In this document: piece after piece, positions 1-64,000 of the stretch
Position numbering within the stretch: the first letter of the stretch is position 1
Layout of the letters: each line of letters begins with the position of its first letter
NCBI GenBank assembly: GCA_964349485.1
Contig: CAYGGE010000004.1
Location: 4,628-68,627, forward strand
Direction of reading: 5' to 3'
Length of the DNA: 64,000 nt
Origin: an uncultured Candidatus Saccharibacteria bacterium
Lineage (GTDB): Bacteria; Patescibacteriota; UBA1384; CAYGGE01
Program-made: the position numbers and the translations under genes
The notes under the pieces: generated by a model
Told to the model about the DNA's origin: nothing
The model's input: the letters and a program-made list of their open reading frames with translations, nothing else
Databases searched by the model: none

Positions 1-103
1 GTTCGGTTATCTTAGTAATTGTACTCACCCCAAGCTCAAGAAGTGCAAGGTAGACGGTAGCCGCATTCTTGCTAAAACCAAGTTCAATGAGTAGATCGTG
101 CAT
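1..103 (-). CDS. Partial CDS: N-terminus of a TrmB-like HTH transcriptional regulator; the gene runs off the window start
   Basis: Minus-strand translation from the ATG complementary to 101-103 gives MHDLLIELGFSKNAATVYLALLELGVSTITKITE, which resembles the N-terminal HTH of TrmB-family regulators. A strong SD (AAGGGGG) lies upstream on the minus strand. The fragment was too short to appear in the ORF track. Confidence 0.4.
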   Translation of the reverse strand, partial: MHDLLIELGFSKNAATVYLALLELGVSTITKITE

Positions 104-254
104 ACTTTCCCCCTTCAATTAATATTGAATATACCAGAAAATAAGCTACATTACTACAATTTTTGTTGTAAGTGGTTGATATTATGGGTTATAATCCATA
201 TACTTCTTCGTTGTCAGGCTGACAACATCGCCCTTCTACAAATAGGAATTCGTC

Positions 255-1049
255 ATGACAGTTTTATCCAAAGTACCGCGAAACTTAAGGGACCAGTCTG
301 GGTTCACTGACACTGAGAAGATAGTCAGAGATATCTATGCTCATCCCGCCCTGCGATTTGAGCAAGATTCGCTTACGCATATGATCGAGTCGTCACTGCT
401 GTTTACTGTCTGCTTCTATCGCAATTTACGATCGGTATTGTTCCACACCGTGGCTGAACTCGCCATCGGTATGGAGTACGATACCGAACGTCTATCGCTA
501 GTAATGAGACTTTGCAGTGGTGAACTAACCGATCGCGTGCGATCACTTGACGAGGGGTTAAGTGTCTACGGGCCACATTATGTCTGGATGTTCCGGGCAG
601 CCAGAGCTGCAGGAATCTCCACTGAGCCAATCGAACGGTTTGTTTACCTACTGAACGATGGCCAGGTGTGCAGTGAGGCGTGTCATGCGGTAGGCTTCAA
701 TCAAGCAGTTACAGAGTACTTAGACTTCAGCACAGAGTGCTGTAAGTCATATCACGCATCATTAGCGACGATCGCTGGGCGTGAGCATGTGCTGGCCGAG
801 ACGTTTGAGATCATGGTTGGTAGCCTGCCCTCAGGTGGGCATCTCGATCAGTATCGAGAGTTCCTGGCCGCACATGTCGTTGCCGATCGCGACAAGCCTG
901 TCGACCCACACGCCGATTTGATGACTCGGCTCGTCGAGTTGCAGTCGCCTGAAGACATGGGTCAAATGGTTGTAGTGATGTATGAATTCTTCAAGCGGCG
1001 GAAAGCCGTTTATGATACCTGCCTAACAGTAGGTGGACTTTACTTGTAG
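255..1049 (+). CDS. Hypothetical protein, possibly a heme-oxygenase-like / iron-containing redox enzyme family fold
   Basis: 264-aa ORF with an AGGAA SD 6 nt upstream. It is divergent from the TrmB-like gene. Similarity to TenA/PqqC/heme-oxygenase-like helical proteins is a weak impression only. Confidence 0.45.
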   Translation: MTVLSKVPRNLRDQSGFTDTEKIVRDIYAHPALRFEQDSLTHMIESSLLFTVCFYRNLRSVLFHTVAELAIGMEYDTERLSLVMRLCSGELTDRVRSLDEGLSVYGPHYVWMFRAARAAGISTEPIERFVYLLNDGQVCSEACHAVGFNQAVTEYLDFSTECCKSYHASLATIAGREHVLAETFEIMVGSLPSGGHLDQYREFLAAHVVADRDKPVDPHADLMTRLVELQSPEDMGQMVVVMYEFFKRRKAVYDTCLTVGGLYL

Positions 1050-1213
1050 AAGGAGGTCTGAGGAAGGTGGCCTGGGAGTGGTATCTCGCAGGCCTCCGCC
1101 TTAGCCCTGTGTAAAACCCAACTTGCATGTTTCTCGTCTGACGATACAATAGGAAAGTCGTCTTTTTTTGTAAACAGACTACTAAACCACAGAGGCTATT
1201 CTTGAAAGAAGTA

Positions 1214-2350
1214 ATGACTGTCGAAGACTTTGGCCCAGAACAGATTATCGAAGTCCATGATCCAAAAATTGGGATGCATGGTTTCTTGGTTATCGACAAT
1301 ACGGCTAAAGGTCCAGGTAAGGGTGGTTTTCGCATGACACCAACCGTGAACCTAGACGAGGTAAAGCGTTTAGCTCGGACGATGACCTGGAAAAATGCCA
1401 TCGCTGACATACCTTTTGGTGGGGCGAAGGGCGGTATCGTCTGGAGTGGTGGATCTGAAGCGCTCAAGAAAGAGTATGTCCAATCATTTGCCCGGGCGCT
1501 GAAGCCCTTTCTGGTTAAGCGTTACATCTCTGCTCCTGATGTGAATACCGGGGAGAAAGAAATGCGATGGTTTGTCGAGGCGGTCAATATTCACAAAGCG
1601 GCAACTGGTAAACCAACCGATCTCTGTCAGGGTCTATTTGCTAAAGAGTGTGGCTTGCCCCATGAACTAGGTAGCACTGGTTTTGGCGTCGCACAGGCTG
1701 CTAAAGTAGCTATGGGTCTCAAGAAGATAAGAATGGAAGGTGCCACGGTGGCGATTGAAGGCTTTGGCAATGTCGGCAGTTTTGCTTTTAAATTTCTCCG
1801 AGAGATGGGCGCCAAAGTGGTTGCAGTTGCCGACAGTAAAGGCACAGCCTATAGTGCTGATGGTTTAGATGGATCGACTCTAACGAACGTTAGAGCTAAT
1901 GGTCAGACAGTTGGCGAATACCCGGGTGCCAAAAAACTTGATCGTGATGAGATCTTTGGTTTAGAGGTGGATGTACTAATCTTGGCGACGGTTACTGACG
2001 TCATCAACGACAACAATAAAGATTTGGTGAAGGCGAAAATAATTGTTGAAGGCGCTAATATCCCTATCCAAGAAGCGATCGAGCGTGAGTTGTGGGGTCG
2101 AGGTATTCTGATTGTTCCGGACTTTATTGCCAATGCTGGCGGGGTTATCTCCTCATATGCTGAGCATAGAGGCTACGGAGCAGAGAAGATGTTTAAACTT
2201 ATTGAGCAGAAGATCGTGCAGAATACTAAAGCTATTCTGTCCCAGGCCTTGAGGGAGAATCTCGATCCTCGGACAGTTGGACTTTCCATAGCTAAAGAGC
2301 GCGTGGTTAACGCTATGTCAAAGCATAAACAGACATTTAGCGCGAGATAA
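1214..2350 (+). CDS. Glu/Leu/Phe/Val dehydrogenase family protein
   Basis: Motifs GPGKGGFRM and DIPFGGAKGGI plus a Rossmann GFGNVG are typical of the GDH/LeuDH family. The track start at 1202 is a TTG; the first ATG is at 1214. Confidence 0.9.
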   Translation: MTVEDFGPEQIIEVHDPKIGMHGFLVIDNTAKGPGKGGFRMTPTVNLDEVKRLARTMTWKNAIADIPFGGAKGGIVWSGGSEALKKEYVQSFARALKPFLVKRYISAPDVNTGEKEMRWFVEAVNIHKAATGKPTDLCQGLFAKECGLPHELGSTGFGVAQAAKVAMGLKKIRMEGATVAIEGFGNVGSFAFKFLREMGAKVVAVADSKGTAYSADGLDGSTLTNVRANGQTVGEYPGAKKLDRDEIFGLEVDVLILATVTDVINDNNKDLVKAKIIVEGANIPIQEAIERELWGRGILIVPDFIANAGGVISSYAEHRGYGAEKMFKLIEQKIVQNTKAILSQALRENLDPRTVGLSIAKERVVNAMSKHKQTFSAR

Positions 2351-2445
2351 CCGTTCTCAGCTTTTTCAATTAGATTGATATCGTTGATCCTGTCTTAATC
2401 ACAATTTGTCTTGTTGCTTGGTATCGCGCGTGATATGATTATGCT

Positions 2446-2925
2446 ATGATACTCAAGTTTCTCTACACCCTATTTCTTGGGCTGATGGTCGCTCTATTTG
2501 TTGGGTTAGGCGTCGCTGCTTTTTATGAAGCGCCAAAAGAACCAGAATATCCTGAGTTACTAAGCGAACCGATGCTAGTCAAAGAGGGCGTGTCCCAAGA
2601 ATCGGAAGGACAAAAGACGGCTCGCCGGGAATATAACAAAGAACAGAAAGAGTTTCGGAAGTTATCTAGCATCTACAACCGCAACGTCTCAATAGTTGCC
2701 ATGATCGCGGCAGTCATCATCTTAGTCATAAGCCTTAGGCTTGTGACTAAGATATTGCTCATGTCTGATGGTTTACTGCTCGGTGGCGTCCTAACTTTGC
2801 TTTACAGCTTAATCCGCGGCTTTATGGCTGAAGACGCCAAATATCGTTTTGTAGCAGTTACTATTGGTTTATTTATCGCCCTAGTTGTCGGATTTCTTAA
2901 ATTTATCCGTCACGAAGAGAAATAG
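2446..2925 (+). CDS. Hypothetical membrane protein
   Basis: 159 aa with an N-terminal and a C-terminal cluster of predicted TM helices and a charged linker. Confidence 0.5.
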   Translation: MILKFLYTLFLGLMVALFVGLGVAAFYEAPKEPEYPELLSEPMLVKEGVSQESEGQKTARREYNKEQKEFRKLSSIYNRNVSIVAMIAAVIILVISLRLVTKILLMSDGLLLGGVLTLLYSLIRGFMAEDAKYRFVAVTIGLFIALVVGFLKFIRHEEK

Positions 2926-2935
2926 TGGGGTTAAA

Positions 2936-3280
2936 ATGCTATTGTTACGTTGGCTAATTAATGCTCTCACCTTAATAATCGTCGCAAACCTAGTACCAGG
3001 CTTTATGGTCGACTCGCTCTATGCCGCCTTGATCACTGCACTAGTCCTCGGGCTGGTCAATGCGGTGATCCGTCCAGTTCTCTTGCTACTCACCTTACCG
3101 ATCAATTTACTATCGCTCGGTCTATTTACATTTGTGATTAATGCCTTCATGATCCTGCTTGTCTCGACAGTGGTCAAAGGCTTCGAAGTTACAGGCTTTG
3201 GTCCAGCTCTCTGGGCTGCCGTGGTTCTCTGGTTGATTAGCCTGATCACCAATGTTCTCTTCGCTTCGACAAAAGACTGA
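2936..3280 (+). CDS. DUF360 / YvlD-like (phage-holin-4-like) small membrane protein
   Basis: Segment MLLLRWLINALTLIIVANLVPGFMV...VINAFMILL is characteristic of YvlD-family four-TM proteins. The likely start is an internal ATG after the upstream gene's stop. Confidence 0.6.
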   Translation: MLLLRWLINALTLIIVANLVPGFMVDSLYAALITALVLGLVNAVIRPVLLLLTLPINLLSLGLFTFVINAFMILLVSTVVKGFEVTGFGPALWAAVVLWLISLITNVLFASTKD

Positions 3281-3335
3281 TCTATTCTTTACCTTCCTCG
3301 AAGAAGTTGCTATACTCTCTTCTGCAAAGGAAACT

Positions 3336-4499
3336 ATGTCTCAGAAACTTCGTGATGTCTATCTCGACCATGCCGCGGCGACCTATTTGGATCCGCGAGT
3401 TCAAGCTATTATGGAAGGGTATTGGCAGGAGAGTTTTGGTAACCCATCCTCCCTGTATCGCTTAGGTCGCATGTCTAAAGAGGCGCTTGAGGCATCGCGG
3501 ACAACCATTGCACATGTGCTACATAGTGAGCCGGGTGAGATCATCTTTACTTCCGGTGGGACCGAGAGTAATAATCTGGCCATCCTGGGCGTCTGTAAGG
3601 CCTGGGAGGCGGCCCATCCTGACACTGCCAAACCACATCTTATTACTAGCGCCATTGAGCATCAGTCGGTTTTAAATGTCTGTAAGCAACTTGAGCTTAC
3701 TGGTTATACTGTCACCTATCTTCCAGTTGACACAAACGGCCTCGTCGATCCAAAAACCTTAGCCGAGGCGATCCGCGCGGATACGATTATGGTTAGCATT
3801 ATGTATGCCAATAACGAAGTCGGCACCGTCCAACCAATCGCTGAACTGGTGGCTAGCTGTAAAGCCAAGAGTATCTACTTTCATACCGATGCCTGCCAGG
3901 CTGCTGGCGCCTTACCGCTCGATGTCCAAAAACTTGGCGTCGATCTCATGACTATCAACGGGAGCAAGATCTACGGGCCGAAAGGTATCGGATTGCTCTA
4001 TGTGAAACAAGGGGTCAAAATTCGTCCACTGCTTCAAGGTGGTGGTCAGGAGAAAGGCTTGCGTTCTGGGACTGAAAATATCCCGGCGATCGTCGGTTTG
4101 GCGAAAGCTCTAGAACTTATTTCACAGGAGAAAAAAAGTGAGAACGAGCGCTTGACTGACTTACGAGATTACTTTGCCCGAGAACTAGCACTACGTATTC
4201 CGGATATCAAATTTAACGGTCATGTCATCAAGCGGTTACCGAATAATCTTAATGTAACTATTCCGGGTATTGATGGTGAATCGTTTATTCTTTTAGCCGA
4301 TCAAGCCGGCATCGCTTGTGCGACTGGTTCTGCCTGCGATACCGCCACAGATGACCCCTCACATGTTCTATTGGCACTTGGCCTCAATACTGAATCCGCC
4401 CAAGCATCAATTCGCTTTACCCTAGGCAGACGAACCAGCAAAACCGACCTCGAGTACGTTATTCGCCAAACTGAAGCCATCGTCTCGCGGTTACGCTAG
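3336..4499 (+). CDS. iscS: Cysteine desulfurase (class V aminotransferase, IscS/NifS-like)
   Basis: N-terminus YLDHAAATYLDPRV, a PLP-lysine region and SGSACDT near the C-terminus. Start taken at the ATG for MSQKLRDVYLD. Confidence 0.85.
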   Translation: MSQKLRDVYLDHAAATYLDPRVQAIMEGYWQESFGNPSSLYRLGRMSKEALEASRTTIAHVLHSEPGEIIFTSGGTESNNLAILGVCKAWEAAHPDTAKPHLITSAIEHQSVLNVCKQLELTGYTVTYLPVDTNGLVDPKTLAEAIRADTIMVSIMYANNEVGTVQPIAELVASCKAKSIYFHTDACQAAGALPLDVQKLGVDLMTINGSKIYGPKGIGLLYVKQGVKIRPLLQGGGQEKGLRSGTENIPAIVGLAKALELISQEKKSENERLTDLRDYFARELALRIPDIKFNGHVIKRLPNNLNVTIPGIDGESFILLADQAGIACATGSACDTATDDPSHVLLALGLNTESAQASIRFTLGRRTSKTDLEYVIRQTEAIVSRLR

Positions 4500-4578
4500 T
4501 CTATTAGCCATAACTCTTGAGTCTTACCAACTTTTCTGCTATACTACACCTGTTGTCGCAAATGAGAACTTGTAAAAT

Positions 4579-4655
4579 GGCCCGGTCGTCTAGTGGTCCA
4601 GGACATTGGATTCTCATTCCAAAGATCAGGGGTTCGACTCCCCTCCGGGCTGCCA
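4579..4655 (+). tRNA. tRNA-Glu (anticodon CUC)
   Basis: Cloverleaf folded by hand: acceptor GGCCCGG/CCGGGCT, D-arm TCGTCTAGTGGTCCAGGAC (Glu-like), anticodon stem TTGGA/TCCAA with loop TTCTCAT, T-arm AGGGG-TTCGACT-CCCCT, discriminator G and an encoded CCA. Confidence 0.85.
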
Positions 4656-4758
4656 AACTAATAATGCTCACTCGAGGGTGGGCGTTTTTAGTTTGGCAGG
4701 GTGGTGATAAAAGGGAGTCGAACGGGCGTGAGCTGGCGCAGTGCCCCGGCCTGAAAGG

Positions 4759-4781
4759 TCGACTCCCCTCCGGGCTGCCAA
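4759..4781 (+). repeat. Exact 23-bp direct repeat of the tRNA-Glu 3' end (TCGACTCCCCTCCGGGCTGCCAA); att-site-like scar
   Basis: Identical to 4634-4656. An 11-nt inverted copy of the T-arm (GGGAGTCGAAC) sits at 4713-4723. The segment cannot be folded into a complete tRNA. Confidence 0.6.
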
Positions 4782-4931
4782 CACAAAATAGCCATCCTCA
4801 GATGACAGTTTTTGATATTGAGGGTACAAAATGGGGGCTAGACGGTTGACCTTTCTTGGTTTGATATGTTAAGGTTTTAATCGTTGCAGAGAGAAGTAAT
4901 CTGTAGCTTGACGCTGATAAGGGGAAATCGG

Positions 4932-5549
4932 ATGGGGCGTCTTTTTTTGATGCTTGGGTTGCTGTTCTGTTTGGTATCGGTTGATGCACTGCCAGTGATG
5001 GCCGCAGGAGAGCGGAATCAAGATGCTGTACTGGTGGCCTGGGCCGAAATCGGCCACAGTCAGCATGGCGCTTACTCGGTAGGTTTCGTTAACCAGGAGC
5101 TTCAGATCTGGGGCTATGACCTGACTAGTCAAAGTCATCGAACCGTCAAAGTTGGCCATCTGTGGCCAGTGATGCATCTTCGTGGTCTTGAGGTACTGAT
5201 TGGCGGCTTTTTGGCTGACCGAGAGTATCACGGATTCATTGAGCCTTGGATCGAGTTTCGGGGTCACACTGCAAGGCTGTGGTTTGACGGTGAGTTCGGC
5301 GCGTACTTGCCGATCAGCCACGGCGAGACCGAGTTGCATTCTCACGAGACATTCGTCGGGTATCAGCTTAACAGCCGATGGACGATCGGACTTTCTACGG
5401 AGTTCTTGTCAGAAGGCAGAGACGCAGCCCATCTATTTCTGGGCGGTGAGGCGAGAGCCAGAGTAAGCACCTACACCATAGTCGGCGCGCGCGTCTTGGG
5501 GGGATCAGAGGGTTTAAGTGGTCGGCTAGAGGTCCGACGCACTTTCTAA
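4932..5549 (+). CDS. Hypothetical secreted protein with a signal peptide
   Basis: N-terminus MGRLFLMLGLLFCLVSVDALPVMAAG is signal-peptide-like, followed by beta-rich Gly/aromatic sequence. Confidence 0.45.
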   Translation: MGRLFLMLGLLFCLVSVDALPVMAAGERNQDAVLVAWAEIGHSQHGAYSVGFVNQELQIWGYDLTSQSHRTVKVGHLWPVMHLRGLEVLIGGFLADREYHGFIEPWIEFRGHTARLWFDGEFGAYLPISHGETELHSHETFVGYQLNSRWTIGLSTEFLSEGRDAAHLFLGGEARARVSTYTIVGARVLGGSEGLSGRLEVRRTF

Positions 5550-5565
5550 GCAGGAAGACGTTTGT

Positions 5566-5610
5566 AAAAAGCGAGGCTGTCCCAGTTAGGGACAGCCTCG
5601 CTTCATTTTT
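5566..5610. terminator. Bidirectional intrinsic terminator between convergent genes
   Basis: GCGAGGCTGTCCC-agtta-GGGACAGCCTCGC, a 13-bp stem, flanked by an A-run upstream and a T-run downstream. Confidence 0.65.
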
Positions 5611-5626
5611 CGCATACCATAGGTTA

Positions 5627-5989
5627 TTATTTCTTCGTTAAGCCTTTTAGAAAATCAACTAACTTACTCGGTTCAGTTTCGGCCTTGAAGAGGTAGCCTG
5701 CGGCACCTAGTTCCTCACCTTTTTTTGCGCTGACTTCAGGAATATTGGTCAATAAATAGACCGGAATATCCTTGGTCTCATCGCTCGCTTTAAACTGCTT
5801 CAATACATCGAGGCCGTTTAGCTTGGGCATGATGATATCGAGCAAGATAACGTCTGGTTTAGTCGTAATCGCTTTGTCTAAGCCTTCCTCACCATCGACT
5901 GCGGTGACTACCTCGAAACCTTCGGTCTTCATTTTGTCTTGGTACATGGTTAAGAGGGCTTTTTCGTCATCGATTATTAGTACTTTCAT
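5627..5989 (-). CDS. Single-domain response regulator (CheY-like receiver)
   Basis: IIDDE, phospho-acceptor Asp in LLDIIMP, Thr in LLTNIP and Lys in YLFK are all canonical. Its start abuts the stop of the upstream kinase. Confidence 0.85.
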   Translation of the reverse strand: MKVLIIDDEKALLTMYQDKMKTEGFEVVTAVDGEEGLDKAITTKPDVILLDIIMPKLNGLDVLKQFKASDETKDIPVYLLTNIPEVSAKKGEELGAAGYLFKAETEPSKLVDFLKGLTKK

Positions 5990-7366
5990 CTATGAACCTT
6001 TCTTAACTTGTTTGGTGTTAACTAGTGGTAGGCGGATCTTAAAGATCGTACCTTTCCCAACGATCGAAGTAAAGCTAATTGCTCCGCCATGGGTCTCGAT
6101 AATCCGCTTTGCAATGTAGAGGCCTAGGCCAGTTCCTCGAGTGTCTAGATCAAAACTGTTGCTTGCCCGATAGAATCGCTGGAAAATGCGCGACTGTTCT
6201 TCTTCTGGGATGCCAACGCCATTATCTTCGACTGTCACGATGACATCCTTGTCATTTGGATCAACCTTCTGCATCCGGACAATAATCTCCTTAGCATTGT
6301 TATCGGTACCTGAATATTTGATAGCATTATCGATCAAGTTACTAAAGACTTGTTCAAGCTGTATTTTGTTACCTCTAATCTTGTTGACTTTCTGAGTGAG
6401 TTCCATAGATAAGGCGACAGATGAGCTGATAGCCTTCTCTTGAAGAGTTTGGACGCTCTCGCTAATTACTCGGTTTAAGGAGATTGGTTCATAGCGTAAG
6501 GTGACGTCTGTGTTAAGGTGGGTGATGTTGAGAAGATCAGCGATAATATTGCCAAGACGTAAACTGCCGTCGTGAATTTCTTTCATGTATCGTTTCTGCT
6601 TGGCGTTGAGCTTACCGGCATCGCCATCGTAAAGCAGCGAGGCATAGCCCCGGATGATCGAGAGTGGCGAGTTTAATTGATGAGCCGTCATGGAGACGAA
6701 GCCTTCCTCGATCGCTTCGACATCGTTTAATTTCTTATCAACTTCCCGTAGTTTCTCTTCGAAAAAGGTTCTTTCACTTTTTTCATGACGGAGTTGGATG
6801 GCCAAGGCGCGGGCGAAAAAACTGACTAGAATTAGGAATGATATCTGAAAAGTGCCGATGTAAAACGGATCGATTACCGCGAAAAAGCTAGTATTTAAGA
6901 TAAGATTACCGGCGATAAACATGCTGGCAAAAACGGCAATAACCAGTGAATTTAAGATGTTGAGAGCAAATGCCGCCGCCGCGATCGGCAGGATATAGAG
7001 GGTGAAAAAGTAGATATTGTAGTCTTTAGCCAGGGTTGCCAAGATGCCAATGAAGATAACATCGGCAATGTCTTTGATGTAATAGCGTTGCTTATCGTTG
7101 AAATAACGGTAGATCACACTGTAGTAGAGCAGAGCAAACGCGATTACGACTCCAGCAAGCCATAGAGTACTCTCGTCTTGAAAGATATTTGATTTAAAAC
7201 TACGCAAGACAATGATAATTGTCAGGATGATAATCCAAACTGTCGCCTCTGCTAGACGGATGACAGTTTCTTGCCAGTGGTAGTGCAGATGGCTTTTATT
7301 GAGCCCTGGATGCTCATTGTCTGCATGACTTTCGGTGGCGACTGCCGCTCGTTCCATGAGTCCCAT
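5990..7366 (-). CDS. Membrane sensor histidine kinase (HisKA + HATPase_c)
   Basis: H-box HQLNSPLSIIRGYASLL, N-box DNAIKYS, G-boxes EDNGVGIP and GTGLGLYIAKRI, and an N-terminal multi-TM region. The likely start is MGLMERAAV, which has a GGGGA SD; the track start at 7432 lacks one. Confidence 0.85.
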   Translation of the reverse strand: MGLMERAAVATESHADNEHPGLNKSHLHYHWQETVIRLAEATVWIIILTIIIVLRSFKSNIFQDESTLWLAGVVIAFALLYYSVIYRYFNDKQRYYIKDIADVIFIGILATLAKDYNIYFFTLYILPIAAAAFALNILNSLVIAVFASMFIAGNLILNTSFFAVIDPFYIGTFQISFLILVSFFARALAIQLRHEKSERTFFEEKLREVDKKLNDVEAIEEGFVSMTAHQLNSPLSIIRGYASLLYDGDAGKLNAKQKRYMKEIHDGSLRLGNIIADLLNITHLNTDVTLRYEPISLNRVISESVQTLQEKAISSSVALSMELTQKVNKIRGNKIQLEQVFSNLIDNAIKYSGTDNNAKEIIVRMQKVDPNDKDVIVTVEDNGVGIPEEEQSRIFQRFYRASNSFDLDTRGTGLGLYIAKRIIETHGGAISFTSIVGKGTIFKIRLPLVNTKQVKKGS

Positions 7367-7442
7367 GTTCCCCACTTTCTTATCACTACTATAGCAGGGG
7401 GAATGACCTGTCCGCAATGCGTCTAACGACAACTGGTTAGAA

Positions 7443-7470
7443 ACAAAAAACCGACTTTGCAGTCGGCCTT
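7443..7470 (-). terminator. Intrinsic terminator on the minus strand, downstream of the small peptide gene
   Basis: On the minus strand: CCGACT-gcaa-AGTCGG followed by TTTTTTT. Confidence 0.5.
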
Positions 7471-7507
7471 TTGTGTACTGATGTAAGGTGCCACGTTTTT
7501 TAACGGC

Positions 7508-7630
7508 TTATGCTACACCAGGAATTTGCAGAGCGAAGACGATCCCGTTCATAATTGCCAGAACGGCAACCAGGGACATGCTTACTGCTTCGACAGCAGT
7601 AAGGTCGCTGTAGTCAACATGTTTGGTCAT
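7508..7630 (-). CDS. Small hydrophobic peptide of 40 aa (MTKHVDYSDLTAVEAVSMSLVAVLAIMNGIVFALQIPGVA)
   Basis: Not in the ORF track because it is under 60 aa. It has a perfect SD (GGAGGA) 5 nt upstream of the ATG, a single predicted TM helix and its own terminator. It lies directly upstream of the HK-RR operon. Confidence 0.4.
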   Translation of the reverse strand: MTKHVDYSDLTAVEAVSMSLVAVLAIMNGIVFALQIPGVA

Positions 7631-7944
7631 GTTGTCCTCCTATATTATGTTCCCTTCGTATCTTGCCGGATCCATTTGAAAAGTTTTTATGCCTGTTATG
7701 CGTTATCCCACTGACCGCCGGGGACAACCCTATACTTATTACTTGGGCAAGTGTGTGACGAAGAAAACGATTGTTACAGTGCGTACCCTCCTTGGAAAGA
7801 GAACTCCCTTCCTTTTTGGTACATGTATACTATAACACGCATTTTGACTGCTGTCAAGAGTGGTACGTTGGAGGACGAGGCATAGCCTCTTTCGGGTTTA
7901 CTGACGGAATATTTGTGTGTTAGTCAAAGGGTGTTTGGTTAGTC

Positions 7945-8499
7945 ATGTTCAATTTGGATCTTGCTATTTTATGCTATGCTACACACATGCCCTACCAGCT
8001 GATCTTAGCCGTCATCGCTTTCATAGCTCTGTTGTTAAGCCTCCTGATCGCTATTTCGAATATCATTTCAATGGCTCTGGGGGCGCCAGCGGTGAGTAGC
8101 CCTCGTCATGAGCTTTGGAAAAAGTTTGCGGCCAACGACAAGACATTGCTCGATCTTGGCTGTGGAATGGGCAATATCTGTGTCGCCGCCGCCCCCTACT
8201 TTCGACATGTTTATGGTATCGAGTACTCTCCCTGGTATTATTTAGTCAGTCGGTTGCGAACGAGACATCTTAAAAATGTCAGCATTATTCACGGCAACTT
8301 TTTCACCACAAAATGGCCACAAACAGACTACATCTATGCCTACCTTTTTCCTGATCTGTTGACAAAACTCTACCCTCGGCTTAAGGAAAGCCAGGCAATT
8401 GTACTCAGCCTCAGCTTTCCGATCAACGCCGTGAAAGCCGATAAGGTTGTCGATAATGGGAAGAAAAAAATGTACATATACCGTCCGATCTCAGTTTGA
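7945..8499 (+). CDS. Class I SAM-dependent methyltransferase with an N-terminal TM helix
   Basis: Motif I LLDLGCGMGN. Several in-frame ATGs make the start uncertain. Confidence 0.6.
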   Translation: MFNLDLAILCYATHMPYQLILAVIAFIALLLSLLIAISNIISMALGAPAVSSPRHELWKKFAANDKTLLDLGCGMGNICVAAAPYFRHVYGIEYSPWYYLVSRLRTRHLKNVSIIHGNFFTTKWPQTDYIYAYLFPDLLTKLYPRLKESQAIVLSLSFPINAVKADKVVDNGKKKMYIYRPISV

Positions 8500-8547
8500 T
8501 GGCCAAGACACTTGGCAAAGGGCAAGCCTTGGCGTAAAGTATTCCCC

Positions 8548-9612
8548 ATGCGAAGAAAAGATATTCTACTCCTCATCATCATTGCTCTCGTTATCAACTA
8601 TGCCGCTAAACAACTCCGACTTCCGGTGGTTCGATCGGGGTCGGTGGTGACTGTAGACAATTTGGTACTATCAACGTTTTCCAAGTGGTCAAGTCATGCT
8701 TTGGTGATGCCTGTTTCGGCCGCCAATGGGCAGGTCAAGGGTAGCTCAACTGATGTTGGCAATCCAGAAAAACCGCAGTCACTGCTACCCGTCGAAACAT
8801 ACTATGGATCGCCACTAATGAATTCGATTCATGCGATGCTTGAATCGGCTGGCGTGACGGTCAACAAAGAAGATATCGTTGAAGCTTTCCCGCTACCCGA
8901 ATTGGGGATCGGTTCGACGATACATGTTTATCGGGCTACACCAGTTGAAGTGATTGATTGGGGTAAAAAGCAAAGCTACCGCACATGGCAACAAGATGTG
9001 GGAACATTCCTCGCCGAACAATCAATTGAGCTGGGTGAGAATGACCGAGTTGAACCGACTAGCAACATGCCGCTTACTCTAGCCGCTGATCAGTTAGCTC
9101 ACTTGAAAATTACCCGCGTGGCGATAACCGAGGTTAAAGTCGTCGAGAAGATCGACTTCAAAACTAAAGAGACAGACGATCCTGACTTACCCAGGGGTCA
9201 GAAAAAGGTGGCCAAGGGACAACTAGGCAAACGCGAAAAACTCTTCAGGGTGACTAGAGAAAATGGCCTTGAGGTCAAACGGCTTCTGTTAAAGAATGAG
9301 GTCATTCTTGAGCCGAAAGACGAGCTAATTATTGTCGGAACGAAAGTAATCATCGGCGAAAGCTACACTGGCCGAGCCAGCTGGTATAAGTACACCTCAA
9401 CCAAGGTGGCGACCGACCATTTCAAGCGAGGTGTCCAATTACGAATTACTAATCTAGACAATGGCAAGGTCATCTTCGTCAAAAACGACGGCTGTATCTG
9501 TGCCGACACTGGCTACGTAGTCGATCTCCATCCCGACCACTTCAAGGCGCTCGGCGGGGTCATTAGGGACGGAGTGATGAAGCGGGTAAAAATTGACGAG
9601 GTCCTGAACTAA
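8548..9612 (+). CDS. YabE/RpfB-like envelope protein (N-terminal TM, G5-like region, C-terminal RlpA-like DPBB domain)
   Basis: C-terminus GRASWYKY...ATDHFKRGVQLRITNLDNGKVIFVKNDGCICADTGYVVDLHPDHFKALG matches the RlpA/3D double-psi beta-barrel pattern. The track start at 8512 is a TTG. Confidence 0.6.
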   Translation: MRRKDILLLIIIALVINYAAKQLRLPVVRSGSVVTVDNLVLSTFSKWSSHALVMPVSAANGQVKGSSTDVGNPEKPQSLLPVETYYGSPLMNSIHAMLESAGVTVNKEDIVEAFPLPELGIGSTIHVYRATPVEVIDWGKKQSYRTWQQDVGTFLAEQSIELGENDRVEPTSNMPLTLAADQLAHLKITRVAITEVKVVEKIDFKTKETDDPDLPRGQKKVAKGQLGKREKLFRVTRENGLEVKRLLLKNEVILEPKDELIIVGTKVIIGESYTGRASWYKYTSTKVATDHFKRGVQLRITNLDNGKVIFVKNDGCICADTGYVVDLHPDHFKALGGVIRDGVMKRVKIDEVLN

Positions 9613-9635
9613 GACTAGAGAATCAGGTTGGTTCT

Positions 9636-9644
9636 TGGTATAAT
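9636..9644 (+). promoter_or_regulatory. Extended -10 promoter (TGgTATAAT) placed 6 nt before the rsmA ATG, implying a leaderless transcript
   Basis: TGGTATAAT at 9636-9644 and the ATG at 9651. No SD is present. Confidence 0.4.
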
Positions 9645-9650
9645 GCCAAT

Positions 9651-10508
9651 ATGAATCAACAAGCACTGACCCAACTACTAGGCAAATATCATCTACACCC
9701 CGACAAGAAGCTGGGCCAGCATTATCTTATCGATGATTCGGTATTTGATTCGATTATCGAAGCTTCAGATATCCATCCCGGCGAGCTCGTGGTGGAGATC
9801 GGGGCGGGTCCCGGTGGTTTGACGAAAGCCTTGGCGACGGCTGGTGCGGAGGTTTTAGCGGTTGAGTTTGATCGCGATTTTTGCCGATTATTAGCCGAAG
9901 AATTCCATAATTGGCGCAATGTACATGTGCTGGGCGACGACGCTTTGCGGCTTGATTTTAGTACTCTCAAAAATGATGATCGGCCGTACAAAAAGATGGT
10001 AGCCAATATTCCTTACCAAATTACAAACCCTTTGATTCGGAAAGTGTTGGCTCCGGTAAGTATTATCGATGTCGCTATCCTCCTCATTCAGAAAGAAGTA
10101 GCTGATCGATTGATGGCTAAACCCGGGTCTGCAGATCGAGGGATCCTAACCGTATATCTTGAGTATTATGGCACGATCGAACAGATTGTTGATGTACCGC
10201 CGGAAGCCTTCTGGCCAGCGCCGAAAGTCAATTCAACGGTAGTTAGAATCAGACGGAATGACAGAGAGAAACTGCTCGACGACACACACAGTAAGGCTTT
10301 CTTCTGGTTCGTGAAACAAGGGTTTAGTGGGAAGCGAAAAATGTTGCCAAACTCGCTCTCCGGCGGCCTTGACCTTTCAAAAAGTCAAACTGTTGCTATA
10401 GTAGAAAGAGCAGGTATTTCTGTCGATCTCCGGGCCGAAGACCTGACCATTGAACAATGGGTGACGCTGTTCAATATGTACAGCCACGATATCCTACACC
10501 GTCCGTAA
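9651..10508 (+). CDS. rsmA: 16S rRNA (adenine1518/1519-N6)-dimethyltransferase
   Basis: LGQHYLID and VVEIGAGPGGLT motifs, the NIPY motif and KsgA-typical length. Confidence 0.9.
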   Translation: MNQQALTQLLGKYHLHPDKKLGQHYLIDDSVFDSIIEASDIHPGELVVEIGAGPGGLTKALATAGAEVLAVEFDRDFCRLLAEEFHNWRNVHVLGDDALRLDFSTLKNDDRPYKKMVANIPYQITNPLIRKVLAPVSIIDVAILLIQKEVADRLMAKPGSADRGILTVYLEYYGTIEQIVDVPPEAFWPAPKVNSTVVRIRRNDREKLLDDTHSKAFFWFVKQGFSGKRKMLPNSLSGGLDLSKSQTVAIVERAGISVDLRAEDLTIEQWVTLFNMYSHDILHRP

Positions 10509-10523
10509 CAGGAGGAGGATCAT

Positions 10524-11090
10524 ATGCCAAAACGCCAAAAAAGTATCCAGCAGTTTTTTGAAGTGATTTATGGTGCCTTGAGCCCTGAACGGACTAAGAC
10601 GGTTGAAAAGTCGCAACAGGTCTATAAGAGTTTTCGCGCTAAGGTTAACAGCCAACGTGGCCCGATTGAAGTGCTGGCCGATGAGATCACGGCTGGTTTC
10701 GGCAGTATTACCTTTGCCCTATTCCATATTGTTTGGTATGTCGTTTGGATTCTGATCAATACCGGTCGTATTGACTGGCTACCGATCTTTGATCCTTATC
10801 CCTTCGGACTGTTAACTACGATGGTCTCTCTTGAAGCGATCTTCCTCTCGATCTTTGTCCTTATTAGTCAGAACCGGGAGAGCCAGATCACTGATCTACG
10901 TAGCGAGATCGATTTCCATGTTAACATGCAAGCTGAGCAGGAAGTCACTAAGATGTTGCACATGGTTGAAGAGATTCACAATCACTTGGGCATACCAAAA
11001 ATTCGAGACAAAGAGCTCGAAGCGATGAAAAAACCAATTGATCCGGACAAGCTTGCCGAAGAGATTAAACAAGAAGAGGCGGGTAGTTAG
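10524..11090 (+). CDS. DUF1003 family membrane protein
   Basis: ALFHIVWYVVWILIN...FDPYPFGLLTTMVSLEAIFLSIFVLISQNR matches the DUF1003 pattern. The SD is strong (AGGAGGAGG). Confidence 0.6.
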   Translation: MPKRQKSIQQFFEVIYGALSPERTKTVEKSQQVYKSFRAKVNSQRGPIEVLADEITAGFGSITFALFHIVWYVVWILINTGRIDWLPIFDPYPFGLLTTMVSLEAIFLSIFVLISQNRESQITDLRSEIDFHVNMQAEQEVTKMLHMVEEIHNHLGIPKIRDKELEAMKKPIDPDKLAEEIKQEEAGS

Positions 11091-11533
11091 TGTCTAATGA
11101 AAGGAATGCAATGGCTGATAAAGGTAACCAAATAGCGAATTCAAACGGCGTTAACGGTCCATTACCCGACGAACTCCGTCACTTTAACTGGGGAGCATTC
11201 CTCCTTTCCTGGGTTTGGGCAGTAAATAATAAGGTTTGGATCGGGTTAATTATTCTGGTCATCTCACTTCTCTCGATGATCTCAAGTGTTAGCTCAATTT
11301 TTAGTTTACTAGCCTTTGTCGGTAGCCTTATCCTGGGTTTTAAGGGTAATAGATTAGCTTGGCGGTATCGAAAGTTTGAAAATTTAGACCAATTTAAGCT
11401 TGTTCAGAAGGCATGGGCTCGTTGGGGCGTAATCATATTCGTCCTAGTATTTGTGGCTACCCTTGCCTTAGTCTTCTATGCCATGCCGAACCTCGAGGGC
11501 GCCCTCGACAGTCCAGTTCCTCAGGTAACCTAA
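11090..11533 (+). CDS. Hypothetical membrane protein
   Basis: GTG start overlapping the upstream stop; FNWGAFLLSWVWA followed by two TM helices. Confidence 0.45.
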   Translation: MSNERNAMADKGNQIANSNGVNGPLPDELRHFNWGAFLLSWVWAVNNKVWIGLIILVISLLSMISSVSSIFSLLAFVGSLILGFKGNRLAWRYRKFENLDQFKLVQKAWARWGVIIFVLVFVATLALVFYAMPNLEGALDSPVPQVT

Positions 11534-11535
11534 AC

Positions 11536-12246
11536 ATGCTCTCGATTGTTTCTACTCCAATCGGTAATTTGGCAGATATGACTAAACGAGCGATTCAAAC
11601 CTTGGTAGAGGCCGATCTTATCGCTTGTGAAGATACTCGCCATACCAAAGTTCTCCTTGATCGTTACCAGATTACTACGCCGACAGTCAGCTATCATCAA
11701 CATAGTACCCTGCAGAAGATTGACTGGTTAGTTGAACAACTCATCCAGGGTAAACATATTGCTTTAGTGACAGATGCCGGGACACCAGGGATTTCTGATC
11801 CCGGTGGCGTCTTAGTCGAAAAAGTTCATACCCATAATCGCGATGCCATTGAACCGATCGTCATGGTGTCAATTCCGGGCGCATCGTCGCTAACGGCTGC
11901 CCTGTCGGTCTCTGGCTTTCCGAGTGACACCTTCCTATTTCTAGGCTTTTTGCCTAAGAAAAAGGGTCGACAAAGTCTAATACAGTCGTTGACGAAACTG
12001 GATAAACCATTAGGTATCAAGACCGTCGCTTTTTTTGAGTCAGCAATCAGAGTACATCAGACATTACTTGATTTCGAAACGGCTTTTAACCGAGCGTCTA
12101 CAGTCGACAATATTGAGGTTTGCATGTGCCGTGAGTTGACTAAACAATTTGAAGAGATCTGGCGGGGCAGTCTCGCTGAATCAATTGAACAAACAAAAAA
12201 GCCCCAGAAGGGCGAATTTGTAGTGATATTGCATCAAAGTAGGTGA
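11536..12246 (+). CDS. rsmI: 16S rRNA 2'-O-ribose C1402 methyltransferase (tetrapyrrole-methylase fold)
   Basis: N-terminus MLSIVSTPIGNLADMTKRAIQTLVEADLIACEDTRHTKVLL is typical of RsmI. Confidence 0.8.
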   Translation: MLSIVSTPIGNLADMTKRAIQTLVEADLIACEDTRHTKVLLDRYQITTPTVSYHQHSTLQKIDWLVEQLIQGKHIALVTDAGTPGISDPGGVLVEKVHTHNRDAIEPIVMVSIPGASSLTAALSVSGFPSDTFLFLGFLPKKKGRQSLIQSLTKLDKPLGIKTVAFFESAIRVHQTLLDFETAFNRASTVDNIEVCMCRELTKQFEEIWRGSLAESIEQTKKPQKGEFVVILHQSR

Positions 12247-12258
12247 CTCAATTGTATG

Positions 12259-12293
12259 TTTTAGGTGGGGTACCGCCGGCACCCCACCTAAAA
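12259..12293. terminator. Bidirectional intrinsic terminator
   Basis: TTTTAGGTGGGGT-accgccggc-ACCCCACCTAAAA, a 13-bp stem with A/T runs on both sides, lying between convergent genes. Confidence 0.6.
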
Positions 12294-12314
12294 CTATTCA
12301 GAGCCTCTTCGAGC

Positions 12315-12683
12315 TCAATGCCCCATCGCGCCAGAAATGGCGCGAATGAAGCCTATACCGACTGTGATGAGGGCAGTGACGATGATGCCGACAATCACGG
12401 TGGCAGCGCAGACTACTGCGAACGATTGGAGGCTCTCTTTGGACGCCGTAGTCACTCTGATCTCGACTGCGTAGATTACAGCTGCGACGCCTGCCGTTAT
12501 CCACAATGCTCTTGGTTCTAGATAATCGAGCTGGATACCGATCACGATCAGGGCGAGCAAGAAACTGATCGCGCAGACCAGCCAAACCCGGTAGATGCGT
12601 TCCTTCTCAAGGGGTACAGACTCCGTCTCGTTCCCCGTTTCAACTGTATGCCTACCGAAAATATCTGACTCCCGTCTGTACAT
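12315..12683 (-). CDS. Hypothetical membrane protein
   Basis: 122 aa with three predicted TM helices. Confidence 0.45.
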   Translation of the reverse strand: MYRRESDIFGRHTVETGNETESVPLEKERIYRVWLVCAISFLLALIVIGIQLDYLEPRALWITAGVAAVIYAVEIRVTTASKESLQSFAVVCAATVIVGIIVTALITVGIGFIRAISGAMGH

Positions 12684-12800
12684 GTGCTTCTCCTTGGGTG
12701 ATAGACCCGGAAACTAGGTAGATTATAGACTAAAAACAGGCTTCAGTAAAGATCAGGGAGTCTCCTTCCACTTATAGAACAGGTTTGATATAGTAAAGTC

Positions 12801-14234
12801 ATGGCAAAATTCTTTATTACTACCCCGATCTATTACGTTAACGATGTGCCACACATCGGCACTACGTATACAACCCTGGCGGCTGACGTTTTAGCTCGGG
12901 CTCACCGGCAGTTTGGTGACGATGTATTATTTTTAACTGGGACTGATGAACACGGGACGAAGATTGCTCAAAAGGCGGCAGAAACCAATCAAGAACCGCA
13001 GGATTATGTTGATACAATTACTCGTGCTTTTCAGCAGACTTGGGTTGACTTGAATATCGCTTACGATCGTTTTGCCAGAACAACTGAATCGACACATGTC
13101 GCTTTGGTACAAGCTGTGTTCCAACAACTTTACGATCGTGAATACCTATACCCTGCTGGTTACGAAGGCTGGTATTGTACTGGATGTGAAGAATATAAGG
13201 ATATTGTCCCAGGAACAGAAAAGCCAATTTGCGATATCCATCACAAGTCACTCGAAATGGTCAAGGAGACTGTCTACTACTTCGCGCTTTCCAAGTTCCA
13301 GGATAAGATTATCAGTCTCATCGATAAAGGGACGCTGAAAATTAACCCGGCAACGCGTCGCAACGAAGTTCTCGCTTTTCTAAAGGGCGAACCGCTTAGA
13401 GACATCCCTGTCACGCGTAGTAAAGTTGCTTGGGGTATCACTGTGCCGTTCGCGACTGACCAGACCATCTATGTCTGGGTTGATGCTCTGTTGAATTATC
13501 TGACTTTCAGCCGGGTATGGAATAAGACCGAATTAGCGACCTTTGAAGGCATCTATCAAGCACTTCTTGCTAGTCCATGGCCAGCCCAACTACAGCTTTT
13601 GGGCAAAGATATCCTTCGCTTCCACGCTGTGATCTGGCCAGTTATCCTCATAGCACTCGATCTGCCAATTCCTAAAGAACTGTTTGTCCACGGCTTTTTT
13701 ACGGTTAATGGTCAAAAGATGAGTAAGAGCTTAGGTAATGTGATCAATCCTGCCGAGTTGATTAGGCGTTATGGTGTCGATGCGGCACGCTTCCTCATCC
13801 TGTCAGCCGTACCGTACGGTTCTGACGGCGATATCTCAATCGAGAAGATGGATGCGGTGTATACGTCGCAGTTGGCGAACGGTCTAGGTAATTTAGTTCA
13901 GCGAACGATCGTGCTAATCAATAAATTTGGGATTAAGCCTCAAGTAAAGCCATCTGCCACACCTACGATTAAAGAGGCATACTTTAAAAATGACATATCT
14001 GAAGCGATTGCTCGAACCATGATATTGGTCGATGACGCCAATCGCTATCTAGCGACTGAGCAACCCTGGTCTATGGAGAACGGTGCTCTGCGGGAGACTG
14101 TACTAGTGAAGACTTACGAAGAACTGTTGAAGATCACCGAAGCCATCCGGCCACTGATGCCAACAGTGAGTGAACAGTTGGCCACACAGTTGGAAACATT
14201 AGTGCCTCTACCACTCTTTCCGAGATTGTCCTAA
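12801..14234 (+). CDS. metG: Methionyl-tRNA synthetase, short form without the C-terminal tRNA-binding domain
   Basis: PIYYVNDVPHIGTTYT (HIGH region) and KMSKSLGN, 477 aa. No T-box leader is seen upstream. Confidence 0.9.
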   Translation: MAKFFITTPIYYVNDVPHIGTTYTTLAADVLARAHRQFGDDVLFLTGTDEHGTKIAQKAAETNQEPQDYVDTITRAFQQTWVDLNIAYDRFARTTESTHVALVQAVFQQLYDREYLYPAGYEGWYCTGCEEYKDIVPGTEKPICDIHHKSLEMVKETVYYFALSKFQDKIISLIDKGTLKINPATRRNEVLAFLKGEPLRDIPVTRSKVAWGITVPFATDQTIYVWVDALLNYLTFSRVWNKTELATFEGIYQALLASPWPAQLQLLGKDILRFHAVIWPVILIALDLPIPKELFVHGFFTVNGQKMSKSLGNVINPAELIRRYGVDAARFLILSAVPYGSDGDISIEKMDAVYTSQLANGLGNLVQRTIVLINKFGIKPQVKPSATPTIKEAYFKNDISEAIARTMILVDDANRYLATEQPWSMENGALRETVLVKTYEELLKITEAIRPLMPTVSEQLATQLETLVPLPLFPRLS

Positions 14235-14336
14235 TTATCAACTCTAATTAGCGAATAGACCGGTTCCATATAGCACTAGTATTATGACTCAGAGTTTATT
14301 ACTATAGGATAGTACTAGTTACGAAGGAGGGGTGGC

Positions 14337-15188
14337 ATGATACCTGTTATCATTGGAGCGATTGCTGGCGCTGGCAATGTACTAATTGATCAATTTATTT
14401 TGGCTAAGCGTAAACTCGGGCTCGCTGACCATATTCCGGTGACTTTTGCCTTTTTGTTCTTAACTACCCTTGTCAGCTTACCCTGGCTCGGGAGCATCGA
14501 TCTCATCCTGGCGTTCAATCAGACCTATATATTCTACTTCATCCTCATGATCTTGCTGGCGGTGATCTGGAACATCTTCTATTACCAAGGGCTCCAAAAA
14601 GAGAAGATGGTCGAATTTGAGATGATCATGTTGCTTGCCCCGCTGGCTACAATCAGTTTAGCGGCTCTGTTTTACCCTGAAGAGTTTAACTTACCAGTTT
14701 TTGTTGCTGCGCTTATCGGTAGCATAGCGCTAGTCCTCTCGCACCTCAAGAAGCACCACTTGGAGTTCGATAAGTACTCAATGCATCTCATGTTAGCCGT
14801 CTTTTTGATGGCCATGGAGGCGATGGTACAGAAGGAGTTACTGCAACTTTACTCACCGGCAATGCTCTATGCTTTGCGAACGGGGTTTTTAGCCCTGTTT
14901 TTCACTATCTATTATCGGCCAAACGTTCATCGCATGAAAGATAGCGATTTCCGGTTGATCTTTCTCTCTTCGATCTTTGGCTCGGTTTACATGGTGTTGC
15001 GATTCTACGGTTTCAATGCGATTGGTGTAACCTTTACGACCCTGATCTTGCTCTTAATTCCGGTCTTCGCCACCTGGGGCGATGTCCGTATCAATGGCAC
15101 ACCGATGCGTTGGCGCACGGTGATTGCCTTTTTGATTATACTTGTCTGTGTTGCTTACGCCACAATTCAACAGTCGACGACTCTCTAA
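14337..15188 (+). CDS. Hypothetical multi-pass membrane protein (possibly EamA/DMT-like)
   Basis: About nine hydrophobic segments. Its stop overlaps the convergent NUDIX gene stop by 4 bp. Confidence 0.45.
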   Translation: MIPVIIGAIAGAGNVLIDQFILAKRKLGLADHIPVTFAFLFLTTLVSLPWLGSIDLILAFNQTYIFYFILMILLAVIWNIFYYQGLQKEKMVEFEMIMLLAPLATISLAALFYPEEFNLPVFVAALIGSIALVLSHLKKHHLEFDKYSMHLMLAVFLMAMEAMVQKELLQLYSPAMLYALRTGFLALFFTIYYRPNVHRMKDSDFRLIFLSSIFGSVYMVLRFYGFNAIGVTFTTLILLLIPVFATWGDVRINGTPMRWRTVIAFLIILVCVAYATIQQSTTL

Positions 15189-15670
15189 CGACTGGTAGAT
15201 GTTAGTATCTCCTTTGCCTTGGCGATAATTGGCTTATTATCCTTGTAATCATTTTTCTGATCAAGTTTAGCGAGCGGTACCCAAAGCACAGCCTCAACCT
15301 CACCTTGTTGAGGTATGAGTACCGTATCGCCGCTAAAACTAAATAGAAAATATTTTACTAACTTATTGATAGTAACTGTTTGGCCTGTACTGATGAGGCC
15401 ACTTGCTTCAATATCTTTGACGAAGTTTGATTCGAAGCTGTATTCGATAACCCCAAGATCTGCTCTAATCTCGAGTTTAGTGCCATCAATACCCACTTCC
15501 TCCACAATCTCGCGTCTAGCGGCATCCTGAAGGGTTTCATTCTGTTCTACATGGCCTTTCGGAAACGTCCACTTACCGTAACGGTCTTGGATCATGATGA
15601 CACTACAAGCGCCCCGTTCAACCCGGTAGACTACTCCACCAGCTGAGTTTTGCTCAAGAAGTTTAGTCAT
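15185..15670 (-). CDS. NUDIX hydrolase
   Basis: Nudix box GHVEQNETLQDAARREIVEEVGI. Confidence 0.8.
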   Translation of the reverse strand: MTKLLEQNSAGGVVYRVERGACSVIMIQDRYGKWTFPKGHVEQNETLQDAARREIVEEVGIDGTKLEIRADLGVIEYSFESNFVKDIEASGLISTGQTVTINKLVKYFLFSFSGDTVLIPQQGEVEAVLWVPLAKLDQKNDYKDNKPIIAKAKEILTSTSR

Positions 15671-15673
15671 GGT

Positions 15674-16495
15674 TTATCCTTTCCCGATTCTAAAAAGTCG
15701 TTGTGCATTCATTTCGGTTAACTTAATTATGTTCTCTGTATCTGTACTACGAAGCTCGGCTATCTTTTTAGCAACCTCAATGACGTAGGCAGGTAGGTTT
15801 CGAGGTGTACTGCCGGTTTGTTTGCGACCCTCAGACCGGTAGGGTTCGGGAGTAAGGTAGGGCGAATCGGTCTCAATTAGGATACGATCAAACGGTACTT
15901 TAGCCACTACCTCGAGGAGCAAGGCATCAACTGTTTTGTGGGTAATTACTCCAGTAAAGCCAATCATGAAGCCGAGATTTAGGAAGCGCTGGGCTTGTTG
16001 CCACTTCCCCATAAAACAGTGGATAGTACCCTTCAGTTTATCGTCTGAAACGAACTCTTTTTCAATGACACCTAGAAGGTCATCATATGCGTTACGGGAG
16101 TGAAGGATGAGTGGTTTGTTGAGTTGTTTCGCTAAGTAGATGGCTTTATGCAGTGCTATGTATTGAGCATCGATATATCGTTGTTTATCCGCTTCATTAT
16201 CGGGAAAACGGAACCAATCTAGTCCGACTTCACCGATAGCCACTACTCTATCTTCAAGAGCTAACTCCTTCATGAGGGTGTCGTTCCAAGGTGTATCCAG
16301 GACATGTGTGGGATGTAATCCCACGGCCGCCCAAAGATTGGGTTGGCTCTTGGCGAGGTTGATCGCTACGCGCGACGTAACCTCGTCGCAACCGACCACG
16401 ACGGCCGATATATCCTCTTTAGCCATGTTGGTAGCTACCGCCTCTGCATCGTCAGAAAACGCTTTAAAGTTGAGGTGACAGTGGGTGTCGATCAT
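15674..16495 (-). CDS. tatD: TatD family metal-dependent DNase/hydrolase
   Basis: MIDTHCHLNF, plus downstream His and Asp metal ligands. Confidence 0.85.
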   Translation of the reverse strand: MIDTHCHLNFKAFSDDAEAVATNMAKEDISAVVVGCDEVTSRVAINLAKSQPNLWAAVGLHPTHVLDTPWNDTLMKELALEDRVVAIGEVGLDWFRFPDNEADKQRYIDAQYIALHKAIYLAKQLNKPLILHSRNAYDDLLGVIEKEFVSDDKLKGTIHCFMGKWQQAQRFLNLGFMIGFTGVITHKTVDALLLEVVAKVPFDRILIETDSPYLTPEPYRSEGRKQTGSTPRNLPAYVIEVAKKIAELRSTDTENIIKLTEMNAQRLFRIGKG

Positions 16496-16535
16496 GGAAT
16501 GTCCTTGTTAACATGATTATAGTCATATTCCAGTG

Positions 16536-17411
16536 CTAATCCACCATCGCCAATTGTTCAGTCGCAATATCTTCAGCGCCTAAGCTCTTAAGTCGCTTGA
16601 TGAGGTCCGACACCTCACTGGTAGGAACTATGGTTTCAATTTGGTAGTAGTCGGTCTTTTGGAGGTATCTAATATCGGGCTCTTTTTGTGATGGCAAATC
16701 TTTGGTGATAGCGGCTAACTGTTCACTTGGGACGTGGAACATGAGTAAGGTTACTTCGTGTTTCGCGTTGACAGTCTTATCTTCTGGTGAAGTGAGATCT
16801 GTTATTGGAGGCGGCTCACCTGGAGAGTGTAATTCATTAGGCTTCGAGTTTGCTGGTGTTGACCTATGATTTGCGCTACGACCGCGCTCGGCCATGGTGT
16901 GGGAGTGCATAAGTGTATCGGAGACCAATTCGGGAGCTGGAATAGCGTGAACAATCACCGGGTGGGTACCGACTGTGTTGATTGAAATACTGCCAAAATT
17001 AAATATCCAACCCCAAAACGGTGATAGTTCACCAGAGCAACTCTGGATCTCGTGGATATCAAAAGTCTGTAATCGGCGAGCACTAAAGGTTAGCTGTTGG
17101 CAGTCAATGACGCGTTCGTTCGTTATGATCAACGCACTTTGCCAATAGCTTTTCCATTCGGAATAGAGATAGGCTAACAGACCACAATACAGTACGAACA
17201 GAACTACCAAAAACAGCAATGTTCCCATGGAGAGCGGGACACTACCGATGACTAAGAGGGTTAAAGACAGGGTAATACCGACAAAGACTAGGATACTGGC
17301 GATCGGTTTGGCCACTTGCCACCAGTGTTTTCGGATGACTTCAAAGACTAACTCTGATTCATTCAGCTCAATCTTCAAGCGTTTCGCCAAGTCGGCTGGG
17401 GTAGTGAGCAT
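16536..17411 (-). CDS. bPH_2 (YdbS/YdbT-like) membrane protein with an extra C-terminal domain
   Basis: Two TM helices followed by a bacterial PH-like segment (ITNERVIDCQQLTFSARRLQTF). Confidence 0.45.
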   Translation of the reverse strand: MLTTPADLAKRLKIELNESELVFEVIRKHWWQVAKPIASILVFVGITLSLTLLVIGSVPLSMGTLLFLVVLFVLYCGLLAYLYSEWKSYWQSALIITNERVIDCQQLTFSARRLQTFDIHEIQSCSGELSPFWGWIFNFGSISINTVGTHPVIVHAIPAPELVSDTLMHSHTMAERGRSANHRSTPANSKPNELHSPGEPPPITDLTSPEDKTVNAKHEVTLLMFHVPSEQLAAITKDLPSQKEPDIRYLQKTDYYQIETIVPTSEVSDLIKRLKSLGAEDIATEQLAMVD

Positions 17412-17527
17412 GCTATCCTCCTAAGGATAGCTAATGAACGCATTTGTTTCATTTATAGTATATCATAGTTCATAGGTGTTTTAACCTTGACGATTGACCC
17501 AAACGATGGTAGGACTGTAGGACTAAG

Positions 17528-18718
17528 ATGAAGAAAGAATTAAAGAATAAAAAACGACGTGTTGTGGTCGGCCTCTCGGGCGGGGTCGATTCTTCGGTGA
17601 CGGCAGCTCTACTTCAGCGTCAAGGCTACGAGGTAATCGGTGTGTACATGAAGAACTGGGACACTGAGTCCCCGACTCTCGGTAATAATCCACTTGAGGC
17701 CGATAGCTATCGCCTCACATGCCCATGGTACGATGATTATCTCGATGCTAAACGGGTCGCTTTAAAGCTCGGTATCCCCTTTCACGTTTGCGACTTTCGA
17801 GAGGCTTATAAGACGAAAGTTTTTGATGTGTTTTTGGCCGAATTTACGAAAGGCCGAACGCCGAACGCCGATATTTACTGCAATTCACTCCTTAAGTTTG
17901 ATGAATTTATTAACTTTTCATTAACTTTTTTGAAGGCAGACTATGTAGCCACGGGGCACTATGCCAGAATATCCAAAGTCCGGTCCGCCGGCTCGCTGTC
18001 GCAATCAAAAGCAGTCGAATACTTACTCCAGATTCCCAAAGATAATAAAAAGGATCAAACTTACTTTTTGTATCGCTTAAGTCAAGAGCAACTAGCCCAT
18101 ACCCTATTCCCACTCGCCGAGTACACTAAAGACGAAGTCCGCGAATTGGCTAAACAATTCGATCTGCCAACCAAGTATAAAAAAGATTCACAGGGGATGT
18201 GTTTTGTCGGCGATGTTTCGATGCGTGAGTTCATGGCCCACTGGTTACCGGAGAAGTTGGGGGATATCCATGATCTAGAAGGTAGGGTCATCGGCAAACA
18301 TCAAGGCGTCCATTTTACAACGATCGGTGGAAAGATTGCGGTCGATAACGCTTTGGTTGCCAAACACTACCCACAGTACAAGCACGATATTCCGCATTTC
18401 TATGTGGTAAGAAAATATATTGATGACAACATCGTTATGGCCGTACCCGGACATGATCATCCGACTCTGTTTGAGAGAGCGGTAGTAGTTGACAGTATCA
18501 TTGATAATTACGTATCGAGACGCAAGAATGACCAGCAAGTATTCGCTCGACTCCGCCACGGTGGTAATCTGGTGCCTCTCGAATCAATAACTAGTCTTGA
18601 TGATGACCGAAGACAGCTCGCATTTACCGATCCCCAACGGGCCTTGACCCCCGGCCAGCATATTGTGCTCTATAGTAATGAAGATCTGGTACTTGGTGGT
18701 GGCGTAATTTCTGAGTGA
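17528..18718 (+). CDS. mnmA: tRNA-specific 2-thiouridylase
   Basis: PP-loop VVVGLSGGVDSSV, 396 aa. Confidence 0.9.
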   Translation: MKKELKNKKRRVVVGLSGGVDSSVTAALLQRQGYEVIGVYMKNWDTESPTLGNNPLEADSYRLTCPWYDDYLDAKRVALKLGIPFHVCDFREAYKTKVFDVFLAEFTKGRTPNADIYCNSLLKFDEFINFSLTFLKADYVATGHYARISKVRSAGSLSQSKAVEYLLQIPKDNKKDQTYFLYRLSQEQLAHTLFPLAEYTKDEVRELAKQFDLPTKYKKDSQGMCFVGDVSMREFMAHWLPEKLGDIHDLEGRVIGKHQGVHFTTIGGKIAVDNALVAKHYPQYKHDIPHFYVVRKYIDDNIVMAVPGHDHPTLFERAVVVDSIIDNYVSRRKNDQQVFARLRHGGNLVPLESITSLDDDRRQLAFTDPQRALTPGQHIVLYSNEDLVLGGGVISE

Positions 18719-18748
18719 AAATAATCTCAAGTGAGATGTTGTCGCTAA

Positions 18749-20215
18749 TCACTGGATAATCACGGTCTTTTCAGCGGTGCCGATACCTACGATCTCACCA
18801 ATAATCTTATAGTTACCGGGCTTCAATGGTGATCGATTGCTTGAGTGGACAAAGCGCCAACCGTGGCGGTAGCCAGCTCTTAGATTGACCTTTGTATCAA
18901 TGGGGGTAAATAATCGTCCGCTTGCCCAATCATAGCTAGTGGCCCCCCGGATTGTATAGTTGGCTTGCTTCTTATTGGGAAAGGTTAACTCGAGTGGCTC
19001 GTCGGTTTGATTATGGATCATGACGTATCCGACGATATCTTCATCCGAAGCATAACGCTCTTTGGTAGTCACGATTTCAATCTGAGCGCCAGCGACCGTT
19101 TCTGAAGGCGCGGCAACGACCGTAGCCGCCGCAATAGTCACTTGCTCTTGCGTGGTTACGGCTGCGATCGGTGGGTTGGTATTCGAGCCAAGAACAGAAT
19201 CAAGCGCTGAGCTAATTGCCGAGCCAATAGCTGAACCGATAGTGGATTTGTCAGATGGAGCTGAACCCAACAATTCTTCCTTTATCGTGACGGTCTTACC
19301 TGGAGTCGGGGTCGGTGAACTTTTCGACGCGGTTTGACTGGAGCCTGCTGCAGTCGGGGTCGAAGCAGGAGCCGGAACGGGTGTCGGGGTGGGGGTCGGA
19401 GTGGGTGTTGGAGTTGGAGTGTTAGACGTATAGTCGATGACTAACTTTGGCCGTTCACTGGCTGTGCTGCCGTCTGATGAGACAAAATTATAGGTACCTG
19501 CTTCTGTAAAAGTGACGAAACCTAATCTTAACCCGTAATTAGAAATTGCACCACTTGCCCAGTCACGGACTAAGTTGGTAATACTAAAGGTTTGAGGTCC
19601 ACTTCCCGATGGTGTGATATCAACTCGGTAGGTACTATCCGAATCAATACTTGGTTGATCGTTCCAATTCACCATAGATTCGTCCCAGCTGGTGGTGACG
19701 CGGTGGAGTCTAATATCTGGTGTCTCGTTGGTATTATATGCTGGCGTTACGACTAAGCTTGCCGAGTTAATTGTTGCCCCATCGGGAATATCGCCGAGCG
19801 GAAACTGGATGAGGCTGAAATAGCCGCCAGCACCACCTGAAGCATAGACTTGTATCGTCTCTTCTGATCCGTGGGTATCGTTACTCAAATATTCTAGCCA
19901 AGAATCCTTACCGTCGGTCCCATTAGGCTGAATTGTCAGGGTTGTAGCATGGCTGGTTTGCGGATAGGCAAAAATAGCCACTCCAATATTGATTACCGTA
20001 GTTACAACCATCAAGAAAGCCACAGATTTGTGAATACTTGACGTGTGGGGATTGAGGTGCCAACGGTAATAAGACCGACTGCGCATTCGTAGCCAGTTGT
20101 GGGCACGAATGAATGCGGGATGTGCCGTTTTTGTCGAGAGCTGTACCCGATTAATGGCGGTGTCTAGATCGTACGTTGAATGAATGTGAAAGATAATTCC
20201 CTCCACATTTAGCAT
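18749..20215 (-). CDS. Secreted or surface protein with a Pro-Thr linker
   Basis: Membrane anchor or signal, then beta-rich domains and a (TP)n low-complexity linker. The true start may be an internal Met. Confidence 0.5.
   Translation of the reverse strand: MLNVEGIIFHIHSTYDLDTAINRVQLSTKTAHPAFIRAHNWLRMRSRSYYRWHLNPHTSSIHKSVAFLMVVTTVINIGVAIFAYPQTSHATTLTIQPNGTDGKDSWLEYLSNDTHGSEETIQVYASGGAGGYFSLIQFPLGDIPDGATINSASLVVTPAYNTNETPDIRLHRVTTSWDESMVNWNDQPSIDSDSTYRVDITPSGSGPQTFSITNLVRDWASGAISNYGLRLGFVTFTEAGTYNFVSSDGSTASERPKLVIDYTSNTPTPTPTPTPTPTPVPAPASTPTAAGSSQTASKSSPTPTPGKTVTIKEELLGSAPSDKSTIGSAIGSAISSALDSVLGSNTNPPIAAVTTQEQVTIAAATVVAAPSETVAGAQIEIVTTKERYASDEDIVGYVMIHNQTDEPLELTFPNKKQANYTIRGATSYDWASGRLFTPIDTKVNLRAGYRHGWRFVHSSNRSPLKPGNYKIIGEIVGIGTAEKTVIIQ
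19375..19422. repeat. Short tandem G/T-rich repeat encoding a (Thr-Pro)n linker on the minus strand
   Basis: GGGGTCGGAGTGGGTGTTGGAGTTGGAGT units inside CDS 18749..20215. Confidence 0.6.
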
Positions 20216-20310
20216 ACCACACAGGATGCATCGTGAGGATAAGGTATCCGATCATCTGCGTTGAACTAGCTAAACAAAAATGAGATACTGATCACTAGTC
20301 TGGAGGACGT

Positions 20311-21522
20311 GTGAAATATATTTTCTCATATAAACCGTTAATGGTTGGCTTAGTTTCATTGGCTTTGGTTGCCGGCACCTATTTGTTTGGCTACTCTGTT
20401 GGCCATCAAAATCTAGCGTTCGAGAAGGGCTATCAGCCAAAAATCATTAACACAAACCTAGGCAAGCCCAAAGACATTTCTTTTGATCTGTTTTGGGAAG
20501 TTTGGTCGGAGATCCAGAGCAAGTTTGCTGGGAAGATTGATACCAAACAGATGGTTTACGGAGCGATTAATGGCGCCCTTCGCAGCCTTGATGATCCCTA
20601 TACATTATATATGCCACCCGATGAAGCGAAACGATTCAACCAGGATCTGAGTGGGCACTTTGACGGGATAGGCGCGGAGATTCAAGAAAAAGATGATTCG
20701 ATTGTCGTTGTGGCCCCGCTTGAAGATTCGCCGGCAGCGAAGGCCGGACTACGACCACTCGACATCATTCACAAAATCGATGGCACCGATACAACAAACA
20801 TGACTGTCAGTTCGGCTGTCGACAAGATTCGGGGCATGAAGGGTACAGTCGTTCTGCTGACCATCGTTCGCGAAGGAGCAACTGCGCCATTGGAGATTCC
20901 GGTCACCCGCGATACGATTGTAGTCAAGTCGGTAAAGTGGGAAATAAAAGACGAAAACATTGGCTATATTAAGATCAGCCAATTTGGGGAAGATACCAAA
21001 GGATTGGTGGGTAAAGCGCTTGATGAAATGCTCGTCAAGCAACCTAAAGGTCTGATTGTTGACGTTCGCAATAATCCCGGCGGCTTCTTAGATACGGCTG
21101 TCGACGTCAGTAGTCTTTTCTTGAAGGAACGGGGCACCATCGTTAAAGATATTGACAAAGTTGGCCACGTTGGCGAGTATAAAGCGACCAGTAATGCAAA
21201 ATATACCGAGACGCCAATGATTATCTTGGCTAATAGTGGTTCAGCTTCAGCCAGTGAGATTTTTACTGGGGCGTTGCAGGACTACGGTCGGGCGACGTTT
21301 ATCGGTGAGAAAACATATGGCAAAGGGTCTGTCCAAGAGCTCGAATCAGTCTCTGGGGGTGGTGCTGTTCGGATTACTATTGCTGAGTGGCTTACGCCTA
21401 AAGGTCGTCACATCAACAAGCTCGGACTGAAACCCGATATTGAGGTCAAATTAAGTGAGGATGACTATAAGAGCAAGCGCGATCCGCAATTGGAGCGGGC
21501 GATCAAGGAACTGTCGAAATAA
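20311..21522 (+). CDS. ctpA: Carboxy-terminal processing protease (S41 family) with a PDZ domain
   Basis: PDZ region GIGAEIQ...AGLRPLDIIHKIDG and catalytic region NPGGFL...GSASASEIFTGALQD...TFIGEKTYGKG. GTG start with a GGAGGA SD. Confidence 0.85.
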   Translation: MKYIFSYKPLMVGLVSLALVAGTYLFGYSVGHQNLAFEKGYQPKIINTNLGKPKDISFDLFWEVWSEIQSKFAGKIDTKQMVYGAINGALRSLDDPYTLYMPPDEAKRFNQDLSGHFDGIGAEIQEKDDSIVVVAPLEDSPAAKAGLRPLDIIHKIDGTDTTNMTVSSAVDKIRGMKGTVVLLTIVREGATAPLEIPVTRDTIVVKSVKWEIKDENIGYIKISQFGEDTKGLVGKALDEMLVKQPKGLIVDVRNNPGGFLDTAVDVSSLFLKERGTIVKDIDKVGHVGEYKATSNAKYTETPMIILANSGSASASEIFTGALQDYGRATFIGEKTYGKGSVQELESVSGGGAVRITIAEWLTPKGRHINKLGLKPDIEVKLSEDDYKSKRDPQLERAIKELSK

Positions 21523-21552
21523 CCTAACTATCGAAGCTGCCATTACTGGAGC

Positions 21553-21981
21553 ATGCCGATGAAAATTATCTTCCTCAAGGACGTAAAAAACGTGGGCAAG
21601 AAAGGTGAGACCAAGGATGTGGCAGATGGCTTTTATCGTAATCTTCTCGCGCCCAAAGCTTTAGCTGTGCCAGTTGGCGACACCCGAGCCCAGGTTCTTC
21701 GACGAGATATCGACAAGTCAGTGCAAGCTAAACTTAACGAAGCAGAACGTCTGAAACAAGCTGCCGCTAAAATTGACGGGACGAAGCTGACCTTGAAGGC
21801 TAAAGCACAGGGCACCAAATTGTTTGGGGCCGTCCGCGAAGCTGAAGTTGCCGCCGCTCTTGGTGTTGATAAACATCAAATCAAGATGGAACCGATCAAA
21901 ACGATCGGTGAGCATGACATTACGCTTCACCTAGGTCATGGTACGAGCGCAACGGTTACGGTCATTGTATTGCCAGACTAA
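21553..21981 (+). CDS. rplI: 50S ribosomal protein L9
   Basis: [36 protein letters not shown]. Confidence 0.85.
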
Positions 21982-22028
21982 ACGAGCACCGTTTGCTTCT
22001 GCTATAATGTAGAAAAGTAAGGTGGGAT

Positions 22029-22637
22029 ATGGTCAATAACCGTCCTTTTTTCGGGCCTGTCGAATATGCGCTACTCGGGGGGATCATTATCTTGACGATC
22101 TCTGGGGTTACGCTAGTTGGGGTAACAGGAATCATTTCAATACCTGGTGTCCCTATTTTGTTTGCTGATCGACCAATCGAAACGGTCGCTAAACCACCGG
22201 TCATTAAGCGATTAGCCAGCCCGAGGCCATTTCAAGATTCAAGCTTACTGGACGATGTGCCCAGTCCTTCACCGTCGCTTACTGTCTCATCTAGCCCAAG
22301 CCCTACAGTCGATATCGATAATCAACGGATTGACGGTTTGACCCAGATCCAGCTAGCCCTAACTCAACGAGCTAAGACAATCAAGACCGGACCAAAGTAT
22401 CCCATCTCCGAAACCTTTACTAAGGGTAATACCTCAGATACAGCATCGCCCCTCGCTGTGCTCGTGCCCACTTACCTAGCTACTGGCCTACCAGTTGACC
22501 CTGAGAGCCCAGCGGCCTTTTACGGGTATAAATCTGACGGCCAAACTTTTGAACTGACAGCCAAGCTCAGCAATACCAAGAATCCTGCCGGGAAATTTGT
22601 CGGTGATACCTATCTTTACGTACTAAAGAATCAGTAG
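22029..22637 (+). CDS. Hypothetical secreted protein
   Basis: N-terminal TM/signal followed by a Ser/Pro-rich region. Confidence 0.4.
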   Translation: MVNNRPFFGPVEYALLGGIIILTISGVTLVGVTGIISIPGVPILFADRPIETVAKPPVIKRLASPRPFQDSSLLDDVPSPSPSLTVSSSPSPTVDIDNQRIDGLTQIQLALTQRAKTIKTGPKYPISETFTKGNTSDTASPLAVLVPTYLATGLPVDPESPAAFYGYKSDGQTFELTAKLSNTKNPAGKFVGDTYLYVLKNQ

Positions 22638-22689
22638 CGGACTTGGTTAGGATGTGTTATATTAAGGCCTAACTACGAAAGGAAATAAG

Positions 22690-23262
22690 ATGACTGTGTA
22701 TATCGTTGCTGGTGTTATTGTACTGTTTGTCCTCTGGCTTATCGGGATCTACAATGGCCTGACCGTCTCAAAGACGCGCGTCGACGAGGCTTGGAGTGAC
22801 ATTGACGTTCAATTGAAACGTCGCTACGATCTAATCCCTAACTTGGTTGAGACAGTAAAGGGTTATGCCACTCACGAGAAAACGGCCTTTGAATCAGTCA
22901 CGAAGGCTCGAACTGCGGCGATGAGTGCCAAAAGCCCAGAGCGTAAGGGCGATGCTGAGAACATGTTGAGCGAAGCATTAAAGAGCATCATTGCGATCGC
23001 CGAAGCCTATCCAGACTTGAAGGCGAACGAAAACTTCAAGCAACTTCAAGATGAACTATCCGATACCGAGAACAAAGTCCAAGCGGCTCGTCGATTCTAC
23101 AACGGCAATGTGCGTGACTTCAACATTAAAACCCAATTATTCCCGGCCAACATGGTTGCTGGTATGCTAGGCTTCGCCAGTCGTGAGTTCTTTGAGTTGG
23201 AAGCTGATGAACAGGCCGCTAAGCAACCAGTGAAGGTTGATTTTAACGATAAAACCGCTTAA
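22690..23262 (+). CDS. lemA: LemA family protein
   Basis: N-terminal TM followed by the LemA-typical ...YNGLTVSKTRVDEAWSDIDVQLKRRYDLIPNLVETVKGYATHE. Confidence 0.8.
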   Translation: MTVYIVAGVIVLFVLWLIGIYNGLTVSKTRVDEAWSDIDVQLKRRYDLIPNLVETVKGYATHEKTAFESVTKARTAAMSAKSPERKGDAENMLSEALKSIIAIAEAYPDLKANENFKQLQDELSDTENKVQAARRFYNGNVRDFNIKTQLFPANMVAGMLGFASREFFELEADEQAAKQPVKVDFNDKTA

Positions 23263-23276
23263 CTAATTAGTTGAGT

Positions 23277-23783
23277 ATGGAAAAGCAAGTTTTATCAGAT
23301 TTACAACCGGATGAGTTGACTGTCGGGTTAGCTGAGCAAGCGCCGGAGACTAATGGCCGGCTGTTTGATTCCCTTAAATCGGTGATTGACGTAGTATATG
23401 ATCAGACTGAGTTGAAATGTCAGCAGTGCGAACAGGTATATATCCAGGCACTACTGCAGATAAAGAAGAATATATCGAGACAACACGATGCTGCTATCGA
23501 AGTGCAGCTTGAGCTGTTAGAAGGTTTATATTTAGACTTCATTAGTCAATATGATGATATTGTCCATACTATCGATCAATATGAAGGACAACTGCAGGCA
23601 TTTACCTCGGATGTCACAATGAGCGATTTGGTCGCGCAACCGGCCATGAGAACACGGATAAATCACTTACAACTTGTGCTACTTGAATCGGTCAAGGATT
23701 TGCAGGCCAGGTTTGAGGTCTTGCAGGCATACGTCTTAGTCACTCTTGAACAGACCGACAGTGAGAGGTTGTACCCGAATTAA
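23277..23783 (+). CDS. Hypothetical protein, acidic and helical
   Basis: ORF directly after lemA; no recognisable motif. Confidence 0.4.
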   Translation: MEKQVLSDLQPDELTVGLAEQAPETNGRLFDSLKSVIDVVYDQTELKCQQCEQVYIQALLQIKKNISRQHDAAIEVQLELLEGLYLDFISQYDDIVHTIDQYEGQLQAFTSDVTMSDLVAQPAMRTRINHLQLVLLESVKDLQARFEVLQAYVLVTLEQTDSERLYPN

Positions 23784-23807
23784 TCGATAATCTTAGTTTT
23801 TTTCGTT

Positions 23808-23840
23808 TTGAGGGGGTGGCCAAACCGACCACCCCCTCAA
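23808..23840. terminator. Strong hairpin, probable terminator, at the left edge of a GC-rich islet
   Basis: TTGAGGGGGTGG-ccaaaccga-CCACCCCCTCAA, a perfect 12-bp stem. Confidence 0.5.
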
Positions 23841-23854
23841 ATTTGACTACTCGC

Positions 23855-24373
23855 CTATTTTGCCAGACGGTAGCAGTGTTCGCCCGGCACTATCGGTTGG
23901 CAGCTCACGCGACGGTTAGCGGCTTGGTCGGCCAGCATCTCATCTTCAGTATTGTATGTGCATATAGCGAAGATGATCGGGCAGGTGACTTGGCGATCTA
24001 TCACGTGCCCGGTGATGTCTACGGTCAGTATGACCCGGGCACCCCCCCAGTATTGGCTTCTTTCACTAGTTGTGCAGGTCCAACATACAATTGGACTACA
24101 GGGAGACGCTTCGACGCGCGCCTTCCATACCTCATGAGTATCGAACGTGGTCCTGCATCTATTACAGGTCACTTGCTCGGCAGGGCTGATACGTTCGATT
24201 ACCCCGTTACAGTGTTGACAGTTTACCCGCGCACCCCTGGCATTTGGCGGCGGTGTCGGTTGGGCACATGCCGGACAAGTGATGAGTGCGATACTTGTCA
24301 CCTCATCAATCCACAAACATGACATCGAAGCTACCTGGGCACACCTTGCCCACCTTTCGTCAGTATAGTACAT
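23855..24373 (-). CDS. Cys-rich zinc-ribbon protein (four CxxC pairs), function unknown
   Basis: CPAC...CQHC...CNRC...CWTC. Local GC is about 55-65% against roughly 40-50% in flanking housekeeping genes. The overlapping plus-strand ORF is judged a shadow. Confidence 0.5.
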   Translation of the reverse strand: MYYTDERWARCAQVASMSCLWIDEVTSIALITCPACAQPTPPPNARGARVNCQHCNGVIERISPAEQVTCNRCRTTFDTHEVWKARVEASPCSPIVCWTCTTSERSQYWGGARVILTVDITGHVIDRQVTCPIIFAICTYNTEDEMLADQAANRRVSCQPIVPGEHCYRLAK

Positions 24374-24494
24374 CTGTTACAGCACTTTGTCTAGGTTAGT
24401 AGGCAGTGGTTGCAGTGTGAAGCAACTGCAGTAGGCTTGACGCAGTCGTGGGCGATCCATTTGGACCGCCCACGATTGTAGACAGACTGAGTGC

Positions 24495-24908
24495 TCACCG
24501 TTCGACGATGAAGCAGGTTGCGGGGAAGGGTCTGGTCAGGTCATATTCGACATGAGGCCGATCATCACAATTGGGCTTGACTTGTGAGTATATCCCGATT
24601 TGTCCATCGACAGTGACTCGAAGATATACTCTTGACCTAGTTTGACCCCTGTCCCTTGCGGCCTGCGTACAACCTTCGCACAGGACGTAAGCCCCACTGG
24701 GCTGACGATATGCGTACTGGAACCATTCAGAGTCCAGCACGATTGGTGTTTGGCAGGCTGGGCAGTTACGATCAGATGGTGGGGCGACCCAGCCAATCGA
24801 CATCGCACAGCTCGGACATGCCGCGCTTCCTCCGATTGGAGGTTGGTTCATTCGTTTTTTACACGAGGGACATGCGATATCATTGTCCCTAGGTGCGAAC
24901 TGAGCCAT
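24495..24908 (-). CDS. Cys-rich zinc-ribbon protein, paralog of the previous
   Basis: CPSC...CPSC...CPAC...CEGC plus a shared C-terminal RV.L.V..G.I...QV motif. Start taken at MAQFAP; the track's upstream extension starts at TTG. Confidence 0.5.
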   Translation of the reverse strand: MAQFAPRDNDIACPSCKKRMNQPPIGGSAACPSCAMSIGWVAPPSDRNCPACQTPIVLDSEWFQYAYRQPSGAYVLCEGCTQAARDRGQTRSRVYLRVTVDGQIGIYSQVKPNCDDRPHVEYDLTRPFPATCFIVER

Positions 24909-25028
24909 CTTGCTACCTAGGCACGAGTTGCCTACCTTTCGTAGCCAAAGGATAGAATATATTACTAATTCTGTCCAGTCCTTACCAACCTCCCGATGGG
25001 TGACAGGTGAGATATGGTTTAGTATAGT

Positions 25029-26345
25029 ATGTTTATGATTCAAGCGTTACGACAGTTTTTTTCGATGAAGGCAGTTAGCAAATCACCGTGGTCCTATGTT
25101 GGCCTTGCCGTCATCGGCTTCTTTATATTCCTTCGTTGCTGGCGAATCAACTTACCGGCCGAAACCGTTTTCGATGAAGTTTATTTTCCAAAGATGGCGT
25201 ACCAGTACTTAACCGGCGAGACCTTCTTTGATATTCACCCACCCATAGGGAAACTGATTATTGCACTAGGGGAAATGATCTTTGGTAATACGCAACTTGG
25301 CTGGCGGATTATGCCACTGTTAGCTGGCATTGCCACAATTCCGGTAGCCTTCTGGACGAGCTACCAGGTATTTGCCGATAAGCGGGCGGGCTTTTTAACA
25401 GCTTTTCTTGTCGCCATTGACGGTCTGTTCATCGTTTACTCCCGAACTGGATTGATGGACGGTTTTTTAATCCTTTTCGGGCTGGCAGCCTTCGGCTATG
25501 CTTTTCAGTTCCGCCTACGGCGCCTCAAAGGTCAGTCGGCCTGGGGTCCGTTGCTCCTGACCGGTCTGTTTGCCGGTTTGGCGCTCGCCGTGAAGTGGAT
25601 CGGAGCGGGGTTTCTTCCGGTTGTCGCCTTGATTACGCTATCAACTCTCGTCTTCACCAAAGAGCGCCGGTCTGATGCTAGCGATTATCTCGTCTGGTTT
25701 GGCTCGTTAGTCGTACTACCGATAGTTCTCTACACCGTTCCATTCCTGGCTAACTGGCAGACTGACTTTTGGAATCAATTCATTACCTGGCATAAACAGT
25801 CTTGGCAGTACAATGTGAACCTTGATGCTACCCATCCCTATTCATCCAAGTGGTGGAGTTGGCCATTCTTGGTCCGGCCGATTTGGTTTTACTACAAGAG
25901 TGTGGATGCCCATATCATCGGGGTAGATGCGATCGGTAACCCCTTGGTATGGTGGAGTAGCACTCTCTCGGTCGTATATACCTTGATGGTCTTAGCATAT
26001 ACCGCGTTGATTCATAACCGAACCGAAGCGCCACTTGTTGAGAAGAAATACATTTACTCACTCCTAGCAGTCACTAGTGGTTGGGCAGCCTTCTATCTCC
26101 CATGGTCAGTAGTTGGCCGGGTTCTCTTTCTCTATCATTATTTTGCCAGCTATCTCTTCGCCTTATTATTGACAGGCTTCTGGCTTGGTCAAGTCTATAG
26201 CGTCAGTCGCCCGTTGCGTTACTTGGTTATCGCGCTTCTAGCTGCGTTTGTCACTTCTGGACTGTTCTTCGCCCCAATCTGGATCGCCCACCCCATCTCT
26301 CAGAGCTGGTTTGATCGCTTAATGTGGTTTAGGTCGTGGATCTAG
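25029..26345 (+). CDS. GT39/PMT-family (dolichyl-phosphate-mannose protein mannosyltransferase-like) membrane glycosyltransferase
   Basis: DEVYF acidic motif in the first loop, about 11 TM helices, and the conserved PMT region HPPIGKLIIALG. Confidence 0.7.
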   Translation: MFMIQALRQFFSMKAVSKSPWSYVGLAVIGFFIFLRCWRINLPAETVFDEVYFPKMAYQYLTGETFFDIHPPIGKLIIALGEMIFGNTQLGWRIMPLLAGIATIPVAFWTSYQVFADKRAGFLTAFLVAIDGLFIVYSRTGLMDGFLILFGLAAFGYAFQFRLRRLKGQSAWGPLLLTGLFAGLALAVKWIGAGFLPVVALITLSTLVFTKERRSDASDYLVWFGSLVVLPIVLYTVPFLANWQTDFWNQFITWHKQSWQYNVNLDATHPYSSKWWSWPFLVRPIWFYYKSVDAHIIGVDAIGNPLVWWSSTLSVVYTLMVLAYTALIHNRTEAPLVEKKYIYSLLAVTSGWAAFYLPWSVVGRVLFLYHYFASYLFALLLTGFWLGQVYSVSRPLRYLVIALLAAFVTSGLFFAPIWIAHPISQSWFDRLMWFRSWI

Positions 26346-26379
26346 TGTATCGTTAATCGTAGTAAGGGAGGGAATTAGG

Positions 26380-27063
26380 GTGAACAAGGGAACCGCAAAG
26401 GACGAGCACTATCCCAAGGCTGTCATCTTCGATGTCGATGGTCTCTTGGTTGACTCAGATGACTTAACTTTTGTCGTTGTCCAAGACGCACTACGGCATG
26501 ATTTTAACAAACGGCTAACCAAACATGTCTTTAGTCAATATTTTGGTCTGACTAGACACTACTTTACCGAGGCAATTAGTGAACATTATGGCCTAGCTAA
26601 GCACGAGCGCCAACTCTTTGCCGAGATCCGCAATAACCTTCATTACGAAGCTGTACAGTTGAAACCAGGGGCCAGTGCGTTACTTACCTATCTCGAAGCG
26701 AATGGTGTGCCAATGGGTTTGGCTACCAATGGGGTGCCCGGCAGTTTGTCGGCGAAAATAGATCATCTCGAGATCAAACCATTTTTCCAGGAGATAATCT
26801 TAGCTAACGAGGTGCCTCATCCGAAGCCTGAACCAGATATCTACGAAGCTATGGCCAAGCGCCTCATGCTTTCGGTACACGAACTACTGGTTCTAGAGGA
26901 CAGCCAAGTTGGTGTTGAGGCGGCCGTTGCCGCTGGTTGTGACGTCTATTTCGTGCCCAATCACTACATTACAAACGCGATTCACATAGCTAGAGAGCAT
27001 GATATTCTGCTGTTTACAAACCTTCAAGCAGTGCTTAAGCATTTGCAGCATCTCGAAAAGTAG
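26380..27063 (+). CDS. HAD-superfamily hydrolase (beta-phosphoglucomutase-like subfamily IA)
   Basis: Motif I AVIFDVDGLLVDSD. GTG start with an AAGGGAGGG SD. Confidence 0.75.
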   Translation: MNKGTAKDEHYPKAVIFDVDGLLVDSDDLTFVVVQDALRHDFNKRLTKHVFSQYFGLTRHYFTEAISEHYGLAKHERQLFAEIRNNLHYEAVQLKPGASALLTYLEANGVPMGLATNGVPGSLSAKIDHLEIKPFFQEIILANEVPHPKPEPDIYEAMAKRLMLSVHELLVLEDSQVGVEAAVAAGCDVYFVPNHYITNAIHIAREHDILLFTNLQAVLKHLQHLEK

Positions 27064-27130
27064 CTAGTCATACGCATAAACTCTTATCTGACGATAAAAA
27101 TGATGTTATTCTATATAAAAGAAGGCAGGG

Positions 27131-28570
27131 ATGCGGATATTCCAAGTAGCACTCAGTTTAGCTCTGTGGTCGTTGTTGGCTTTCCCCGCGCCGGTCGCGC
27201 CGGTCGCGGCGGTTACGGTAGGTGACAACGCTACGTTAGTCCAAGACGTGACCATCCGATCCGATGGTCGGTTGTTTGTCGATGGAGTTGCCTCACGCAA
27301 ACCGAAAATTGAGCTCACGGACAGTCGAACCATCTTTAGATATAAAGTAGTCGACCAGCCAAAGACACTCTACCAAGATGTGCTTGTTCGGGTCAACTTG
27401 CCGTTTGGAGTCACAACCGAGCAGGTGAAGCCGACATTTTATGCTGTCCACAGTGTTAGCGAATATCATACCAAGGTTACAGGTGACTCTCAGCTGGAGT
27501 TTCAGGCTTCATATGTCGGTACCGATGCGACGTTAACTATTGTCATTGAGCTACCTAAAGGTGCCTTGAGTTTGAGCGTTTTCCAGAGAGTAGCTGTTGC
27601 GTTAGATGGTTTACCGCTAGGAGCATGGCTTGTGATTGCCATTGTTGTCCCACTACTGATGTTGCTATTTGCGCTCTACTTGGTTATTCAGCGACTCAGG
27701 GATATACAGCTCAAACCGTTTATCAAGAAGGTTACTGATCGGCCATCAACCCTGCCACCAGCCTTTGTTGGCACGCTACTACGAGGCTATGTTGGTGAGC
27801 GAGAGATCGCGGCGACGCTAGTTGATCTGGCGCATCGGGGTTATATCGATATTATCTACAGTGAACAGGCTGGTTTTAGTTTCAGTCGCAAACGGGACTG
27901 GACGACTGACCAGACGCTTTTACCTTTTGAACGCCTTTTTCTCGACCAACTGGTCAGCAATAATCTAATCGCCGGGGCGGCAGACATTACCTCACGTTTA
28001 AATGCCCACATCTGGAGCGATACGGTCACTGCGGCAGTCGATAGTGTCTATGAGCAGATGAGCAGTCTCGGTTATTTTCAAGGTAACCCCCAGCAGTCGC
28101 ATTTAGCGATACGCGCGACGGGGGTGACGATCTTCTTCCTATCGATCGCCGGTCTGGCTTTGAGTCTACTTTATGTCGATCAGCAACCGTTGATCGTGTT
28201 GCCTTGGATTGTTAGCCTCGCAGTTACACCGTTCATGATTCGGCTTTCCTTATTGGTGCCTCACCGCACTCCCGCCGGACGAGATGCGGCTAGTCGTTGG
28301 CTAGGGTATCGTAACTACCTCCAGACGGTGGCGATCGATTATAGCGATCAGCTCGATGCCTACGAGCAGTACTTGGCTCTGGCCATTGCCCTTGGAGTCG
28401 AGCGCGAATGGACAGCACACTTCACTGGTCAACCCTGTCGAGTACCCGACTGGTTTTTCAGCCAAGGCGCCTATATCGACTCATATCCAAAACTGGTTAA
28501 CCTAGTTTTCAAAATTGTTGGCCAAATCAGTCAAAAGTTCTCTTTCGCCCGAAAGCCAACGGCGGTATAA
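27131..28570 (+). CDS. DUF2207 family membrane protein
   Basis: Signal peptide, large extracytoplasmic domain, TM helix, then YVGEREIAATLVDLAHRGYIDI and C-terminal TM helices. Confidence 0.6.
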   Translation: MRIFQVALSLALWSLLAFPAPVAPVAAVTVGDNATLVQDVTIRSDGRLFVDGVASRKPKIELTDSRTIFRYKVVDQPKTLYQDVLVRVNLPFGVTTEQVKPTFYAVHSVSEYHTKVTGDSQLEFQASYVGTDATLTIVIELPKGALSLSVFQRVAVALDGLPLGAWLVIAIVVPLLMLLFALYLVIQRLRDIQLKPFIKKVTDRPSTLPPAFVGTLLRGYVGEREIAATLVDLAHRGYIDIIYSEQAGFSFSRKRDWTTDQTLLPFERLFLDQLVSNNLIAGAADITSRLNAHIWSDTVTAAVDSVYEQMSSLGYFQGNPQQSHLAIRATGVTIFFLSIAGLALSLLYVDQQPLIVLPWIVSLAVTPFMIRLSLLVPHRTPAGRDAASRWLGYRNYLQTVAIDYSDQLDAYEQYLALAIALGVEREWTAHFTGQPCRVPDWFFSQGAYIDSYPKLVNLVFKIVGQISQKFSFARKPTAV

Positions 28571-28625
28571 CAATACTTGATTTATCCTTGGGTTGCGATA
28601 AGCTAATAACTCATGGAATTGCTTT

Positions 28626-29519
28626 ATGTACGACCAAATCACGTCCAACAAAAATAAAACCTATATCCTCTTCTTCTGCTTCTTTGTCTTTATGATTGGC
28701 ATAGCTTGGCTGATTAGCTACGCCTACGACCTGTCCTGGCTACTACCCGTTGCCGTTATTGTGACTGTTGTCCAAGCACTCACCAGTTATTATTACTCAG
28801 ACCAAATTGCTTTAGCGGTATCTGGTGCTAAGCTGATTAAGAAAGCGGAAATCCCTGAACTGTACCGCATGGTAGAGAACCTATCGATTACGGCTGGTTT
28901 ATCCATGCCTCGAGTTTATTTGATTCCTGATACGGCGATCAATGCTTTTGCGACCGGTCGCGATCCGAAGCATGCAGCGATTGCGGTCACTAAGGGGGCG
29001 CTCGAGCAGCTGGAAAATGAGGAACTTGAAGGGGTGTTAGCCCATGAACTATCCCATATTGGTAACTATGACATCCGGGTCTCGACCATCGCGGTTGTTC
29101 TCGTAGGAGTCATCGCCCTCGTCTCTGACCTCTTCCTGCGTCATGTCTTCTGGTTTGGCAGTGGGCGAGAACGGGAGAATAATAGCAGTAGTGGTCAGCT
29201 TCAGACTTTTTTGATGATTGTTGCGCTGGTTCTGGCAATCCTGGCTCCACTTATTGCCCAACTCATTCAACTTGCTGTTTCACGAAAGCGAGAGTACTTG
29301 GCCGATGCCTCAGGTGTTTTATTGACGCGCTACCCCGAGGGTTTAGCTAAGGCGCTTGAAAAGATCGGCGCCGATCACGAACCACTCGAAGTCGCCAACA
29401 AAGCGACAGCTCACCTCTACATTGCCAATCCCTTAAAGGACCATAAAGGTAAAATCAACTCCCTGTTCTCAACCCATCCACCACTCGAAGATCGGATCCG
29501 AATCTTAAGGGAAATGTAA
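28626..29519 (+). CDS. htpX: Zinc metalloprotease HtpX-like (M48)
   Basis: HELSHIGNYD (HExxH) and a TM topology typical of HtpX. Confidence 0.85.
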   Translation: MYDQITSNKNKTYILFFCFFVFMIGIAWLISYAYDLSWLLPVAVIVTVVQALTSYYYSDQIALAVSGAKLIKKAEIPELYRMVENLSITAGLSMPRVYLIPDTAINAFATGRDPKHAAIAVTKGALEQLENEELEGVLAHELSHIGNYDIRVSTIAVVLVGVIALVSDLFLRHVFWFGSGRERENNSSSGQLQTFLMIVALVLAILAPLIAQLIQLAVSRKREYLADASGVLLTRYPEGLAKALEKIGADHEPLEVANKATAHLYIANPLKDHKGKINSLFSTHPPLEDRIRILREM

Positions 29520-29555
29520 ACGGTACGAAACATCCCCATTTCATTTCTTATATAG

Positions 29556-29587
29556 AAACGCCCGGCCGGAAACCCGGCTGGGCGTTT
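29556..29587. terminator. GC-rich hairpin, probable terminator, at the boundary of GC-rich islet 2
   Basis: AAACGCCCGGCCGG-aaac-CCGGCTGGGCGTTT, a 14-bp stem with one mismatch. Confidence 0.5.
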
Positions 29588-29619
29588 CGTGCGTTCTGTA
29601 TTGCCAGGGTTTCACCTGA

Positions 29620-29868
29620 CTAATCGGCACCGCATGGGCCAACGTACTGCGAGTAGTCGATGCCGAGATTGTATTCTGGATCGACCTGGGTCTGGCCGGG
29701 CATACATCGCTCATCGAGTGGAGCGGAAGTCTGGACGATGACAGCATCCAGTGGCAATCCAATCCCTTTCAGACACTCGGGGTCAATGCAGCGCTGCCCA
29801 TTACCAAGAGGCTTACCGCATTCGGTGCAAATCCTACCCTGTGTTGGCAGGAGGATTGTGGCGGACAT
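29620..29868 (-). CDS. Small zinc-ribbon protein, 82 aa
   Basis: CTEC...CIDPEC, with a GGAG SD on the minus strand. It shares the G.GLPLD......APL.E motif with the next gene. Confidence 0.5.
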   Translation of the reverse strand: MSATILLPTQGRICTECGKPLGNGQRCIDPECLKGIGLPLDAVIVQTSAPLDERCMPGQTQVDPEYNLGIDYSQYVGPCGAD

Positions 29869-30015
29869 CGATGTCTCCAGTTCCCTAAAGAGAGTAGGAA
29901 CTTTTCTGCCGATAGTTTAGCACCAATTATTCAAAAATACCAGTACTTCATGACTGGAATGCAAAGACCGGCGCGCTGACTGCGGCACCGGTCTTACTGA
30001 CTTCCCTGATGAGAA

Positions 30016-30282
30016 TTATCGTTTCTGAGCGGCTCGCCGTTTCAGTCGGCTGCCCAGACTGTTAATTTCTGACAACATCTCCCTTAGGCTCAGGCCAGTG
30101 AACCTGTAACGTTGCGTCTTCGGATTGAATTCAATCAGAGGGGCTGCCTGCAGCCGGAGATCGAGTGGAATTGCCAGGTAACCGACGTCCTGGACTAGGC
30201 GACAGCGAGTGCATCGGTGCTGTTCTGCCATCTCGGTATAGACAAGGATGCCATCGCACGAAGGATCTGGACAGGGTTCCAT
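30016..30282 (-). CDS. Small zinc-ribbon protein, 88 aa, paralog of the previous
   Basis: CPDPSC...CTRC, with an AAAGGAA SD. Motif LAIPLDLRLQAAPLIEF and a basic C-terminal tail. Confidence 0.5.
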   Translation of the reverse strand: MEPCPDPSCDGILVYTEMAEQHRCTRCRLVQDVGYLAIPLDLRLQAAPLIEFNPKTQRYRFTGLSLREMLSEINSLGSRLKRRAAQKR

Positions 30283-30424
30283 GCTCGTTCCTTTCTAGGC
30301 GCAAGTATTATTACCTTAGCATCGTATATTCTTTCGGTAAAGAGAAACCGGGCTCGTCACAGCGGACGCGCCCGGTTTCAAGGACTCCTCGATTTGCGGA
30401 CCTCGCGGGGTCCGCTGCTCGTCA

Positions 30425-30955
30425 CTACGCAGGGCACGGCACCCCCATAGCCCTGAAGAGGTCCTGAGGTGTGGACGCCACTGCCAGTGTGCCCACATAC
30501 TCTTCAAACGTGGCAACCAGGTCATCGACGTGGCCTATGTCGCAGAGTAGGCCGATCTTCCTACTTGTTCTTCGGGCCTCCCTGATTAGCTCACCCAGGA
30601 ACATGACGGTGTCAAATTCCAGCACTGTAGTCTCCACAATGTCCAGGACGACTATCGTGGCCTTGGGCCTTTCCTCGTCCACTAGCGCCAGAGACACGTT
30701 CATGCTGCGCTCGACAGCCTGGCTGATTCTCTCGCCGTCACCGTGCATGAGGATCAGTGCGAATAGGGGGAAGTATACTACCCCGAAGCGACATTCATTG
30801 CCGCCATCTAGGCTAGCCTTTTCCTCCCTATTTGGGAGGCTCAGCCAGTATGCATCAAAGCTCCCAGCTCCTTGTGCATACGGTTCGTAGATCACCTTTT
30901 GCCTGCTCTGAAGAGCATGCTTCACATGATCCCTAGGTGCGATGGCTGTTGACAC
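30425..30955 (-). CDS. Hypothetical protein with a STAS-like (anti-sigma-antagonist-like) C-terminal region
   Basis: Strong SD AAGGAGAAAA. ATIVVLDIVETTVLEFDTVMFLGELIREARRTSRKIGLLCDIGHVDDLVATFEEYVG resembles the STAS beta-alpha pattern; this is a weak call. Confidence 0.4.
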   Translation of the reverse strand: MSTAIAPRDHVKHALQSRQKVIYEPYAQGAGSFDAYWLSLPNREEKASLDGGNECRFGVVYFPLFALILMHGDGERISQAVERSMNVSLALVDEERPKATIVVLDIVETTVLEFDTVMFLGELIREARRTSRKIGLLCDIGHVDDLVATFEEYVGTLAVASTPQDLFRAMGVPCPA

Positions 30956-31098
30956 GTTTGTTTTCTCCTTTCGTGCGAAGCCAGTTGGCCCGAACTATAC
31001 ACTAAAATCTGTTTTAAGTCAAGTCGTGAAGTAGGATTCGTCGTGCAAATATGGATAATAACTGGTATTATTTTGACAAACAACAATATATGGAGTAG

Positions 31099-33204
<2,106 letters not shown>

Positions 33205-33299
33205 ACCAACGTTCTATAACTATGGTATTTACTTTTGTGGTAGATGTGACATGTTTTATGTAGAGGAAACTCTACCTTAACATCATTTGGAGGTAACAC

Positions 33300-34511
33300 A
33301 TGTCGGTTCAAGGGGGAATATGTGCTGTTTTGTCGAGCGCTGGTGATGCGGCCAGGCTAACGGCAGCATCACTGTTCACTTTGCAGTACCGAGGGACGCA
33401 ATGTGCCGGCTTGACCGCCTTTGACAGTCATCGGCAGAGCGATCTGCATGGCGTCGGTTTAGTGAGAGATGTAATCAGGCTAAATGAGGATTACTACACT
33501 TCTGCGCTCGGTGCTGTCTTTCGTAAGGTCACTATCCAGCCGATCAAAATCGCGCAGGGAGTGGTGTTGGCGGTCTGTGGGAGACTAACTGACTCTAGCA
33601 GATTAGTCCACGATGAACTTGTTAGTCGACTCCAACTGGAAAGGGGTGGTACTCTATCTTGTCGACTAATTAGCGCCTTAAGTGGGCTGAACGGGGTATT
33701 CGTTGGTGTTATGGCGACACCGAGCGAGTTACTGGCTTTCTGTGACTCTTCCGGACTGCAAACTCTGGTCATCGGTCAGTTGGCTACTGGCTGGTGTGTC
33801 GCCACCGAGAGTTGTGGATTCGGCTTGGTCCAGGCAAGCTATATGCGTAAAGTTGGACCTGGCCAGCTGGTCAGATTGACGAGTGATGACTTGGTGATGA
33901 CACAGTTCGCGCCTAGTCAGCCTCGCCAATGCTCCATGCAATTGGTCTCATTGATGCGGCCAGACAGTTGCTATGGTGGGGGTGAGGTTCACTCGGTGCG
34001 TGTGCGGTCTGGCGCAGTGCTGGCCCGAGAGGCGCCAGCCACTGGCGATGTGGTTGTGGCGGTACCGGATGCCGCCATGGGGGCGGCCGTCGGTTACGCG
34101 ACTGAAGCGGGTATACGATTTGACCAGGCGATTTTCCGTAATCGCTATCCGGGCGCGACCGAATTGTGCCAGCAGTTTAACATCTTGCCGGAGACGGTGA
34201 ATGGTAAGCGAGTGGTTATCGTGGAAAACGCTGTCCACACCGGTCGAACTTTGACCTATGTGGTAAAGTCAATCCGCGAGGCAGGAGCAGGTGAGGTCCA
34301 TGTCCGGGTCGCTTCGCCACCGATCCGCTCTGTCTGTCTTTACGCCAATGGGGTTGAGCAGGCTGGACGACTGATTGCCGGACGTTCTTCGGTGGAAGAG
34401 ATTCGGCAGTTTCTCGACGTAGAGACGCTGGCCTTCTTAAGCGAAGCAGGCCTGCAGGAAGCAATTAAGTTGACTGCCGAACAGACCTGTCGGCAATGTA
34501 TGGCCGGCTAA
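33300..34511 (+). CDS. purF: Amidophosphoribosyltransferase-like protein (N-terminal-nucleophile class-II glutamine amidotransferase + PRTase)
   Basis: Short propeptide MSVQGGI before Cys8, and the PRTase PRPP loop VVIVENAVHTGRTLTYVVKSIREAGAGEVHVRVASPPI. Strong SD GGAGG. GC content is higher than in neighbouring genes. Confidence 0.7.
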   Translation: MSVQGGICAVLSSAGDAARLTAASLFTLQYRGTQCAGLTAFDSHRQSDLHGVGLVRDVIRLNEDYYTSALGAVFRKVTIQPIKIAQGVVLAVCGRLTDSSRLVHDELVSRLQLERGGTLSCRLISALSGLNGVFVGVMATPSELLAFCDSSGLQTLVIGQLATGWCVATESCGFGLVQASYMRKVGPGQLVRLTSDDLVMTQFAPSQPRQCSMQLVSLMRPDSCYGGGEVHSVRVRSGAVLAREAPATGDVVVAVPDAAMGAAVGYATEAGIRFDQAIFRNRYPGATELCQQFNILPETVNGKRVVIVENAVHTGRTLTYVVKSIREAGAGEVHVRVASPPIRSVCLYANGVEQAGRLIAGRSSVEEIRQFLDVETLAFLSEAGLQEAIKLTAEQTCRQCMAG

Positions 34512-34537
34512 TTGCTGGCTGTTTCACGCACTGGTTT

Positions 34538-34567
34538 GGTCAAGCTGGGGGCTCCCCCAGCTTGACC
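34538..34567 (+). terminator. Strong palindromic hairpin, probable terminator, after the purF-like gene
   Basis: GGTCAAGCTGGGGG-ct-CCCCCAGCTTGACC, a 14-bp perfect stem, followed by a second weaker hairpin at 34574-34602. Confidence 0.55.
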
Positions 34568-34611
34568 GCCTTTCAGAGAAAATCGACCTTTGGTTCTCTC
34601 TGAAGAGGTTG

Positions 34612-34648
34612 GTTGCCAAAACAGGTTTGACCGTGATATATTCAGCTC
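34612..34648 (+). promoter_or_regulatory. Candidate promoter TTGCCA-N18-TATATT ending 6 nt before the gatC ATG, implying a leaderless transcript
   Basis: No SD precedes gatC; the -10-like hexamer sits immediately upstream of the ATG. Confidence 0.35.
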
Positions 34649-34951
34649 ATGGATAAAGCGCTTACCAAAGAAGAAGTCGCTTACGTTGCGCATCTAGCTC
34701 GGCTTGAGATGACCGACGCTGAGCTCGATAAGTACACTAGCCAATTGTCGGCTATTTTGGGCTTTGTCGATCAATTGCAGGAAGTTGATACTGAGGGTAT
34801 TGAACCATTGGCTCAAACCACAGGTTTAGTGAATGTTTTGCAAGATGATGCGACCGCGGCAGATAAGGTGGATCGGGAGGCATTGCTAAAAGGAGCGCCC
34901 GCTAGCGAAGCACCGTATGTAAAGGTTAAAGCAGTATTGGAAAATGATTAA
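34649..34951 (+). CDS. gatC: Asp-tRNA(Asn)/Glu-tRNA(Gln) amidotransferase subunit C
   Basis: About 100 aa; LARLEMTDAELDKYTSQLSAILGFVDQL. Confidence 0.85.
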   Translation: MDKALTKEEVAYVAHLARLEMTDAELDKYTSQLSAILGFVDQLQEVDTEGIEPLAQTTGLVNVLQDDATAADKVDREALLKGAPASEAPYVKVKAVLEND

Positions 34952-34961
34952 TTTCTAATTT

Positions 34962-36434
34962 ATGGATATTACTTCCCTTACAATCAAGGCTACTGCTGAT
35001 CTGTTGGCTAAAGGCGAGGCGACATCGGTTGCGGTGACGCAAGCCTACTTAGATCGGATCGATACGTTAAATCCGAAGTTGAATGCTTATTTGACGGTAT
35101 TTAATGATAATGCACTGGAACAAGCCAAGGCATCGGATGCTCGGCGGATTAAGGGTGAGACTTTAGGCGTGCTTGACGGCGTACCCCTAGCTTTTAAAGA
35201 TAACTACTCGACCAAAGGCCAACGAACTACTGCCGCCTCAAAAATTTTGGAGAATCATGAGCCGTTATATGACGCGACGGCGGTCAAGAAACTCAAGGCA
35301 GTCGGAGCTGTCATCCTTGGCAAGACCAACATGGATCAATTTGCCATGGGCTCATCAACGGAAACATCAGCATTTGGCAATACAGCTAACCCGTGGGACA
35401 CTTCGCGGGTGCCTGGTGGTTCTTCTGGCGGTTCGGCCGTCGCAGTGGCAGCCGATCTTTGCGCTGGCGCCCTGGGCTCAGATACTTTTGGCTCAATCCG
35501 CCAGCCAGCTGGTTATACAAGCGTCATCGGTTTAAAACCAACCTACGGGGCCATTAGTCGCTACGGTCTACTTGCCATGGCGAGTTCGCTTGATGTAGTT
35601 GGGCCAATGACTAAAAGTGTCCGTGATGCAGAAATCTTGTTCGATGCACTTAAGGGTCAGGACGATTATGACGCTACCACGATCAATAACCCACAATCAG
35701 CGACCAGTAATCCGAAAACAATGCATGAATTAAAGATCGGTATCCCCAAAGAGCTATTTATTAATGGCATGGACGCCGATGTTCGACAGACGATTGATAC
35801 CGCAATCGAAAAACTGCAATCACTTGGAGCGAAAATCGTTGAAGTCATCTTGCCGACAGTAAAATATTCCGTTCCGGCCTACTATGTCCTCTGTCCGGTT
35901 GAGATTGCCTCAAATATCGCTCGCTACGATGGCATCCGTTATGGTGAATCGGTTGAGCGCGAGCAAGGGTCGCATACGCTCCTTGAAGTCTACAAACAGA
36001 CCAGATCCAAATACCTCGGCGAAGAGGTAAAGCGGCGAATCATGTTAGGAACCTATGCCTCCAGTGCTGGCTATTACGACGCTTACTACAACAAAGCCAT
36101 GAAAGTTCGCTCATTGATCAAAAAAGAGATGGATGAGGTTTTCGAAACAGTCGACTGTCTCGTGACGCCGGTTAGTCCCTCTGTCGCCTTCAAATTTGGT
36201 GAAAAAGGCGATGATCCGATTGCTATGTATCTTGAAGATATCTTTACCGGGCCCGTCAACTTAGCTGGAGTACCGGCCTTGGTCGCTCCCGCCGGCTTTG
36301 TCTTACGAGACGGTAAGAAGCTTCCGGTGGGTATCCAGTTTATTGGGCCCGATAACGGCGAAGCAACGTTGTTTGCAGTTGGCAGTGCCTATGAGCAGGC
36401 GACGAGCTGGAGCGAAGTAAAACCGCAGTTATAA
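34962..36434 (+). CDS. gatA: Asp-tRNA(Asn)/Glu-tRNA(Gln) amidotransferase subunit A
   Basis: Amidase signature GGSSGGSAVAVAA with Ser-cisSer-Lys triad context, 490 aa. Confidence 0.9.
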   Translation: MDITSLTIKATADLLAKGEATSVAVTQAYLDRIDTLNPKLNAYLTVFNDNALEQAKASDARRIKGETLGVLDGVPLAFKDNYSTKGQRTTAASKILENHEPLYDATAVKKLKAVGAVILGKTNMDQFAMGSSTETSAFGNTANPWDTSRVPGGSSGGSAVAVAADLCAGALGSDTFGSIRQPAGYTSVIGLKPTYGAISRYGLLAMASSLDVVGPMTKSVRDAEILFDALKGQDDYDATTINNPQSATSNPKTMHELKIGIPKELFINGMDADVRQTIDTAIEKLQSLGAKIVEVILPTVKYSVPAYYVLCPVEIASNIARYDGIRYGESVEREQGSHTLLEVYKQTRSKYLGEEVKRRIMLGTYASSAGYYDAYYNKAMKVRSLIKKEMDEVFETVDCLVTPVSPSVAFKFGEKGDDPIAMYLEDIFTGPVNLAGVPALVAPAGFVLRDGKKLPVGIQFIGPDNGEATLFAVGSAYEQATSWSEVKPQL

Positions 36435-36445
36435 TGAGGAGTAAT

Positions 36446-37165
36446 ATGGGTTTAAACGCACGTAAACGAAAGGAGCAGAAGTTGATTGAAAAATATGGTT
36501 CTGTTCCAAAATCAAAACTTTTTCCTTGGTCGAAAGTCCTGATGCTGATTGTTGGCCTCGCGGTTATCGGGATTGGCGGGATGTACGGTTACAAACAGCT
36601 GAATCTGAAGCAGAAAAAAACTGCAGCTTCGCCATCAACCACGCCAGAATCTACCGCCAATGCGAGTGAAAACCCTACTAATACTGAGGAGAAAACCATG
36701 AGTGCAACGATTAAGACAACCTTAGGTGATATCGAAGTTGAACTATTTAAAAATGATGCCCCAAAGACGGTCGAAAACTTTCAGAAGTTAGCTGACAAAA
36801 AATACTACGATGGCATTATTTTTCACCGTGTAATTAAAGACTTTATGATCCAAACTGGTGATCCAACGGGCACCGGTACCGGTGGTGAGAGTGCCTTTGG
36901 GAAGGACTTTGAGGACGAGAAGAATGGTTACAAGATGGAGCCAGGAACCCTAGCCATGGCCAATCGAGGGCCAGGCACAAACGGTAGCCAGTTCTTCATC
37001 GTCACCGAAAGCCGCCAAGCTCACTTGGAAGGTAAGCACACCATTTTCGGCAAAGTGACCAAAGGCATGGACGTGGTGAAGAATATCGCAGCGGTTGACG
37101 TTGACGGAAGTGATAAGCCGTTGAAAGAAGTGAAGATGAAGAAGGTGATTATTAAGCAGAAATAA
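36446..37165 (+). CDS. ppiB: Cyclophilin-type peptidyl-prolyl cis-trans isomerase with N-terminal TM helix and linker
   Basis: FHRVIKDFMIQTGDPTGTGTGGES and ...GSQFFIV. GAGGAG SD; the first ATG at 36434 overlaps the gatA stop. Confidence 0.85.
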   Translation: MGLNARKRKEQKLIEKYGSVPKSKLFPWSKVLMLIVGLAVIGIGGMYGYKQLNLKQKKTAASPSTTPESTANASENPTNTEEKTMSATIKTTLGDIEVELFKNDAPKTVENFQKLADKKYYDGIIFHRVIKDFMIQTGDPTGTGTGGESAFGKDFEDEKNGYKMEPGTLAMANRGPGTNGSQFFIVTESRQAHLEGKHTIFGKVTKGMDVVKNIAAVDVDGSDKPLKEVKMKKVIIKQK

Positions 37166-37272
37166 AACGAAATCATGATGTCTATCCTGAAGTTTACTCA
37201 TGGTGACATCGAGTGGCTCGAAGAATATTGTTCGATTTATGTCAACGAATCGAGAAGGGATGCTCAGGAACG

Positions 37273-37746
37273 GTCATGTCAAACAATTATCGCAAACGAA
37301 AAACAGAACAAGATCCAGTCTACGTCCTCCTCGATGGTTTCTTCAAGGGCGTTGGCTGGTTGGCGATGCTACCTTTCAAAGGTCTCTTTAGTAATCGTGG
37401 GCCAAGTCATGAGCAGATTGCCAAGGTGAATCGAGAGTATTTGCAACATTGGCTCTCCCTGGAAAATAACTTACACGATCCAAACCAAGCTAAACACGCG
37501 ATTATGCAGGCCGACATCTTGCTTGATAAAGCCATGGAATTTAAGGGCATTCCAGGGGCGACGATGGGTGATCGGCTGAAGGGCGCGACATCGCAACTAT
37601 CCAAATCCACGCTCGACATGGCATGGGAAGCGCACAGAGTTCGTAATCGACTTGCTCATGAACTTAATTATCACATTTCCGAGTCCGAAGCTCGTCAAGT
37701 TTTGGGGCAATTCAAAGCGGTATTACGAACGCTAGGGGTGCTATGA
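37273..37746 (+). CDS. Hypothetical helical protein inserted between gatA/ppi and gatB
   Basis: ORF ends in ATGA overlap with the gatB start. Contains AHRVRNRLAHELNYH, an Rx4H-like string; a HEPN-like assignment is speculative. Confidence 0.4.
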   Translation, partial: VMSNNYRKRKTEQDPVYVLLDGFFKGVGWLAMLPFKGLFSNRGPSHEQIAKVNREYLQHWLSLENNLHDPNQAKHAIMQADILLDKAMEFKGIPGATMGDRLKGATSQLSKSTLDMAWEAHRVRNRLAHELNYHISESEARQVLGQFKAVLRTLGVL

Positions 37747-39158
37747 ATGATATGTACGAAGCGGTGATCGGCTTAGAGATTCATGCCGAATTGAACACGA
37801 AAACCAAGATGTTCTGCCGGTGTAAGAACGATCCGTTCCATGGCGAGGCGAATACCCACGTTTGCCCGGTCTGCTTAGGCTTGCCCGGTGCCTTACCGGT
37901 CCCCAACCGACAGGGCGTTGAGTCGACTATCATGGTCGGCTTGGCGTTAGGCTGTGAGATCGCTTCACATAGCAAATGGGATAGGAAGAACTATTTCTAT
38001 CCTGACTTGCCGAAGGGCTACCAGATCTCGCAGTATGATCTGCCTTTATGCCAAGGTGGTGAATTATCCGTTTTATCGAAAGAGTCAGGTGAGGCTAAGA
38101 CTGTAAAAATAACCCGGATTCATCTAGAAGAAGACACTGGAACGCTCCAGCATCCCGATGGTGTGAAATACTCTTTAGTTAACTACAACCGTTCGGGTGT
38201 GCCACTCATGGAACTGGTGACTGAGCCAGATATCCGTTCTGGCAAAGAAGCCAGGTTATTTGCTGAGGAGTATCAACGAATCCTTCGGGCTTTGGGCGTC
38301 GCCAACGCCGATATGGAGAAAGGGGAGATGCGAGTTGAGGCGAACATCTCGGTTCGCACCCATGAGCAGGTCGCCGAAGGTGAGTATGGGACTAAGGTTG
38401 AAGTAAAGAACTTAAACTCATTCCGTTCTGCTGAACGGGCGATTAACTTTGAGATTGATAGACAGATTAAGGCGATTGAAGCCGGGGAACAGATTGTTCA
38501 GGAAACTCGCGGCTGGCATGACGTGAAGCAAATTACTTTTACGCAACGGGTCAAAGAGGGGGCAGCCGATTATCGCTATTTCCCAGAACCCGATTTGCCG
38601 CCGTTAGAACTATCCAAAGAATATATTGAGTCGATTCGCTCCAAGATGCCTATCTTGCCAGTAGAACTACGTAGAGAGTACATCACTTTAGGTCTTACTG
38701 ACGCTGATGCCGAGGTCCTAGTTAACGATAAAGCCCGGGCTGATTACTTTCGAGTGCTGGTATCGCATGATATCCAACCGAAACTTGCTGCCAACTGGGT
38801 CATCAACGAAATTCCAAGTCTCGACGTCCCTGCCGACCGTGTCCAAAAGCTAATCCATATGGTCCAGGTTTCGGACATTTCGAGCAAGATCGCGAAAGAT
38901 GTTTTGGCTTTGATGCGAGAGACGGGGAAGACTGCCATCGAAATTATTGAAGAGAAGGGTCTCAAGCAGGTTTCGGATACGAGCGCGATTGAAGCGCTCA
39001 TCGACGGAGTACTTGCTGAACACGAGAAAGAACTGACTGACTATCGAGCTGGCAAGCAGCAGCTCTATGGCTTCTTCGTCGGCCAGGTCATGAAGGCAGC
39101 CAAAGGCCAGGCCAATCCTCAAGTTCTCAATGAACTCTTAAAGAAAAAGCTTGGATAA
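37743..39158 (+). CDS. gatB: Asp-tRNA(Asn)/Glu-tRNA(Gln) amidotransferase subunit B
   Basis: MYEAVIGLEIHAELNTKTKMFC N-terminus and a GatB/YqeY C-terminal domain, 471 aa. Confidence 0.9.
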   Translation: MNDMYEAVIGLEIHAELNTKTKMFCRCKNDPFHGEANTHVCPVCLGLPGALPVPNRQGVESTIMVGLALGCEIASHSKWDRKNYFYPDLPKGYQISQYDLPLCQGGELSVLSKESGEAKTVKITRIHLEEDTGTLQHPDGVKYSLVNYNRSGVPLMELVTEPDIRSGKEARLFAEEYQRILRALGVANADMEKGEMRVEANISVRTHEQVAEGEYGTKVEVKNLNSFRSAERAINFEIDRQIKAIEAGEQIVQETRGWHDVKQITFTQRVKEGAADYRYFPEPDLPPLELSKEYIESIRSKMPILPVELRREYITLGLTDADAEVLVNDKARADYFRVLVSHDIQPKLAANWVINEIPSLDVPADRVQKLIHMVQVSDISSKIAKDVLALMRETGKTAIEIIEEKGLKQVSDTSAIEALIDGVLAEHEKELTDYRAGKQQLYGFFVGQVMKAAKGQANPQVLNELLKKKLG

Positions 39159-39238
39159 AAGTTAAGGTTTATTTAATATTTGTTGTGATAGAATTATGTC
39201 TCTATCAACCAATGTGATGTAAATCTTAGGAGGGTGAT

Positions 39239-39562
39239 GTGGGTCAACGAGAAGGAAAAGTTACGATCGACGACTTGGCGGTGATGATTGCTCACGGCTT
39301 TGACGAAGTTCACAAGAAGTTTGACCATGTTGACAAGAAGTTTGAAGCAGTTCACCAAGAGTTTGAAACTGTTCATCAAGAGTTTGAACAGGTACATACC
39401 GAACTACATGGGATCAACGAACGTCTGGATGACCATACCGAAGAACTTAAAGAGATTCGGCTTGTGCTTCGTCGCGTTGAACGTAAACAAGACTCCCAAC
39501 AGACGATCATCGACCGTCACGACGGTAGAATCACCGCTCTCGAAAGTAATTCACACCTCTAA
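39239..39562 (+). CDS. Small coiled-coil protein built from heptad-like tandem repeats (xVHxEFE)
   Basis: GTG start with an AGGAGGG SD. Protein KKFDHVDKKFEAVHQEFETVHQEFEQVHTELHG. The minus-strand ORF over the same DNA is a repeat-induced shadow. Confidence 0.5.
   Translation: MGQREGKVTIDDLAVMIAHGFDEVHKKFDHVDKKFEAVHQEFETVHQEFEQVHTELHGINERLDDHTEELKEIRLVLRRVERKQDSQQTIIDRHDGRITALESNSHL
39305..39409 (+). repeat. Tandem 21-bp repeats, about five copies, inside the coiled-coil CDS
   Basis: Units resembling GTTCAyCAAGAGTTTGAAnnn repeated head-to-tail. Confidence 0.6.
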
Positions 39563-39592
39563 AGGCTTGCGTTATGTGATACAATACACTTT

Positions 39593-40129
39593 ATGGAACA
39601 GTTGCTTAATGGTCTCAATGAACCTCTACTCAAGCTCGTCCCCAAACTACCTGAGGCCGTCCTCACCCTGGCGTTTGGTTATGTTTTACTCACTTTTGTT
39701 CACTGGTTAATTGGACATCTACTACGACTTGGGAAAACGCCAGGTACCTTGCAGGACATCCTACATTCAACCAGCTACATTGTTCTCTGGGCTTTTCTGG
39801 CACTCGTGGTCGCACGAGCTCTTGGGTTTACCAATCTTGCCCTTGTGCTTTCTGGTAGCTTGGCCGTGGGTGGTATCGCCATTGCTGCTGGCGCCAATAT
39901 ACTAATTCAAGATATCATTGCTGGCCTGTTTCTCGCCCAAGACAAAGACTTCGAGGTTGGTTTTGAGATTGAAACTAATGGGATTACCGGCATCATTAAA
40001 AAAGTAGATGCTCGGAAAATTCGACTCCAAGATAGCAAAGGCCGAACTCACGTTTTAGCCAATAGTATATTAGACCGATCGAGTTGGGTGGTCATCGACC
40101 GAGAACCAAAGACACAATCGATCAAGTAA
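39593..40129 (+). CDS. Small MscS-family mechanosensitive channel-like protein
   Basis: TM helices followed by GIAIAAGANILIQDIIAGLFLAQDKDFEVGFEIETNGITGIIKKVDARKIRLQDSKGRTHVLANSIL, which is MscS TM3-beta-domain-like. Confidence 0.55.
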   Translation: MEQLLNGLNEPLLKLVPKLPEAVLTLAFGYVLLTFVHWLIGHLLRLGKTPGTLQDILHSTSYIVLWAFLALVVARALGFTNLALVLSGSLAVGGIAIAAGANILIQDIIAGLFLAQDKDFEVGFEIETNGITGIIKKVDARKIRLQDSKGRTHVLANSILDRSSWVVIDREPKTQSIK

Positions 40130-40141
40130 TAAGGAGCCTCT

Positions 40142-41326
40142 ATGCCAAGAATAGTTTTTGACGACGATCAGAATAATGGTCAAAAGCCGCGACAAACTGG
40201 TCGCTTTTTGGTGGTCTTTTTAGTTTTAGCGCTTGTGATGGGTATGATCGGCGCTACGACTTCATTAATTATACTTTCGGAAAATGCTCCAATACGCCGT
40301 ATCCTCGGTATTAAGGAGGATGGGACATTTAATCTGGCCCGTACGGTGACCGAGAAATTGGTGATTGAAGAGAGTAATGGTTTCATTCAGACGGTTAAAA
40401 AAGTTAGTCCAGCGGTAGTCTCGATTACTACAAAGACCGAAGGGACAGATTTTTTTGGTCGGGTGATTGAGCGTGAGGGGGCAGGGACTGGGTTCATCAT
40501 CACTACCGATGGTTTGATTGTCACCAATAAGCATGTTGTGAGCGACGAGAACTCAACCTATACCGTAGCCACTACCGATGGAAAAAAGTTCGATGCGCAG
40601 GTCAAGGCGCGCGATGCTTTTGCTGATTTGGCGATACTCAAGATTGAAGCTACTGGATTGCCTGTTGTTGAGTTGGGCGACTCAGACTCGCTTGAAGTTG
40701 GTCAATGGGTGGTGGCGATCGGCAACGCACTCGGACAGTTTCAGAATTCAGTCTCGGTTGGTGTGGTCAGCGCGAAAGATCGACGACTAGATAATCAAGG
40801 TTCGACGGAGCTGACTGGTTTAGTTCAGACCGATGCGACTATCAACCCAGGTAACTCTGGTGGACCACTTGTCAACCTCAAGGGGCAAGTCATCGGTATC
40901 AATACGGCAATCGCTTCAACCACCGGTTCCTCGATCGGGATTGGTTTTGCGATTCCGGTTAACTCGGTTAAGAAAGCGATCGACTCAGTACGGAAAACTG
41001 GCAAGATTACTCGACCGATGCTCGGCGTGCGCTATGTGCCTCTTGACGCTGTTATCGCGAAAGAACTCGGCTTGAAGGTCGAAAATGGCAACCTGATTGT
41101 CGGCGAAGGTGTCAGAGCTCCCGGAGTGTTGCCGGGTGGTCCAGCCGAAAAAGCCGGTTTGCAAGAGAGAGATATCATCTTAGAACTAAACGGTGAACGG
41201 CTCGATGGCGACAAGTCGCTAGCCAGTGTGTTGAATAACTACTCCCCAGGCGAGGTAGTGACTCTGAAGGTGTTGCGGGCTGACAAAGAGTTAACCATGA
41301 AGGTGACTTTGGAAGAATTGAAGTAA
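40142..41326 (+). CDS. htrA: HtrA/DegP-family serine protease with a PDZ domain
   Basis: GTGFIITTDGLIVTNKHVV (His), D in the catalytic triad context, and GNSGGPLVNLKGQVIGINTAI (Ser). Membrane anchor and C-terminal PDZ. Confidence 0.85.
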   Translation: MPRIVFDDDQNNGQKPRQTGRFLVVFLVLALVMGMIGATTSLIILSENAPIRRILGIKEDGTFNLARTVTEKLVIEESNGFIQTVKKVSPAVVSITTKTEGTDFFGRVIEREGAGTGFIITTDGLIVTNKHVVSDENSTYTVATTDGKKFDAQVKARDAFADLAILKIEATGLPVVELGDSDSLEVGQWVVAIGNALGQFQNSVSVGVVSAKDRRLDNQGSTELTGLVQTDATINPGNSGGPLVNLKGQVIGINTAIASTTGSSIGIGFAIPVNSVKKAIDSVRKTGKITRPMLGVRYVPLDAVIAKELGLKVENGNLIVGEGVRAPGVLPGGPAEKAGLQERDIILELNGERLDGDKSLASVLNNYSPGEVVTLKVLRADKELTMKVTLEELK

Positions 41327-41352
41327 TACCATAACTGGCTTACAATACAGCG

Positions 41353-41394
41353 CGAGGCCAGGAGCATCAGCTCCTGGCCTCGGTGCGTTTTCGG
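41353..41394 (+). terminator. Intrinsic terminator after htrA
   Basis: CGAGGCCAGGAGC-atca-GCTCCTGGCCTCG, a 13-bp stem, followed by GTGCGTTTTCGG. Confidence 0.65.
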
Positions 41395-41413
41395 ACAGTT
41401 GGTTATGTTCCGT

Positions 41414-41827
41414 CTACTTATTGATCTGATCGAATACGCGCGTAACATATTGGATCAGTTCGATCTGGTTGAACGGTTTCTTTAGGAAGCAATCAACCCC
41501 GCTCTGCCATGCCCTGAACACGTCGGCGTCCGTCGCTTTCTCGGACAACACGAAGAACGGGATATCAGCCGTATTTGGATCTTGCTTGAGTTCACGCAAC
41601 AGCGCGTACCCATCCATGTACGGCAAGGTGATTTCAGTCACCACCATGTCTGGGGTTTCGCTACGCACTTTCTCGAGTGCTTCACGGCCGTCGTAAGCGA
41701 CTATCACGTCATAGCCGGCACGCATCAATGCATGTTCCACTAACCTGGTGATATTATGCTCTTTGTCCACCACCAGGATCTTCCTGGGCATGCTGTTCTC
41801 CTTTCCTGTCACAGCCCGTTGTGGCAA
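41414..41827 (-). CDS. Atypical single-domain receiver protein (phospho-acceptor Asp replaced by Glu)
   Basis: Aligns to CheY with VVDKE instead of DD, VVTEITLPYMDG (E at the D57 position), a Ser at the T87 position and a conserved Lys (LKKPF). Confidence 0.65.
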   Translation of the reverse strand: MPQRAVTGKENSMPRKILVVDKEHNITRLVEHALMRAGYDVIVAYDGREALEKVRSETPDMVVTEITLPYMDGYALLRELKQDPNTADIPFFVLSEKATDADVFRAWQSGVDCFLKKPFNQIELIQYVTRVFDQINK

Positions 41828-41858
41828 AGTCTACCTGAAACATGCCTAACTCGCAACC

Positions 41859-42272
41859 TTACCAGCGGTGGGCTGTTCCCGGGTAGAGGATCCTTTGGAT
41901 GAAGACATCCAACATTCTCAGGTCTAGAGGCAAGTCTAGAACACAATCTGCACCCGCAGCCCAGGCTCTATGAGCCTGATCGTCACTGCTTAGCATAATC
42001 ACCGGCATGTCACGAGTTACTGGATCTGCCTTGATTGTCCTTAGGATCTGCCAGCCATCACGATCGGCAGGTCCATCGGCATATGTGACTACTAGCGAAA
42101 TATTCACGTTGGATCTGACCCACTCGAGTCCTTGGCTGGCGAGATCGGTAGCCAAGGTCTTGTAAGCTCGTCTCTCTAAACACCTGACGATTTGTGCACT
42201 AAAGCACTCTTCGGCGATCACTAAGATCGTACGCGTTCCATCCATCCTTTTTCTCCATTTTCTCCATCGCAA
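41859..42272 (-). CDS. Degenerate receiver-like domain protein (pseudo-receiver)
   Basis: IAEE instead of DD, LVVTYADGPADRDG with no clear phospho-acceptor Asp, and no Lys at the K109 position (CVLDLPLD). Confidence 0.5.
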   Translation of the reverse strand: MRWRKWRKRMDGTRTILVIAEECFSAQIVRCLERRAYKTLATDLASQGLEWVRSNVNISLVVTYADGPADRDGWQILRTIKADPVTRDMPVIMLSSDDQAHRAWAAGADCVLDLPLDLRMLDVFIQRILYPGTAHRW

Positions 42273-42308
42273 AGTGCCTGGTCATTATATCCGAACCCGT
42301 AGCTCAAG

Positions 42309-43205
42309 TCAACTGCCAACATGCTCAGTCATTAACATGTAGCGATCCAAACCTCGTAAATCTTTCCATACTTGCATCTTGGCCTTTGGCCAGAAAGATC
42401 GCATCAGCTTATGCATTAACTCTCCTTGAGTCTCGTCAATCTCACAAAAAATGGCTCGAGGGACCTTTCTTGAATCGACTAGTTTTTTGAATAGTTGTCG
42501 GTAAAGATCCAGTCCGTCTACTCCTCCGTCTAAGGCCAGAGAGGGTTCAAAGTCTTTGACATCTGCATCAAGTTTTGCGATGCGCTGGTGCGGCACATAG
42601 GGCAAGTTAGCGACAATGACTGGCTGATCTTCGAGTAACTCATCACTGTCCTCGGGCAGTAAATCAGCGCAGATAAATGTTATGACTTCCTGAAGCCCAT
42701 TGGCCACAGCGTTCGCACGGGCAACCTCTATTGCCGCATTCGAGACATCAATCGCATATATTTGTGGGGTGGTATCTGGACCTGCTGAAAGTTTGGTGGC
42801 GAGAGCGATAGCGATGTCCCCGCTACCGGTGCCGAGGTCAATAATCTTGCTTACCGGTTGTTGGTCGTGAGCGGCTTGCTGGGTAAAATCGACTACAAAC
42901 TTAACGAGTTCTTCCGTTTCTGGACGGGGGATTAGAACGTCTGGTGTGACTTTGAGTTTTAGGCCACAGAAATAGGTTTCACCCGTGATGTAGGCGACCG
43001 GTTCGTGTTTAGCTCGGCGATAGAGGAGTTGCTGGTATGAATTGAACTGTTTGTTCGATATTGCATGGTTGGCATCACGAAACAATTCGGTCCAGTTTTT
43101 ATTGACTACCCCTTGCAACAACAGTCGAGCTGAGCTGATCGGATCGATAACTGCAGTTTGTTGGAGTTGCCTGACTCCTTGTTTGAGAGCGTCACCAATT
43201 GTCAT
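42309..43205 (-). CDS. prmC: Release factor glutamine N5-methyltransferase
   Basis: SAM motif IIDLGTGSGDIAIALA and substrate motif NLPY (NPPY family). Confidence 0.85.
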   Translation of the reverse strand: MTIGDALKQGVRQLQQTAVIDPISSARLLLQGVVNKNWTELFRDANHAISNKQFNSYQQLLYRRAKHEPVAYITGETYFCGLKLKVTPDVLIPRPETEELVKFVVDFTQQAAHDQQPVSKIIDLGTGSGDIAIALATKLSAGPDTTPQIYAIDVSNAAIEVARANAVANGLQEVITFICADLLPEDSDELLEDQPVIVANLPYVPHQRIAKLDADVKDFEPSLALDGGVDGLDLYRQLFKKLVDSRKVPRAIFCEIDETQGELMHKLMRSFWPKAKMQVWKDLRGLDRYMLMTEHVGS

Positions 43206-44086
43206 TACTCTACTTCGGTTATCAATTCGGCATCGGCTTCTTGGAGGGCTACGATAATATTGTCAATATTACCTTCGAGGATGTTTTCGATCTTAAACCA
43301 ACTTTTGCCGATTCGGTGGTCGGTGATTCGGTCTTGGGGAAAATTGTAGGTCCGGATCTTGTCGCCTCGGTCACCGGAACCGATCATGCTCTTACGAATA
43401 TCGCCCTTGGCTTGGCGTTCTTGGGCTAGCTGATGGTCGTAGAGGCGTGAAGCTAAGACATTCATCGCTTTTGTCTTATTCTGAAGTTGACTGCGTTCGT
43501 CTTGGCAGATGACTACAATGCCGGTCGGCAGGTGAGTGATACGTACGGCTGAATCAGTTGTGTTTACACTCTGGCCGCCATGTCCACCGGACCGGTAGAC
43601 ATCAATTTTGAGATCATCGGGCTTAATTTCGACTTCCCGAGCTTCAACCTCAGGCATGACCACAACCGAAACGGCAGAAGTGTGAATCCGACCGCTTTTT
43701 TCGGTTTTTGGTACGCGTTGGACTCGATGAACTCCACCCTCATATTTCAAGGTTTGATAGACGTGATCGCCGGTCACTTCAGCAACGACTTGTTTGAGTC
43801 CGCCGAGATCGGAGATGTTTGAATCAAGGATCTTCAGCTTAAAGCCAACTCGGTCACAGTATTTTTGATACATGCGAAACAACTCAGAGGCAAATAGCTC
43901 GGACTCATCACCTCCAGTGCCAGGACGGACTTCGAGGATGACGTTGCGTTGGTTTTCAGGGTTAGCAGAGGCAATATCTTTACGAAGGCGCTTGGCTTCC
44001 TCTTCGGCCATCGCTCGAAGCTCCTGATCGTTGCCGTTTTTGGCGATGTCCAGCGCGTCAGCTAATTGTTGTTCTAAGTCGGTCAT
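43205..44086 (-). CDS. prfA: Peptide chain release factor 1
   Basis: GGQ motif [24 protein letters not shown] and a PxT-type tripeptide region (PKT). Start taken at MTDLEQQ. Confidence 0.9.
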
Positions 44087-44217
44087 GCGACAAGTATACC
44101 TGAAGGTGAGATTGAGTTCAAGGTTCAGAATGAGACGTGGCGCTTGACTTTCAGGGAAAAATAGCATACGCTATGACAGCTTTTCAGGTTGACAGTTGAA
44201 AGGTAAGGGTTAAAAAC

Positions 44218-44484
44218 ATGAGCCAGCCGTTGGCTAGGGTTGTGCTGGGTAGGGGTGATGAGCAGTGCGTCGTTGAGCTGAGGATCGACGATCTATACCT
44301 CACGATCATTGGACTACAGTTCGAAGAGGACAAGGCAGAATCATTCGTTATCGCTGCCAGGGGCTATCGGTCTCGGGCAGAATCGTCTCTGGTGTCGTTT
44401 GAGCGTACCCAGACGGCGTGTCAACTCGAGATGATTGTGGACCTACTAAGAGAAGGTTACCAAGTCATCTCGATCAGCCGCTAG
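44218..44484 (+). CDS. Hypothetical small protein, 88 aa
   Basis: ORF with its own downstream hairpin terminator; no recognisable motif. Confidence 0.35.
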   Translation: MSQPLARVVLGRGDEQCVVELRIDDLYLTIIGLQFEEDKAESFVIAARGYRSRAESSLVSFERTQTACQLEMIVDLLREGYQVISISR

Positions 44485-44532
44485 AGGGAGCACGACGGAC
44501 CTGACTAGTTCCGACGACCGTCAATGTAAGCA

Positions 44533-44572
44533 TATCGGCCCCGGGCGCTGTCCCAGGGCCGATATTGTTTTA
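44533..44572 (+). terminator. Intrinsic terminator
   Basis: TATCGGCCC-loop-GGGCCGATA followed by TTGTTTTAGG. Confidence 0.5.
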
Positions 44573-44682
44573 GGCCATCATTCAATCATAATGGCCTTGC
44601 CAGTTCAATAAGAATATGGTACAGTTACCAAGAAATATCAGGCCGTATCCCTATTCATGAGACTCGGCTACGAAAGGAACGC

Positions 44683-44943
44683 ATGAAACCAAACCTTCAC
44701 CCAGTCTATCATCAGGCGACTGTTACCTGCGCATGTGGAAATAGTTTTGTCGTCGGTTCAACCATTGAGTCATACAAGGTTGAGATCTGCAGTAATTGCC
44801 ACCCATTTTACACCGGTAAAGCGAAATACATCGACACCGCTGGTCGCATGGACAAATTCGCTGCTCGCCTTGCCAAACAGGCTGAGATTACGAGTGCAGC
44901 TGCTACGAAGAAACCACGTAAGAGTAACAAAAAAGAAGAGTAA
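44683..44943 (+). CDS. rpmE: 50S ribosomal protein L31
   Basis: [27 protein letters not shown]...[11 protein letters not shown] (Zn-binding Cys) with a C-terminal basic extension. Confidence 0.85.
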
Positions 44944-45045
44944 ATTGTTCACTACTCGTTTTTAATTATTAATTGATACGGCCGATGAGTGCCAAGCGAT
45001 CCGCCGCGGTGGACGCGCCAAGAAATCTCATCTAGAAAGCAAAAC

Positions 45046-45972
45046 ATGTATATTCCTACAATTCCGACCCTTCGCCAACTCATGACCAGTGGTGCACACT
45101 TTGGACACAAGAAAGAACGCTCACATCCAAAGTCCCGTCCATTTACTTACACCTTACGTGAAGGCATCTACATTATCGATCTCCAAAAGACTCAGGAAAT
45201 GTTGCAACAGGCTCTAATCGTCTTGGCGGGTATGGCTAGTGCCGGCAAAACGATCTTGTTTGTGGGAACTAAACCCCAAGCCGCCGACATCGTCAAAGCG
45301 GCCGCGCAGAAGTCAGGCATGCCTTATCTGGTCAATCGATGGCCCGGTGGCTTGCTGACCAACTTTGAAACTGTGTTACAAAACCTGAAGAATATCGATC
45401 TCATGGAAGCTCAAATTGCTGATCCGTTGAGTCTCATCAAGACTAAGAAAGAGAAGCGGGTACTGGCTGAAAAGATTCATAAATCGAACGATATGTTAGG
45501 CGGGATTCGAGAGCTCAAAGGTCTGCCCGACGCCTTGTTTGTTGTCGATGCTGTGGCCGAAAACACTGCGGTGACTGAAGCGACAAAACTTGGCCTGCCG
45601 ATTATTGCCATCTGTGATACCAACGCTAACCCTGAGCGTATTGCTTACCCGATTCCCGCTAACGATGACGCTAATGGTGCGATCGAACTGATTGTTGGCC
45701 TGGTTAGTGATGTGATTGCAGGCAATAAGGCCTCAATGCCTGTTAAGGAACAGTCAATAGAGCTTCCTAAACCAGTAGTTCAAACTATGGAAGCTGAAAC
45801 AGCAACGGCTGTGGTAGAAGAAGAGACCGTCACGACAGTAGTTAACGAAGAAGTTACGAATTCGACTGATGAAGTAGCGTCCAAAGAAGCTAAACAGTCA
45901 AAAAGCGAAAAAGCTACCCCGAAGACAGTAGCGAAGAAACCAACTACAAAAAAGACTGCAACGAAGAAGTAG
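45046..45972 (+). CDS. rpsB: 30S ribosomal protein S2
   Basis: LMTSGAHFGHKKERSHPK...GIYIIDLQKT and a Lys/Thr-rich C-terminal tail. Confidence 0.9.
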   Translation: MYIPTIPTLRQLMTSGAHFGHKKERSHPKSRPFTYTLREGIYIIDLQKTQEMLQQALIVLAGMASAGKTILFVGTKPQAADIVKAAAQKSGMPYLVNRWPGGLLTNFETVLQNLKNIDLMEAQIADPLSLIKTKKEKRVLAEKIHKSNDMLGGIRELKGLPDALFVVDAVAENTAVTEATKLGLPIIAICDTNANPERIAYPIPANDDANGAIELIVGLVSDVIAGNKASMPVKEQSIELPKPVVQTMEAETATAVVEEETVTTVVNEEVTNSTDEVASKEAKQSKSEKATPKTVAKKPTTKKTATKK

Positions 45973-45997
45973 TTAACATTTATTCTGAAGGAGTCTC

Positions 45998-46456
45998 ATG
46001 GACATTAAAGCAACTGAAGTTAATGAACTGCGAAAGCGAACCGGCATTGGTCTCATGGATGCTAAGAAAGCCTTGATTGAGGCCAATGGTGACATGGATA
46101 AAGCGATTGAAGCGTTGAAAGCCAAAGGCGCCGCTGTGGCCGCTAAGAAATCTGACCGTTCGACTGGTGAAGGCATGGTTGAAACCTATATTCACGCTGG
46201 TCGTATCGGTGTCATGGTCGAAGTGAACTGCGAAACCGATTTTGTGGCTCGCAATGAAGAGTTTCGGGGCTTTGCTCACGATGTAGCGATGCAAATTGCC
46301 TCCATGGCCCCGGCATCGGTTGATGATTTATATGAACAACCTTTTATCAAGGACTCCAGTCGAACGATCCGCGATCTGCGTTACGACTTGGTCCAAAAGA
46401 TCGGCGAGAACATTCAAGTCAGTCGATTTATTCGATATGAATTAGGGGGAGAATAA
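45998..46456 (+). CDS. tsf: Elongation factor Ts, short form
   Basis: ELRKRTGIGLMDAKKALIEANGDMDKAIEALKAKG (UBA-like N-terminus), 152 aa. It keeps the conserved rpsB-tsf adjacency. Confidence 0.85.
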   Translation: MDIKATEVNELRKRTGIGLMDAKKALIEANGDMDKAIEALKAKGAAVAAKKSDRSTGEGMVETYIHAGRIGVMVEVNCETDFVARNEEFRGFAHDVAMQIASMAPASVDDLYEQPFIKDSSRTIRDLRYDLVQKIGENIQVSRFIRYELGGE

Positions 46457-46460
46457 GCCG

Positions 46461-46910
46461 GTGGCAGACCAAGCCAATCGACTATCCCGTCCGATAAGAA
46501 TTATGGCCAGTGGGGTATTTGATTTGCTCCATCCCGGCCATATTTTTTATCTTGAGCAGGCGAAGCAGCTTGGGGATGAGCTTGTGGTGGTTGTAGCTAA
46601 TGATACAGTAGCCAAACAATCAAAGCCTAACCTTATCTTTAGTGCCAATGATCGTAAGCGCATGGTGGCGGCCTTGGCGGTAGTAGATAAAGTTGTCGTG
46701 CCTAGAGAGACCGATCCGAAACGCTACTATCGTACAGTTTTAGACATCAATCCAAGGATTATCGTCTTGGGATATAACCAAACATTTACCGAACAAAAAC
46801 TCCTGGATGAATTAGTTGACTATGGCTGGAAAGGTCAGGTGGTTCGGGCTGAACAGTACCCAGAAGAAGAGATTTCTAGTACGATAGTCAAGAACAAAGT
46901 ACGAAGTTGA
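46461..46910 (+). CDS. Cytidylyltransferase-like (HxGH nucleotidyltransferase) domain protein
   Basis: [13 protein letters not shown] motif. GTG start; an alternative ATG lies at 46503. Confidence 0.55.
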
Positions 46911-46920
46911 GAGGTATATA

Positions 46921-47628
46921 ATGCCAAAATATAAGCGAGTATTACTGAAGTTGTCTGGCGAAGCTTTGTTGGGAGAGCGAGAGTATGGCATTGATCCGAA
47001 GATGGCAATACGATTAGGTGAAGAGATCAAGGAAGTCATCGCAAGCGGTACGCAATTAGCAATTGTGGTCGGCGGTGGCAATATCTTCAGAGGCTATGCG
47101 GCTAGTGTTAACGGCATGGATCGGGCGACTGCAGACTATATGGGCATGATCGCCACGGTTATGAATGCGTTAGCACTACAAGAGGCTTTTGAAAAACTGA
47201 AGATCGAAACTCGTGTCCAAAGCGCCTTAGCCATCCCACAGGTTGCTGAACCTTACATTAGACGTCGAGCAATACGTCACTTAGAGAAGGGCAGGGTAGT
47301 CATCCTCGCCGCTGGTTCAGGTGATCCATACTTCACGACTGACACGGCTGCAGTGCTCCGAGCCTGCGAGATCGGGGCGGAAGTCCTCCTTAAAGCGACG
47401 AAAGTCGATGGCATATTTGACGCCGATCCAGTTGCTAACCCGACTGCCAAAAAATATGACACGGTGACCTACCAAGAAGTTATTGAGAAGCGTCTTAATG
47501 TGATGGACGCTTCTGGAATCGGTTTAGCCAGGGATAATCACATGCCGCTGGTAGTCTTTAATTTAACCCAGCATGGCAATATAAAACGGGTGATCGATGG
47601 CGAAGCGATAGGGACAATTGTAAAATAA
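46921..47628 (+). CDS. pyrH: UMP kinase
   Basis: [12 protein letters not shown] and [10 protein letters not shown]. Confidence 0.9.
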
Positions 47629-47650
47629 TTGTATTATAGAAAGGACTACT

Positions 47651-48211
47651 ATGGCACTCGCCGATATCTACACCAAAACTAAACCCAAAATGCAAGAAGC
47701 ATTAGACAGATTTAATGAGAGTTTGAAGACAATCCATACCGGTCGGGCGTCGAGCAACTTGGTTGATGACATTCTAATCGAGTCTTATGGTTCACGTGTC
47801 TCACTCAAACAGGTGGCGAACGTTGCGACTCCCGATGCAACACTTGTCACAATCACTCCATGGGATAAGGCGAATCTCGGACCGATCGAGTCAGCCATCC
47901 GCGAATCAGGTCGCAACCTGAACCCAACCAACGACGGTACGACAATTCGTATCACCTTGCCTCCCATGAGCCAAGAACGACGAGAAGAGTTCGTCAAGCT
48001 GGTACACAAGATGGCGGAAGAGACCCGGATCGGCCTGCGCAATATCCGAAAAGATGCATGGGAAGAAGTTCAAAAACAAGAGAGAGACGGTGCACTGACT
48101 GAAGATGATAGATATGGTGGTGAAAAAGAGCTGAACAAGATGATTGAAGAGTTTAATGAAAAGATCATGCAACTCATCGTCACGAAAGAGAAAGAGATCC
48201 GAACAATATAG
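47651..48211 (+). CDS. frr: Ribosome recycling factor
   Basis: 186 aa; ...LKTIHTGRAS...; conserved pyrH-frr order. Confidence 0.9.
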   Translation: MALADIYTKTKPKMQEALDRFNESLKTIHTGRASSNLVDDILIESYGSRVSLKQVANVATPDATLVTITPWDKANLGPIESAIRESGRNLNPTNDGTTIRITLPPMSQERREEFVKLVHKMAEETRIGLRNIRKDAWEEVQKQERDGALTEDDRYGGEKELNKMIEEFNEKIMQLIVTKEKEIRTI

Positions 48212-48231
48212 TAAATCGCATGAATAACGGC

Positions 48232-48268
48232 AAAGGGCCGGCACCTACTGGTGCCGGCCCTTTGTTTA
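48232..48268. terminator. Bidirectional intrinsic terminator
   Basis: AAAGGGCCGGCACC-tact-GGTGCCGGCCCTTT followed by GTTTAGTG. Confidence 0.6.
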
Positions 48269-49246
48269 GTGCCTGACTTTAGGCCACCTGACGTTGCCGT
48301 CCGGTGCTAGTCTGACCAGCCGGTCATCCCACCACTCGATTTCTGACCAAACGGCCGTGTCGTGGGTGGTGGTCATGAACCGGCCGGGCTTGTTGGTGTC
48401 GATCTCAGTGACTGACAAGCAATCGCTAGTCAGGATCGCCACTCGGTAGATGCTTGCTTTATAGCTGGGATCAAACCTCACATCTCTCACGGCACTCGCC
48501 TTGTTAGGTGTCGTGTAGATAGCAGGCAAGGTCACTGGCAGGCTGGACTCGATGTCCCAGAGGACGGCGAGCTCACCCCCAGCGACGGCCAGATATCTGT
48601 CGTCTGGCGAGAATTCCATGGTGACGACTGGCGAGCATTCGCTCTCGTCTTTTAGGCTAGTTTTTTGTCTCCCGCCGTACATGATCGACACAACGGTTAT
48701 TGTCCCGTCAACCTCAGCCCAAGCGATCCGGTGACCGCTTGGGGAGATCGCAAGAGCAGTGATCATTTGATCACCTTGTCCTAGGAGATCCAATCCTCTG
48801 GCGGATTGCAAGACCACTCGATAGTAGTCATCATTTCGAGTGACCATACATAACTCGCCGCCTCGACTGACCGCGATCTGACGGACCATATCAGGTAATC
48901 CTTCGATCCAGCATGCCTGCTGGTTAAGGCAGTGGACCTGACCATGCGCATCAAGGGTGTACACCTTTGTGGCACTTTCTGAGAGGCCGATCTGGGTCAC
49001 TGGTGCCGTTCTGCCTCTTGCCTGTCTTTTGGTCTTAGCGGTGCTTAAGGTATCGACAATCTTGACGGTACCGTCAGTCATGCCGAAGACCAGAGTGTTC
49101 CCTGTGGCCGCCATGCTGGTGACCGTCGCTTCACGTCTGCATAAGGCGAACGGAATAGCAAGGACAGCTAGAATGATGCCTACACTCCAACACACTGCCG
49201 TATCTGTTCGAGACATGTTTTCCCTCTCCCCGACAAGGACCGGCAA
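48266..49246 (-). CDS. Membrane-anchored WD40-like beta-propeller protein
   Basis: N-terminal TM helix, then repeated ...DGTVKIVD..., SPSGHRIAWAEVDGTITVV and SPDDRYLAVAGGELAVLWD blades. GC-rich. Confidence 0.55.
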   Translation of the reverse strand: MPVLVGERENMSRTDTAVCWSVGIILAVLAIPFALCRREATVTSMAATGNTLVFGMTDGTVKIVDTLSTAKTKRQARGRTAPVTQIGLSESATKVYTLDAHGQVHCLNQQACWIEGLPDMVRQIAVSRGGELCMVTRNDDYYRVVLQSARGLDLLGQGDQMITALAISPSGHRIAWAEVDGTITVVSIMYGGRQKTSLKDESECSPVVTMEFSPDDRYLAVAGGELAVLWDIESSLPVTLPAIYTTPNKASAVRDVRFDPSYKASIYRVAILTSDCLSVTEIDTNKPGRFMTTTHDTAVWSEIEWWDDRLVRLAPDGNVRWPKVRH

Positions 49247-49394
49247 TCCGGTCAGTTGATTCTGATTAGAAATTATTCAGGTTCAGAACCGGTGATTATA
49301 GCAGATTATCAGCTTGAGGTCAAGGGCATTGGTAATTGACGCATAAATTGCAAACTGATGATCAACATTAGAAGTTCTTTCTCAAATACGAACA

Positions 49395-49421
49395 GCGACC
49401 GGTCCTGCTTGGACCGGTCGC
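49395..49421 (-). terminator. Hairpin terminator between the two WD40 paralogs
   Basis: GCGACCGGTCC-tgctt-GGACCGGTCGC, an 11-bp stem. Confidence 0.5.
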
Positions 49422-49440
49422 GTGTGTTCACCCCCAGATC

Positions 49441-50463
49441 TTAGATTGAATTGACCTTCTGGATAGGTCGGACTCTCTTGATTGTCCAGCTCTGACCGCT
49501 ATTGCCGACGGCGATGATCTTGTCCATGCACCAGACGATCTGGTGCCAATCGCCGGCATCAGAGACTTTAAAGTTGTAGCGCTCCGGATTACTCCGGTCC
49601 AGCTCAATGAGCGCTAAGCCATCACTGGTCAGCGTAGCCAGATGGTACCGGGTCGAGCTCACTTCTAACGGTGCAAAGACCAGTGACCTAACCTCCCTTG
49701 GTCGCTGACTTGATCTCGCGTAGACTGCCGGCAGCTCAAGTGGCAGTGCTAGTGCGTTAATGTCCCAGAGGACTATCGAATGGCTACCTACAGCAAGGTA
49801 TTGACCATCCGGTGTGAACTGGAGTGCAGTGATCGGGCTTCGATCCTGCGCATTGGATAGTTTAGAGTGCATCTGCGCATCACGCACCCTATAGATTGTC
49901 GCCGTGCCATTCGCTTGTCCGAAAACGACGCGATGACCGTCTGGCGAGAAACCGAGTGCGGTGATCGGCTCTTGGACCGTTTCGAGCGCCCGTTCTACGC
50001 CACTGGCAGTACGTAGGATGACATGGAAGCCCTTTGTATCGCGGGCCACCAAGCCAAGGGTGCCTTGAGAGCTGACCGCGAGCTGAACAACTTGGTAGGC
50101 CAATTGTTCCCGCGTCCAACGCTTGTGAGTTAGATCACAGCTCCGCATCACACCTGTCTGGTCTAGGGTGTAGACTCGCGATCCTTTGCTCGAGAAGGCA
50201 ACTTGGACGATACTTGGAGTTCTGCCCTTCGGTCGCAGTGGTGTTTGACCGAGTTGCGTCTCACTGTCAACCAGTTGTATCGATCCATCTGCGCAACCGA
50301 TAACAATGGTCTGGCCGACGGCCGTGATGGCCGTTTTGGCTGAGGAAGTCTCCTTATATCCCATCCACATAGCAACACATAACATGGACAAGAGGACCAC
50401 CACACTGCCGACGAGCAGGCCCCAATTGCGGCTCTCCTCATGATCTTCTGTCACGCAACACAT
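49441..50463 (-). CDS. Membrane-anchored WD40-like beta-propeller protein, tandem paralog
   Basis: Same architecture as 48266..49246 (ADGSIQLVD, SPDGHRVVFGQANGTATIY, TPDGQYLAVGSHSIVLWD). Confidence 0.55.
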   Translation of the reverse strand: MCCVTEDHEESRNWGLLVGSVVVLLSMLCVAMWMGYKETSSAKTAITAVGQTIVIGCADGSIQLVDSETQLGQTPLRPKGRTPSIVQVAFSSKGSRVYTLDQTGVMRSCDLTHKRWTREQLAYQVVQLAVSSQGTLGLVARDTKGFHVILRTASGVERALETVQEPITALGFSPDGHRVVFGQANGTATIYRVRDAQMHSKLSNAQDRSPITALQFTPDGQYLAVGSHSIVLWDINALALPLELPAVYARSSQRPREVRSLVFAPLEVSSTRYHLATLTSDGLALIELDRSNPERYNFKVSDAGDWHQIVWCMDKIIAVGNSGQSWTIKRVRPIQKVNSI

Positions 50464-50654
50464 TTCAATACTCCAGCTGCAACTTGCAGCAAACGTAGAC
50501 TGGCGAACCAGTCAGTAGCGTTGACGCCTCACAGCATCTGATTGTGTATTTTGGACTAACAGGAGGGAAAAGTCAAGCTTTTTTGTTACGATGGGACATT
50601 TTGGGATCAGGATGCAAAGTGATATAGTAGAAAGACAGCTTTTATGGGAGGCCT

Positions 50655-51737
50655 ATGTTTGTTACGGCAATTGTGTTTATAATTATCCTCGGTTTACTGG
50701 TCTTTGTGCACGAGCTTGGCCATTTTCTGATGGCTAGACGGGCCGGTATCAAAGTCGAAGAGTTTGCTTTTGGTTTCCCTCCTCGGCTATTTCGAGTCAA
50801 AAGAGGGGAGACTGAATACGCGTTGAACCTGTTCCCTATCGGTGGTTATGTTCGCATGTTAGGCGAAGATGAAGCAAGCAAATCTGATGTTGCTAATCCC
50901 CGTTCGTTTGCCCATCAATCAGTGTGGGTGAGATCGAAAGTTGTGGTTGCTGGAGTGACCATGAACGTCATCTTAGCTTGGCTGCTGATCAGCCTTGGTT
51001 TCATTTTAGGTATGTCGCCACTAGTCACACCCCCAGATCAGATTCCATATGCCGAAGTGACCCATGAAGTCATCATCAGCAATATCCTAGCGGCTTCAGT
51101 TGCTTCAGATCTAGGTCTGAAGCCTGGTGACGTAGCGATCGCCATCGACGATGTGACAATAAACAACCAAAAACAGTTGATTGACTATACGACAAGCAAC
51201 CGGGGTAAACACATAATTTTTACTGTCATGCGTGACGGCAAGGAAATGAAATTTGAGGCGACCTTGGGAAGTGGACAATATCCGCTCGGGGCGGCCTTAG
51301 CCGATCAATCAAAGGCCAAACTGCCCATCTGGTGGGCACCGATTTATGCCATCTGGGAAACTATTAAATCGGTCGGCATGATATTTGTCGCTATCCTCGA
51401 TTTCTTCCGCCAATTATTCGTCTCTCGAGCGGTGCCTGAAGGCGCCGCTGGTCCGGTTGGTTTATTCCAGCTGACTAACACGATCCTTGACTATGGCTTC
51501 ACGGCATTACTCAGTTTTACGGCCATGATCTCTATCAATCTGGCTATCGTCAACATCCTGCCAATTCCGGCTCTCGACGGTGGTCGCTTATTATTCATCA
51601 TTCTCGAAAAGGTCAACAAGGGCAAAAAAGTAGTCAGCAGTACGATCGAGAATACTGCCCATACCGTGGGCTTTGCTTTATTGATCTTACTGATCATTGC
51701 CATTACCTACAGCGACATCGTGAAGCTAAACGGGTAG
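50655..51737 (+). CDS. rseP: RIP zinc metalloprotease (site-2 protease, M50) with a PDZ domain
   Basis: HELGHFLMARRAGIKV (HExxH), a PDZ region and C-terminal LDGG. Confidence 0.85.
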   Translation: MFVTAIVFIIILGLLVFVHELGHFLMARRAGIKVEEFAFGFPPRLFRVKRGETEYALNLFPIGGYVRMLGEDEASKSDVANPRSFAHQSVWVRSKVVVAGVTMNVILAWLLISLGFILGMSPLVTPPDQIPYAEVTHEVIISNILAASVASDLGLKPGDVAIAIDDVTINNQKQLIDYTTSNRGKHIIFTVMRDGKEMKFEATLGSGQYPLGAALADQSKAKLPIWWAPIYAIWETIKSVGMIFVAILDFFRQLFVSRAVPEGAAGPVGLFQLTNTILDYGFTALLSFTAMISINLAIVNILPIPALDGGRLLFIILEKVNKGKKVVSSTIENTAHTVGFALLILLIIAITYSDIVKLNG

Positions 51738-51761
51738 GAATAATTTAACGTTTGTATCAAT

Positions 51762-53003
51762 ATGTTACAGAGTAAGCTCTTCCCTAAGACCCTACGTGAA
51801 ACACCGGCCGATGCGGACAATGTCTCGACCGCTCTTTTGGTGCGGGGTGGCTATATTCGTAAAGTGATGGCCGGATCGTATACTTTTGCTCACTTAGGCT
51901 GGTTGGTCATGCAACGAATCATGCAGATTATTCGTGAGGAGATGAACGCTATTGATGCTCAAGAAGTGATGATGCCTACTTTGACAGCCAAAGAACTTTG
52001 GGAGCGGTCAGGCCGGTGGGAAAAATTAAAGGGCGATATGTACCAGTTTACAGACCCATCAGAACGTGAACTCGGTTTGACCATGACCCATGAAGAGACC
52101 GCTGTCGATCTCCTGGGTGGCCAATCCATCTCGTATACAGACTTCCCAATCGCCTTTTATCATTTCCAAAACAAATACCGCCACGAGCCCCGAGCGAAGA
52201 GCGGTTTGACCCGAACCCGTGAGTTCATCATGAAAGATCTCTATTCGGCACACGCCAACGAGGCCGATATGCAGGCCTACTACGAACGGGCCAAACAGGC
52301 CTATCTTAACATCTTTGAGCGGTTGGGGATTCCGGCCTTAGTGACGCTCGCTTCGGGTGGTATCTTTACCTCAAATTTTTCCCACGAGTTTCAAGTGCCG
52401 TGTGAGATTGGCGAAGATACGGTATATGCCTGCCCCCAAGGTGACTATGCGGTCAATAAAGAAGTGATCGATCAAACTGGCTCTGTGTGCCCTAATCATC
52501 ATAAGCCACTCGAGACAAAGAAGGCAGTTGAAGTCGGCAATATCTTTCCGCTCGGGCCAAAGTTTTCCGAAGATATGCAGGTTTTATTTACAGATTCAGA
52601 CGGCACCCAAAAACCCTTTTGGCTGGCCTCGTATGGGATTGGTCCGGCCAGAGCAATGAGCGTGATCGTGGAGACCCACTACGATGCTCAGGGTATTGTC
52701 TGGCCTAAATCAGTAGCGCCGTTTGCTATGCATCTTATCGATCTAACAAAAACCGATACTGAGCGCGAGGAAGCTGAAATAGTCTATCAGAAGCTGTCTG
52801 AGGCAAAGATCGACGTTTTGTTCGATGAGCGTGATATCGCCGCTGGCGCAAAGTTTGCCGATGCCGACTTGCTTGGTATTCCTATCCGATTGGTTATTAG
52901 TCCGAAAACCTTAGCGACAAAGAGCATCGAAATAAAGGATCGCGGGAGTGGTACGATCAAGTTAATTCCGCTTGATCAGATTGTTACGGTTCTTGCTTCT
53001 TGA
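51762..53003 (+). CDS. proS: Prolyl-tRNA synthetase, short form without an editing insertion
   Basis: The N-terminus aligns with bacterial ProRS (LRETPADA...RGGYIRK) and class II motifs are present. 413 aa. Confidence 0.8.
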   Translation: MLQSKLFPKTLRETPADADNVSTALLVRGGYIRKVMAGSYTFAHLGWLVMQRIMQIIREEMNAIDAQEVMMPTLTAKELWERSGRWEKLKGDMYQFTDPSERELGLTMTHEETAVDLLGGQSISYTDFPIAFYHFQNKYRHEPRAKSGLTRTREFIMKDLYSAHANEADMQAYYERAKQAYLNIFERLGIPALVTLASGGIFTSNFSHEFQVPCEIGEDTVYACPQGDYAVNKEVIDQTGSVCPNHHKPLETKKAVEVGNIFPLGPKFSEDMQVLFTDSDGTQKPFWLASYGIGPARAMSVIVETHYDAQGIVWPKSVAPFAMHLIDLTKTDTEREEAEIVYQKLSEAKIDVLFDERDIAAGAKFADADLLGIPIRLVISPKTLATKSIEIKDRGSGTIKLIPLDQIVTVLAS

Positions 53004-53061
53004 CAGTAACCCTTCTTTCTTGATAGCCTAGGGATAGGGATATAGTGACTTTGGAGGGGAA

Positions 53062-54984
53062 TTGGTGACAACCCATAAACTTTTTGTTGGAGCGCTTGCC
53101 GTAACCATCGCCATGGGAGCGTTCTTTTTTGTTGCCGCCTCACCTGCTGATGCGGCCGCGGTCAATGTGACTCGTTGTACCAATGGCAAGATCAAAAAGA
53201 AACCACGTGCCGATGTGACTTATTATAGGAATAATAAAGCCGCCTGTGATGCCGCTTTAGCCAACCCATCGGCTAGTCCATCCATTAGTATTTCGCCGAC
53301 GCCCAGTACGACAATTAATCCGTCACCTACCGCTTCCGTCTCACCAACGGCTACGCCGATCGCGACACCAAGCCCAATCATCACCGTGGTTCCAGTCGGT
53401 GAGACCGTCACGGTTGTTCAGCAACAATGGGTCGCCCAACAATCAGGTGTGACGCCGACCATGATCAATAACTTGACTACAACCACGGCGAAGCTTTGTG
53501 GTGCTGAGCAGGATTTGGGGGATAAAGCAGTTATTTGGACAAAGTATCTTGATCTCAAAAAAATTAACCGTCAAAAAGACACAACAAAGTTAGTTGGCGT
53601 TCGCAACCAACTGATGAGTCAGTCGAACATGATATCCAATGTCTTTGCATTGACAGAAGGCAATACGGCAAAATGGTCTCGTTTGCACATTACCTTTAAT
53701 TTGGCTCAAAGCGGTACCCTTGAGCTATATTATCGAGTGAGTGACAGCGGTGGAACGGCTAGTGCCGCCGATAAAGATTGGATTAAAGTTGCCGATCCAG
53801 CTTCAATTACTACCGAACAGTGTGGAACAACGGCTGCACCCTCGCGATTGGCTAGCTTTACTATCAATCAGACGGGCAAGTATTTTCAGTACATGATACG
53901 CATGACAAGTCCGAAGACCGGGAAGCCCCAACTTATCCGACGGGTTTCACTCCACGGCCAAGCGCTAGAGAGAACCGAAACCTATCCATCACCAACGCCA
54001 ACTCCGTCTGGTAGCCCAACAGCTTCGACTACTCACGGTAAGATTACTATTGTAACTAAGAAATTGGTGATTGAACCCACTGTGAAAAAAGTAGACACTA
54101 AAACCGGTTCTGCGCCACTACCAGACATCACACCTCGGAATACACCGTCGCCAACTCCGACTAGTAGTGCCTCGACTAAGCCAAAGGTCGACCCGTTTTG
54201 TTTTGCTGATCACGAAACCGACTATGCTCCGGAAGTGCCAATCAGGATTCGTCAGACCGAGGGCGGTGATGCTTTAGTTGAAGATGAGACGACCAACGAC
54301 CTTGGGCTTTGGAAAGGGCTCGAAGGTAAGGTTGACGAGTTCAAGACAGGGGCTTATCGAATCAATTTCGGCGAGTTTCAAAAAGATGACTACAAATTGG
54401 TCGCGATCTGCGTGTCGCCGGATAGTTACCTTCACTATGTCAAAACCCAGACCACGGCTTCAGGTAGTCAAGCAATCGTGATGGTCCTACCGAATAAAGA
54501 GACTAAGATCACCGTCCTCTACGCACCGCGCGATAAACCGTATGTCTCACTCGATACATTTGCCGTGACCGAGGCCAATAAAGTGAAGCGAGTTGCCTAC
54601 CCAGGTCAGAGCTTCCGCTATATCATCCGCTATGAAAATACTGGCGATGTGGCGGCCCATAATGTGGTTATCCGAGATGTCATCCCAGAACAGTATTATG
54701 TGCCCAATGAAGAGACCCTGGGTGAACAAGGACCGTTTACTTCGGAGATCGATAACCAGGGAAGAACGGTGATCGTTAAATCGGTTGGGGTACTAGCTAA
54801 AGGTCAAAAAGGCTCTCTGACGATACCGGTCATCTTACGTTCCAACGCCTTCGGTTCGCCAGACGATATCGCCGCGCGATTCGGAGTCGATACTAGCTCT
54901 GGTGGTGCAAATCAGCCGAAGACCTTGATTTCGCCGACATCAGCAGCTACTGACAGTGGTGATGGTGCACTTAATTTAGAATAA
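53062..54984 (+). CDS. Large secreted or surface protein with PT/PS linkers and a C-terminal DUF11 (conserved repeat) domain
   Basis: Signal/TM, low-complexity Pro/Thr/Ser linkers, and AYPGQSFRYIIRYENTGDVAAHNVVIRDVIP... which is DUF11-like. Confidence 0.55.
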   Translation: MVTTHKLFVGALAVTIAMGAFFFVAASPADAAAVNVTRCTNGKIKKKPRADVTYYRNNKAACDAALANPSASPSISISPTPSTTINPSPTASVSPTATPIATPSPIITVVPVGETVTVVQQQWVAQQSGVTPTMINNLTTTTAKLCGAEQDLGDKAVIWTKYLDLKKINRQKDTTKLVGVRNQLMSQSNMISNVFALTEGNTAKWSRLHITFNLAQSGTLELYYRVSDSGGTASAADKDWIKVADPASITTEQCGTTAAPSRLASFTINQTGKYFQYMIRMTSPKTGKPQLIRRVSLHGQALERTETYPSPTPTPSGSPTASTTHGKITIVTKKLVIEPTVKKVDTKTGSAPLPDITPRNTPSPTPTSSASTKPKVDPFCFADHETDYAPEVPIRIRQTEGGDALVEDETTNDLGLWKGLEGKVDEFKTGAYRINFGEFQKDDYKLVAICVSPDSYLHYVKTQTTASGSQAIVMVLPNKETKITVLYAPRDKPYVSLDTFAVTEANKVKRVAYPGQSFRYIIRYENTGDVAAHNVVIRDVIPEQYYVPNEETLGEQGPFTSEIDNQGRTVIVKSVGVLAKGQKGSLTIPVILRSNAFGSPDDIAARFGVDTSSGGANQPKTLISPTSAATDSGDGALNLE

Positions 54985-54997
54985 TAAAAATTGAAAA

Positions 54998-57358
54998 GTG
55001 GGGTTTGTGACTAAGGCTAAACTACTTGTGACGGCATCGACTGTAACGGCCATGATCGCTGTTATTAGTTTTAGTGTCGCTAGTGTCGACGCTCAGACGC
55101 CGGCCGGTTTTGAGCCGACTGGTAAGCAGGTGGTCTATCACCAAGCGAATTGGAACGGTGTCGAGGATGCTAATCGTTTAGCGATCGATCTCACGCTAAC
55201 GACAGCGACGCCGCCAAATAATTGGAGAACCTTTTGGCAAGATTACGTCCATAGTGAAGTAACCTTTCCAGGGGCAACCGGTCTACGTTTAGTTCGATCA
55301 ACTAGTTACCGTAAGCATCAGAATGTTCAAGTTAAAGCCGGCGTTGTTGAAGGTCGTAATAATGGGGTTATTGCGACAGATTACTATATTTCCGACGGTC
55401 TAACTGCCAGTACAGGTGACACAGTGCTTTGGCAGGCAATTAGCTTTGCCTATCGCGCCCCGACTCGCGACGCTATGACCCTTTCGTATCGAGTAGCCGA
55501 TACACTGACAACTGATCCTGCCGCTACTGACTGGCAAGCGGTAACCTTGCGATTCGCTAACAGGAATCAGACAGCAAAAGTTAAGATTAGCCCGACAGTT
55601 GGGCAAGGGAAGTTCTTACAATTTAAGACGAATATCTCTAGACCGAATAATTTTTTGAATACGGCAACTGTAGTTGGTCAGCCACTTCGGAATCTATCGA
55701 CTGTCCCAACGCCAACACCATCCGACAATCCAGGTCCTGGCGATGGTACACCGACTCCAACACCAACGACTACCACAATCATTACTGAACAACTAAAGGT
55801 AGTCCAGCAAGCCTTCATGCCGATGGTTCCAGCCCGACTGACTCCAATCATCGTGAATGAGCAGTCTGCGATTGCAAATGATCGATATTGCTCGCTTGCT
55901 GACCCATCGGGCATGCGTAGTTACCGGTGGAGCAAATCATTACGTTCAGTTGGCGTTGTTCCTGCGGTGACACGTGATAGTGAAATAATGGGTATAGCGG
56001 GTGTCAATGGCCGAGCCCTTCGCAATGCCTATGTCATCTCGAACCCAATGACGATCGAGAGTACGGGACCGATAACCTGGAGGCGGTTTGATATTGAATT
56101 CGATAAGAACCTGCCAGGAACTGTCGAGACCTATTATCGACTATTCGATGATCCGACAGGAGCGATAAACAAGCCGGTCGATCCGACCTGGATTAAATTG
56201 GCGGATCCGGCAACCGTTAACCCAACAGCCTGTGAGAGTAGTTACTTAGCGAGTTATCAACTAAATCAAACAGCCAAATACGTCCAATACAAATTCCACG
56301 TCATCTCTAAACGAATAGCCAGTCGGTTACAGAAACAGGTCATCCGACGCATTAATCTCTCTGCAGATGCTACTCGAACAGTTATTGTTACGCCGACCCC
56401 TTCATCCTCTGCTACTCCGTCAGGTACTCCGACACCAGTGGGTGACGGCACACCTACCCCAACGCCAACCGGCTCTGGGACAGCTTCCAGTACCGGTCAT
56501 ATGACGATTATAACTAAGGTTCTTAGAGTACCATCTGCCACGCCAACTCCCAATGCTACAGGGCCAGCTTTGCCACCTAGCGCTTCACCAACTGCGACTG
56601 CTTCATCTAGCGCACCACCCGCTCTGAGTTCTCTCTGCTTTAACCAATATGAAACAGAAATTGCCCCCAACGTCGGTTTACGTGTTAAAGCCAAAGTTAG
56701 TGGAGGTTTTGACGCCGAAGACGAGACGACCAATGATCAGGGTGTTTGGCGAGGACTTAATGGCGCACGGGACGAGTTTCCTTCAGGTCGCTACGACGTG
56801 ACCTTTGGCGACTTCGAACCCGATGAATTGGGCCTTGTTGCTTTCTGTGTTGAGCCAAACAATGACCTCTACTACGTCCAAACGGCAATGAATGTTAAGA
56901 ATAAATTAGCGGCAATCAATATCCTACCTGGAGTAGAAACTAGATTAATTGCCCTTTATGCTCCTAAGAACCAACCATTCGTGAAACTTGAAAAGTACTC
57001 CCTAGCTGGCAATATTGATAAAACAGGTGCGATCATCAAAGAAGCGATACGCAAGAAGCTCAAAACCGTCAATCCTGGCCAGACTTTCCTTTACCGCATT
57101 ACCTATGAGAATACTGCCAGTAGCGCGGTAACTGAGGCTGACGCTAAAGATCTGTTAATTCAAGACGTTATTCCCGAGGGACTTGAATTGCCAGCAGTCG
57201 TCATTGAGAATCCCGAGCTTTATGACATCGAGATTCGGTTCGACACTGCCAAAAACCAGACAATTGTCGCCAGGACCATTGAGCGATTGAAAGCGGGCGA
57301 GTCAGGTTTTATCGACATTCCAGTTACCGTGAACACTAGCTTATTTCCGGTGAAGTAA
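54998..57358 (+). CDS. Large surface protein, tandem paralog of 53062..54984, with a C-terminal DUF11 domain
   Basis: Shared blocks with the upstream gene (CF..ETD/EIAP...EDETTNDxGxWxGL...) and the same DUF11 motif (VNPGQTFLYRITYENT). Confidence 0.55.
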   Translation: MGFVTKAKLLVTASTVTAMIAVISFSVASVDAQTPAGFEPTGKQVVYHQANWNGVEDANRLAIDLTLTTATPPNNWRTFWQDYVHSEVTFPGATGLRLVRSTSYRKHQNVQVKAGVVEGRNNGVIATDYYISDGLTASTGDTVLWQAISFAYRAPTRDAMTLSYRVADTLTTDPAATDWQAVTLRFANRNQTAKVKISPTVGQGKFLQFKTNISRPNNFLNTATVVGQPLRNLSTVPTPTPSDNPGPGDGTPTPTPTTTTIITEQLKVVQQAFMPMVPARLTPIIVNEQSAIANDRYCSLADPSGMRSYRWSKSLRSVGVVPAVTRDSEIMGIAGVNGRALRNAYVISNPMTIESTGPITWRRFDIEFDKNLPGTVETYYRLFDDPTGAINKPVDPTWIKLADPATVNPTACESSYLASYQLNQTAKYVQYKFHVISKRIASRLQKQVIRRINLSADATRTVIVTPTPSSSATPSGTPTPVGDGTPTPTPTGSGTASSTGHMTIITKVLRVPSATPTPNATGPALPPSASPTATASSSAPPALSSLCFNQYETEIAPNVGLRVKAKVSGGFDAEDETTNDQGVWRGLNGARDEFPSGRYDVTFGDFEPDELGLVAFCVEPNNDLYYVQTAMNVKNKLAAINILPGVETRLIALYAPKNQPFVKLEKYSLAGNIDKTGAIIKEAIRKKLKTVNPGQTFLYRITYENTASSAVTEADAKDLLIQDVIPEGLELPAVVIENPELYDIEIRFDTAKNQTIVARTIERLKAGESGFIDIPVTVNTSLFPVK

Positions 57359-57462
57359 GCCCTCTTCACGTCAATTTTGGAAGTATGGTATTATAAATAT
57401 ATAAAGAAGTTTCTGCTACTTGCTGCATTGATAATGCTGTAAGCCCAATAAAGAGGGGTCCC

Positions 57463-58197
57463 ATGACGCAACGGGAAAAAACACGCTTCATCGTCCTCAC
57501 CGTGATCTTAGTTATCTTGGTGGTCGCCGGATTAAGTATCAACCGATTCATCCGTAAGACCAGCGTCGGAGCTGATTTACTGGGTGAGATTCAAAACCAA
57601 GCCGTCGCTACTTACACTGATGCCGACGGTTTAGATATGCCCTTATCTCTTTCAAATATCAGCCGAGTTCAGGTCAGTAGCGGAACGAACAATATCGCCG
57701 CTAGCTATACCCTTGAAAAACGCCAGAGTCAGACTGCTCTCTTCGATGTCCAGTTCTATCGAGCTGGTGATGATTCTCCATTGACCACTGTGCGGGATAA
57801 AAAAGGCGAGTCTGGTACCTTATCGACAACGCTTAAGAATATTCCTAACGGTCGTTATGACATTACTATCAAACCCCTTGGCTTCTTGAGTGCAGTGGTC
57901 TTCGATTTTGCCTACGTCAATGGCCAACGGGCAATTCTTGAATACAAAGATCCCTTCCTGTGGGGTGATATTGACAAGAGCAATAACAACAAAGGTGACA
58001 ATGTGGTCAACAACGCGGACTGGTTCGAAATTGTTTCGAACTGGGGCAATGATTACCCCAAAGCCGATCTAAACGGTGATGGAACAATTAACAATGTCGA
58101 CGCTAGCGTCATGTTGGCTAACTGGGGTAAAGAAGGTAGCCGGTTTACGAGTGTGGTTACTACCAATGAAGATATCGCTAACGAGCCAACATTCTAG
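57463..58197 (+). CDS. Membrane-anchored protein with a C-terminal dockerin-like double repeat
   Basis: GDIDKSNNNKGDNVVNNADWFEIVSNWG and ADLNGDGTINNVDASVMLANWG match dockerin type-I Ca-binding repeats. Confidence 0.6.
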   Translation: MTQREKTRFIVLTVILVILVVAGLSINRFIRKTSVGADLLGEIQNQAVATYTDADGLDMPLSLSNISRVQVSSGTNNIAASYTLEKRQSQTALFDVQFYRAGDDSPLTTVRDKKGESGTLSTTLKNIPNGRYDITIKPLGFLSAVVFDFAYVNGQRAILEYKDPFLWGDIDKSNNNKGDNVVNNADWFEIVSNWGNDYPKADLNGDGTINNVDASVMLANWGKEGSRFTSVVTTNEDIANEPTF

Positions 58198-58223
58198 CGT
58201 CTATAAACTAAAGAAGGGTTCAC

Positions 58224-58805
58224 TTGAATAAATTCACTGTCGCATTCATCATCATTATCTTAGCAGGTCTACTTGCCACTGGCTTTGTCTATTTCCGTCG
58301 ACCAGCGACTAAGCACATCGGCGCCAGTACAGACGTGCCTGTCGGTACCGCCACTTTAGAGCTCGTACCAAGTAAAAGATCACTCAGCGTCGGTGAGCAA
58401 GTGACTGTAGAAGTAGTCGGCGATACCGGGGAAGACTTGACCACAGGCGTTGATCTCGACTTACGCTATGACCCCGTTTTATTTGAACTAGTTGATGCTG
58501 ATACAGTGACGGCTGGTGTCCAGATCGGGGCAGGATCGTTGTTCGATTTGGTCCCTCACAACGTTACGACTCTGGCGACTGGACTGATCAGCTATTCGAC
58601 GAGCCAACAACCAACAGAAAATCCGATTAAGCTTACCCAAGGCAAAGTAGCGACCATCACTCTTAAAGCGAAAGCGGTCGGCACGTCTACGATCAGCTTT
58701 ACTCATACTCCAGGATCGCTGTCTGACACCAACATCATAAAAGCTGGAGATGGCCGGGACTTGTTAAACAATGCGACAAATCTTGAGATCACGATTGTCA
58801 AATAG
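58224..58805 (+). CDS. Membrane-anchored cohesin-like domain protein
   Basis: N-terminal TM, then ATLELVPSKRSLSVGEQVTVEVV...LDLRYDPVLFELVD...ATITLKAKAVGTSTISF, a cohesin-like beta-sandwich pattern. Confidence 0.5.
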   Translation: MNKFTVAFIIIILAGLLATGFVYFRRPATKHIGASTDVPVGTATLELVPSKRSLSVGEQVTVEVVGDTGEDLTTGVDLDLRYDPVLFELVDADTVTAGVQIGAGSLFDLVPHNVTTLATGLISYSTSQQPTENPIKLTQGKVATITLKAKAVGTSTISFTHTPGSLSDTNIIKAGDGRDLLNNATNLEITIVK

Positions 58806-58830
58806 CTCCATGAAGGAGAAAGGATCGGGA

Positions 58831-59619
58831 ATGATCAGACTGACTAATATGCAACGGCTAACCCATGATCTACTGCTGGTTATTGGAGCATGTATTGTGG
58901 CATTGGCTGTTCCAGCTATCGCCAGTGCGGCAACATTGACACTTTCGCCGACATCGGGAACCTATGCAGTGGGTGATACCATCGAAGTGAAGATCCAACT
59001 TGATACGAGTGGGATCTCGACTAGTGGGACTGACGTCTACGTTCGTTTCGATCCTAATGTACTCCAGGTTGTCGATAGTAACAGTTCCGCAACCGGTGTC
59101 CAGATTAGTCCCGGCACACTTTACTCTCAAACCTCGTTCAATAGTACAGACAACGGGGCTGGCAAGGTGAGTTTCTCTGGTTCTAAGAGTGGTGGCTCGG
59201 CTGGCTACTCAGGCAGTGGAACGCTGGCAACGATTAAATTTAAAGCATCGGCAGAGGCGAGCACGACCAGCGTGACTATCGATTACCAAGCTGGTTCGAC
59301 CACCGACTCAAACGTGATTAGTCAGGCAGATAGTAGTGATGTTTTGACTAGCGTAACTAGCGCAGCATACAAAATATCGGCTGCAGGCGGTACAACAACC
59401 ACTACCACCACAACTACGGCCGATGATACCGATGGTGATGGCGTCAAGAATGCCGTCGATCCAGATGCTGATGGTAATGGTGTAGCCGATGCCTCAGAAG
59501 GTAAGGGTGGTTCCGGTAGCGTGCAAGGCACAGGTCTCGACTTGACAGGTTACATGTTGCTGACGCTTATCTCAATGATTGGCGCTGGGTACTTTCTTAC
59601 TCGTAAGACAAAGCACTAG
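58831..59619 (+). CDS. Cohesin-like domain protein with a C-terminal sortase sorting signal (LDLTG, hydrophobic segment, RKTKH)
   Basis: Start taken at MIRLTNMQ, which has a GGAG SD. Cohesin-like ATLTLSPTSGTYAVGDTIEVKIQLD...VRFDPNVLQVVD; a T-rich linker; C-terminus GLDLTGYMLLTLISMIGAGYFLTRKTKH. Confidence 0.6.
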   Translation: MIRLTNMQRLTHDLLLVIGACIVALAVPAIASAATLTLSPTSGTYAVGDTIEVKIQLDTSGISTSGTDVYVRFDPNVLQVVDSNSSATGVQISPGTLYSQTSFNSTDNGAGKVSFSGSKSGGSAGYSGSGTLATIKFKASAEASTTSVTIDYQAGSTTDSNVISQADSSDVLTSVTSAAYKISAAGGTTTTTTTTTADDTDGDGVKNAVDPDADGNGVADASEGKGGSGSVQGTGLDLTGYMLLTLISMIGAGYFLTRKTKH

Positions 59620-59653
59620 TTGCTAGTCACTAGTAACTAGTGAACTAGTAGTT

Positions 59654-60343
59654 ATGCACTATCATATTGCCCCTGAACCTGATAACAAGAGTTACCGAAG
59701 ACACAAGCTGATCGGTCTTTTTTGTTTATTATTGTTCTTAGTTTTAGTGGGAAAAATATGGGTTCCCTATGCCAAGGCAGCGATCAACGCAACAGCGATT
59801 ACTTTCTTGCCGCCGGCTTGGGCGAAAAGTTACATTGAGGCGACGTTGCCTGATACGGCGAAGACCAAAAGCGAGAACAGGTTAATCATTGGTACGAACG
59901 ATCTAGCAATCGAGGCGCCAATTATCGATGGTATTGGTCCGACTGCCTTATTGCAAGGTGTGGGTCATGATCCAGCCTCCTCAAAACCAGGAGAGCAAGG
60001 TCGAGTCGTCATCTCTGGGCACCGCTTCTGGCCCGATGCTTCCCCCTGGGCTACGGTTTTCTTCTCGCTTGATAAACTGAAGAAGGGGGACAAGATTAGC
60101 TTAGTGTATGATGGCCAAACGTACGTCTACACCGTGTTTGAGCAGTGGGATGTTCCTAAAGAGAAGGCTTATCCTCATCTCGAACCATCGACAGAATCGA
60201 TATTGACTATCTATACCTGTGGTCCAACACCGTACACTGCCAGAAATCGCCTCGGTTTTCACGCCAGACTCGATCAGAGTACACTAAGACAGACTTCTCT
60301 GGAGACCTTACAGACTTTACAGAAGGGAGTTCTAGAACAATGA
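59654..60343 (+). CDS. Sortase family transpeptidase
   Basis: N-terminal TM anchor, a His in VISGHRF, the catalytic TLxTC-type motif ILTIYTCGP, and a downstream Arg. Confidence 0.75.
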   Translation: MHYHIAPEPDNKSYRRHKLIGLFCLLLFLVLVGKIWVPYAKAAINATAITFLPPAWAKSYIEATLPDTAKTKSENRLIIGTNDLAIEAPIIDGIGPTALLQGVGHDPASSKPGEQGRVVISGHRFWPDASPWATVFFSLDKLKKGDKISLVYDGQTYVYTVFEQWDVPKEKAYPHLEPSTESILTIYTCGPTPYTARNRLGFHARLDQSTLRQTSLETLQTLQKGVLEQ

Positions 60344-61134
60344 ATAAATTGATCATCGCTAACTGGAAGATGAATACGACATTTTCTGATGCCCTCATTT
60401 TGGCTAATGGCATTAAGAAGGGTTTACACGATATTTCTGGAGCTGACGTTGTACTCTGCCCGCCATTTCCTTGGCTGGTACCTGTTGCTGAAGCACTCCA
60501 TCAGCATCCGGCCAAGCAACTTAAGCTAGGTGCTCAGAATGCTTTTTGGACACAAAGCGGGGCCTATACTGGAGAAGTCTCGCCAGTCATGCTCAAAGGC
60601 CTGGTTGAATATGTAATCATCGGTCACTCGGAGAGGCGAAAACATTTCCAGGAGACCGATCTAGAAATAGGCGCAAAACTTAAGGCGGTGCTTGATCAAG
60701 GTATGAAGCCGATTCTTTGCGTGGGCGAGCAACGTCGACCAGCCGATGCCTACCTTGATGAACCAGAGACCCTTAACCAAACTCATTTCCGAGAAATGTT
60801 TAGTCAAATCCGTCATGCTCTACACAAATTGACCGATGAGGAAAAAGCGAAATTGGTAGTAGCCTATGAGCCTGTCTGGGCTATCTCAACTACGAGCTCC
60901 GCTGCCCGGCCAGCGACCGGGTCGTATGCTGCCTATGTCTGTCAGGCAATCCACGCATTACTCAATCGTTTAGGTGGAGCGAAGCTGGAGGTTGTTCCTG
61001 TTCTCTATGGTGGGAGTGTTAAGTCTGCGAATGCCCGTGAGTTCTTAAGCCAAGAATCGATTGATGGTCTGCTCGTCGGTGGAGCTAGTCTTGATATCAG
61101 GAGTTTTTTAGCGATTTGCCGGAGCACCTACTAG
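60340..61134 (+). CDS. tpiA: Triosephosphate isomerase
   Basis: IANWKMN, IGHSERR and the YGGSV loop. Its start overlaps the sortase stop (ATGA). Confidence 0.9.
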   Translation: MNKLIIANWKMNTTFSDALILANGIKKGLHDISGADVVLCPPFPWLVPVAEALHQHPAKQLKLGAQNAFWTQSGAYTGEVSPVMLKGLVEYVIIGHSERRKHFQETDLEIGAKLKAVLDQGMKPILCVGEQRRPADAYLDEPETLNQTHFREMFSQIRHALHKLTDEEKAKLVVAYEPVWAISTTSSAARPATGSYAAYVCQAIHALLNRLGGAKLEVVPVLYGGSVKSANAREFLSQESIDGLLVGGASLDIRSFLAICRSTY

Positions 61135-61210
61135 CTTGATACTTGTTTTTTGTCATCGTACAGACGTGATTTGTAAACATTACTACGCTATGGGATACTA
61201 AGTATTACTC

Positions 61211-63670
61211 ATGAACAAGCGACAAAAGGAGCAAGAAAAGATGACCCGGAGCACGTTGCGGCTGACTGTTGCGCTAGCTGTCGTTTTAATCATTGGGATT
61301 ACTTTAGGTATTACGACTTATCTTAAACCCAAAGCCGACGAGGTTGTGAGTCAGCCATGCTTGATTGATAGAACTGTCTCCGTCTTGGCTGATCGACGCG
61401 AAGCCACCGTCACCCCGAGTCAAACCGGTCGCTTTAAGTTCATGATTACTCCCGGTACGGCTGAGGTTACCCCAATCGAATTCGACGTCTCGGGAACGGC
61501 TAGTCGGGGTGACTATACGGTTACGCCAGAGAATGCCCAAGACCTCAACTTTGACATTGCTCCGGCTACAGGATCGTTTAAAGTCAGAAGCAGTACATTC
61601 TATGCAATTATCGCTATTGCCAATATACAGCAGTACATCGATAAAACGGTCACCGTAACGCTTCGAAGCAAGTCTGGTATTGTTATCGGTTCAGCCAATA
61701 CTGCCACCGTCCGGCTTTATAATCCCGATCCAGGGAAGCCATCGATTGTGGTCGATAGCCCGTTGGACAACGCCCACTTTACTAGTAGTCCCAATCTACA
61801 AGTCAATCTTGGTGCTCACGTCTTCGTCCCAACTAACACAACTGGTAGCCAGAGCGTCACGTTCTATGTTGATGGCACAGCTTACCCGGCTACGACCAGT
61901 GGTCAAAATGCTACCTACACCCTGAACAATCCTTCTGTCGGTCGTCATACAGTCCGTGCCCAGCTAACTGCTGGACAAAGGGTCGTCAATAACGATGACC
62001 AACCTATTCCACCTGGTCAAACGACTATCGACTTTATCGTCGAACCAGCCCCACCCTCACCCAGTCCAAGCCTTACCCCAACACCCGGTGGTACGCCAAA
62101 TTCAGTCCCGGTGAGGCCAGGTGCATTCTTACTACCTCTGCACGATTATTTCGCTCCTAAAGCACTTGCCCAAACCACCCAAGAAAGGGTGCTTTGCGGC
62201 ACGGTTGTCGATAGTGTAACCAGAGCACCATTGTCAGGAGTTCATGTTCGTTACGAAGCCAACAAATTCTATCAAGACATCTTAGAAACCGAGACAGATA
62301 CTTCGGGAAGATTCCTCTTCCGTAACGTGCCGGCCTGGCGAGCTGATGAGATCGAACGCCGAACGGCAGGAAGCTACTGGTTTAAAGTCCTCTTACCGGA
62401 AATTGATACACGTAATGGCTACCCTGCTGTGATTTACAAATCTCAAACTGACGTGGCGGCTGCGCCACAGGGAACCAATATCCGGATCGATCGTCAAAAG
62501 GGCGGTAAAATTACTGGCACGGTGAGAGATGATGCTGGCCAGCTAATTCGTAATGGAACTGTTCAGATTTCTGCCAATAATGTACCATATGGTGAGGTGG
62601 AAATTGCCAATGACGGAACATATACGTCAACTTATCTACCGACAAACATTGCTCTTGATGTCGTGGCTTGTTCTAGGCCATTTGCTAGCAATGGTTGTAG
62701 TCAGAGTATCCAGCCAAAACCCTATGCCAATATCGTCCCGACCGTAGTCAATATTGTTGTGGACCGACTATGGCGTATTCGGGCAACGATCGTGGGTCGT
62801 GAGGTTACTGATTGGAATAATGTTATCGTTAAGGCCACCGATGAATCATCTGGAGTTGTTCGTCAACTAAAAAAATCAGAAGGCGAAAGTTTCCCAGGTG
62901 AGTACGAATTTAGGTTCAATACTGCTGAAGCAAATGCATCATACAGCATCCAGGCCTTTCGATATCACCGTAATGGTACGGTGGCTCTGCAGTCCACAAA
63001 TCGTGTAATACATGTTAGTCCTGGAAGACCAAGCCCGGCTGAAGTACAGCTAACCTGGAAAGATACAATGTCTGCATCGCTCCAATACGAGACCATACCA
63101 TATATGCTCCCAGGCTGTACGATTAGGAGTAAATTTGATGACTGTCGAGGTGTGGCGCTGGGCGAGTTTTTGACGAAAAAGGTTGCCCCCAATGTAGCTG
63201 ATCTGCGAAGGCGAATGGGTGCGCCGGCAGGGGCGGCAATCACAATTGAGACGATAAAATTTTATCCACCTTCGACGAGTATAGGTGAACCAGTAGTCAT
63301 CTTCGATGAGCGTGATCAAGAAGTCGACCGACAAACGACAATCTTAACTGATGAGCGCGACACAGAGCCTTATGGTAGAGCCAAACTCCTGCCATCGCTT
63401 GACCCCCAGCGTTATCGAGTCAGTATTACCCCAAACGAACCGCTCGTCTTCTGTCTGAAAATGCTATTTAAGAAAGGCTCGACAAACCAGATACGCTACG
63501 TTCGTGTCTCAAGTGAAGGAAAAATTGTCGGTACGATTAACTACCCAAGCGAAACCGACTATGTATTCGATTCCTGGGGCCGAACGCCTTATGGTTCATC
63601 GCCAAATTACGGATTCCTTGACCTAAACAAGACAACTACCGCTCCACCAACAACGACTAGCTGCCTTTAG
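61211..63670 (+). CDS. Large secreted protein of 819 aa with carboxypeptidase-regulatory-like beta-sandwich repeats
   Basis: N-terminal TM/signal, a PSP-rich linker, and CGTVVDSVTRAPLSGVHVRYE...SGRFLFRNVP and GKITGTVRDDAGQLIRNGTVQISANNVPYGEVEIANDGTYT (CarboxypepD_reg-like). Confidence 0.5.
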   Translation: MNKRQKEQEKMTRSTLRLTVALAVVLIIGITLGITTYLKPKADEVVSQPCLIDRTVSVLADRREATVTPSQTGRFKFMITPGTAEVTPIEFDVSGTASRGDYTVTPENAQDLNFDIAPATGSFKVRSSTFYAIIAIANIQQYIDKTVTVTLRSKSGIVIGSANTATVRLYNPDPGKPSIVVDSPLDNAHFTSSPNLQVNLGAHVFVPTNTTGSQSVTFYVDGTAYPATTSGQNATYTLNNPSVGRHTVRAQLTAGQRVVNNDDQPIPPGQTTIDFIVEPAPPSPSPSLTPTPGGTPNSVPVRPGAFLLPLHDYFAPKALAQTTQERVLCGTVVDSVTRAPLSGVHVRYEANKFYQDILETETDTSGRFLFRNVPAWRADEIERRTAGSYWFKVLLPEIDTRNGYPAVIYKSQTDVAAAPQGTNIRIDRQKGGKITGTVRDDAGQLIRNGTVQISANNVPYGEVEIANDGTYTSTYLPTNIALDVVACSRPFASNGCSQSIQPKPYANIVPTVVNIVVDRLWRIRATIVGREVTDWNNVIVKATDESSGVVRQLKKSEGESFPGEYEFRFNTAEANASYSIQAFRYHRNGTVALQSTNRVIHVSPGRPSPAEVQLTWKDTMSASLQYETIPYMLPGCTIRSKFDDCRGVALGEFLTKKVAPNVADLRRRMGAPAGAAITIETIKFYPPSTSIGEPVVIFDERDQEVDRQTTILTDERDTEPYGRAKLLPSLDPQRYRVSITPNEPLVFCLKMLFKKGSTNQIRYVRVSSEGKIVGTINYPSETDYVFDSWGRTPYGSSPNYGFLDLNKTTTAPPTTTSCL

Positions 63671-64000
63671 AATTTGATAAGATCTCAACGTTCATCCGAC
63701 AAACGTATAAAACGTACCCCGCTCACCGGTAGTTTTGCAGATTACATGTTCGGTCTTTAGCCGAACGTCATGCCGAGAAAATCAACGGTGCTATTATTAA
63801 TATAATACCGAACAAAAAGCGAATATCTTGGGAATGTAGGAACATACGTTCTATTGATGTATGTCTGAACATCAACTTTTTTCTTCGTTCCGTTTAACGT
63901 GTGTCCCAACTTTTACACATTACATCGTTTACCGCACCAACGCTCCCAGTGCTCATCTAGGCCTAGCGTCGTAATTTTCTAAACAGCACTCAGCCCTGTT

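Follow-up and report, generated by a model that had tools for sequence, protein, structure and literature searches.

A tandem pair of probable double zinc-ribbon genes with a common leader in a flexible islet of a Candidatus Saccharibacteria genome

Between the LemA and PMT/GT39 genes of a Candidatus Saccharibacteria genome lies a short segment that likely holds two real, separately transcribed genes, here called geneA and geneB. In our best explanation, they derive from an old tandem duplication of promoter, leader, and ORF, encode double zinc ribbons, and occupy a replacement hot spot. Taken as a question of its own, gene status is probable for both, and we are far less sure of any specific function. 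They look like a fairly ordinary strain-specific accessory pair, namely orphan small zinc-ribbon proteins in a flexible islet. The window, which is the whole 64,000-nucleotide stretch of DNA that was analysed, has a GC content of 48.1% and is matched at 100% identity by four independently assembled contigs, the longest of 135.6 kb. As this identical sequence was assembled from four samples or runs, an assembly artefact is ruled out. The segment and its ORFs are as follows.

23263..24998, no strand: variable segment (flexible islet) of 1.74 kb, from the LemA stop to the conserved PMT promoter, holding orf170 (plus strand), geneA, and geneB (both minus strand)
23271..23783, plus strand: orf170, native-looking, convergent with geneA, publicly called as 168 aa
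23855..24325, minus strand: geneA, 156 aa from the ATG at 24325 (frame open to 24373), with CxxC at residues 17-20, 36-39, 54-57, and 81-84
24495..24908, minus strand: geneB, 137 aa, with CxxC at residues 13-16, 31-34, 49-52, and 77-80

The gene order across the region is L9, a 202-aa protein, LemA, orf170, the minus-strand pair geneA and geneB, PMT/GT39, HAD, DUF2207, HtpX, a second islet (islet 2), and LigA, with Pfam identifying the flanking genes as LemA (E=1.8e-61) and PMT/GT39. Comparison genomes were taken from GTDB MAGs by GT39/PMT identity, and comprise L006 (75%, labelled Berkelbacteria), L005 (60%), and L007 (41%), the latter two labelled Candidatus Saccharibacteria. PMT directly follows LemA in L005 and L007, with gaps of 12 and 15 nt and no insert. 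L006 carries an unrelated 1.4-kb insert at the equivalent site (GC 59% versus 51%), which encodes two minus-strand genes of 117 and 262 aa, each with its own SD and terminator hairpin; profile searches with these two genes returned no family matches. In alignments with L006 and L005, homology stops at the LemA stop (23262) and restarts at the PMT promoter GGTGACA..GTTTAGTATAGT (24999), and because these are the true boundaries, orf170 belongs inside the variable segment. This ORF has a codon score of +0.16 and a GC123 of 0.57/0.26/0.47. Its family search gave VirB5/T4SS-like matches alone, weak and below cut-off, and tblastn of the related loci gave no match, the ORF being missing from L005, L006, and L007. 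Neither an integrase, a tRNA, nor flanking repeats were found in the islet and its neighbours. Conserved flanks with different or no cargo in relatives characterize a flexible genomic islet, and this arrangement is the one observed. The initial annotation had proposed a presence/absence check in related genomes; the check agrees with a lineage-specific islet, absent from L005 and L007 and represented by other genes in L006. To judge from these alignments, the LemA-GT39/PMT gap is a replacement hot spot where relatives hold other genes or none, and it illustrates how tiny hot spots between conserved genes may exchange cargo in ultra-small epibiont genomes.

Two minus-strand ORFs, 23855..24373 (172 aa) and 24495..24908 (137 aa), had been described as tandem paralogues that carry four CxxC pairs each. 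Both ORFs exist and both have exactly four such pairs; stop-to-stop ORFs of 35 aa or more number 902 in the 64-kb window, and geneA and geneB alone exceed two. The motifs are CPACAQ, CQHCNG, CNRCRT, and CWTCTT in geneA and CPSCKK, CPSCAM, CPACQT, and CEGCTQ in geneB. The knuckles are colinear, with geneA/geneB spacings of 15/15, 14/13, and 23/24 residues, and cysteine accounts for 9.0% and 7.3% of the two proteins, respectively, as opposed to 0.8% in long ORFs. The proteins share 25% identity (BLASTP E=1e-6), and their Smith-Waterman score of 89 was reached by none of 5000 residue shuffles (32.6±5.7, z about 10). When the Cys positions were fixed and the remaining residues shuffled, the score of 89 was still beyond all 5000 shuffles (41±8.6), so residues other than Cys contribute once the alignment is anchored; with Cys masked, the similarity signal is gone. 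Moreover, the remaining 35 frame pairs between the geneA and geneB regions score 22-44, and at the DNA level the two regions cannot be aligned. Confinement of the similarity to frame -0 versus frame -0 indicates that constraint acted on these two protein frames. Together with the matching Cys spacing, the frame-specific score supports the earlier view of tandem paralogues built on a zinc-ribbon-like eight-Cys scaffold. A shared C-terminal block, given as RV.L.V..G.I...QV, stands in part. RV.L.V is present and the glycine fits once the spacing is written V...G (one more residue before Gly), but the block has no significance of its own, the C-terminal parts compared alone scoring 27 versus 22±4 (p about 0.14). 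The predicted products are small, soluble proteins of 17 and 15 kDa without a signal peptide. Public gene calls contain the 172-aa minus-strand ORF (geneA) on three contigs and a 168-aa plus-strand ORF on one, and geneB is missing from all those examined. One overlooked gene and a corrected geneA start may accordingly be added to a Saccharibacteria genome.

The correction of the start derives from the sequences upstream of the two ORFs.

24365..24393, minus strand: geneA promoter-like site, TAGACA-17-TACTAT, falling inside the 172-aa ORF call
24949..24977, minus strand: geneB promoter-like site, TGGACA-17-TATCCT
24331..24360, minus strand: leader A, with ACGAAAGGT, a 5-bp stem (24351-24347 / 24341-24337), a 5-nt loop, and AGGTAG
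24342-24331, minus strand: leader A uORF, GTG CCC AGG TAG, 3 codons
24913..24942, minus strand: leader B, with ACGAAAGGT, a 5-bp stem (24933-24929 / 24923-24919), a 5-nt loop, and AGGTAG
24924-24913, minus strand: leader B uORF, GTG CCT AGG TAG

Both leaders can be written as one common element, ACGAAAGGT-rGGCA-5 nt-TGCCy-AGGTAGC, which stops 4-5 nt short of each ATG, and a sigma70-like site, TrGACA-17-TAyyyT, is present at an equal distance upstream of both. Across the 64 kb, there are exactly two matches to the 28-nt pattern GAAAGG-N10-GTGCCNAGGTAG, where 0 are expected. Within a 31-nt leader block, 26 positions are identical between the copies, and the five that differ comprise one compensatory pair at the stem base (G:C to A:T) and three loop bases. 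In both copies the uORF, GTG-CCY-AGG-TAG, reads VPR*, its sole difference being synonymous. Upstream of this uORF, at a distance of 6-7 nt, is GAAAGGT, a canonical SD separated from the main ATG by about 25 nt; this GAAAGGT (ACGAAAGG) is the usual SD context of this genome and is also seen at LemA, p176, and z88. A start at 24373 would precede the -10 hexamer and would lack an SD. On the strength of the shared leader and SD, the geneA start is therefore placed at 24325 (156 aa) as the most likely position, rather than at 24373.

It is probable that translation of both genes depends on this leader, through the GAAAGGT SD, the hairpin, and the uORF GTG-CCY-AGG-TAG close to the ATG; the two sequences at hand are consistent with a small hairpin and also with a mini-ORF coupled to the main start. 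The conserved hairpin/uORF leader is a candidate for translational control in a phylum for which experimental genetics hardly exists. We propose that the whole unit of promoter, leader, and ORF was duplicated in tandem long ago to yield geneA and geneB, and that each would be transcribed separately from its own minus-strand promoter.

A very stable hairpin follows each of the two genes.

23807..23841, no strand: hairpin 1, a perfect 13-bp GC-rich stem with a 9-nt loop, located between the stops of orf170 and geneA where the two converge, without a U-tract on either strand
24443..24478, no strand: hairpin 2, downstream of geneB, a 13-bp stem with a 4-nt loop as RNA and no U-tract

Two of the palindromes reported in the initial annotation are real and somewhat larger than described: the perfect hairpin at 23808-23840 has a 13-bp stem spanning 23807-23841 (-31.6 kcal/mol, z=-6.3 versus shuffles), and the GC hairpin at 24443-24470 extends to 24478 with a 13-bp stem (17-nt arms of 88% complementarity, z -4.9 versus shuffles). 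The third, a PstI-centred palindrome, is a trivial 5-6-bp stem. The proposal that hairpins mark the borders of the islet did not hold up, as GC hairpins of like size (13-15 bp) are found behind other genes throughout the window. The window contains 10 perfect stems with 9 bp or more, compared with 1-4 in shuffles; most of the 10 are GC-rich, 13-15 bp long, free of a U-tract, and located at gene ends, including behind both WD40 paralogues. Given that the same type occurs at these other gene ends, the islet hairpins are best regarded as ordinary 3'-end hairpins of this genome and not as borders of a mobile unit. A terminator scan of 23200-25200 found 0 canonical intrinsic terminators, the hairpin tails being AACGAAAAAAA and CUGCGUCAAGCC, and hairpin 1 was rejected as a canonical bidirectional terminator, with its T-tract upstream and its A-tract downstream. 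Hairpin-plus-T terminators are present at the islet-2 genes of the window. Integron cassettes, for which we required a promoterless ORF followed by attC with RYYYAAC/GTTRRRY cores and intI nearby, were likewise rejected; each gene has its own promoter-like site, the hairpins show no attC cores, and no intI lies nearby.

The sequences of geneA and geneB are known from one strain. No homologues were found among about 15 billion proteins. More specifically, word-indexed searches of 5.8 billion clusters with geneA, geneB, and the plus-strand ORF returned self matches only, and a HMMER profile search run exhaustively over 1.84 billion representatives returned geneA itself and Cys-repeat proteins only. 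The non-self matches are long CPxC-x15-CxxC repeat proteins with 2-22 matched stretches each, mostly at least 3. Five of these repeat proteins were scanned against Pfam, giving Zn_ribbon_4, DZR, or other zinc-ribbon models or, in one of them, a protein-kinase domain. Neither geneA nor geneB reached a Pfam gathering threshold (DZR PF12773, Zn_ribbon_3/4/6, RING-like); the best geneB matches were zf-C3HC4_3 at 19.9 bits (cut-off 27) and DZR at 16.4 bits (cut-off 27.3), and the best geneA match had E=0.035. PHROGs and PADLOC gave no match (best E=0.0018, to a PHROG without assigned function, and E=0.048), neither NCBIfam nor the PDB sequences yielded a match above threshold, and IMG/VR gave nothing with either the protein profile or the leader pattern. 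No relative of geneA or geneB was present in the fetched related loci. A JGI metagenome scan with PMT found nothing, and with the PMT alignment it gave relatives of at most 34% identity over full-length PMT and no geneA/geneB homologues. An exact LemA look-up for strain variants recovered the same strain only. Two candidate matches were rejected, namely a geneB tblastn match in L007, which is antisense within a methyltransferase gene, and an HMM match at 42533-42679, which is out of frame inside a PrmC-like gene. AlphaFold2 models built from the two-sequence alignment had a pLDDT of 44.8 and 42.6 overall and of about 60-73 for the first ribbon alone.

The alternative that survives best, although we consider it quite unlikely, is that the segment is non-coding or decaying DNA, for example what is left of an acquired element, or a structured RNA, in which the ORFs are no longer translated or never were. 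Codon statistics favour it. With codon log-odds for which 24 long ORFs of the window served as the training set, native genes score +0.25±0.065 per codon, compared with about -0.11 to -0.13 for geneA and -0.14 for geneB, and both have a flat GC123 without a period-3 GC signal. The orphan status of the pair, the lack of a public call for geneB, and the low confidence of the structure models point the same way. However, both ORFs are intact, and the eight Cys and their spacing have been kept although the DNA has diverged past recognition. The leader and SD have been kept as well, with changes that are structure-preserving and synonymous. As for a structured RNA, Rfam 15 yielded no covariance-model match even at E up to 5 beyond chance-level ones on the hairpin (E 2.9 and 3.7), and none for the leader.

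It is also conceivable, though improbable, that only a single copy is functional, its partner being a redundant duplicate on the way to loss. In such a scenario geneB would be the expendable copy, since pipelines call geneA and not geneB and the geneB -10 hexamer, TATCCT, is weak. Yet geneB keeps a 137-codon frame, its eight ligand Cys, a full leader, and a strong 3' hairpin, and at 25% identity the duplication is old, so that an unselected copy would carry stops.

The GC excess of the islet proved modest, and describing the islet as GC-rich was overstated as a sign of foreign composition. The islet has a GC content of 53.7% versus 48.1% for the window (z=2.46, within the top 2% of equal-sized windows), and equal or higher values occur in islet 2 and at 33.2-34.9 kb and 49.3-50.6 kb. 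It is codon position 2 that carries the excess (0.535 versus 0.406±0.052, z 2.5), and GC3 is normal at 0.56 and 0.51 versus 0.503±0.044 (z 1.3 and 0.1). The GC richness is therefore attributed mainly to a composition rich in Cys, Pro, Ala, Gly, Arg, and Thr and not to a foreign mutational signature. A recent import, for example from a phage or a high-GC actinobacterial host, is very improbable in this light. It could draw on the 5.6-point GC excess over the window mean, on hairpins that lack U-tracts as do mycobacterial I-shaped terminators (PMC12288462), and on the frequency of genomic islands in Patescibacteria (PMC12455944). Against these stand the GC3 at the genome mean, a leader with this genome's own SD context ACGAAAGG, the same hairpin type behind other genes of the window, the empty PHROGs, PADLOC, and IMG/VR searches, and the lack of integrase, tRNA, and flanking repeats.

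The remaining question concerns the coding strand, as long ORFs occur on both strands of the islet, in agreement with the initial annotation.

23816..24322, plus strand: ORF of 168 aa, an antisense shadow in codon register with geneA, judged non-coding

The proposed comparison of GC3 and codon usage with core genes was carried out and left the strand undecided: GC3 is normal, codon scores of the minus-strand genes are negative, the antisense frame scores no worse (about 0 per codon), GC123 is flat, and RNY statistics are symmetric between the strands. What identifies the zinc-ribbon strand as the protein-constrained one is the frame-specific paralogy, the shared leader and promoter, and the behaviour of the plus-strand ORF, which starts within a hairpin, runs in the geneA codon register, stops opposite geneA codon 2, and matches itself only, as expected of an antisense shadow. 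A conserved plus-strand frame, which would have overturned the minus-strand assignment, was not found. That the plus-strand ORF is real and co-directional with orf170, with the minus-strand ORF as its shadow, is extremely improbable, for its slightly higher codon score (+0.004 versus -0.13) and its single public call on a 1.5-kb Logan contig are outweighed by a homologue search that returns the ORF alone, a GTG start within the 13-bp hairpin and no spaced SD, the absence of the Cys pattern, plus frames of the geneA region that resemble no frame of the geneB region while the minus/minus pair scores 89, a promoter and leader shared on the minus strand, and an exact geneA codon register in which geneA codon 2 (TCA) is complementary to its stop. 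The locus offers a clear-cut case in which paralogy confined to one frame pair, together with a leader present in both copies, can decide which strand is coding when codon statistics and gene callers do not.

Returning to geneA and geneB as two genes on the minus strand, a zinc ribbon is defined structurally by two CxxC knuckles about 10-25 residues apart on beta-hairpins. Both proteins have knuckles at such spacing, and the short beta-hairpin strands that flank them come from the low-confidence AF2 models. Some CPxCG proteins bind no zinc, and CxxC is no guarantee of zinc binding (PMC11241148). The most likely arrangement of the eight colinear Cys would be a pair of Zn(Cys)4 zinc-ribbon modules, behind which comes a beta-rich tail with little conservation. 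The ribbons would most likely serve as zinc-stabilised binding modules, and their rigid surfaces may contact nucleic acid or another protein. The process involved may be accessory and specific to the strain, possibly one of interaction with phage or host. A DnaJ-type zinc finger (four CxxCxGxG) was rejected, as the motifs differ and Pfam DnaJ_CXXCXGXG gave no match. Equating the two islet-2 proteins with this family was not borne out; each has one CxxC and one CxxxxC rather than four CxxC. Residues 39-75 of geneA are similar to the one ribbon present in z88, an islet-2 protein (13/40 identical, E=8e-5, SW z 7); this weak local similarity, seen for z88 only, hints at a module common to both islets. 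A wider reading, tentative and rather unlikely, is that geneA and geneB found a fast-evolving double zinc-ribbon family which shares with the single-ribbon proteins between HtpX and LigA the small replacement hot spots of otherwise streamlined Saccharibacteria genomes, acts in phage or host conflict or interaction, and is translated under the gate of a dedicated leader with hairpin and uORF. If the proteins are zinc-dependent binders in host or phage interaction, they could provide an entry point to the large orphan fraction of CPR proteomes.

Several known systems resemble parts of this locus. With DZR (PF12773) and Zn_ribbon_4 (PF13717, MJ0042 type), which are the sole sub-threshold matches of the geneA/geneB profile, the two proteins share CPxC-x15-CxxC knuckle pairs, whereas their fixed four-knuckle array and 55-70-aa tail have no counterpart in 1.84 billion representatives. 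Translation can be coupled through a short leader ORF, or the SD can be repositioned by a hairpin, as in phage T4 gene 38. The present leaders are like that type in having an SD about 25 nt from the ATG, a hairpin between the two, and a 3-codon uORF that ends 4-5 nt before the ATG, and they differ in being represented by two sequences only, with a role that is predicted.

I-shaped intrinsic terminators without a U-tract have been described for mycobacteria (PMC12288462). They are similar to the islet hairpins in that a stable GC-rich hairpin without poly-U lies at most 50 nt from the stop, although the present organism is not an actinobacterium and a terminator role here is putative. The C(P)XCG micro-proteins of Haloferax volcanii (PMC11241148, PMC10716476) are, like the geneA and geneB products, small cytoplasmic proteins with paired CPxC-type motifs and are often orphan-like. 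The Haloferax proteins are archaeal, shorter than 70 aa, and usually have two motifs that are followed by Gly, whereas the present proteins are bacterial, are 156 and 137 aa long, and have four motifs each, none followed by Gly; CPxC occurs in four of the eight motifs (one in geneA, three in geneB). Membership in the C(P)XCG micro-proteins was rejected on these grounds of length and Gly context. Finally, genomic islands and horizontal gene transfer are documented in Patescibacteria (PMC12455944). Compared with these islands, the present segment is tiny (1.7 kb), lacks mobility genes, and has a GC3 that is not deviant and so offers no compositional proof of transfer; it is nevertheless like the flexible islets and acquired islands of Patescibacteria in that the same LemA and PMT flanks enclose nothing, the geneA/geneB segment, or an unrelated insert.

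Islet 2, the second variable GC-rich segment of the window, carries three minus-strand genes (z82, z88, and p176), each with a separate terminator. The segment, one of its genes, and its counterparts in two related genomes are located as follows.

29541-31100: islet 2, the HtpX-LigA gap
30016-30282, minus strand: z88, whose single ribbon has the form CxxxxC-x14-CxxC
L006 12005-15400 and L005 7120-8100: counterpart regions of islet 2

The z88 ribbon aligns to CxxC pairs (knuckles) 2-3 (residues 39-75) of geneA, one of the two paralogous predicted zinc-ribbon genes of islet 1, with 13/40 identities that include AEQ..C.RCR (E=8e-5, Smith-Waterman z ~7). This alignment hints that islets 1 and 2 have a module in common. 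In both L006 and L005, other small single-zinc-ribbon ORFs occupy the HtpX-LigA gap, and two of these, L006 12906-13247 and L005 7801-8091, are similar to each other (Smith-Waterman z 5.4). A homologue of p176 adjoins LigA in L006 (25% identity, E 1e-11).

Three further features concern the spot between LemA and PMT, the GT39 gene, in the window and in L006, the closest genome.

23271-23783, plus strand: orf170, 8 nt after LemA
L006 5978-7402, genes on the minus strand: insert of two orphan genes (117 and 262 aa)
24999-25037: region of the PMT promoter-like site GTGACA-17-TATAGT, which ends at 25028

The codon usage of orf170 is native, its sole matches are weak VirB5/T4SS-like ones that fall far under the cut-off (E 6e-4 and 0.011), and the gene is absent downstream of LemA in L005, L006, and the third related genome, L007. 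Both genes of the L006 insert possess a canonical Shine-Dalgarno sequence and a GC hairpin, and neither has an above-threshold match in Pfam, PHROGs, PADLOC, or NCBIfam. The block GGTGACA..GTTTAGTATAGT at the PMT promoter is also conserved in L006. Because the called PMT start, ATG 25035, lies 7 nt past the -10 hexamer, the PMT mRNA may be leaderless in the window genome; PMT in L006 has a 27-nt leader with a Shine-Dalgarno sequence.

A 2.5-kb contig from another assembly (L004; ENA k141_973572) matches the window over 2440 of 2542 nt, and the last ~100 nt at one end, which do not align, are probably an artefact of the assembly end.

GC-rich genes and perfect hairpins occur elsewhere in the window.

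33300-34511, plus strand: 403-aa ORF in the window's most GC-rich stretch (up to 0.58)
48266-49246, minus strand: WD40 paralogue 1, 326 aa
49441-50463, minus strand: WD40 paralogue 2, 340 aa
48231-48264 and 49395-49421: perfect GC-rich hairpins (15 or 11 bp), one 3' of each WD40 paralogue
5569-5603, 12258-12294, 34538-34567, 41353-41382, 48231-48264, and others: perfect hairpins of the window

The 403-aa ORF, which is followed by the 13-bp hairpin at 34538-34567, yielded nothing beyond a weak phosphoribosyltransferase domain match (E 1.9e-9). The WD40 genes form a second tandem pair of paralogues in the window (Smith-Waterman score 414) in DNA with a GC content of 0.54-0.56, and both proteins comprise an N-terminal transmembrane segment followed by a WD40 beta-propeller. 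The window contains 10 perfect hairpins with stems of 9 bp or more, versus 1-4 in shuffles, and the majority are GC-rich, 13-15 bp in length, free of a U-tract, and positioned at the 3' ends of genes. This set suggests that the genome has a U-tract-independent type of terminator or 3'-end hairpin.

Follow-up and report, generated by a model that had tools for sequence, protein, structure and literature searches.

A lineage-specific islet at the htpX-ligA junction of a Saccharibacteria-like genome appears to encode a divergent STAS-fold protein and two tiny zinc-ribbon proteins

Introduction

Proteins consisting of a STAS domain only, among them the anti-sigma-factor antagonists SpoIIAA, RsbV and RsbS and the non-canonical SypA, BtrV and SiaC, act as general protein-binding switches, whose partners beyond the kinase/anti-sigma paradigm are, to our knowledge, mostly unknown. 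Small stand-alone zinc ribbons or fingers are represented by the N-terminal ribbon of TFIIB, by ZifS of Thermus and by the C4 ribbons of ribosomal proteins and RNA polymerase subunits. Here we describe an islet situated between htpX and ligA in the genome of a Saccharibacteria-like member of the ultra-small and poorly understood Patescibacteria. It lies in a 64-kb stretch of DNA, which was analysed as a whole and is called the window in the following, and it seems to consist of three lineage-specific genes for a divergent STAS-fold protein (p176) and two tiny zinc-ribbon proteins (zr88 and zr82).

Like the STAS-domain-only proteins, p176 is small and acidic (pI 5.0), contains little beyond its predicted STAS-fold domain and carries an Asp and next to it a hydroxyl residue at the putative start of helix alpha-2. 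Unlike them, it is matched neither by PF01740 nor by PF13466, bears an N-terminal extension of ~43 residues, has zinc-ribbon genes instead of a kinase or phosphatase gene as neighbours and belongs to a family found in two genomes only. zr88 and zr82 share with stand-alone zinc ribbons the N-terminal Cys knuckles, spaced 9–14 residues apart, and for zr88, more tentatively, also a three-stranded single-sequence model and the best Foldseek matches (E 0.4 or higher), whereas Pfam scores below threshold, unique C-terminal halves and an organization in arrays of divergent copies set them apart. The islet as a whole resembles phage ‘morons’ and small genomic islets at integration hotspots in its short genes, which differ in composition from the flanks, bear a terminator-like hairpin each and lie between conserved genes, and in the varying content of the same junction among relatives. 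Unlike those, it is chromosomal, lacks a prophage, integrase, tRNA or att repeats and is vertically inherited in at least two genomes.

Results

The genes of the islet and of its borders are as follows.
28626–29519, plus strand: htpX (Peptidase_M48 according to Pfam), left edge of the variable junction
29620–29868, minus strand: zr82, ORF of 82 aa with ATG start, acidic (pI 4.3)
30016–30282, minus strand: zr88, ORF of 88 aa with ATG start, basic (pI 9.1)
30425–30955, minus strand: p176, STAS-fold gene, ORF of 176 aa with GTG start
30965–30970, minus strand: Shine-Dalgarno sequence AAGGAG of p176, read from the sequence
31102–33204, plus strand: ligA (NAD-dependent DNA ligase), right edge of the variable junction

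The conserved genes htpX and ligA have the same orientation, p176 is divergent from ligA and zr82 is convergent with htpX. An earlier note on this DNA had described three minus-strand genes, each with a good Shine-Dalgarno sequence and separated by long spacers of ~140 bp, and all of this was recovered. The three ORFs are present and do not overlap, AAGGAG precedes the GTG of p176 by 9 nt, and AAGGA and GGAG stand 6 nt upstream of the ATG of zr88 and zr82, respectively. The two spacers measure 142 and 147 bp; same-strand spacers in the window have a median of 34 bp and reach 140 bp or more in six of 49 cases. The GC distribution over the codon positions is coding-like for p176, zr88 and zr82 (0.61/0.47/0.59 for the latter) and flat for the antisense ORF. 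Together with the protein-level homologue of p176 described below, this argues for coding sequence rather than non-coding RNA, and we take the islet to contain three genuine protein genes. A structured RNA in their place was rejected, as Rfam gave no matches at gathering thresholds and the matches with weak E-values were terminator hairpins. Four other contigs carrying this locus were 100% identical to the window and consequently provide no population signal for polymorphism or selection.

For p176 one structural model of moderate confidence was obtained from a two-sequence alignment of p176 and its homologue P0007. It predicts a STAS/SpoIIAA alpha/beta fold for residues ~44–172, comprising a central beta-sheet and four helices, and its nearest structural neighbours are SpoIIAA and RsbV/RsbS-type antagonists; confidence is low for residues 1–31 (pLDDT <50 for 1–21 and 26–31). 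According to this model, p176 is predicted to be a very divergent single-domain STAS/SpoIIAA-fold protein. STAS homology on the sequence level was tried and rejected: neither p176 nor P0007 matched any Pfam or NCBIfam family at E <= 1, including PF01740 and PF13466, the best match of a profile search among PDB sequences had an E-value of 0.43 and was not a STAS protein, and hhalign against SpoIIAA and RsbV gave a probability of 0.2%.

P0007 was the only homologue of p176 in about 15 billion proteins (27% identity; E 1e-7 in a full HMMER scan of 1.84 billion representatives). Three further matches of the same scan, P0006, P0008 and P0009, were discarded as artefactual matches to highly repetitive proteins. 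Word-indexed searches of 5.8 billion proteins returned the query alone for the single p176 sequence, and the query and P0007 alone for the profile of both; no relatives of p176 were found in JGI metagenomes or IMG/VR. The N-terminal extension contains a GAGxxDxxW motif, which is conserved between p176 and P0007. In SpoIIAA the phosphorylated serine is S58, which is located in the conserved loop at the N-terminus of helix alpha-2 (PMC8256260). In p176 D115-T116 stands at the start of the predicted helix 114–129, and P0007 has D-G-T there, so that the candidate phospho-acceptor T116 is not strictly conserved: P0007 has G at the acceptor position and Thr one residue later.

The Cys knuckles previously noticed in the small proteins were confirmed as C4-x4-C9...C24-x2-C27 in zr88 and C14-x2-C17...C27-x4-C32 in zr82, i.e. 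both contain the two knuckles (CxxC/Cx4C) that, separated by a short beta-hairpin, are characteristic of zinc ribbons. Such a double knuckle occurs in only seven of 197 six-frame window ORFs of at least 60 aa, five of them within the two GC-rich islets of the window, including an antisense one. In zr88 the putative N-terminal zinc ribbon is followed by a low-confidence linker with IPLD...APLIE and a C-terminal basic helix; zr82 combines the N-terminal CxxC...Cx4C knuckle pair with the motif LPLD...APLDE. A single-sequence AF2 model of zr88 (overall pTM 0.30) places strands at 12–16, 21–24 and 30–32 within residues 1–32 (pLDDT ~75), and its best Foldseek matches are zinc ribbons such as TFIIB-N and eS27/eS31, with E-values of 0.4 or higher. 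The Cys pattern thus backs the assignment as zinc ribbons, and this model does so weakly; all Pfam ribbon families scored below threshold for both proteins. zr88 is an orphan among 5.8 billion proteins, and zr82 gave no matches in phage tblastn or among PDB sequences.

The claim that zr88 and zr82 are paralogous held up weakly. Their Smith-Waterman score is 38, compared with 25 +/- 4.8 for shuffled sequences (p ~0.02), and it was unchanged with fixed Cys positions; BLASTP yields E-values of 0.04–0.16. Both are related to proteins from the other GC-rich islet of the window:
23855–25043, minus strand: islet 1, two paralogous orphan multi-CxxC proteins of 172 and 182 aa
The relationship is weaker for zr82 than for zr88, for which the comparison with the 172-aa protein gives z 5.4 with fixed Cys positions. 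zr88 and zr82 are best explained as members of a genome-specific, fast-diversifying Cys-knuckle family with more copies in islet 1.

The closest relative is L085, with 79% identity in the N-terminus of LigA. There, P0007 is encoded at the same ligA/htpX junction, and the htpX C-terminus is found at the opposite contig end. Five small ORFs with Cys knuckles come after P0007, as compared with two small ORFs in the islet described here. The STAS proteins of both loci are 25–29% identical, in contrast to the 79% for LigA, and the small proteins of the window have no detectable similarity to those of L085. The order of a STAS gene and subsequent same-strand Cys-knuckle ORFs recurs at both known loci, i.e. 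STAS and zinc-ribbon genes have been seen together in n = 2 cases only. The best explanation is that the islet was already present in the common ancestor of the window genome and L085 and has since then diverged much more rapidly than the genes around it.

The gap between htpX and ligA was furthermore compared in ten other relatives carrying both genes. In this synteny comparison, which the earlier note had suggested, both genes are adjacent in half of them, with a gap of 0–250 bp (L005, L093, L097, L100 and L103). The other five (L087, L088, L090, L091 and L101) contain unrelated inserts of 1–5.7 kb at the junction, with genes for a membrane protein, a WD40-like protein, a 1371-aa protein and GIY-YIG proteins as well as GC-rich patches. 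This marks the junction as a hotspot for insertions and the block as accessory. The islet is missing at the same site in all ten genomes, as is expected of an acquired islet.

The base composition likewise differs from that of the host genome, both in total GC and in the GC3 of p176. The sharp GC rise reported earlier is real, since 29541–30960 belongs to the top 0.16% of all 1420-bp windows, but it was overstated, with 54.4% compared to 48.1% for the whole window. Of the 60-mers, for which 57–65% had been stated, 28% reach 57% and the mean is only 54.6%; the flanking genes htpX and ligA are at 48–49%, and the stated 40–50% did not hold for them. GC3 is 0.64 for p176 against 0.50 +/- 0.05 for the other window genes (z 2.7), and z is merely 1.2–1.8 for zr88 and zr82. 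The L085 islet exhibits the same GC offset, with GC3 raised to 0.71 vs 0.58.

The following elements were assigned in the spacers.
29555–29588, no strand given: hairpin between the convergent zr82 and htpX, 15-nt arms, z -5.0
29964–29995 and 29940–29957, minus strand: two tandem hairpins 3' of zr88, then UAUUUUU, terminator-like, z -4.4
30344–30379, minus strand: hairpin 2, arms of 15 nt and then UUUCUCUUU, terminator-like, position kept in L085
30396–30415, minus strand: hairpin 1, 7-bp stem and hexaloop CCGCGA, starting 10 nt past the p176 stop
30994–31022, minus strand: sigma-70-type promoter-like site TTGACT-17-TATAGT for p176, 10 of 12 matches

The promoter-like site is located in the AT-rich divergent spacer shared by p176 and ligA (146 bp, 37.7% GC), and in the alignment the L085 locus keeps a -35 element TTGACTT and a -10 element TAnAnT. 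No convincing promoters were found for zr88 and zr82. A strong GC hairpin is indeed present in each spacer, with arms of 10–15 nt; 23 comparable GC hairpins occur across the window, many of them intergenic at gene ends, and such hairpins are therefore not specific to the islet. The hairpin between zr82 and htpX is likely a bidirectional terminator. The 90-nt 3' region of p176 folds with -43.3 kcal/mol (z -3.35). Hairpin 1 has a counterpart in L085 (1284–1303) with an identical loop, and the stems differ by two compensatory pairs (A-U to G-C and C-G to U-A) and one wobble change. Hairpins with a CCGCGA loop and a stem of at least 5 bp are rare, with only 16 in 2.06 Mb on both strands. A covariance model of the conserved 3' element retrieved the two founding loci only; one IMG/VR pattern match in GC-rich sequence (9.7 bits, E 0.69) was dismissed, as it looks like chance.

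Discussion

The earlier description of the islet as horizontally acquired is borne out as far as an accessory block at a hotspot is concerned. The orthologous islet of L085, whose promoter and 3' hairpin match those found here, indicates inheritance within a small clade and not a recent acquisition, and neither a donor nor a mobility gene nor a flanking repeat was found. In particular, no integrase, transposase or tRNA was detected near the islet and no prophage; flanking direct or inverted repeats did not exceed chance (the longest, 9 nt, corresponds to the 95th percentile by chance), and protein, metagenome, phage and plasmid searches gave no islet homologues outside the two loci that could point to a donor. 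An origin from a phage, plasmid or defence system was rejected, with PADLOC, PHROGs and tblastn against phages and plasmids all negative.

We consider the chances about even that the islet is a lineage-specific accessory unit at the variable htpX-ligA site, in which a STAS anchor may act on the zinc-ribbon proteins as a kinase-less binding switch. In such a unit p176 would be the anchor gene with its own conserved sigma-70-type promoter, closed by the conserved double hairpin, and zr88 and zr82 would each end in their own terminator-like hairpin, with the hairpins possibly setting the expression level per gene. p176 might work as a protein-binding switch independent of a linked kinase or phosphatase, which would either keep the small zinc-ribbon proteins encoded next to it sequestered by binding or set them free; these proteins in turn could be small regulators with nucleic acid or RNA polymerase as their targets. 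The connection that this assumes between the STAS and the zinc-ribbon proteins, whether physical or functional, is inferred. If true, this would reveal from Patescibacteria a STAS family that is invisible to sequence models, with small zinc-ribbon proteins as candidate partners and a conserved RNA hairpin. The htpX-ligA junction is furthermore a chromosomal hotspot where reduced episymbiont genomes gather GC-richer, fast-evolving orphan genes, which bears on innovation in streamlined genomes. The islet itself is an observation from two genomes.

Less probable, yet to be taken seriously, is that a permissive insertion or recombination hotspot simply gathered independent, self-contained cassettes similar to phage ‘morons’, in which case STAS and zinc-ribbon genes would be functionally unconnected. 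Per-gene terminator-like hairpins fit such unrelated cassettes as well as an operon. The entirely different inserts at the same junction in five other relatives, the islet GC unlike that of the flanks, the absence of detectable homology between the small proteins of both loci and the zinc-ribbon orphans of islet 1, which has no STAS gene, all point in this direction. On the other hand, the STAS anchor is accompanied by same-strand Cys-knuckle ORFs at both known loci, its promoter and 3' hairpin are conserved, and the lack of any prophage, integrase, transposase, tRNA or flanking repeat and of PHROG, PADLOC, phage or plasmid matches likewise speaks against it.

A more far-reaching version of the switch reading, which we regard as unlikely, is a hitherto unrecognized, kinase-independent STAS module of Patescibacteria, in which a sequence-orphan STAS hub would bind an expandable, fast-diversifying array of zinc-ribbon proteins and the conserved CCGCGA 3' hairpin would couple their expression. 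If true, it would represent a new partner-switching architecture, possibly for symbiont-host or phage conflict, and the CCGCGA hairpin would be a cis-regulatory or protein-binding element.

Canonical partner switching by phosphorylation, with p176 as anti-sigma-factor antagonist, a kinase (anti-sigma factor) and a PP2C phosphatase encoded elsewhere and the zinc-ribbon genes as bystanders, is slightly less probable still. It draws on the SpoIIAA- and RsbV/RsbS-type structural neighbours of p176 and on T116, which follows an invariant Asp at the predicted N-terminus of helix alpha-2 and would thereby take the position of the SpoIIAA phospho-Ser (PMC8256260). The displaced Thr of P0007 and the failure of the STAS Pfam models to match do not agree with it, and in Pfam scans neither a HATPase_c anti-sigma Ser kinase nor a PP2C phosphatase was found within +/-10 kb or among 30 further ORFs of the window. 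The sole HATPase_c domain among the scanned window genes belongs to a classical HisKA histidine kinase (5990–7432).

Least probable, and in our opinion improbable, is a conflict or host-interaction cassette, in which an arms race of STAS and fast-evolving zinc-ribbon proteins (anti-phage, anti-defence or for manipulation of the episymbiont's host) would account for the extreme divergence. In its favour are the 27% identity of the STAS proteins next to 79% for the neighbouring LigA, the varying number of small ORFs (two vs five), the position at a variable hotspot and the persistently atypical GC3. Against it, no PADLOC or PHROG family matched, neither an enzymatic effector domain nor a signal for secretion or a signal peptide was recognized, and weakly constrained orphans are also expected to diverge fast.

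Composition of the htpX-ligA block

The junction between htpX and ligA holds three open reading frames (ORFs), all on the minus strand and without mutual overlap, which very probably are real genes:

28626-29519, plus strand: htpX, left flank of the block
29620-29868, minus strand: zr82, 82-aa zinc-ribbon-type protein; SD GGAG at 6 nt
30016-30282, minus strand: zr88, 88-aa zinc-ribbon-type protein; SD AAGGA at 6 nt
30425-30955, minus strand: p176, 176-aa predicted STAS-fold protein; GTG start, SD AAGGAG at 9 nt
31102-33204, plus strand: ligA, right flank of the block

The GC content per codon position was coding-like for p176 (0.62/0.41/0.64), zr88 (0.62/0.45/0.56) and zr82 (0.61/0.47/0.59); in an antisense ORF of 100 aa (30165-30467) it was flat (0.57/0.56/0.55). 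The sharp GC rise described in the earlier note is real, with 54.4% for the block vs 48.1% for the window (top 0.16% of 1420-bp windows), but smaller than claimed, as 60-mers in the block averaged 54.6% and htpX and ligA have 48-49%. The GC3 of p176 (0.64) lies 2.7 sd above that of the other window genes (0.50 ± 0.05), and those of zr88 and zr82 merely 1.2-1.8 sd. The spacers between the three genes measure 142 and 147 bp; for same-strand gene pairs in the window the median is 34 bp, and 6 of 49 reach at least 140 bp. A promoter-like TTGACT-17-TATAGT precedes p176, and the promoter scan unveiled no comparable site for zr88 or zr82.

Predicted fold of p176

No match to p176 was obtained in Pfam, NCBIfam, PADLOC or PHROGs, nor in a profile search of PDB sequences; it fails the sequence models for STAS membership, and hhalign against SpoIIAA/RsbV (reference sequences entered by hand) found nothing. 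The AlphaFold2 model, built from a two-sequence alignment (pLDDT 71.5, pTM 0.72), has the order b-b-b-a-b-a-b-a-b-a over residues 44-170.

Table. Structural neighbours of the p176 model, with comparison score
SpoIIAA (1tid_B): 11.1
4qtp: 10.5
RsbS: 9.7
SLC26 STAS domains: 7.5-9.1
SiaC: 8.0

Foldseek concurred (probability 1.0, E about 4e-3). As both comparisons agree, the earlier designation "STAS-like" holds at the fold level, and p176 is predicted, from a single moderate model, to have a STAS fold. In SpoIIAA, D57-S58 lies at the N-terminus of helix alpha-2 and S58 is phosphorylated (PMC8256260). D115-T116 of p176 occupies this position in the model; its sole homologue has D-G-T there, so that a phospho-switch at T116 is only possible.

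Homologues and the islet of the closest relative

The source genome is metagenome-assembled (Patescibacteria); the best LigA and HtpX matches among GTDB species representatives, in a Saccharibacteria MAG, were 56-57% identical. Four other contigs carry the locus, each 100% identical to the window. In an index of 5.8 billion proteins p176 and zr88 were both orphans; HMMER, run in full over 1.84 billion representatives, gave one real p176 homologue, P0007 (187 aa, 25-29% identity, E 1e-7). P0006, P0008 and P0009, all highly repetitive, were rejected as artefacts and not p176 homologues; their E values, down to 5e-17, arise from scores summed over 5-11 tandem repeats, and such matches could mislead automated annotation.

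P0007 is encoded on L085, a 3950-bp contig of the closest relative. The LigA N-terminus encoded at one contig end shares 79% identity with that of the window, and the opposite end encodes an HtpX C-terminus, LEDRIRRLREMA*; this islet (3.4 kb, GC 57-61%) is therefore complete and orthologously placed. Downstream of its STAS gene, and co-oriented with it, come five small Cys-knuckle ORFs and a Cys-free one, with hairpins 3' of most of them. Both known loci thus have the STAS anchor first and, behind it, small Cys-knuckle genes that vary in number. Judged from the sequences, the islet proteins diverge far faster than their neighbours (STAS protein 27% identity vs 79% for LigA), and the coding sequences are too diverged for DNA alignment. 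In both islets GC3 lies about 0.1 above the flanks.

Kept between the two loci are the promoter, TTGACTT...TAnAnT, and a stretch of some 80 nt immediately 3' of the STAS stop (mean column identity 78%, gaps not counted). The latter contains a 7-bp hairpin whose hexaloop CCGCGA is identical in both and whose stem differs by two compensatory changes and one wobble change; a terminator hairpin comes next. CCGCGA-loop hairpins with stems of at least 5 bp occur just 16 times in 2.06 Mb, both strands counted, and a covariance model of the element detected no further copies in the sequence set scanned.

In the public gene call for L085, a 196-aa minus-strand ORF (2398-2988) overlies the plus-strand Cys-knuckle ORFs o92 (2236-2514) and o113 (2674-3015; TTG start, beginning RCHACR...CSVC). 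The two plus-strand ORFs suit the array better, and the public call is therefore likely to be an error. Between a TTGACA/TATACT promoter-like stretch and the first zinc-ribbon ORF, o125 (start 1697), lie about 270 nt; this region (1393-1696), a long GC-rich leader or unannotated element, has no counterpart in the window.

The Cys-knuckle proteins

Two Cys knuckles open both zr88 (Cx4C...CxxC) and zr82 (CxxC...Cx4C). The single-sequence model of zr88 comprises a three-stranded N-terminus (moderate confidence, pLDDT about 75), a low-confidence linker with the motif IPLD...APL.E and a basic C-terminal helix; its best Foldseek neighbours were zinc ribbons (TFIIB-N, eS27/eS31, ZifS) with E of at least 0.4. 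Both proteins are putative zinc ribbons of a generic kind, without family assignment. The motif, already noticed in the first reading, is indeed common to both; the paralogy proposed there is weak (BLASTP E 0.04-0.16, shuffle tests p about 0.02).

A double knuckle occurs in 7 of the 197 six-frame window ORFs of at least 60 aa, namely LigA, zr88, zr82, one other and three in a further locus, islet 1 (its two proteins and one antisense ORF):

23855-25043, minus strand: islet 1, GC-rich; multi-CxxC orphans of 172 aa (23855-24373) and 182 aa

When Cys positions were kept fixed, zr88 was more clearly similar to the 172-aa protein (z 5.4, through C.G[IV]...AEQ..C.RCR) than to zr82. The 172-aa and 182-aa proteins are paralogous (z 5.7, Cys positions fixed), the resemblance of zr82 to the latter is weak (z 3.2), and Pfam returned no family above threshold for either islet-1 protein. 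From these similarities zr88 and zr82 are members of a diversifying Cys-knuckle family specific to this genome.

The junction as an insertion site

Ten more distant relatives with htpX and ligA on one contig were compared. The genes are adjacent (gap 0-250 bp) in five (L005, L093, L097, L100, L103), and the other five (L087, L088, L090, L091, L101) carry unrelated inserts of 1-5.7 kb, including a membrane protein, a WD40-like protein, a 1371-aa protein, GIY-YIG genes and GC-rich patches; none of the five encodes relatives of p176 or the zinc ribbons. The prospect that all relatives share these genes was thus not borne out, the orthologous islet being that of L085. No integrase, tRNA or flanking repeats were found at the islet, and no donor, phage or plasmid match. 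It follows that the block is accessory and that its site is prone to insertions. Within a small clade it has passed down by inheritance, and it is not a recent acquisition. The horizontal acquisition proposed in the earlier note is thus supported in part, through the accessory character of the block.

GC-rich patches in relatives (57-68% GC vs 40-46% for the genomes):
L087, 3150-4180: holds a 161-aa TM-like ORF, minus strand
L088, 466-740: adjoins a GIY-YIG gene
L101, 5034-5367: adjoins a GIY-YIG gene homologous to that of L088

They matched no Rfam, tRNA or tmRNA model; candidates are orphan genes, gene remnants or unknown RNAs.

Hairpins

Strong, GC-rich hairpins of the block:
30396-30415 and 30344-30379: pair 3' of p176
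29964-29995 and 29940-29957: pair 3' of zr88
29555-29588: between convergent zr82 and htpX

Across the 64-kb window 23 strong GC hairpins (stems 8-12 bp) were counted, many intergenic at gene ends; they are a usual intergenic feature of this genome, not peculiar to the block, and most likely act as terminators. Several of the 23 have no clear T-tract, judged from printed flanks, which suggests a terminator style largely missed by the consensus scan (2 sites in the 29300-31300 covered).

Possible function

STAS-only proteins are protein-binding switches, canonical and non-canonical (PMC8256260), and the block was likened most to these, although it fails the STAS sequence models. In the most economical model, p176 would bind the adjacent zinc-ribbon proteins, zr88 (basic, with its C-terminal helix) and zr82 would be small regulators, and the hairpins would set relative expression. 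We hold the structural and evolutionary description with considerable confidence; the specific mechanism is tentative and rather doubtful, and for the whole statement an even balance is our compromise.

The strongest competitor, a gathering of unrelated moron-like cassettes at a hotspot, is on the unlikely side; the arrangement is like that of phage morons and small islets, but the block bears no mobility signature. A canonical antagonist with kinase and phosphatase elsewhere in the genome is improbable: unlike STAS partner-switching systems, the block is without these defining neighbours, and none linked to p176 was found among the window genes scanned. A conflict or host-interaction cassette is more improbable still. 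As an observation the block is well supported, with the zinc-ribbon proteins as testable candidate partners of p176; its function is inferred and its distribution very narrow. It joins a sequence-orphan STAS family to an unusual gene neighbourhood and a conserved RNA hairpin, a combination known from two genomes only.

Other genes in the window

5627-7432, minus strand: classical two-component pair, HisKA+HATPase_c kinase and receiver protein
12315-12683, 41414-42272 and 48266-50463, minus strand: GC-rich genes (GC 51-55%, GC3 0.52-0.65)
33300-34511, plus strand: 403-aa gene adjoining ligA, GC 55.4%

A HATPase regex scan missed the kinase of the pair, so it was considered unreliable and unused as evidence. 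The three GC-rich sites encode a small membrane protein, two receiver-domain proteins and two WD40 proteins; they are accessory, amid plus-strand housekeeping genes, and strong hairpins flank several of them. In this genome an elevated GC content seems to be a general mark of accessory genes. The sole domain match of the 33300-34511 product is Pribosyltran (residues 244-335), with no Pfam family in its N-terminal 240 residues; a degenerate PurF-like protein is one possibility.

Follow-up and report, generated by a model that had tools for sequence, protein, structure and literature searches.

Two adjacent single-domain proteins, probably pseudo-receivers, in a one-lineage gene insert of an uncultured Candidatus Saccharibacteria bacterium

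Two adjacent genes on the minus strand of a 64-kb contig segment (the whole stretch of DNA that was analysed, called the window below) encode single-domain proteins, A and B, that have the receiver fold in their predicted structures and lack the acceptor aspartate. We conclude with high confidence that both are pseudo-receivers that are not phosphorylated on Asp. They belong to the known aspartate-less type because both satisfy the published definitions (PMC12632262, PMC4395418): A is without the second residue of the acidic pair (DD2) and the acceptor (D), and B is without DD1, D and the lysine (K) (PMC12632262). The pair is restricted to one lineage, and A belongs to a family whose other members keep the catalytic residues. 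As a single account, pseudo-receivers working by the mechanism proposed below form our best explanation, which we hold with moderate confidence overall.

Gene layout, expression signals and neighbourhood

The minus-strand gene order is prfA, prmC, B, A, and a convergent htrA-like gene follows. The features, in the direction of transcription of the pair, are these:

44167 to 43205, minus strand: prfA
43205 to 42309, minus strand: prmC
42284..42312, minus strand: predicted sigma-70-like promoter TTGACT-17-TATAAT (11/12 matches), upstream of B and overlapping the prmC stop codon
42246..42256, minus strand: Shine-Dalgarno-like sequence GGAGAAAAAGG, immediately ahead of the B ATG, read from the sequence
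41859..42245, minus strand: protein B, 128 aa (ORF including the stop codon), read as a degenerate single-domain pseudo-receiver
41798..41807, minus strand: Shine-Dalgarno-like sequence AGGAAAGGAG, 6 nt ahead of the A ATG, read from the sequence
41414..41791, minus strand: protein A, 125 aa (ORF including the stop codon), single-domain aspartate-less receiver
41353..41382, no strand assigned: perfect 13-bp GC-rich hairpin, between the stops of A and the convergent htrA-like gene
ending at 41326, convergent with A: htrA-like protease gene

An earlier note on this DNA had described two adjacent minus-strand receiver ORFs at this site, and both are present. The ends given there are those of the maximal ORFs, which are initiated at TTGs at 41827 (A) and 42272 (B). 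The ATGs at 41791 (A) and 42245 (B) are more likely to be the true starts, since a GGAG-type ribosome-binding site lies 6-7 nt before each, A then matches the N-terminus of its family (MPRKIL), and public gene calls agree. These calls, on four assemblies, start at the same ATGs and give proteins of 128 and 125 aa. Four assemblies, which come from at least two sequencing runs and all represent a single population, carry the B-A pair with 100% identical DNA, and this identity excludes a sequencing error or an assembly artefact. The note had also placed the pair upstream of prmC-prfA; in terms of transcription the order is the reverse, and the pair lies downstream of prfA-prmC.

Promoter-like sites with at least 11/12 matches occur three times in the 64-kb window, compared to 1.1 expected from shuffles. 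No terminator-like site was found between prmC and B. The hairpin after A has a T-run on the plus strand only, and it is probably a terminator common to A and the htrA-like gene. The simplest reading of these signals is a predicted B-A bicistron with its own predicted promoter, into which read-through from prmC is possible.

The GatB protein encoded in the window has relatives at 64-81% identity, and the next matches, from named Patescibacteria and Chloroflexota, are at only about 50%; the host is not evidently one of the Armatimonadota. Six of the relatives share the order gatCAB...mscS-htrA | prmC-prfA...rpmE-rpsB-tsf with the window, and the B-A pair is absent from all six. The gap between htrA and prmC is empty in two of them (L094 and L095) and holds one small ORF each, mutually unrelated, in another three (L091, L092 and L093). 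In the closest relative (L090, GatB 81% identical), it holds a single unrelated canonical response regulator with its own consensus promoter and a GC content of 63% within a locus of 52% GC. This regulator was considered as an orthologue of the pair and rejected on account of its GC content, its canonical residues, its identity of only 21% to A and the lack of a meaningful match to B. Together, the absence of the pair from six syntenic relatives and the variable content of the gap indicate an accessory insert that is limited to one lineage. A conserved tie of the pair to prfA-prmC was rejected on the same six relatives, and the link appears to be an accident of the insertion site of accessory genes. 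The flanks of the insert were searched for repeats and for the ends of mobile elements, and the only repeats present were short and at chance level. The accessory, lineage-specific nature of the pair and the canonical state of all of its closest relatives had been missed in the earlier note.

Receiver fold and active-site residues

Against the Pfam Response_reg model (PF00072; cut-off 30.2 bits), A scored 84.4 bits and B 27.7 bits, just under the cut-off, so that B fails on sequence alone. A control response regulator from the same window (5630..5989), which adjoins a histidine kinase (5993..7432), scored 74.3 bits against this model. AlphaFold predicted both proteins with confidence (pLDDT 88.4 for A and 90.2 for B), and both predicted structures are (beta-alpha)5 folds with the elements in the order beta1-alpha1 to beta5-alpha5. 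Foldseek comparison of the two models with solved receivers gave TM scores of 0.83-0.93. The model of A matched OmpR/PhoB-type receivers at about 0.9, and that of B matched DivK and the FrzS receiver at 0.83-0.86. The model of A is nearer to the BeF3-bound than to the apo form of PhoB (rmsd 1.0 and 2.1, respectively), a difference between states that AlphaFold separates unreliably. We therefore did not take this closeness as evidence, and a call of A as active or inactive from AlphaFold and Foldseek was dropped.

Active-site residues were mapped with pairwise alignments to PDB structures, MAFFT alignments with E. coli CheY, and a profile HMM built from 89 family sequences. The methods agree, apart from one shift in B described below, and the correspondences are as follows:

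CheY D12-D13 position: D9-K10 in A, A11-E12 in B
CheY D57 position: E53 in A, Y55 in B
CheY T87 position: S83 in A, S86 in B
CheY K109 position: K105 in A, L105 in B

The Mg2+-binding acidic pair after beta1 is thus incomplete in A and in B, and neither has the acceptor Asp at the C-terminal end of beta3. The Thr/Ser at the end of beta4 is present in both. At the end of beta5, A has the Lys-Pro pair (K105-P106), and in B the Lys is absent and the sequence reads L105-P106. The aromatic switch residue of A is F102.

The acceptor region of B is sensitive to alignment. It reads T54-Y55-A56-D57 at the end of beta3, and the pairwise alignment with 3c3m moves B by one residue, which brings T54 to the acceptor position; strand beta3 of the AlphaFold model ends at Y55. 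D57 is an Asp two residues past the acceptor position, inside a lengthened beta3-alpha3 loop, whose insertion is one residue long in some alignments and two in others. The beta4-alpha4 junction has a 3-residue deletion. E13 of B aligns with the conserved Glu that follows DD in the family.

In none of the alignments does an Asp of A or B fall at the acceptor position. The profile alignment, in which an Asp at this position would have overturned the earlier claim, has it in neither protein, and the claim stands. For A, the residues described before, namely Lys for D13, Glu for D57 and a retained Ser/Thr and Lys, are those seen in the alignments (K10, E53, S83 and K105). For B, the loss of Asp at position 57 (Y55) and of the Lys (L105) held, and the statement that EE replaces DD was one register off, the two residues being A-E. 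The control response regulator keeps its catalytic residues (DD/D/T/K, read directly from the translation), as had been said, and the degeneracy is particular to the pair within the window and also within the family of A, in which the 89 other sequences are canonical. The description of the Glu as phosphomimetic is apt for some response regulators, but an Asp-to-Glu change alone is often insufficient, including in CheY (PMC4395418).

The parent family of A and the origin of B

Sequence comparison assigns A, as a diverged member, to a strongly conserved, mostly orphan family of single-domain response regulators. In a collection of 5.8 billion proteins, its nearest relatives are single-domain response regulators that are 55-62% identical, and tblastn found family members with up to 64% identity. 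A scan of one genome per species gave 554 related stretches; the best 80 of the 554 come nearly all from Armatimonadota MAGs (Chthonomonadales, Fimbriimonadales and Abditibacteriales), with a few from Chloroflexia. The family (loci L005-L081) is marked by the motifs MMP[YH]MDG and DADVF[KR][GA]W. A scored 178.5 bits against the family profile HMM and carries the signature as DADVFRAW and PYMDG. It has the same length as the parent family and the same alpha4-beta5 signature, DADVFRAWQSGVDC. Among the curated NCBIfam models, none reached its cut-off for the pair.

The catalytic pattern D-or-E,D / D / T-or-S / K is present in every one of the 89 other family sequences, which come from about 80 species. 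Among them, one sequence starts the acidic pair with Glu, one has Ser instead of the Thr, and one has Phe instead of the switch Tyr. The last of these changes is at the position of CheY Y106, which is Tyr in all 89 bar that one and is F102 in A. Neither A nor B retains the invariant catalytic set of the family with its switch Tyr. Since all 89 other sequences keep the catalytic residues, the degeneracy of A and B is not due to chance. A and B thus differ from the parent family in the loss of the catalytic set, and also in their location, which is an accessory gap in another host lineage.

The substitutions in A were counted over the 44 columns in which a core set of 81 sequences is conserved at 95% or more. 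In A, 15 of these columns are altered, compared to a family median of 0 and a maximum of 11. The changes include D10K, L52T, D53E, M55T, M56L, T83S, A84E, Y102F and T104K, and they cluster in beta3, the beta3-alpha3 loop, beta4 and the beta4-alpha4 loop; two family-invariant residues of alpha1, V15 and N21, are also changed. Conversely, the conservation of alpha2, alpha4, the SGVD loop and KPFN in A equals or exceeds that in ordinary members. The family members at L005, L010 and L011 share 79-94% identity among themselves and only 61-62% with A. This indicates that A is on a long branch, its three closest relatives being far nearer to each other than to A.

A histidine kinase gene is adjacent at 3 of 72 family loci (a weak test, made by tblastn with one kinase query). 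In a subset of loci, the family gene lies near Rho and BFN-domain genes, in other housekeeping neighbourhoods. Tandem or triple copies, all canonical, occur in three MAGs (L023, L043 and L057), which demonstrates that tandem duplication takes place in this family. A canonical homologue of A with 62% identity (P0002, locus L005) comes from an assembly that also holds two relatives of the host. No synteny beyond the response-regulator genes was found between the window and either the P0002 locus or the Armatimonadota loci. The third-position GC content (GC3) is 0.66 for A and 0.53 for B, compared to 0.51 +/- 0.04 for the genes of the window. The atypical value for A and the ordinary one for B suggest that the two genes may have different histories, and they hint that A, at least, is of foreign origin. 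A may be an orthologue that was translocated, a paralogue or a gene acquired horizontally.

B has no relative above about 37% identity in the databases searched. A word-indexed search returned B itself and only two further matches at 31-34%, and among 1.84 billion representative proteins only B itself was found at E < 1e-30; within the top 150 of these representatives, the best domain for B scored 51.7 bits. The best single-domain matches of B are members of the family of A, at 59.6 and 58.1 bits. B also has the family-specific stretch R-A-W...G-x-D-C; of the DADVF[KR][GA]W-region motif, only R-A-W and D-C remain. Against the family profile HMM, B scored 53.9 bits and E. coli CheY 105 bits, and because B scores lower than CheY, the evidence for its descent is suggestive but falls short of proof. 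B is likely to descend from the same family as A and is most likely a far-diverged paralogue. A recent tandem duplication was rejected, as nucleotide local alignments of the upstream regions and of the genes scored at the level of shuffled sequences (P about 0.19 and 0.14, respectively). A 19-nt imperfect repeat (D1) was taken as a chance occurrence for the same reason.

Proposed working of the pair, alternatives and known systems

We tentatively propose the following mechanism for A and B, and in its specifics it may well be wrong. B and then A would be expressed as a two-gene minus-strand unit from their own predicted promoter, with the unit ending at the hairpin common with the htrA-like gene. 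In A, K10 would fill the Mg2+ site and pair with Glu53 and Asp9. Together with the retained Ser and Lys, K10 and Glu53 would fix the pocket in one kinase-independent state. This state is possibly on-like, as D13K is an activating substitution in CheY and Asp-to-Glu changes activate some regulators. That A is 'locked on' is nevertheless far from certain, because free CheY D13K-Y106W has an inactive-like structure until its target is bound, and the Asp-to-Glu change alone (D57E) does not activate CheY (PMC4395418). The earlier note had not named the D13K-type substitution of A as a classic activating change of CheY. A would still offer the conserved alpha4-beta5-alpha5 face of the family to the family's partner, and its activity would be set by the amount expressed rather than by phosphorylation. 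B, with its metal site, acceptor and Lys lost and its beta3-alpha3 loop and beta4-alpha4 junction remodelled, would act by protein-protein contact. It may be the partner of A, or a competitor for the target of A, after the WhiI/BldM and CmrT models. The adaptor or decoy role suggested before for such domains may apply to both proteins.

A stronger version, in which A, with Lys in the metal site and Glu at the acceptor, is a natural 'double-locked' receiver that evolved from a strictly conserved phosphorylatable regulator and hard-wires a pathway on, B as a co-expressed and more degenerate paralogue titrates or partners A, and control is by transcription only with possible read-through from prfA-prmC, is quite improbable in our view. 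If it were true, read-through from prmC would couple the module to the translation-termination operon.

The pair could instead be decaying relics, that is, acquired or duplicated genes without selection in which the catalytic losses reflect relaxed constraint. Its presence in one lineage only, with six syntenic relatives that lack it, would fit such decay, as would the differing accessory genes that the gap carries in different relatives, the long branch of A, and the lack of an orthologue of B in the databases searched together with its Pfam score under the cut-off. However, both reading frames are intact despite a divergence from the family of roughly 40% (A) and 65% (B) of amino acids, and by a rough estimate a neutral frame of 128 codons would very probably show stops or frameshifts by then. 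Ribosome-binding sites, a near-consensus promoter and the terminator hairpin are retained, and both proteins have confidently predicted receiver folds. The changes in A are focused on the active site, and alpha4 and the beta5-alpha5 loop are preserved, so the constraint looks retargeted rather than lost. On this evidence we consider decay unlikely. The pair might also serve as a decoy or sink for the kinase or the partner of a canonical family member whose gene lies elsewhere in the genome, and in this way modulate a phosphorylation-dependent pathway. The family is canonical everywhere else and has tandem or triple canonical copies in the three MAGs named above; P0002, a close canonical homologue (62%), comes from the assembly with two host relatives; and competitor and heterodimer models have been discussed for CmrT and WhiI/BldM. 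This explanation presupposes a canonical copy elsewhere in the genome, and the scope here is the 64-kb window. Furthermore, the family-invariant residues V15 and N21 of alpha1, the usual kinase-docking helix, are altered in A. A role as a decoy or sink of this kind overlaps our best explanation without excluding it, and we give it a low probability.

Residual covalent regulation is very improbable. It would involve a kinase acting on T54 or Y55 of B, Asp phosphorylation at D57 of B, or methylation of E53 of A. The survey of aspartate-less receivers (ALRs) regarded Ser/Thr/Tyr acceptors (12% of ALRs) as possible kinase targets and Glu as methylatable (PMC4395418), and B does carry T54-Y55-A56-D57 at the end of beta3. 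However, B has no pocket left for a metal or a phosphoryl group, since DD1 and the Lys are lost and the beta3-alpha3 loop is abnormal. No Ser/Thr/Tyr kinase gene is adjacent to the pair, and the only adjacent methyltransferase gene is prmC. PrmC methylates the Gln of the GGQ motif of release factors and is not known to methylate Glu. The ALR survey cited no bacterial pseudo-receiver as an example of such modification (PMC4395418).

Our preferred reading, in which A and B are pseudo-receivers that would work by protein contact, can be set beside known systems. Of about two million known receiver domains, several percent are pseudo-receivers, and their mechanisms in bacteria are largely unknown; those that have been characterised work through dimers, heterodimers or binding of a partner (PMC12632262). 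Glu is the most frequent substitute for the acceptor in ALRs (26%) (Maule et al. 2015, PMC4395418), and only 29% of ALRs have an acidic residue at the second position of the acidic pair (PMC4395418). RitR has Lys at the second acidic position, with E9-K10-N53 (PMC4395418). A shares the typical ALR pattern, with Glu at the acceptor position, loss of the second acidic residue and retention of the first one and of the Lys, and, as in ALRs, no partner kinase lies beside the pair. In contrast, A and B are stand-alone proteins in tandem, whereas the majority of the ALRs characterised so far are joined to a DNA-binding or another output domain. The Tyr at the acceptor position of B is a rarer replacement, and B is also without the Lys and DD1. 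Compared with the CheY D13K and Asp-to-Glu mutants, A naturally has both changes, at K10 and E53, and keeps the phosphoryl-contacting Ser/Thr and Lys. The CheY mutants are engineered forms of a chemotaxis protein with a known target, and A has F at the switch position rather than Y or W.

For B, the Myxococcus xanthus FrzS receiver (PDB 2gkg, 2i6f) is among the top matches in both sequence and fold. It has a receiver fold with a degraded acidic pocket and acts by protein-protein interaction. Its identity to B is only about 22-25%, and it differs from B in being fused to a long coiled-coil protein. The similarity of B to FrzS and DivK, at 20-25% identity, is a resemblance in kind, and common descent beyond the superfamily is unsupported. 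In plant PRR/TOC1 and fungal Rim15p, the acceptor Asp is also replaced by Glu; these are eukaryotic multidomain proteins, and the likeness is convergent only.

The pseudo-receiver class is already known, and the pair reveals no new kind of system; it is otherwise an ordinary finding, to which the prfA-prmC neighbourhood is incidental. What the pair adds to the class is fast-evolving, one-lineage offshoots, probable in the case of B, of an otherwise strictly conserved family. It offers a natural comparison between an invariant parent family, one offshoot with both of the substitutions used in the laboratory for uncoupling activity from phosphorylation, and a second, likely offshoot that is far more eroded. 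Set beside a K10D/E53D revertant and a canonical homologue, A could reveal the receiver surfaces on which constraint persists after phosphorylation has been abandoned.

Family of A in Armatimonadota and the provenance of P0002

The single-domain response-regulator family of protein A, one of the two tandem aspartate-less pseudo-receivers A and B, carries no family name, is highly conserved across Armatimonadota orders and is mostly orphan (L010-L081). Its motifs are MMPYMDG and DADVF[KR]GWQSGVDCYLTKPFNP, and example members are:

L006 6001..6411
L008 6001..6420

Genes for Rho and a BFN-domain protein lie near the response-regulator gene in a subset of loci, and canonical tandem or triple copies occur at L023, L043 and L057.

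P0002, the closest protein-database homologue of A, is found in NCBI assembly GCA_034680565.1, the source of its locus L005 and of the relatives' loci L091 and L094. This assembly comprises more than 42,000 contigs and contains two different relatives of the host, with GatB 75% and 72% identical. Its behaviour is that of a metagenome or a mixture of genomes, and P0002 therefore cannot be confidently assigned to the host clade.

Host lineage and other features of the window

The nearest named homologues of the host GatB, from Patescibacteria and Chloroflexota, are only about 50% identical. EF-Ts is just 152 aa long in the host (window 45998..46456) and in relatives (equivalent genes in L090, L091 and L093). 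In one Logan assembly (ERR3094295), the equivalent of prfA (window 43205..44167) shows a 1-bp gap at about L002 2505..2601 when set against the window, which divides it into two called genes. Since prfA is unbroken in the other three assemblies, the gap is probably an assembly error.

Besides the site 5' of B, only two promoter-like sites in the whole window reach at least 11/12 matches, both on the minus strand and 5' of minus-strand genes:

7829..7857, minus strand, upstream of the kinase-response regulator operon 5630..7432 (minus)
49295..49323, minus strand, upstream of ORF 48266..49246 (minus)

A plus-strand ORF of 107 aa (39239..39562) encodes a repetitive sequence (KKFDHVDKKFEAVHQEFETVHQEFEQVH...) that is probably a coiled-coil. 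It bears a weak, non-significant resemblance to the L091 accessory ORF (24% identity, E = 0.04).

Convergent gap between the htrA-like gene and prmC

The window was compared with six relatives across the gap where the htrA-like gene and prmC converge:

window 41326..42309
L090 12226..12854
L091 12255..12772
L092 13579..14312
L093 8900..9528
L094 8361..8365
L095 10208..10239

The gap is a variable spot within the host clade. It holds nothing in two of the six relatives (L094 and L095). Three others (L091, L092 and L093) each have a small ORF there; these ORFs are unrelated to one another, and one of them matches HATPase_c_2 weakly. In L090, the closest relative, it is filled by an apparently foreign, GC-rich canonical response regulator with its own promoter-like TTGACA-17-TATAAT. 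The same site has received two different receiver genes in sister lineages.
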